A stretch of DNA of 7,680 bases, from the IMG/VR virus record IMGVR_UViG_2541047778_000001. One strand, written 5' to 3'. Positions within the stretch are counted from its first letter, which is position 1, and each line of letters opens with the position of its first letter. A program made the position numbers and the translations under genes. The notes under the pieces were generated by a model. The model did not search any database and had not been told where the DNA came from. It saw nothing but the letters and a program-made list of their open reading frames with translations. This stretch comes from a virus. Its lineage: Duplodnaviria > Heunggongvirae > Uroviricota > Caudoviricetes. This document shows, piece after piece, positions 1 to 7,680 of this stretch.

Positions 1-41
1 CGTTGACGGACTTCGGGGGAAAAACGAGTATTTTTAGTCAT
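1..41 (-). CDS. IS629-like transposase OrfA, first 13 codons only (partial, runs off the window)
   Basis: ATG at 39-41 (minus strand) sits about 8 nt after AAAGAGGTAAACAGG. The translation MTKNTRFSPEVRQ matches my memory of the IS629/IS1203 OrfA N-terminus. Confidence 0.7.
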   Translation of the reverse strand, partial: MTKNTRFSPEVRQ

Positions 42-95
42 CCTGTTTACCTCTTTCTCAGGAAGTTTAGTCTCCAGGATTCCCGGGGCGGTTCA
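1..95 (-). mobile_element. IS3-family insertion sequence (IS629/IS1203-like), left end with terminal inverted repeat; element continues leftward beyond the window
   Basis: Reverse complement of 61-95 reads TGAACCGCCCCGGGAATCCTGGAGACTAAACTTCC, which has the TG terminus of IS3-family ends and matches my memory of the IS629 left end. It is followed by a GAGG-type RBS and an ATG opening MTKNTRFSPEVRQ. A 23/25 inverted copy of the same terminal motif lies at 7586-7610. Confidence 0.8.
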
Positions 96-1057
96 AGCTG
101 TTTATCAGAAATGCCACCCAGACCATCGCTAAATGTTCTGACTAAATTTTCTCGTGCTTGTTGTTGATTCAGCCGATTCTTACCGGTTCCAAAAAAAGGA
201 ACTCTTTCGCCTAATGTCTGAGCCTGACTCTGCATAAAGGTTTTATCTTTCAGCGTGTCACTGGTCATTAACGGCAGGTTTCTTTCCGACGCAAAATCGA
301 CAGCAGCCTTTGCTTCCGGTGACATCTCACCGCGAACAGCCCTGGAAACCGCACTAACTGTATTTTCCAGCCCCTTGCCAACACCACCAATGCCAGCAGA
401 AATTACCGTTTGTGCAGGATCAATATCTTCTCCGCCAGCAAGGCTGGTGCCACCCTGTAGTGCTAAATCTGTAGCAGCTGATTTCCCTATGGCACCAAGC
501 ACCGTTCCAGCCCTGCCCGCTGGTGTGAACGCTAACGCATTAGCAAGAAACGAAGTCAGGTCTTGCGGTGATAAACCTGGCTTGTTCAGGGCATAATCAC
601 CGGATGGCAGGGAAACGATAGTGTTACCCTTCTCATCCTGCCTTAATTTCGCCCCCATACTCTGAAGAATCTTTTCCTGAGACGCGTCGGAGCCGAAAAG
701 TTGAGACCATCCAGCCTTCAGGGCATCCATGCTTAGTGAGTTCAACTCAGGGGCAGCCCCAACATTTTGCAGTCTCTCCATTTCTGGTGTCATTCGGCTT
801 TCACCGGTAACGGCATCGCGCATTGCAGCACCTAAAACAGCCCCTTGCTCAGCAGAGCGATCTAGTCCTTCCTTCTGCTGAGTGGCAAGCTGTGCATATC
901 CTGATGCAAGTGAGTTGTCTGCTGGCGATTGCTGAACACCTTGTTGTGTTGGCGCTGACTGACCAGCAAAATACTCATCAATGGCGGACCCAATATCTTC
1001 CGTGCTCGTACCATCAGGAAAGGTAAATGTCTTACCATTTGCAGTTACTTTCATCAT
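47..1057 (-). pseudogene. P22 gp16-like DNA-ejection (internal virion) protein, 3'-truncated by the IS insertion; native part is 96-1057, the last 15 codons and stop are IS-derived
   Basis: Position in the gp7/gp20/gp16 ejection cassette. The N-terminus [23 protein letters not shown] is followed by a Gly/Ala/Gln-rich sequence. The ORF is about 336 aa, whereas P22 gp16 is about 609 aa as I recall. The frame runs straight across the IS terminus at 95 and ends EPPRESWRLNFLRKR, encoded by the IS inverted repeat. The start overlaps the gp20-like stop (ATGATGA). Confidence 0.75.
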
Positions 1058-2505
1058 TCCACCGTAAATTGAATGCCTGATTTTGACGTGTAGCTACCTC
1101 CTGCTGATTGCTGAGTAGCTGGCTGTTGCCTTGATGATTTCTTCCCGCCATTACCAACATTAACGTTATATTGCTGGTTGTAATTGTCGGTATATTGCTG
1201 AATGTCGCGCATTGATTGTTGCAGCGCTTCAGGACTTGAGAAATCAGGCTTTGGCATACCCTGAAAATACCTATTGGCCTCTGCTTCGGTGTTGATGCCA
1301 GATGCCCCCATATCTCGGGCTGCTGCAATCCCCTGATTTTGCATTTTGCCCATGATTCGCTGTGCAGCGTTGTATAGCCTCCTCTCCTCAACACCAGATG
1401 CCCTGCTACGAATATCTGCACCAAGAGCAAAAGAACCTGAAGAACCTGTAATACCTGTCATGAAGCCAAGATCGTCAATTGATGCGCCAGAAATTGCATC
1501 AAGATCTTTCTTCATTTCGTAATTCTGTGCATTAGCTGCCGATGTAGCCGGAGCAGCAATAGAACTGGCGGGGACGCGAATCATATTGCCCTCGTTGTCT
1601 ATTCCTTCGTAGAACGCATTAGCACCAGCGCCGTGAAGCTTCCTACCAACCGTTACCGTTCTGCCATCTGCCAGTTGCACAACATTCTCCCCGCCAGCAT
1701 CAGGACGACCTCGAACACGAAGATATGTCTTTTGTTGCTCTGGAGACAGGCTGTTGAAATATTGATATTCTTTAACAGATGCAGGAACAGCACCTCCAGC
1801 AGTGCGCAGGGAGTTTTCACGGCTAACAGCAATGCTTTGCGCCTTTAAACCTTCCCCAGCTTTATTGCTGCGAATCGTCTCTGCCAACTTGCCACGCTCA
1901 ATATCCCGACCTTCCATTTGATCTTTGATATCGAAATACTTCTCATGACCGAGAGAAAATAGTGCCAGATTACCTGCGAAGTGCTGGAAGCCCTGCGGGT
2001 CATTAACCTGCATTTCCGCAATAGTTTCTGGAGGGATACCTAAACGACGCATCTCCTTTTCGTTATCCATCATGAACCTGCCAAATGCACCCGGACCAAG
2101 CGACGAAGCGACCTGAGCCTTAAGCGCCAGATTGCCAAAATCATCCCGCTGGGCGTCATCGACATACCCCATGCCTTTACGGACTTCCTCAAACTCTTCG
2201 GGGAATGCTGTAATAAGATTACGCATCTGCTCCCTGTCGCCGGACGCATAAGCATCCGCATAACCTTTCTGGAATGCCGCTTTACGCTCCTGCTTTTGCT
2301 GCTGCTTATAAATATCAGCAACTCCAGCCAGACCACGAAGACCTGTCAGAGCAACGTTATTTGCACCTGATCGAGCCAGTTCATTGTTTTCGCGGATCAG
2401 ACCAAGCGTTGCGTTAATGTCGCTTGCCTTTGGCGCATTCTCATTTTGCGTACCGATGCCAGCCAGAAACCCACCAGAATTAATACCCTGTTGCCACGTA
2501 GCCAT
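1054..2505 (-). CDS. P22 gp20-like DNA-ejection (internal virion) protein
   Basis: 483 aa (P22 gp20 is about 471 aa as I recall). It lies between the gp7-like and gp16-like genes. Composition is rich in Q, N, A and G, including a tail [26 protein letters not shown]. The ATG is preceded by AAGGGGTAATCA. The stop overlaps the gp16-like start. Confidence 0.8.
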
Positions 2506-2515
2506 TGATTACCCC

Positions 2516-3208
2516 TTAAAACAACGAGCCAAGCAGACCAAGACCAGCACCGATACCAGCACCCCACGGAGTTGATAGCTCGAGAGCACTGGCTATGCCA
2601 CCACCCAAAAGCGCACCGGATGCAGCACCACTAACACCCTGCTGCAATGCTGACGGTCGGTTGGCGTTTGCCGCTGCAAGAGCCGCGCTTTGCTGTGAAA
2701 TCTGACTCATGTTGTTGGCATATGTTTGCCCGGCGTTTGCCTGCCCCTGAAGAGCGCCAAGACCGATATTTGCCAGGTTGTTGTAATTGTTCATTTGTCC
2801 AGATAGCCATTGCTGACCAAGCGTTGGTGCGATTGTTGCTAACTGATTACTGGTTGCGGTGGAACCCAATCCACCTGTTGCTTCCGCTGCCGCCAGACTC
2901 TGATAGCGAGCCTGACCTGCAAGGTCTTTATACTGCTGAGAGTTGTAATACTGGTTAAGTGCCTGACCTTGCCCTTCCAGAGACGATAAGTTCTCAAGGC
3001 TGCCGACATACTTCCCAGCCAGAGGAGTAAACAGCTTCAGGTTGTTCATGATGGTGTTGAACTGCTGATTTTGCAGGTCTGCGGCATACTTCTGAGCTTC
3101 TGCTGCATACTTTGCGCTTTTATCAGAACTGCCACCTTTCCCGCCTTTTTCAGGGTAATAAGGTTCCTCGCCGCGCAGTTTTCTGCCCAGCGTAAATGCA
3201 TATAACAT
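2516..3208 (-). CDS. P22 gp7-like DNA-ejection (internal virion) protein
   Basis: 230 aa (P22 gp7 is about 229 aa as I recall). The body is low-complexity Q/N/A/G-rich. The C-terminus is Gly-rich and hydrophobic (GALLGGGIASALELSTPWGAGIGAGLGLLGSLF). RBS GGGAGA lies upstream of the ATG at 3206-3208. Confidence 0.75.
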   Translation of the reverse strand: MLYAFTLGRKLRGEEPYYPEKGGKGGSSDKSAKYAAEAQKYAADLQNQQFNTIMNNLKLFTPLAGKYVGSLENLSSLEGQGQALNQYYNSQQYKDLAGQARYQSLAAAEATGGLGSTATSNQLATIAPTLGQQWLSGQMNNYNNLANIGLGALQGQANAGQTYANNMSQISQQSAALAAANANRPSALQQGVSGAASGALLGGGIASALELSTPWGAGIGAGLGLLGSLF

Positions 3209-3210
3209 GG

Positions 3211-3666
3211 CTATCTCCCGTGATTCAGGAAGTCGATTAGTTCTTCGCGTGTGGCGCTGTAAAACGTCACGTCATCCACGCCTTTGAAGTATTTCTTGAT
3301 GGTTCCTACACGCTTAAGGCCAATCATTGCGCAGTACATCTGCCCGTGGCGGAATTTGCGTGCAGCAAATGATGTGACGCACTGAACGGTGGTGTTGGTC
3401 AGAATGTATCGCCAGAACGCCAGCCCTATTTCCTTGCTGAAGCCGCGAATCTCTGGCAGGTACATGGCGTGGCAATCGAATGTAAGCGGCTGAATCTCCT
3501 GATAGTAAACAATGCCGCCAAACTGACCGTGCACGTTCACCTCAAAGTAACGGCAATCAGGTTTGTAGTCGTATCCATCACCGTTGTTGCTCCCGGCGAT
3601 GATGTCAGGGTGATTTCCTACTGCTTCGATCAGGTCGATGTTTCGCGTTGGTTTGAATGTAATCAT
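3211..3666 (-). CDS. Protein at the gp14 position of the P22-like module (ejection-protein assembly factor by synteny); function not recognisable from sequence
   Basis: 151 aa ORF whose ATG overlaps the tail-needle stop (ATGA at 3664-3668). It lies between the needle and gp7-like genes, as gene 14 does in P22. I do not recognise the sequence itself ([43 protein letters not shown]...). Confidence 0.55.
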   Translation of the reverse strand: MITFKPTRNIDLIEAVGNHPDIIAGSNNGDGYDYKPDCRYFEVNVHGQFGGIVYYQEIQPLTFDCHAMYLPEIRGFSKEIGLAFWRYILTNTTVQCVTSFAARKFRHGQMYCAMIGLKRVGTIKKYFKGVDDVTFYSATREELIDFLNHGR

Positions 3667-4367
3667 CAGTCAATCAGCCCATGTAATCTAAGTGCTGTTT
3701 CAAGCGCCAGAATACGCTGCCGCGCCTGCTCCAAACCTGTAGCGATAGCTGCGACTTCGGATTGTGTGTACGTAGTGCCGACCGTGTATGACTGGTTAGC
3801 GTTGAATGAGCCAAGAAGTGGTGTGCCTGTGGCCGCTGTCCATCCGGTCTGCCTTGCTCCAACGACCTGAATTCCATCAACTGAATATGATGTTTTTACA
3901 TCCAGCGGTGACGCAAGAGACTGCGATTCTGTTACGGTTTTCGATACGTAATCACTCTTAATGTCAGATATATCGCTTTCTACGCCATCCAGTCTTTGGT
4001 CAACAGTGACCAGATGCGCCTGAATATCGATAACCTCATCCAGCAAGTAATCAACATCGCTACGCAGTACAACTATCTTCCCTTCGGCGGTTGTTAACCT
4101 GACCTCAAGGAGATTTATCGCTTTTGTGTTTGCGGTGATTCTTGCATCGTGGTCAGCCAGTTCGACATCCTGTTCATCGTTTTTCACCTGAGCATCGTAA
4201 GCGCCCTGACCAGCCTGATTTGCTTTCCCGGCAATTGCGCCGACATCAGCCCCCTGATTAATGACATACAGCAGGTAAGACTGGCTGAATATATTGCGTG
4301 GAAGGATTGATGTATCGAGCCGCGTCGCCTGCACAATAACAGGGGTGTTGAGATTCGAATCAGCCAT
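3666..4367 (-). CDS. Tail needle (P22 gp26-like), short form of 233 aa
   Basis: N-terminus [36 protein letters not shown] matches my memory of the P22 gp26 N-terminal portal-plug domain. A heptad-like coiled-coil region follows. Length 233 aa equals P22 gp26. The start overlaps the gp10-like stop (TAATG). The ORF track's longer 267-aa version (start at 4469) is an upstream read-through into the gp10 gene. Confidence 0.85.
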
Positions 4368-5785
4368 TACTCGATCCTTATCTGGCAGCCAGACAGAGTG
4401 ACAGGTGACTTCGTGATAACGCGCAATTTGAAGCCGACATTTTTCCTGATGCGCCCGACTCGCTTCCACAAAACGCGTTTGTCGTAAACAAACGGTTCAT
4501 TCTGCTCAATCATCTGCTCACGACCGTAATTGATGCCGTCAGTGGTTGCAGAGAGAAAAAGGCGGTCGGCGTACTGCGCAACGCCAGTTGAAGATTCAAC
4601 TTCAAGGTCGAAAACTCTGGCGTTATCCGCTTTGAACAGAGGAGTAAACAGCAGATGCTCCTGTTGCTTGTCGTACTGGCTGCTGATGTCGAATTGCAAT
4701 TTCCCGGTCACGGACTCCAGCTTATCGCCGCACGTTATCTGATTGCCTTCGTAAATGAAGTCGATAGCGCGGTACACATCGTCATACAGACCTGTTTTCA
4801 GTACACACCATTGCGGAGCATTGGCGCTTGAAGATGCGTCGTATACGAGGACATGGCGCGGAAGATGGATAATCAGCAGCTCATGCGCATCAAATCGCAG
4901 AGACTCCATCACACCATCAGCCAGTTCATCAGCAGTGTAGGAGCGAAGAATTTTCTCAATGCTCGCGCTGGCGATTGGTGACACCTGCCCGGAACCGATG
5001 ATGTATACAGACGGCGCACCTGTTGCCGGATTGCTGATGAACGCATAGGAATCAGCGAATGGCGTTTTGCAATAGGTTCCGGCGATGCCTTTTTGCACCA
5101 TCAGTGATGGCTGTGCGACATACAAAGCAGCACCAACGGTGGTTGCGCCAGTCAGGGAGAAATATTCAATAGTCGATGAACCAAAGCAGACGATGAAGTC
5201 TCGCCATGTCCCGATACCGATGATGCCGTCCGGCTGCGATTCTGCGCGATATTGTGCACTGTATCGGTCAGGGTGCGATTCGTCTTCAAGGTCAGTGATA
5301 AACCATGAATCAGTTCCGTCTTTTGACCACGCATAACGCCCACGTAAGCGAGTAATGTCGCGAACTGAACCTAACTCATACTGCGTGAATCCACTGTCTG
5401 TAGGCCAGTTTGAGACGGTTTTAACCGTGCCATCATAACGATACTCGACCAGTTGACCATTAACGCCTACAGCCTGTGATGTTCGACCATGCGCCATTGA
5501 TACGCGACCACTTCCGGCGACGTCACCGACTTCGCTTTCTCCTTTGTACAGCTTGCCGCCACACACGCGATAAACAGCACTCTGCGCCATGTTGTACTCG
5601 ACGCCGCGCGATATACCATTCACATCAGAACGTTTGGCAATGCCCGGGAATGAGCGAAGATATCCGCTGCTGTTCAGGATTTCTTTGGGCGTAGCCAACA
5701 TATTCACTGGCAGATAGTCGATATAGTCGGCGTTTCGAAAGTCTTTGCCGACACCTTTCATAAGCGGAAGTTGCTGAATCGGCAT
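4367..5785 (-). CDS. P22 gp10-like head-completion / tail hub protein
   Basis: 472 aa, the same length as P22 gp10 as I recall. N-terminus [58 protein letters not shown] lies 6 nt upstream of the ATG. It sits between the gp4-like and needle genes. Confidence 0.85.
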
Positions 5786-5794
5786 TTATTCACC

Positions 5795-6256
5795 TCACGT
5801 ACTCGGATCATCTTTCTCGATGTAAAACCGATTCCACGTAAACGCGCTTTTGTTACCACTACCGCGAGGCATGTCATTTCGCCGCTCAAGTGGTGGTATT
5901 TTGGTTAAAGCGATACAGATTGTCTGATATGCACTGTCAGCAGCGGTAAGGAGAGCGTCTGACGGCTGAATGACGTTATCCATGCACACTTGCACAGCGA
6001 GTTTCAAAGCGACGCCATCATTTGCCCATGCAGGGATGCCTGAATCATCGTCAGGTAACGGCATGATGCCGTTTTCTGTATCAGCAAACTGATACCCAAG
6101 CTCGATACCTTTCGCCTGCCATGCTGCCATCATGTCTTCGAGGTCATTAATGGCATCTTCAATTGCCTGAGGGTCAGCATCTGTCAACGTGGCATTGGAA
6201 TACAGCCCGGCTTTTCGTAAAGCCTTTAGAACGAGATCACCCTTCGTTTTCGCCAT
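5795..6256 (-). CDS. P22 gp4-like head-completion (tail adaptor) protein
   Basis: 153 aa (P22 gp4 is about 166 aa). N-terminus MAKTKGDLVLKALRKAGLYSNATLTDADPQ. Located immediately upstream of the gp10-like gene. Confidence 0.7.
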   Translation of the reverse strand: MAKTKGDLVLKALRKAGLYSNATLTDADPQAIEDAINDLEDMMAAWQAKGIELGYQFADTENGIMPLPDDDSGIPAWANDGVALKLAVQVCMDNVIQPSDALLTAADSAYQTICIALTKIPPLERRNDMPRGSGNKSAFTWNRFYIEKDDPST

Positions 6257-6425
6257 CTTCTTCCGCCTTAGCCACTTTTTGCTTCGTTGCGGTTTCTTCA
6301 GGAGTTTTTACCCAACCTTTTTTCAGGTGAGATTTAACTTCTTCGTCATCAACAATGATGTAATCGACAGCAAACTGACCGCAGGTGATCATGTTGCCTG
6401 GCTTATAGAGCATTGTTCGTGCCAT
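6237..6425 (-). CDS. Small hypothetical protein (62 aa) between coat and gp4-like genes
   Basis: ATG at 6423-6425 is preceded by a strong RBS (TTGGGAGAAGACAATG). Translation is MARTMLYKPGNMITCGQFAVDYIIVDDEEVKSHLKKGWVKTPEETATKQKVAKAEEDGENEG with an acidic C-terminus. The 3' end overlaps the gp4-like start by 20 nt. Sf6-type phages carry a small gene at this position, as I recall. Confidence 0.5.
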   Translation of the reverse strand: MARTMLYKPGNMITCGQFAVDYIIVDDEEVKSHLKKGWVKTPEETATKQKVAKAEEDGENEG

Positions 6426-6436
6426 TGTCTTCTCCC

Positions 6437-6460
6437 AATAAAAATGGGGCCGAAGCCCCA
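6437..6460 (-). terminator. Intrinsic (rho-independent) terminator just downstream of the coat gene
   Basis: On the minus strand, 6 nt after the coat stop: TGGGGC-TTCG-GCCCCA (6-bp GC-rich stem, UUCG tetraloop, 6445-6460) followed by TTTTTATT (6437-6444). Confidence 0.6.
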
Positions 6461-6466
6461 CCAAAA

Positions 6467-7585
6467 TTACTGCCCAGCAATAACGATGCCCGTATATTCA
6501 GGAACCAGTACAGAGCAACCGTACAGAGTGGTGAAACGCGCAGTGGTTACGCCTTTGATGTGGTCGAAGGAGTAAGACATGATCAGCGTAGCGCCCTGCT
6601 CGGTGGTTGCTGTCATTACCTGTGGACCCTGACCAGTTGGGAACGCCAGTTTGCCGTACATCAGTTCAACAGAACCATCAGCCCAGAACAGGTTAGCAGG
6701 TGCTGCGTTCTTGTTGAGAATGGTGATTGCTGCTGATTCTGCCGGTTTGGCATCGACGTTTGCATATGGACGACTCGCAACATCAGTATTTTCAACAGGG
6801 AGAATCTTTGGAGAAATTGTTACGGTAGTTCCGCTAACAGCCAGAACACGGAATACCTGCGGTTGACCGGTGGTATCTTTTGTGATCTGGTGTACGGAAT
6901 TCACACCGGCAATGGTGAACGCATCACCAACCTGCAAGCCAGATGCAGATACCGTAATAGTCCCCTGTCGGTTATCAACTGGCATACCATTTGAATCTTT
7001 CGCTTCAACCTTGTGTTCAGGTTGGCCTGATACTGTCAAGGATTCAGTGCTTCCTTTCGGTAATCGACCAGAAATATCGGTCTTGTAGCTATCGAAGGAC
7101 GCAACCGGAGGGATTTGCGCTTTTTCGTATGCTGTCAGGGTTGCGCCCTGAGCATAGGCACGGTGACCAAGCTCGCCAGCAAGGTCTTTGTAGTTGAAGG
7201 GGTTCCAGAAAGAGCGACGGTTGATACCCTGAGGTACACCAATCGCCGTCATGGTGGCATCAATACCTGCCGCACAGTTCCACAAATCACGGCCCTGTGT
7301 ACCTGCGGTTGAGTCAGCCATCGTGATCACGTTAGTAGCACGCTGCGTGACCATGGAAATCAGGTCAGAGTCAATCTGTGCAGCAAGGCGCATACCTGCG
7401 GCGCGACCAGCTTCAGTTTTATGTTCCGGATCACGCATTTCACGCGCATCCAGAGTGTACAGAATGTTTTTCGGCTCCTTGAACACTGAAGGAACAAGGC
7501 GCTGAACCAGTGCTGTTGGCGTTTTGCTGCTGAGGTCGAGGCCTTCCTCAATATTCATGTGGTAATGCTGCGGACGATACAGAAC
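6467..7585 (-). pseudogene. P22-type major coat protein, 5'-truncated by the IS insertion (about 45-55 N-terminal codons missing)
   Basis: The 363-aa ORF aligns by eye with remembered P22 gp5: EGLDLSSKTPTALVQRLV vs EGWDLTDKATGLLELNV, RSFWNPFNYKD vs TSYFFNPQDYKK, and RPYANVDAKPAESAAITILNKNAAPANLFWADGS vs [34 protein letters not shown]. Its Met-1 corresponds to about residue 55 of P22 coat. The frame stays open 9 codons upstream to the IS boundary at 7585 and on into the IS until TAA at 7616-7618. There is no Shine-Dalgarno before the ATG at 7556-7558. Confidence 0.8.
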
Positions 7586-7680
7586 TGAACCGCCCCGGGT
7601 TTCCTGGAGAGTGTTTTATCTGTGAACTCAGGCTGCCAGATCATCGTTTCCGATGGAAGCATAATAAGCTTTTTCTGCTT
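7586..7680 (-). mobile_element. IS3-family insertion sequence (IS629/IS1203-like), right end with terminal inverted repeat; element continues rightward beyond the window
   Basis: Plus strand 7586-7620 reads TGAACCGCCCCGGGTTTCCTGGAGAGTGTTTTATC, matching my memory of the IS629 right inverted repeat. It matches 23/25 of the terminal motif at the left window edge in inverted orientation. Confidence 0.8.
7628..7680 (-). CDS. IS629-like transposase OrfB, C-terminal 16 codons plus stop (partial, runs off the window)
   Basis: Minus-strand frame gives ...AEKAYYASIGNDDLAA then TGA at 7628-7630, 42 nt inside the IS terminus. This is consistent with the end of an IS3-family OrfB, but I cannot confirm it from memory. 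Confidence 0.5.
   Translation of the reverse strand, partial: AEKAYYASIGNDDLAA

Follow-up and report, generated by a model that had tools for sequence, protein, structure and literature searches.

A P22-type late gene segment between two IS629/IS1203-type ends in a CUS-3-like prophage of Escherichia coli

The 7,680-nucleotide stretch of DNA analyzed here (the window) begins and ends with a piece of an insertion sequence (IS) and carries phage late genes in between. This layout raises the question of whether the segment is a mobile unit with IS arms or a part of a prophage that has been interrupted by IS copies. Our analysis suggests that the window is, with high probability, a contig of a decaying CUS-3-like prophage interrupted by a multicopy IS629/IS1203-type element, a case of ordinary IS-driven decay.

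IS ends and phage late genes in the window

The features of the window are listed in Table 1. Read on the minus strand, the right IS copy ends with its IRR at 7586 and the left copy begins with its IRL at 95; the two copies are therefore in direct orientation, as the preliminary description had proposed. The terminal inverted repeats at 71-95 and 7586-7610 are 25 nt in length, 92% complementary, and 7,490 nt apart. Complete copies of the same 1,310-bp IS3-family element are found in E. coli FY26 and E10, and this element is 96.26% identical, over 1,310 nt and with no gaps, to a copy in O157:H7 annotated as "IS3-like element IS1203 family". In the complete copies, RefSeq annotates orfA/orfB with a "programmed frameshift" (-1) and an AL1L pseudoknot. 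The genes of an IS copy in the source scaffold (IS-0) match the Pfam families HTH_Tnp_1, HTH_21, and rve.

Table 1 Features of the window (positions in window coordinates)
Feature	Position	Strand	Evidence or remark
IS left (IRL) end	1..95	-	0 mismatches to the first 95 nt of the 1,310-bp IS of FY26/E10
IRL	95-71	-	Inverted-repeat arm; IS body runs leftwards into a scaffold gap
orfA start codon	41-39	-	Followed by 13 codons (MTKNTRFSPEVRQ), by translation
gp16-type DNA-ejection/DNA-transfer gene, 5' part, 319/670 codons	96..1054	-	PHROG 770 DNA transfer protein, PHROG 29864
gp20-type ejection protein gene, 483 aa, intact	1054..2505	-	Pfam Inj_translocase 9.9e-81; PHROG 917
gp7-type ejection protein gene, 230 aa, intact	2516..3208	-	Pfam P22_gp7 8.2e-129
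gp14-type head assembly gene, 151 aa, intact	3211..3666	-	Pfam DUF2824; PHROG 651 head morphogenesis
gp26-type tail needle gene, 233 aa, intact	3666..4367	-	PHROG 1219 tail needle protein 1.1e-113
gp10-type head closure/DNA stabilisation gene, 472 aa, intact	4367..5785	-	Pfam Phage_stabilise 1.2e-299
gp4-type head-tail adaptor gene, 153 aa, intact	5795..6256	-	Pfam P22_Tail-4 7e-41; PHROG 637
Small conserved phage ORF, 62 aa	6237..6425	-	PHROG 1175 9.2e-29; annotated in the APEC O1 prophage
Coat (gp5-type major capsid) gene without its first 135 nt (45 codons)	6467..7585	-	Pfam P22_CoatProtein
IS right (IRR) end, second copy	7586..7680	-	0 mismatches to the last 95 nt of the 1,310-bp IS
IRR	7610-7586	-	Inverted-repeat arm; IS body runs rightwards into a scaffold gap
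orfB stop codon	7630-7628	-	Translation; the window contains 16 orfB codons

The identification of both edges as IS629-like ends thus holds, with the same size and 96.3% identity to the O157 IS1203-family copy, a value inside the 4-5% spread of IS629 subtypes. The element resembles IS629/IS1203 of O157:H7, O111, and Shigella in its 1,310-bp length, its TGAACCGCCCCGGG... terminal inverted repeats, and its orfA/orfB -1 frameshift, and also in making 3-bp target-site duplications (TSDs) at simple insertions and in preferring prophages. It differs in being an ExPEC/APEC-associated subtype, whose transposase WP_151327001 is named only "IS3 family" in RefSeq, and in that the two copies beside the window lack TSDs.

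Between the IS ends lie 7,490 bp of a P22-type late module, according to Pfam and PHROG searches. The genes follow the order coat-gp4-gp10-gp26-gp14-gp7-gp20-gp16 with matching protein families, and the PHROG matches across the segment include major head protein, adaptor Ad3, closure Hc3, tail needle, DNA ejection, and DNA transfer protein. A search of NCBIfam gave no models for the phage proteins of the window. The gp16 and coat genes are truncated by the IS ends. At gp16, a chimeric reading frame crosses into the IS for 16 codons and ends at position 47, and its called 335-aa product matches Pfam Phage_P22_gp16. We note that this frame is 336 aa from its first ATG and 335 aa from the annotated start. 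At the other edge, the full coat CDS would span 6467-7720 in window coordinates; the P22_CoatProtein match covers profile positions 50-423 of 423, and the longest reading frame of the remnant is 363 aa, from an internal ATG at 7558.

The source prophage and its assembly

The window coincides exactly with a single contig of scaffold KE700025.1 in assembly GCA_000457855.1, a short-read draft of an extraintestinal-type E. coli, and it is located between two N runs. Its reverse complement corresponds to positions 3375-11054 of the source scaffold excerpt, in which 1,040 N adjoin the window 1 side and 1,110 N adjoin the window 7680 side. The IS bodies beside the window are assembly gaps, and the assembler stopped 95 nt into each repeat; the stubs at the two edges are of equal length because the assembly broke in the repeat. 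Therefore, of the two edge copies described earlier, the ends are real and their orientation is direct, but the copies themselves are unsequenced in the source. Equal-sized IS stubs at both edges can mean that a window is an entire draft contig, and "two IS copies bracketing a segment" may reflect the assembler more than a mobile unit.

The symmetric 95-nt stubs, which show that the assembler shaped the contig ends, might even suggest that the stubs are chimeric contig ends and that the prophage is uninterrupted at both sites. We consider such an artefact very hard to believe. The junction sequences are inside contigs, and the neighboring contigs carry the complementary IS ends in the right orientation (terL is followed by 120 nt of IRL, and the C-terminal half of gp16 is preceded by 95 nt of IRR, both 100% identical to the FY26 IS). 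Moreover, an independent metagenome scaffold (L007) has the same IRR-coat junction, differing at 1 of 4,285 nt, and the junction between IRR and the gp16 C-terminal half recurs in three closed genomes described below. A Logan contig sharing the 363-aa coat reading frame was rejected as a second instance; its coat gene carries a frameshift but is otherwise intact.

The source prophage is a CUS-3-like (P22-type) prophage integrated at tRNA-Arg/intS (argW). The segment in the window is collinear with the argW prophages of APEC O1, S88, and DSM 30083 at 99.8-99.9% identity. Compared with APEC O1, the 319 residues of the gp16 5' part are identical, the gp20-type protein has 0 amino acid differences, and all 17 SNPs are located within 7094-7553, in the coat gene. 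CUS-3 itself is the P22-like neuO prophage of K1 strains (PMC3046976). Window positions 2302-7585 are 99.5% identical to CUS-3, whereas the gp20/gp16 ejection-protein part (95-2301) is a different allele. CUS-3 is K1-specific and resides at argW in ST95-complex E. coli. The source prophage occupies this locus too and likewise has intS, an endosialidase-type tailspike, and an acyltransferase with an AAGACTC heptamer repeat. It differs from CUS-3 in having at least four IS copies and two deletions, and it cannot be functional.

IS insertions and deletions in the source prophage

When aligned with the intact APEC O1 prophage, source positions 1087-8648 map to reference 393-7954, positions 9974-17464 to 12001-19491, and positions 18694-23117 to 19491-23914, followed by a jump to 27013. 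At least four copies of the 1,310-bp IS are found in the source prophage. One is inserted after codon 319 of gp16, and the remainder of the gene lies directly beyond it, with no bases lost and no 3-bp duplication; the gp16 3' half, which had been thought possibly absent, thus resumes immediately past the left IS. The second copy, in the same orientation, joins terL at codon ~235 to coat codon 46 in the order of the source scaffold. The third and fourth copies are in the opposite orientation, one located 5 nt upstream of ninB and the other at a 3.1-kb deletion, with a truncated ant gene on one side and a remnant of the tailspike gene on the other.

At the terL/coat IS, 4,046 bp are missing relative to APEC O1, comprising the terL 3' half, portal, scaffold, and coat codons 1-45. 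This bears out the earlier proposal that upstream phage genes had been lost. The related suggestion of independent insertions followed by upstream loss comes close to the truth; of the terminase genes, the small one and the 5' half of terL are retained. The preliminary description had also stated what two simple insertions would look like, namely phage gene halves resuming directly after single IS copies with matching TSDs. What we find is mixed: gp16 resumes directly but lacks a TSD, and coat does not resume, with terL on the far side of its IS.

The assignment of one complete IS per gap and the adjacency of the terL and coat remnants are based on mate-pair scaffolding and gap-size estimates. 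The terL/coat gap is 1,110 N, against 1,095 expected for one 1,310-bp IS minus the assembled stubs, and the gp16 gap is 1,040 N, against 1,120 expected. As the N runs differ in size from gap to gap, they are estimates and not placeholders. These figures bear on the reading that two (or three) simple IS insertions occurred with no deletion, the scaffolder having skipped a 4-kb contig with the rest of terL, portal, scaffold, and the start of coat. Only one flank was read per IS end, the source has N in place of the IS bodies, and a missing TSD at terL/coat would be expected if the two ends belong to different copies. However, this reading requires about 6.5 kb in a gap that is within 15 nt of the one-IS prediction and whose size is an estimate, and large IS-bounded deletions are common in this prophage in related lineages. 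We therefore regard a history with no deletion as improbable.

The flanking bases provide further information. Simple insertions of the identical element in FY26 and E10 have 3-bp TSDs (AAC/AAC, GGC/GGC, and GGT/GGT, n=3). The two copies bordering the window have none, with flanks of GAA/GTT at terL/coat and GCT/TTA at gp16. Flank exchange between IS copies was rejected as the cause of TSD loss, as the IRL flanks GAA, GCT, and AAT match none of the known IRR flanks (GTT, TTA, and TCT). If terL and coat each once held an IS copy in direct orientation, RecA-type recombination between the two may have produced the terL/coat junction; alternatively, the junction may have arisen by an IS-promoted adjacent deletion. 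Either route would leave one IS with unrelated flanks (GAA/GTT).

The same evidence bears on the composite transposon that the preliminary description had put forward, in which two direct IS copies and a 7.5-kb phage cargo moved, or still move, as one unit. The formal layout is indeed IS-cargo-IS in direct orientation, with complementary ends across the gaps, and it resembles composite transposons of the Tn9 and Tn10 type in having a DNA segment between two copies of one IS. Unlike these transposons, it lacks both an outer TSD and a selectable cargo, has no second location, and is flanked by the native neighbors of its cargo. Beyond each IS copy the prophage simply continues: terL lies upstream and the 3' half of gp16 downstream, in native order and collinear with APEC O1. 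The outer flanks (...GCGAA before IRL and TTATG... after IRR) share no 3-bp repeat, GAA and TTA forming no TSD. The unit never transposed, because it lies at argW among its prophage neighbors in their native order and no duplication is shared by its outer flanks. IS3-family elements transpose by way of a circle formed from one element, so that composite units rarely move.

Searches turned up no other record in which the segment carries IS arms. The junctions of IRL with the gp16 N-terminal half, IRR with coat, terL with IRL, and IS with ninB occur in 0 of 5,426 complete E. coli genomes, and exact-pattern scans of a metagenome collection (two junctions) and of GTDB species representatives found no further instance. 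Apparent full-length 100% matches to the window in FY26, NCTC11151, BEN5202, and E10 were rejected as stitched pieces; in these strains the IS is at other prophage sites (tailspike, clpP, and gp20), and their coat and gp16 genes are either whole or broken in another way. A genuine composite transposon is thus extremely unlikely, and we return to a decaying prophage interrupted by IS copies.

A complete morphogenesis gene set is absent from the source prophage, in agreement with its earlier description as defective: portal, scaffold, the coat 5' end, and the terL 3' half are missing, gp16 is split, and ant and tailspike are truncated. With no portal, scaffold, full coat, full terminase, or tailspike, such a prophage would be unable to make particles. 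The decay is probably recent, judging from the protein sequences of the seven complete late genes in the window, which match those of the uninterrupted prophage exactly.

These features are similar to the IS-mediated "grounding" of prophages by IS629 in O157:H7 Sakai and EDL933, where a multicopy IS enters prophage genes and deletes adjacent DNA, IS copies are left without TSDs, and draft assemblies break at them (PMC3271280). In O157:H7, 62% of IS629 copies are in prophages, and matching 3-4 bp TSDs are found at only 21 of 47 IS629 sites (PMC3271280). The present case differs in host lineage and prophage only, and in nothing of principle.

Closed relatives and wider readings

A 7.5-kb segment bracketed by direct 1.3-kb repeats would be prone to deletion. 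Three closed genomes of the same lineage (SCU-116, MS20673, and Eco_23-2678) have the identical junction of IRR with the gp16 C-terminal half and share both ant/tailspike junctions as well; 4,640 bp of flanking sequence are 100% identical. In these genomes, a single IS occupies the place of a region that begins in an early gene and includes the gp16 5' half. The loss of the 7.5-kb segment by IS recombination had been anticipated, and the segment is gone in all three; the left end of their deletion is in the early gene and not in terL, so the endpoints differ from those expected of simple recombination between the window-flanking copies. The intermediate state, with the segment bracketed by IS, is seen only in this draft and, for one junction, in the metagenome scaffold.

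The type of event, IS-driven prophage decay, is already known, and knowledge of IS629-type elements or P22-like phages is unchanged by this case. It documents an intermediate stage in the decay of a CUS-3-like prophage, of which the closed relatives represent a later stage, and it may help to type strains and to predict a non-inducible prophage.

A broader reading, which we regard as rather doubtful, is that IS erosion of this prophage is selected and not random and, separately, that the IS subtype makes micro-deletions at its tips or targets its insertion to inverted repeats. For the first part, the lytic and structural modules have been lost by way of the same IS in at least two lineages whose deletion endpoints differ. 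In both, intS, the neuO-like acyltransferase, and the yafO/clpP/arc accessory block are retained. The neuO gene carried by CUS-3-like prophages encodes the K1 capsule O-acetyltransferase. If the reading is true, convergent grounding could retain capsule O-acetylation while abolishing induction. For the second part, the gp16 insertion without TSD, together with differences at the IS tips, could reflect tip-proximal micro-deletion or inverted-repeat-targeted insertion by this subtype. The differences among near-identical relatives are 2-3 nt in size and are located exactly at the IS tips.

IS ends and phage genes in a single draft contig

The first and last 95 bases of the window are non-phage sequence, and all long ORFs are on the minus strand. 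The tips of the two stubs form a 25-nt inverted repeat (92%) at 71-95 and 7586-7610, with a spacing of 7,490 nt. Both stubs match, with 0 mismatches, the termini of an element of 1,310 bp that is present in complete form in E. coli FY26 (n=2) and E10. In RefSeq, this element is annotated with an IS3-family transposase, a programmed frameshift, and the AL1L pseudoknot, and it is 96.26% identical, with no gaps, to an O157:H7 copy annotated as 'IS3-like element IS1203 family'. IS1203 is an isoform of IS629, whose subtypes diverge from one another by 4-5% (PMC3271280). The preliminary description of the edges as IS629-like copies, including their direct orientation and polarity, is thus correct. 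We note that the E10 prophage has two IS subtypes, one with 96.26% and one with 100% identity to the FY26 copy (L003, the E10 sequence, 7511-8820 and 13363-14672).

Features of the window
Feature	Position	Strand	Content or basis
IS left end	95->1	minus	TGAACCGCCCCGGGAATCCTGGAG..., then orfA ATG (41-39) and MTKNTRFSPEVRQ; translation
IS right end	7680->7586	minus	...DDLAA-stop (7630-7628), then ...CCCGGGGCGGTTCA; translation
Phage part	96-7585		
coat		minus	Pfam P22_CoatProtein, profile positions 50-423 only
62-aa ORF		minus	within the phage part
gp4		minus	P22_Tail-4
gp10		minus	Phage_stabilise
tail needle		minus	PHROG 1219
gp14		minus	DUF2824
gp7		minus	P22_gp7
gp20		minus	Inj_translocase
gp16-type DNA-transfer protein, codons 1-319	47-1054	minus	47-1054 is the whole chimeric ORF; its gp16 codons occupy 96-1054

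The seven complete genes contain no stops and no amino-acid changes relative to the intact prophage of APEC O1. The truncated gp16 ORF extends 16 codons into the IS (…KQLEPPRESWRLNFLRKR*) and is a 335-aa gene call in the source assembly. This chimeric protein was a unique tag: exact-sequence matching of it and of the 363-aa coat ORF led to the source scaffold.

The reverse complement of the window corresponds to positions 3375-11054 of L004, the surrounding region of the draft E. coli scaffold KE700025.1 (GCA_000457855.1). Since runs of 1,110 N (L004 2265-3374) and 1,040 N (L004 11055-12094) border it, the window is one complete contig, with the IS bodies unassembled, and the equal 95-nt stubs are the points where the assembler halted inside a multicopy repeat. 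ALLPATHS-LG, with its K=96, would presumably leave stubs of K-1=95 nt, but we do not rely on this value because the stubs of neighbouring contigs are 95, 120, and 121 nt long.

None of the complete E. coli genomes searched carries either window junction, that is, the left inverted repeat (IRL) joined to the gp16 N-part or the right one (IRR) joined to coat. Four apparent full-length matches were rejected as stitched alignments whose IS parts come from copies elsewhere in this prophage. In a Logan contig (L006 1-260, run ERR10498623), an otherwise complete coat gene is split by a frameshift, which leaves the 363-aa ORF also seen in the IS-truncated gene; the frameshift is either an independent inactivation or an error of assembly.

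Insertion in gp16 and deletion at the coat gene

On the adjoining contigs, the complementary IS ends are present and correctly oriented. Stub lengths and gap sizes fit one 1,310-bp IS per gap, which would leave 1,095 nt (versus 1,110 N) and 1,120 nt (versus 1,040 N). The merged source region was mapped onto the intact prophage of APEC O1 as the reference. At the gp16 site, the reference reads ...AAACAGCT|TTATGAATC..., and the source strain reads ...AAACAGCT-[IS]-TTATGAATC..., with 0 bp lost and 0 bp duplicated (L004 11054 and 12189/12190; window 95/96). The target sequence around the IS is continuous, and therefore the gp16 3' half resumes directly after the element. A single insertion in place accounts for this IS, although its junction is atypical in lacking a target-site duplication (TSD). 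Three simple insertions of the identical IS have clean 3-bp duplications (AAC, GGC, and GGT). An absent TSD is not rare in itself, as matching TSDs were reported at 21/47 IS629 sites in O157:H7 (PMC3271280). The right flank, TTATGAATCTGC, contains TGAATC, resembling the inverted-repeat tip TGAACC.

On the IRL side of the IS at the coat gene, terL ends with ...GGAAAGCGAA after about 235/471 codons, and on its IRR side, coat starts from codon 46 (GTTCTG...). Reference positions 7955-12000 (4,046 bp), comprising the terL 3' half, portal, scaffold, and coat codons 1-45, are missing, and the flanking bases, GAA and GTT, do not match each other, unlike those of the three TSD-bearing insertions. These observations indicate that the coat-side IS marks a deletion, with the terL'-IS-coat' adjacency and the count of one IS per gap based on scaffolding and gap-size estimates. 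Such a deletion could have arisen by recombination between two direct IS copies or by IS-promoted adjacent deletion. An independent sequence, the metagenome scaffold L007, has the same IRR-coat junction, with a single mismatch to the window over 4,285 nt.

Decay of a known argW prophage

The phage part of the window is collinear, at 99.8-99.9%, with an argW (tRNA-Arg/intS) prophage of APEC O1, S88, DSM 30083, and some 40 further complete genomes. Window 95-7093 is identical to APEC O1. All 17 nucleotide differences fall in the coat gene within 7094-7553 (460 bp), causing just 2 amino-acid changes, and this cluster looks like a recombined allele patch. The coat protein accession (WP_001558143) is also annotated in FY26 and E10. 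Phage CUS-3, a P22-like neuO-carrying prophage of K1 strains (PMC3046976), matches at 99.5% over 2302-7585 and not before 2302, its gp20/gp16 ejection-protein part (window 95-2301) being a different allele. Phage phiv205-1 matches from 1151 onward. These partial matches reflect mosaicism within the late operon.

Two further IS copies, in opposite orientation, lie in the source prophage, one 5 nt upstream of ninB and the other after a truncated ant gene; beyond this second copy comes a tailspike remnant, and 3,098 bp have been lost there. The prophage thus lacks portal, scaffold, and tailspike, has truncated coat, terL, and ant genes, and has a split gp16; judging from established P22 biology, it should be unable to form particles. 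The long AAGACTC heptamer repeat of its neuO-type acyltransferase (L004 18600-19300), known as the phase-variation VNTR of neuO (PMC3046976), is interrupted by a fourth assembly gap of 455 N, which leaves the repeat number and on/off phase unread in the source strain.

Three closed relatives (SCU-116, MS20673, and Eco_23-2678) share with the source strain an identical IRR-gp16C junction as well as the two ant/tailspike junctions, and their flanks are 100% identical over 4,640 bp. In each of these genomes, a single IS stands in place of a stretch that runs from an early gene (a WP_000812193 homologue adjoining the DUF7739 gene) through the 5' half of gp16 and contains the entire window segment. 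Because they share junctions but have lost this segment, the source strain marks an intermediate step in the decay of this prophage. Since the replaced stretch in the relatives does not begin in terL on the left, simple recombination between the two copies flanking the window does not account for it. Five other closed genomes form a second group with a parallel layout but different endpoints. FDAARGOS_1301, the one inspected (L013 7514-10241 and 13142-15426), has a truncated replication gene, one IS, and a gp16 C-part whose start lies 92 nt further up, as well as an IS between ant and a tailspike remnant. Neither lineage has lost intS, the acyltransferase, or the yafO/clpP/arc block.

The composite-transposon layout proposed in the preliminary description is formally present, but we reject a composite transposon because an outer TSD, a foreign context, and a second location are all absent, the flanks being the cargo's own native neighbours. 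Its alternative, independent insertions with loss of upstream genes in a defective prophage, is essentially right, except that the small terminase gene and the terL 5' half remain and that the gp16 3' half is present. The event is of an ordinary, known kind in a known prophage, since IS629-type elements prefer prophages and delete DNA there (PMC3271280), and IS-grounded prophages have been described (PMC6379469).

Among the near-identical closed relatives, differences of 2-3 nt fall right at the IS tips (L009 12786, L010 12786, and L011 14095). TTA next to IRR is absent in Eco_23-2678, and CC next to IRL is absent in SCU-116 when compared with MS20673. Either genuine micro-deletions or errors in long-read assembly could explain these differences.

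Follow-up and report, generated by a model that had tools for sequence, protein, structure and literature searches.

Probable simple insertion of IS629 into a gp16-type ejection gene of a grounded CUS-3-like prophage in Escherichia coli HVH 127

The stretch of DNA analysed here, a window of 7,680 nucleotides, carries late (virion) genes of a CUS-3-like, P22-family prophage in which the gene for a gp16-type ejection protein has been split, very probably by the simple insertion of an IS629 element into what is now a grounded prophage. The window comes from the draft genome of the clinical E. coli isolate HVH 127 (4-7303629; GCA_000457855.1), where it makes up exactly one contig of scaffold KE700025.1, flanked by two runs of N, and corresponds to positions 3375-11054 of the HVH 127 locus (L003), reverse-complemented. 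IS629 ends bound the window on both sides.

The open reading frame at 47-1057 on the minus strand crosses from the gp16-like gene into the IS and gains the 15-residue IS-encoded tail EPPRESWRLNFLRKR, as the original prediction had described. Starting at the upstream ATG, at 1057, the product would have 336 residues; the RefSeq-style start for identical genes is the second ATG, at 1054, and the resulting 335-residue fusion product is EQR52832.1 of E. coli HVH 127, with an exact protein match in one scaffold only. Its first 320 residues are identical (320/320) to the 670-residue S88 protein WP_000868966.1, annotated as a 'P22-gp16 family phage DNA ejection protein'. The IS terminus predicted at position 95 was recovered from both directions, as the end of an annotated IS629 maps there and similarity to intact prophages in a megablast search begins at the same base, while window bases 1-95 match thousands of IS copies in 5,426 complete E. 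coli genomes. Base 95 itself (T in gene sense) is common to the native codon CTT and to the terminal TGAACC of the IS. The stop codon had been placed within the IS inverted repeat, but the TAA lies about 20 nt past this repeat of about 25 nt, and 6 nt ahead of the ATG of IS629 orfA. We suggest annotating the reading frame as part of a gp16-family pseudogene that IS629 has disrupted, of which it forms the 5' fragment. Coordinates of the features discussed below are collected in the table.

Table. Positions in the window of the split gp16 gene, its neighbours and the bounding IS629 ends.
Feature	Position	Strand	Basis or remark
IS629 left end, IS positions 95..1	1..95	-	94/95 vs annotated 1310-bp IS629, LC567824.1
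Truncated gp16-like fusion ORF	47..1054	-	335 aa = 320 native + 15 IS-encoded codons + TAA
IS-derived tail EPPRESWRLNFLRKR + stop TAA	47..94	-	TAA at window 49-47 = IS positions 46-48
Native gp16-family 5' part	95..1054	-	codons 1-320/670; 100% identical to S88 and ATCC 11775 prophage copies
T7 run (a7 on + strand) in gp16	187..193	-	frameshift site in UMEA 3206-1 homologue
gp20-like ejection protein, 483 aa, intact	1054..2505	-	Pfam PF16928 (Inj_translocase), E 9.9e-81; annotated in S88
gp7-like ejection protein, 230 aa, intact	2516..3208	-	Pfam PF25688 (P22_gp7), E 8.2e-129
5'-truncated coat gene	6467..7585	-	native from codon 46/417; Pfam PF11651 profile positions 60-423 only
Second IS629, right end	7586..7680	-	95/95; same orientation as gp16 copy

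The element carries the terminal sequences of IS629 and imperfect inverted repeats with TG...CA ends. The terminal inverted repeat has 23/25 matches, and IS positions 1-25 fall at window 95-71. The reference copy, in the Stx2a phage LC567824.1, is annotated with the target-site duplication (TSD) AGG. orfA begins with the ATG at window 41-39, and 13 of its codons are present before the contig ends; the TAA of the fusion ORF falls within the AGAGG ribosome-binding region of orfA (window 41-49). In gene sense the scaffold then runs from the gp16 5' part through the 95-nt IS left end, 1040 N and a 95-nt IS right end to the gp16 3' part. The right end across the gap is identical to IS629 at 95/95 positions, and the span of 95 + 1040 N + 95 amounts to 1230 bp, compatible with one IS629, an element of 1310 bp with orfA, orfB and a programmed frameshift. 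With the interior of the IS given as N, it is from the mate-pair scaffolding and its gap estimate that we infer a single complete IS629 here and a physical link between the halves of gp16.

Beyond the IS, the 3' half of gp16 consists of 350 intact codons with 100% identity to S88, and the next 3.4 kb is also 100% identical. The insertion point lies between nt 959 and 960 of the 2,013-nt coding sequence, with the IS co-directional with the gene. Across the junction the sequence reads ...GATAAACAGCT, IS, TTATGAATCTG..., compared with ...GATAAACAGCTTTATGAATCTG... in the intact gene, so that 0 bases are lost and 0 duplicated. A 3-4 bp TSD was not found at this site, where the flanks CAGCT and TTATG (L003 10960 and 12190) sum to the intact CAGCTTTATG. 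In O157:H7 genomes a TSD is present at only 21/47 IS629 sites (PMC3271280). An insertion of IS629 without a TSD is thus atypical but not rare. The copies described in O157:H7 (PMC3271280) have a length of 1310 bp and resemble this one in their TGAACC...GGTTCA ends and their imperfect terminal repeats of about 25 nt, and also in striking prophage structural genes, in having adjacent IS-associated deletions and in showing no target sequence preference. They differ in that the host here belongs to an extraintestinal K1-type lineage with a CUS-3-like prophage, and in that the gp16 copy of HVH 127 has contiguous flanks and lacks the 3-4 bp duplication. The HVH 127 copy might reflect a non-canonical route of IS629 integration that preserves the flanks and leaves no TSD.

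Elements of the IS3 family transpose by copy-out/paste-in. We propose that a 1.3-kb IS629, a member of this family, entered the gp16-type ejection (DNA-transfer) gene by this pathway and in the same direction as the gene. A ribosome on the 5' fragment would then carry on past the junction into the untranslated IS left end and meet the first in-frame stop after 15 codons. The product lacks the C-terminal 350 residues; with them go the one strongly hydrophobic segment and the greater part of what is conserved with P22 gp16. That these 350 codons are unmutated beyond the IS points to a recent simple insertion that would have knocked the gene out, and the perfect identity of both gp16 halves to intact alleles suggests that this insertion and the other lesions of the prophage are recent. 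We also considered whether the 3' half could be expressed from the right end of the IS, where its frame is open for 209 nt into the IS with ATGs at IS 1234 and 1252; a convincing ribosome-binding site is absent there, and the idea was set aside.

The original prediction had raised the possibility of an IS-mediated rearrangement, with a 3' half of gp16 displaced to another place in the genome. In such a case recombination between IS629 copies would have carried the 3' half elsewhere or removed it, and the IS end in the window would mark the breakpoint. The prophage does contain at least three IS629 copies, two of them at deletion breakpoints, the missing TSD is often a mark of recombined IS copies, and the linkage across the IS depends on scaffolding through N gaps. 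However, when the displaced half was sought it was found directly past the IS-sized gap, collinear with intact prophages, and the flanks sum exactly to the S88 sequence, which recombination between differently placed copies would not give. Because the 3' half stands right behind the same IS, with flanks that fit to the base, a simple insertion is the reading that we favour, and we regard a rearrangement as very unlikely.

The same fit bears on whether the junction could be an assembly artefact, in which an IS629 end was misjoined in a repeat-rich draft and gp16 is really intact. Both ends of the window coincide exactly with contig breaks caused by repeats, and only one assembly shows the junction. 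It was absent from the 5,426 complete E. coli genomes searched by megablast, and a scan for the exact junction gave 0 matches in GTDB representative genomes and 0 in JGI metagenome contigs. Against a misjoin, the two junctions come from separate contigs, each assembled independently, and they agree with one another to the base. In a second isolate, HVH 59 (GCA_000456885.1), gp16 is interrupted by an analogous IS629 whose 1310 bp are assembled in full (L007 10870-12179). This copy lies 90 nt (30 codons) upstream of the HVH 127 site, in the opposite orientation and with the 3-bp TSD AAC, and leaves a truncated gp16 product of 302 aa ending EPPRVSWRVFYL. Since the HVH 59 copy is complete, it validates the IS boundaries used for HVH 127. 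An artefact is in our judgement even less probable than a rearrangement, and the insertion of IS629 into gp16 can be taken as real.

The gene that received the IS is well placed within the gp16 family. BLASTP matches residues 179-652 of the intact S88 allele to residues 151-592 of P22 gp16 (E 1e-53), with 30% identity over 470 residues. The alignment crosses the break, which falls at codon 320 and corresponds to about residue 268 of P22 gp16. In tblastn searches the S88 allele matched 'DNA transfer/injection' proteins of phages N7, SPN9CC, BTP1 and APSE end to end, and these phage homologues cover residues 1-670 of the intact allele. The 335-residue product has a precomputed match to Pfam PF26808; scans of a local Pfam copy and of NCBIfam returned no family for the truncated, intact or 3'-half protein, and a PDB sequence search with the intact protein gave no match. 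With these searches empty, homology was therefore established by tblastn and by BLASTP against P22 and other phages. The likeness to P22 gp16, Sf6 gp13 and HK620 gp16 extends to gene position, as all are the last gene of a gp7-gp20-gp16 ejection block, and to a C-terminal hydrophobic segment in the intact allele, whose only strongly hydrophobic stretch lies at about residues 584-625. Compared with the 609 residues of P22 gp16, the intact allele has 670, with a divergent N-terminal region of about 180 residues, and the copy in the window retains residues 1-320 only, followed by 15 foreign residues.

The prediction that the gene is cut in mid-length is borne out by these comparisons, as is the length of about 609 aa that it gave for P22 gp16. 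Published family sizes are 609 aa for P22, 665 aa for Sf6 and 722 aa for HK620 (PMC8954989), so that full-length homologues of about 320 aa, the finding that would have spoken against a truncation, were not what we observed. At least 80% of the 2,013-nt gene is present in 397 complete E. coli genomes, and in a sample spread across these the gene match was one uninterrupted piece in 60/60 rows. The product in the window has 320 native residues against a full family length of about 600-720 aa and lacks the hydrophobic segment near the C-terminus, a putative membrane segment; we class it as the truncated product of a pseudogene and an incomplete member of the family. That it is instead a natural short form or a neo-functional fragment, for example one that benefits the host by interfering with incoming P22-like phages, is barely credible: the frame of the N-terminal fragment is open, its stop abuts the ribosome-binding region of IS orfA and independent truncations occur near codons 288-290 in two other strains, but every complete genome sampled has an uninterrupted gene of about 2 kb, phage homologues have 609-722 aa, the fragment ends a late operon that is silent in the lysogen and has its upstream part deleted, random decay would account for the differing mechanisms and positions of the three truncations, and no family or structure match points to a separate N-terminal function.

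The neighbours of gp16 are those expected of a P22-type late operon. Upstream and on the same strand lie, in order, the truncated coat gene, a gp4-like gene (P22_Tail-4 in Pfam), a gp10-like gene (Phage_stabilise), a gene in the needle position, a gene in the gp14 position (DUF2824), gp7 and gp20. The order gp14-gp7-gp20-gp16 matches S88 and also P22, in which gene 16 comes after gene 20, and the stop of the gp20-like gene overlaps the start of gp16. The protein in the needle position has no Pfam match. Its gene appears in a mechanical ORF list at 3666-4469, with a GTG start and 267 aa; its homologues in S88 and HVH 127 are annotated with 233 aa, from an ATG overlapping the stop of gp10. As the operon ends with gp16 and the next gene is on the opposite strand, a polar effect of the insertion is not expected.

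To describe the state of the prophage we aligned the 21-kb HVH 127 locus with the intact prophage of S88. This homologous prophage sits between intS and torI/dsdC, and the HVH 127 locus shows the integrase side; integration at argW, beside dsdC, and an endosialidase tailspike are characters of CUS-3. A neuO heptanucleotide tract next to the integrase is a criterion for CUS-3 (PMC3046976), and the HVH 127 prophage combines P22-like virion genes with a retained integrase and, beside it, a hexapeptide acyltransferase gene (neuO) that follows a long AAGACTC repeat tract. The phase-variation VNTR of neuO (AAGACTC) occupies L003 18624-19260 and is interrupted by a 455-N gap. As far as CUS-3 is described through the citation of King et al. 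2007 in PMC3046976, where it is a K1-specific phage, the likeness covers the P22-type order of virion genes and the neuO gene with an AAGACTC tract adjoining the integrase; related loci show a remnant of an endosialidase-type tailspike. Unlike CUS-3, the HVH 127 prophage is defective: IS629 is present in three copies, gp16 is split and two stretches have been deleted.

The second IS629 joins terminase codon ~235 to coat codon 46 and replaces 4,046 bp of S88, comprising the 3' part of the terminase gene, the portal gene, the gene in the scaffold position and the 5' end of the coat gene. The S88 alignment stops at L004 17187, inside the coat coding sequence, and the longest coat ORF that remains has 363 aa, from an ATG at 7558. 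In the region L003 16614-18089 a third IS629 end, inverted with respect to the other two, abuts the antirepressor gene (ant). At this lesion up to 3,098 bp are missing, namely the 3' part of ant and most of the endosialidase-type tailspike gene, with the far junction in an N gap. The tailspike has 982 aa in S88, and a 3' remnant of it is seen in the HVH 127 locus. That the second and third copies stand at breakpoints is typical of IS-adjacent deletion, or of one IS copy recombining with another.

The window differs from the S88 prophage by 17 mismatches, all of them within 7094-7553, in the 5' region of the coat gene; the other 7 kb of the window and 8.7 kb of locus flanks are 100% identical to S88. 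The patch at 7094-7553 is in turn 100% identical to the prophage allele of UTI89, NU14 and IHE3034. We considered that these mismatches might mark foreign DNA brought in between two IS copies and rejected this, as the patch is a UTI89-type allele. The divergence in the coat 5' region is best read, from the alignments, as ordinary allelic mosaicism.

In P22, gp16 is a virion protein that is ejected and that the DNA needs in order to cross the cytoplasmic membrane; virions that lack it fail to deliver DNA to the cytoplasm (bioRxiv 10.64898/2026.09.03.749273). The expectation that the loss of half of this protein would abolish infectivity is therefore sound in principle, and in HVH 127 it is moot. 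Since this prophage has lost its portal and scaffold genes, the 3' part of terminase, coat codons 1-45 and the bulk of the tailspike gene, particle assembly is impossible; given that no particles can be made, the gp16 lesion adds no functional loss. We suggest that the prophage be labelled a defective CUS-3-like element. It is conceivable that read-through of the late operon could couple translation of the fusion frame to transposase synthesis, but the idea is speculative because the late operon is silent and beheaded in this prophage.

The split of gp16 is real, but it is an ordinary IS knockout in a grounded prophage and a case of ordinary decay. IS629, CUS-3, gp16 and the knockout of prophage genes by IS elements are all well known, and the junction is a further instance, of little importance beyond annotation. 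It provides a clean example of why draft contigs end in IS termini and of how the view of a single contig invites over-reading of a fusion ORF. It also adds a small data point on the activity of IS629 outside O157:H7 and on the decay of neuO-carrying prophages in K1-type strains. Mildly interesting are the insertion itself, which preserves its flanks and lacks a TSD, and the fact that, in sister clinical isolates, this prophage and this gene have been hit repeatedly and independently.

With regard to these repeat hits, HVH 127 has three IS629 copies in its CUS-3 prophage, and HVH 59 has at least three more at different sites, one of them in gp16. It is possible, though in our view unlikely, that such hits reflect selection for grounding, in which virion production is killed and the capsule-modifying neuO is kept. 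The 90% cluster of this protein contains many 'partial' proteins of 275-336 aa, and we rejected a breakage hotspot as their explanation because nearly all of them end natively at contig ends, the length range being set by the clustering. The frameshift in UMEA 3206-1 may be a third, independent inactivation, or it may stem from a sequencing error. The homologue in that strain, EQY01772.1, has 292 aa and ends ...PFFWNR*, as a +1 slip in the T7 run predicts. Further IS629 copies or fragments in the HVH 59 prophage lie at L007 3223-4812, 15455-15673 and 16944-17522.

What the first reader, a model, noticed from the sequence alone, without database searches (positions are those of the whole stretch)
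7556..7618. Coat gene has lost its 5' end to the IS; the frame is continuous with IS sequence and the remaining ATG has no RBS
Alignment by eye with the P22 coat places this ORF's Met-1 near residue 55 of a roughly 430-aa coat protein. The frame is open from an IS-internal TAA (7616-7618) through the junction at 7585/7586 into the coat. No purine-rich SD precedes the ATG (upstream is CGTCCGCAGCATTACCAC). A coat lacking its N-arm should not assemble; any expression would depend on read-through from the IS.
Basis: partly seen in the sequence, partly recalled or inferred. Interest (0 to 1): 0.5.

Follow-up and report, generated by a model that had tools for sequence, protein, structure and literature searches.

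The report
IS-truncated prophage coat gene remnant
This is the dead remnant of a phage coat (capsid) gene in an E. coli prophage, cut off at codon 45/46 by an IS1203 insertion sequence; it is an ordinary example of prophage decay.

Summary
On the minus strand, the 363-aa ORF (6467-7558) is the 3' 87% of a CUS-3/P22-type coat gene. Coat-homologous codons run 9 codons past the ATG to 7585. An IS1203 (IS629-type, IS3 family) right end starts at 7586. The in-frame TAA is at 7616-7618. The remnant is 100% identical in DNA to phage phiv205-1 and 371/372 identical to the solved CUS-3 coat (PDB 8skg), starting at residue 46 of 417. The ATG is internal codon 55.

Fourteen intact homologues (53-100% identity) all carry the conserved 45-residue N-terminus, so a "naturally short coat" is refuted. 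The ATG has no Shine-Dalgarno pairing (+1 kcal/mol, against -5.6 for the true coat start), and no promoter-like site lies nearby.

In the source scaffold (E. coli HVH 127) the other IS flank is the large terminase gene cut at codon 236. That means 4,046 bp (terminase 3' part, portal, scaffold, coat 5' end) are gone and there is no target duplication. This adjacency crosses an N-gap and is therefore scaffold-level evidence only. The same junction or contig breaks occur in three other datasets.

Verdict: a recent, non-functional pseudogene in a defective prophage. This is a known phenomenon of low interest.

The parts
6467..7585 (-). Coat gene remnant: codons 46-417 plus stop of a CUS-3/phiv205-1-type (P22 family) major capsid protein
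   Evidence: Pfam PF11651 P22_CoatProtein scores 226 bits (cutoff 24) and covers profile positions 50-423 of 423. The remnant is 371/372 identical to PDB 8skg, chain residues 45-416. Its DNA is 100% identical to phiv205-1. It aligns from column 46 of 14 intact homologues.
7556..7558 (-). ATG that opens the 363-aa ORF; it is internal Met55 of the native coat, not a genuine start
   Evidence: No SD pairing, +0.9 to +1.1 kcal/mol. Met55 is not conserved among homologues.
7559..7585 (-). Nine native coat codons (VLYRPQHYH, codons 46-54) between the IS boundary and the ATG
   Evidence: Identical to CUS-3 and phiv205-1 coat residues 46-54.
7586..7680 (-). Right end (IRR side) of IS1203/IS629-type IS3-family element. 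It holds the last 16 orfB codons, the orfB stop TGA at 7628-7630, a further in-frame TAA at 7616-7618, and the terminal inverted repeat ending ...CCCGGGGCGGTTCA at 7586
   Evidence: 95/95 identical to copies annotated 'IS3-like element IS1203 family transposase' in 4,062 of 5,426 complete E. coli genomes. The reference copy L010 is 1310 bp, and its transposase CDS ends at the position equivalent to 7628.
6443..6462 (-). Terminator-like GC hairpin plus T-run directly after the coat stop codon
   Evidence: It is part of the native phage sequence and is shared with phiv205-1.
1..95 (-). Left end (IRL side) of a second IS1203 copy in the same orientation, interrupting the gp16-like ejection-protein gene. 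The window is the assembly contig between the two IS copies
   Evidence: The window equals L003 9879-17558, lying between N-runs of 1110 and 1040 bases.

Best explanation
The window comes from a defective CUS-3-like (Lederbergvirus, P22 family) prophage of E. coli HVH 127. An IS1203 element sits where about 4 kb of the head-morphogenesis module used to be. Its IRL side abuts the large terminase gene at codon 236, and its IRR side abuts coat codon 46. The most likely origin is one of two routes: an IS-associated adjacent deletion, or homologous recombination between two directly oriented IS1203 copies once inserted in terL and in the coat gene. Which route applied is inferred, not shown. What remains of the coat gene is a 5'-truncated pseudogene. 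The annotated 363-aa 'gene' merely starts at the first internal Met (codon 55). It has no ribosome-binding site and no nearby promoter. Two stop codons separate it from the IS transposase frame. Any transcript would arise passively, by read-through from the IS or from the phage late operon, which runs in the same direction. Translation should be poor. Any product would lack the N-arm and F-loop needed for scaffold binding and inter-subunit contacts. Portal, scaffold and a complete terminase also appear to be missing, so the prophage cannot make heads. The event is recent, because the remnant has zero substitutions relative to a full-length phage gene.
For: Shown: truncation point and identity. 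Shown: IS identity and orientation. Shown: the source scaffold has terL(1-707 nt)|IS1203 IRL ... N-gap ... IRR|coat codon 46. The retained ends plus the gap total 120+1110+95 = 1325, close to the 1310 bp of one IS copy. Relative to phiv205-1 and CUS-3, 4,046 bp are missing (L001 9287-13332). Shown: flanks are GAA and GTT, so there is no 3-bp duplication, whereas a simple IS1203 insertion in O157 (L010) has CTT/CTT. Shown: no SD. Shown: no promoter-like site and no minus-strand terminator between orfB and the ATG. Shown: 403 of 5,426 complete E. coli genomes carry the uninterrupted sequence across the site. Shown: the junction is real and heritable. The identical IS|coat junction is in an ENA metagenome scaffold (L005). 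An identical 7,484-bp contig breaking within 2-4 nt of both IS boundaries is in GCA_047580575.1, plus one similar place. From the literature: in P22 gp5 the N-arm is residues 2-30, the F-loop 34-50 and the E-loop 51-78, and D14/E15/E18 of the N-arm bind scaffold R293/K296 (PMC9965877).
Against: The link between the terL-side and coat-side contigs crosses a 1,110-N scaffold gap inside a repeat, so the 4-kb deletion rests on scaffolding rather than contiguous sequence. I could not search the rest of the HVH 127 assembly for an unplaced terL3'-portal-scaffold-coat5' contig. Absence of a target duplication is weak evidence here, because the second IS copy (window 1-95) also lacks one although its flanks are exactly contiguous in intact relatives. 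No expression data were available, so 'not expressed or non-functional' is an inference.
Confidence: 0.85

Rival explanations
1. Simple IS1203 insertion into an otherwise complete coat gene. Under this reading the first 45 codons, scaffold, portal and the rest of terL still exist on a separate IS-flanked contig that the scaffolder skipped or misplaced. There would be two independent insertions (terL and coat) and no deletion.
For: Both contig ends lie inside a repeat, and the join is an N-gap. The prophage holds at least three IS1203 copies, which makes scaffolding ambiguous.
Against: The gap estimate plus retained ends (1325) fits one 1310-bp IS, not IS + 4 kb + IS. The orientation of the two ends matches one element (IRL...IRR). 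The flanks show no duplication.
Confidence: 0.1
2. A naturally short coat protein that starts at MNIEEGLDL, with the IS inserted in the upstream intergenic region.
For: None found. 363-aa ORFs do recur in databases (P0042, P0048, P0129).
Against: All 14 intact homologues start 54 residues earlier with a conserved N-terminus, and Met55 is not conserved. The solved CUS-3 capsid protein is full length. The 9 codons upstream of the ATG are native coat codons. The other 363-aa ORFs examined result from 1-nt homopolymer frameshifts (L004, L006-L008) or from a ninB-coat deletion (L009).
Confidence: 0.01
3. Assembly artefact: a chimeric contig end created by collapsing IS repeats, so that no real IS|coat junction exists.
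For: The window is a short-read contig bounded by repeats.
Against: The identical junction appears in an independent metagenome assembly (L005). Identical contig breaks at both boundaries appear in at least two other NCBI assemblies. PGAP 'partial' proteins starting at L47 carry two accessions.
Confidence: 0.02
4. The truncated coat is expressed by IS or late-operon read-through and has been co-opted, for example as a dominant-negative subunit that poisons capsid assembly of superinfecting CUS-3-like phages.
For: The IS and the late operon point into the remnant, and no minus-strand terminator intervenes. The remnant ORF is intact with zero substitutions.
Against: There is no SD and no promoter. 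Zero divergence means recency, not purifying selection. The lineage is rare: no complete RefSeq genome has the junction. Neighbouring genes are also IS-broken, which is typical of decay.
Confidence: 0.02

Closest known systems
CUS-3 coat protein (PDB 8skg; CP000711 ECRS218_0018) and phiv205-1 coat gene (MN340231, 19942-21195)
   Same: Residues 46-417 are 371/372 identical to CUS-3 and 372/372 to phiv205-1. The remnant DNA is 100% identical to phiv205-1. Downstream gene order is the same: small ORF, gp4-, gp10-, gp26-, gp14-, gp7-, gp20- and gp16-like genes.
   Different: The first 45 codons, the native GGAG ribosome-binding site and the upstream scaffold, portal and terL 3' genes are missing. 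An IS1203 end takes their place.
Bacteriophage P22 gp5 coat protein (PDB 2xyy/5uu5; HK97 fold with I-domain)
   Same: Same Pfam family (PF11651). The alignment puts remnant residues 4-312 on P22 residues 49-365.
   Different: Only distant sequence similarity (E about 3e-32). The remnant lacks the equivalents of the P22 N-arm (2-30), P-strand 31-33 and most of the F-loop (34-50), as delimited in PMC9965877.
IS1203 / IS629 (IS3 family) insertions and IS-associated deletions in E. coli prophages
   Same: The terminal 95 nt are identical to annotated IS1203 copies. The transposase orientation and stop codon position match. IS-bounded loss of adjacent prophage DNA is a well-known mode of prophage decay. 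From my own knowledge, IS629-linked deletions are documented in O157:H7 lineages.
   Different: The usual 3-bp target duplication is absent (GAA versus GTT). The interior of this copy is not sequenced (N-gap), so its integrity is unknown.

Membership tests
P22-type major capsid (coat) protein, Pfam PF11651 | Significant match to the family HMM above the gathering threshold | tested here: met
   226.1 bits against a cutoff of 24, E 9.3e-67.
P22-type major capsid (coat) protein, Pfam PF11651 | Full-length protein including the N-terminal arm (profile positions 1-49) | tested here: not met
   The match covers profile positions 50-423 of 423 only. The remnant starts at residue 46 of 417 in the alignment with 14 intact homologues.
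Functional protein-coding gene (own translation start) | Start codon preceded by a Shine-Dalgarno sequence and conserved as a start in homologues | tested here: not met
   Duplex energy is +0.9 to +1.1 kcal/mol, against -5.6 for the true start. The Met is internal and not conserved.
IS1203/IS629 (IS3 family) | Terminal inverted repeat TGAACCGCCCCGGG... and an orfB 3' end identical to reference copies | tested here: met
   95/95 identity to annotated IS1203 copies, and the orfB stop falls at the equivalent position.
IS1203/IS629 (IS3 family) | Complete 1310-bp element with orfA/orfB and a programmed frameshift | not testable with these tools
   The interior is a 1,110-N scaffold gap. Ends plus gap total 1325, consistent with one copy.
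IS1203/IS629 (IS3 family) | 3-bp direct target-site duplication flanking a simple insertion | tested here: not met
   Flanks are GAA (terL side) and GTT (coat side). The reference copy L010 has CTT/CTT. This fits a deletion or recombination product rather than a simple insertion.

The most novel reading that the evidence does not exclude
The N-arm-less coat fragment is transcribed by read-through from the IS or the late operon. It is translated at a low level from Met55 and acts as a dominant-negative capsid subunit, protecting the host lineage against superinfecting CUS-3-like phages.
Probability: 0.02. Interest if true: 0.5.

Novelty: already known. Interest (0 to 1): 0.07.

Why it matters
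It matters mainly for annotation. The 363-aa 'hypothetical protein' (EQR52840.1) should be marked as a 5'-truncated coat pseudogene, and the prophage as defective (unable to form heads). It is also a caution for database users. Identical 363-aa ORFs arise from at least three unrelated lesions: the IS junction, 1-nt homopolymer frameshifts, and a ninB-coat deletion. All three arise because Met55 is the first in-frame start codon downstream of each lesion examined. No new biology is implied.

Tried and rejected
I searched all complete RefSeq E. coli genomes for the coat|IS junction and the terL|IS junction, hoping for a gap-free copy that shows both IS flanks. Neither junction was found.

Exact-pattern scans for the junction in GTDB species-representative genomes and in JGI metagenome contigs both returned nothing.

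I looked for an outward or hybrid sigma-70 promoter at the IS end and found none in 6400-7680. Reading the hexamers by hand also gave at most 3/6 and 2/6 matches.

I checked whether the recurrent 363-aa ORFs in other assemblies indicate an IS hot spot. They do not. L004 and L006-L008 have 1-nt deletions in CCC or A6 homopolymers, and L009 is a ninB-coat deletion.

I tried to define microhomology at the L009 junction by aligning ninB alleles, but the alleles are too divergent at the DNA level.

I had intended to use absence of a target duplication as proof of deletion. I downgraded it after finding that the second IS copy also lacks one despite contiguous flanks.

Full report
**Observation.** The minus strand of 6467-7558 is a 363-aa ORF. 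Translating further upstream in the same frame gives ...AEKAYYASIGNDDLAA*VHR*NTLQETRGGS|VLYRPQHYH-MNIEEGLDL.... A second stop, TGA at 7628-7630, ends the IS transposase. There is no ATG, GTG or TTG between the TAA and the ATG at 7558. The sequence from 7586 onward (TGAACCGCCCCGGGTTTCC... on the plus strand) is 95/95 identical to elements annotated 'IS3-like element IS1203 family transposase' in 4,062 of 5,426 complete E. coli genomes. In a reference copy (L010, 1310 bp, 3-bp CTT target duplication) the transposase CDS ends at the position equivalent to window 7628. The IS therefore lies with its transposase on the same strand as the coat gene, and its right inverted repeat abuts the coat sequence at 7586/7585.

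**Is the coat truncated?** Yes.
- Pfam P22_CoatProtein matches at 226 bits but only from profile position 50 of 423.
- The solved CUS-3 coat (PDB 8skg, 416-residue chain) aligns 371/372 identical, starting at chain residue 45. P22 gp5 aligns from its residue 49 to remnant residue 4.
- The remnant and 3' flank (6300-7585) are 100% identical in DNA to phage phiv205-1 and 99% identical to CUS-3.
- In phiv205-1 the coat CDS is 417 codons plus stop, and the window junction corresponds to 135 nt (45 codons) inside it.
- The nine codons VLYRPQHYH between the IS and the ATG are thus native coat codons 46-54, and the ATG is internal Met55.
- An alignment with 14 intact homologues spanning 53-100% identity (E. 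coli, Shigella, Providencia, Serratia, Xenorhabdus, Enterobacter and others) shows that every one carries the conserved N-terminus MANQLxKDLEIMFExYV...MQRAGDV upstream of the junction. Met55 itself is replaced by Ala or Thr in three of them.

403 of 5,426 complete E. coli genomes carry the uninterrupted sequence across the insertion site.

**Context.** The window is the exact reverse complement of L003 9879-17558, from scaffold KE700025.1 of GCA_000457855.1. This is E. coli HVH 127, and the protein is EQR52840.1 'hypothetical protein'. It is precisely one contig lying between two N-runs of 1110 and 1040 bases. Both contig ends are IS1203 ends in the same orientation. Window 7586-7680 is the IRR side of one copy. 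Window 1-95 is the IRL side of another copy that interrupts the gp16-like ejection-protein gene.

Across the first gap, the scaffold continues with 120 nt of the IS1203 IRL side abutting the large terminase gene at nt 707 (codon 236 of 471). Compared with phiv205-1 and CUS-3, the stretch L001 9287-13332 (4,046 bp) is absent. This stretch holds the terL 3' part, portal, scaffold and coat codons 1-45. The retained ends plus the gap total 1325, which matches one 1310-bp IS. The flanks are GAA and GTT, so there is no target duplication.

This points to an IS-associated deletion or to recombination between two IS copies. I stress that the adjacency crosses a scaffold gap in a repeat. I also note that lack of duplication is weak evidence, because the gp16 IS copy also lacks one although its flanks are exactly contiguous in 399 complete genomes.

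A third IS1203 copy, in the opposite orientation, lies next to ninB. The prophage is therefore multiply damaged.

**Is the junction real?**
- The identical IS|coat junction is present at the start of an ENA metagenome scaffold (L005).
- A 7,484-bp contig of GCA_047580575.1 is 100% identical to window 100-7583, so it breaks within 2-4 nt of both IS boundaries. One more similar place was reported.
- PGAP 'partial' coat proteins starting at Leu47 exist under two accessions.
- No complete RefSeq E. coli genome, GTDB representative or JGI metagenome contig has the junction. It therefore marks a rare lineage.

**Expression potential.** The anti-Shine-Dalgarno duplex energy upstream of the ATG is +0.9 to +1.1 kcal/mol, meaning no pairing. 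It is -5.6 at the true coat start (GGAG) and -7.0 to -8.4 at the gp4-, gp10-, gp7- and gp20-like genes. No in-frame start within the next 100 codons has a good SD. No sigma-70-like promoter is found on either strand in 6400-7680. The only minus-strand terminator-like hairpin is the native one after the coat stop, at 6462-6443. Transcription could therefore only come from read-through of the IS transposase transcript or of the phage late operon. The late operon runs in the same direction, and Q, lysis genes, terS and the terL 5' part are present upstream. This step is inferred. Fusion to the transposase would need read-through of two stop codons.

**Consequence for the protein.** In P22 gp5 the N-arm is residues 2-30, the P-domain strand 31-33, the F-loop 34-50 and the E-loop 51-78. 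N-arm residues D14, E15 and E18 bind scaffold R293 and K296, and the N-arm refolds on maturation to contact the neighbouring asymmetric unit (PMC9965877). By alignment, the remnant begins at about P22 residue 46 and the ATG product at about residue 55. The whole N-arm, nearly all of the F-loop and, for the ATG product, the first residues of the E-loop are therefore missing. By inference from P22, such a protein should not be recruited by scaffold. Here the scaffold, portal and terminase C-terminal half appear to be deleted as well.

**Age.** The remnant has zero substitutions in 1,119 nt relative to a full-length phage gene, so the truncation is recent. The intactness of the ORF is not evidence of selection.

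**Comparison and verdict.** This is a textbook IS-mediated inactivation of a prophage structural gene. The remnant belongs to the P22 coat family by HMM, but it fails the full-length and own-start criteria. The IS end meets the identity criteria for IS1203/IS629. The usual 3-bp duplication is not present, which fits a deletion or recombination product. Nothing here is new in kind. Its practical value is correct pseudogene annotation.

The most novel reading not excluded is a dominant-negative coat fragment conferring phage interference. Nothing positive supports it, and I put it at about 2%.

Noticed in passing
window 1-95 and 7586-7680 (L003 17464-17558 and 9879-9973): The window is exactly one assembly contig between two scaffold N-gaps. 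Both ends are IS1203 ends in direct orientation, so 7.49 kb of phage genes (coat remnant through the gp16 N-terminal part) is bracketed by two IS1203 copies, like a composite transposon. An identical 7,484-bp contig exists in GCA_047580575.1.
   Followed up: partly
window 95/96 (L003 17463/17464 and 18693/18694): The IS1203 copy in the gp16-like gene has no target-site duplication (flanks ...CAGCT and TTATG...). Even so, the two flanks joined without the IS match 399 complete E. coli genomes over at least 80% of the 600-nt query (100% identity in the best hits). This is an apparently clean insertion with a 0-bp (at most 1-bp) duplication, which is unusual for an IS3-family element.
   Followed up: partly
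L009 2576-2620 (Logan SRR29981052); equivalent to window 7579/7580: A different defective prophage has ninB (first 83 codons) fused directly to the coat gene at codon 47/48. This is only 6 nt from the IS1203 junction seen in this window, and no IS is present. It is probably coincidence given the many coat truncations in databases, but the microhomology could not be checked.
   Followed up: partly
L004 37-201, L006 3101-3265, L007 472-636, L008 27-191: Several Logan contigs split the coat gene into a 54-aa ORF plus the same 363-aa ORF (4-nt ATGA overlap). The cause is a 1-nt deletion in a CCC or A6 homopolymer within the first 35 codons. These could be sequencing errors or real frameshift pseudogenes. 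They explain why 363-aa coat 'proteins' form clusters of 50-60 members.
   Followed up: yes
L003 1-1087: A third IS1203 copy, in the opposite orientation, abuts the start of ninB. No phage early-region genes (repressor, replication) were called between it and ninB in the held locus, which suggests further loss on that side of the prophage.
   Followed up: no
proteins P0058, P0087, P0090-P0094, P0097-P0099, P0103: Many database proteins fuse part of this coat to other P22-module proteins: gp14-like DUF2824, tail needle knob, gp16, gp4, gp20, portal, gp7 and NinB. This indicates frequent internal deletions in P22-like prophages of E. coli and Salmonella.
   Followed up: no
protein P0122: A 429-aa coat variant carries a perfect 12-residue tandem duplication (GTQGRDLWNCAA twice) in the region after the spine helix.
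   Followed up: no
window 6443-6462, minus strand: A GC-rich hairpin plus T-run lies immediately after the coat stop codon and before the 62-aa ORF and the gp4-like gene. It looks like an intrinsic terminator or attenuator inside the late operon.
   Followed up: no
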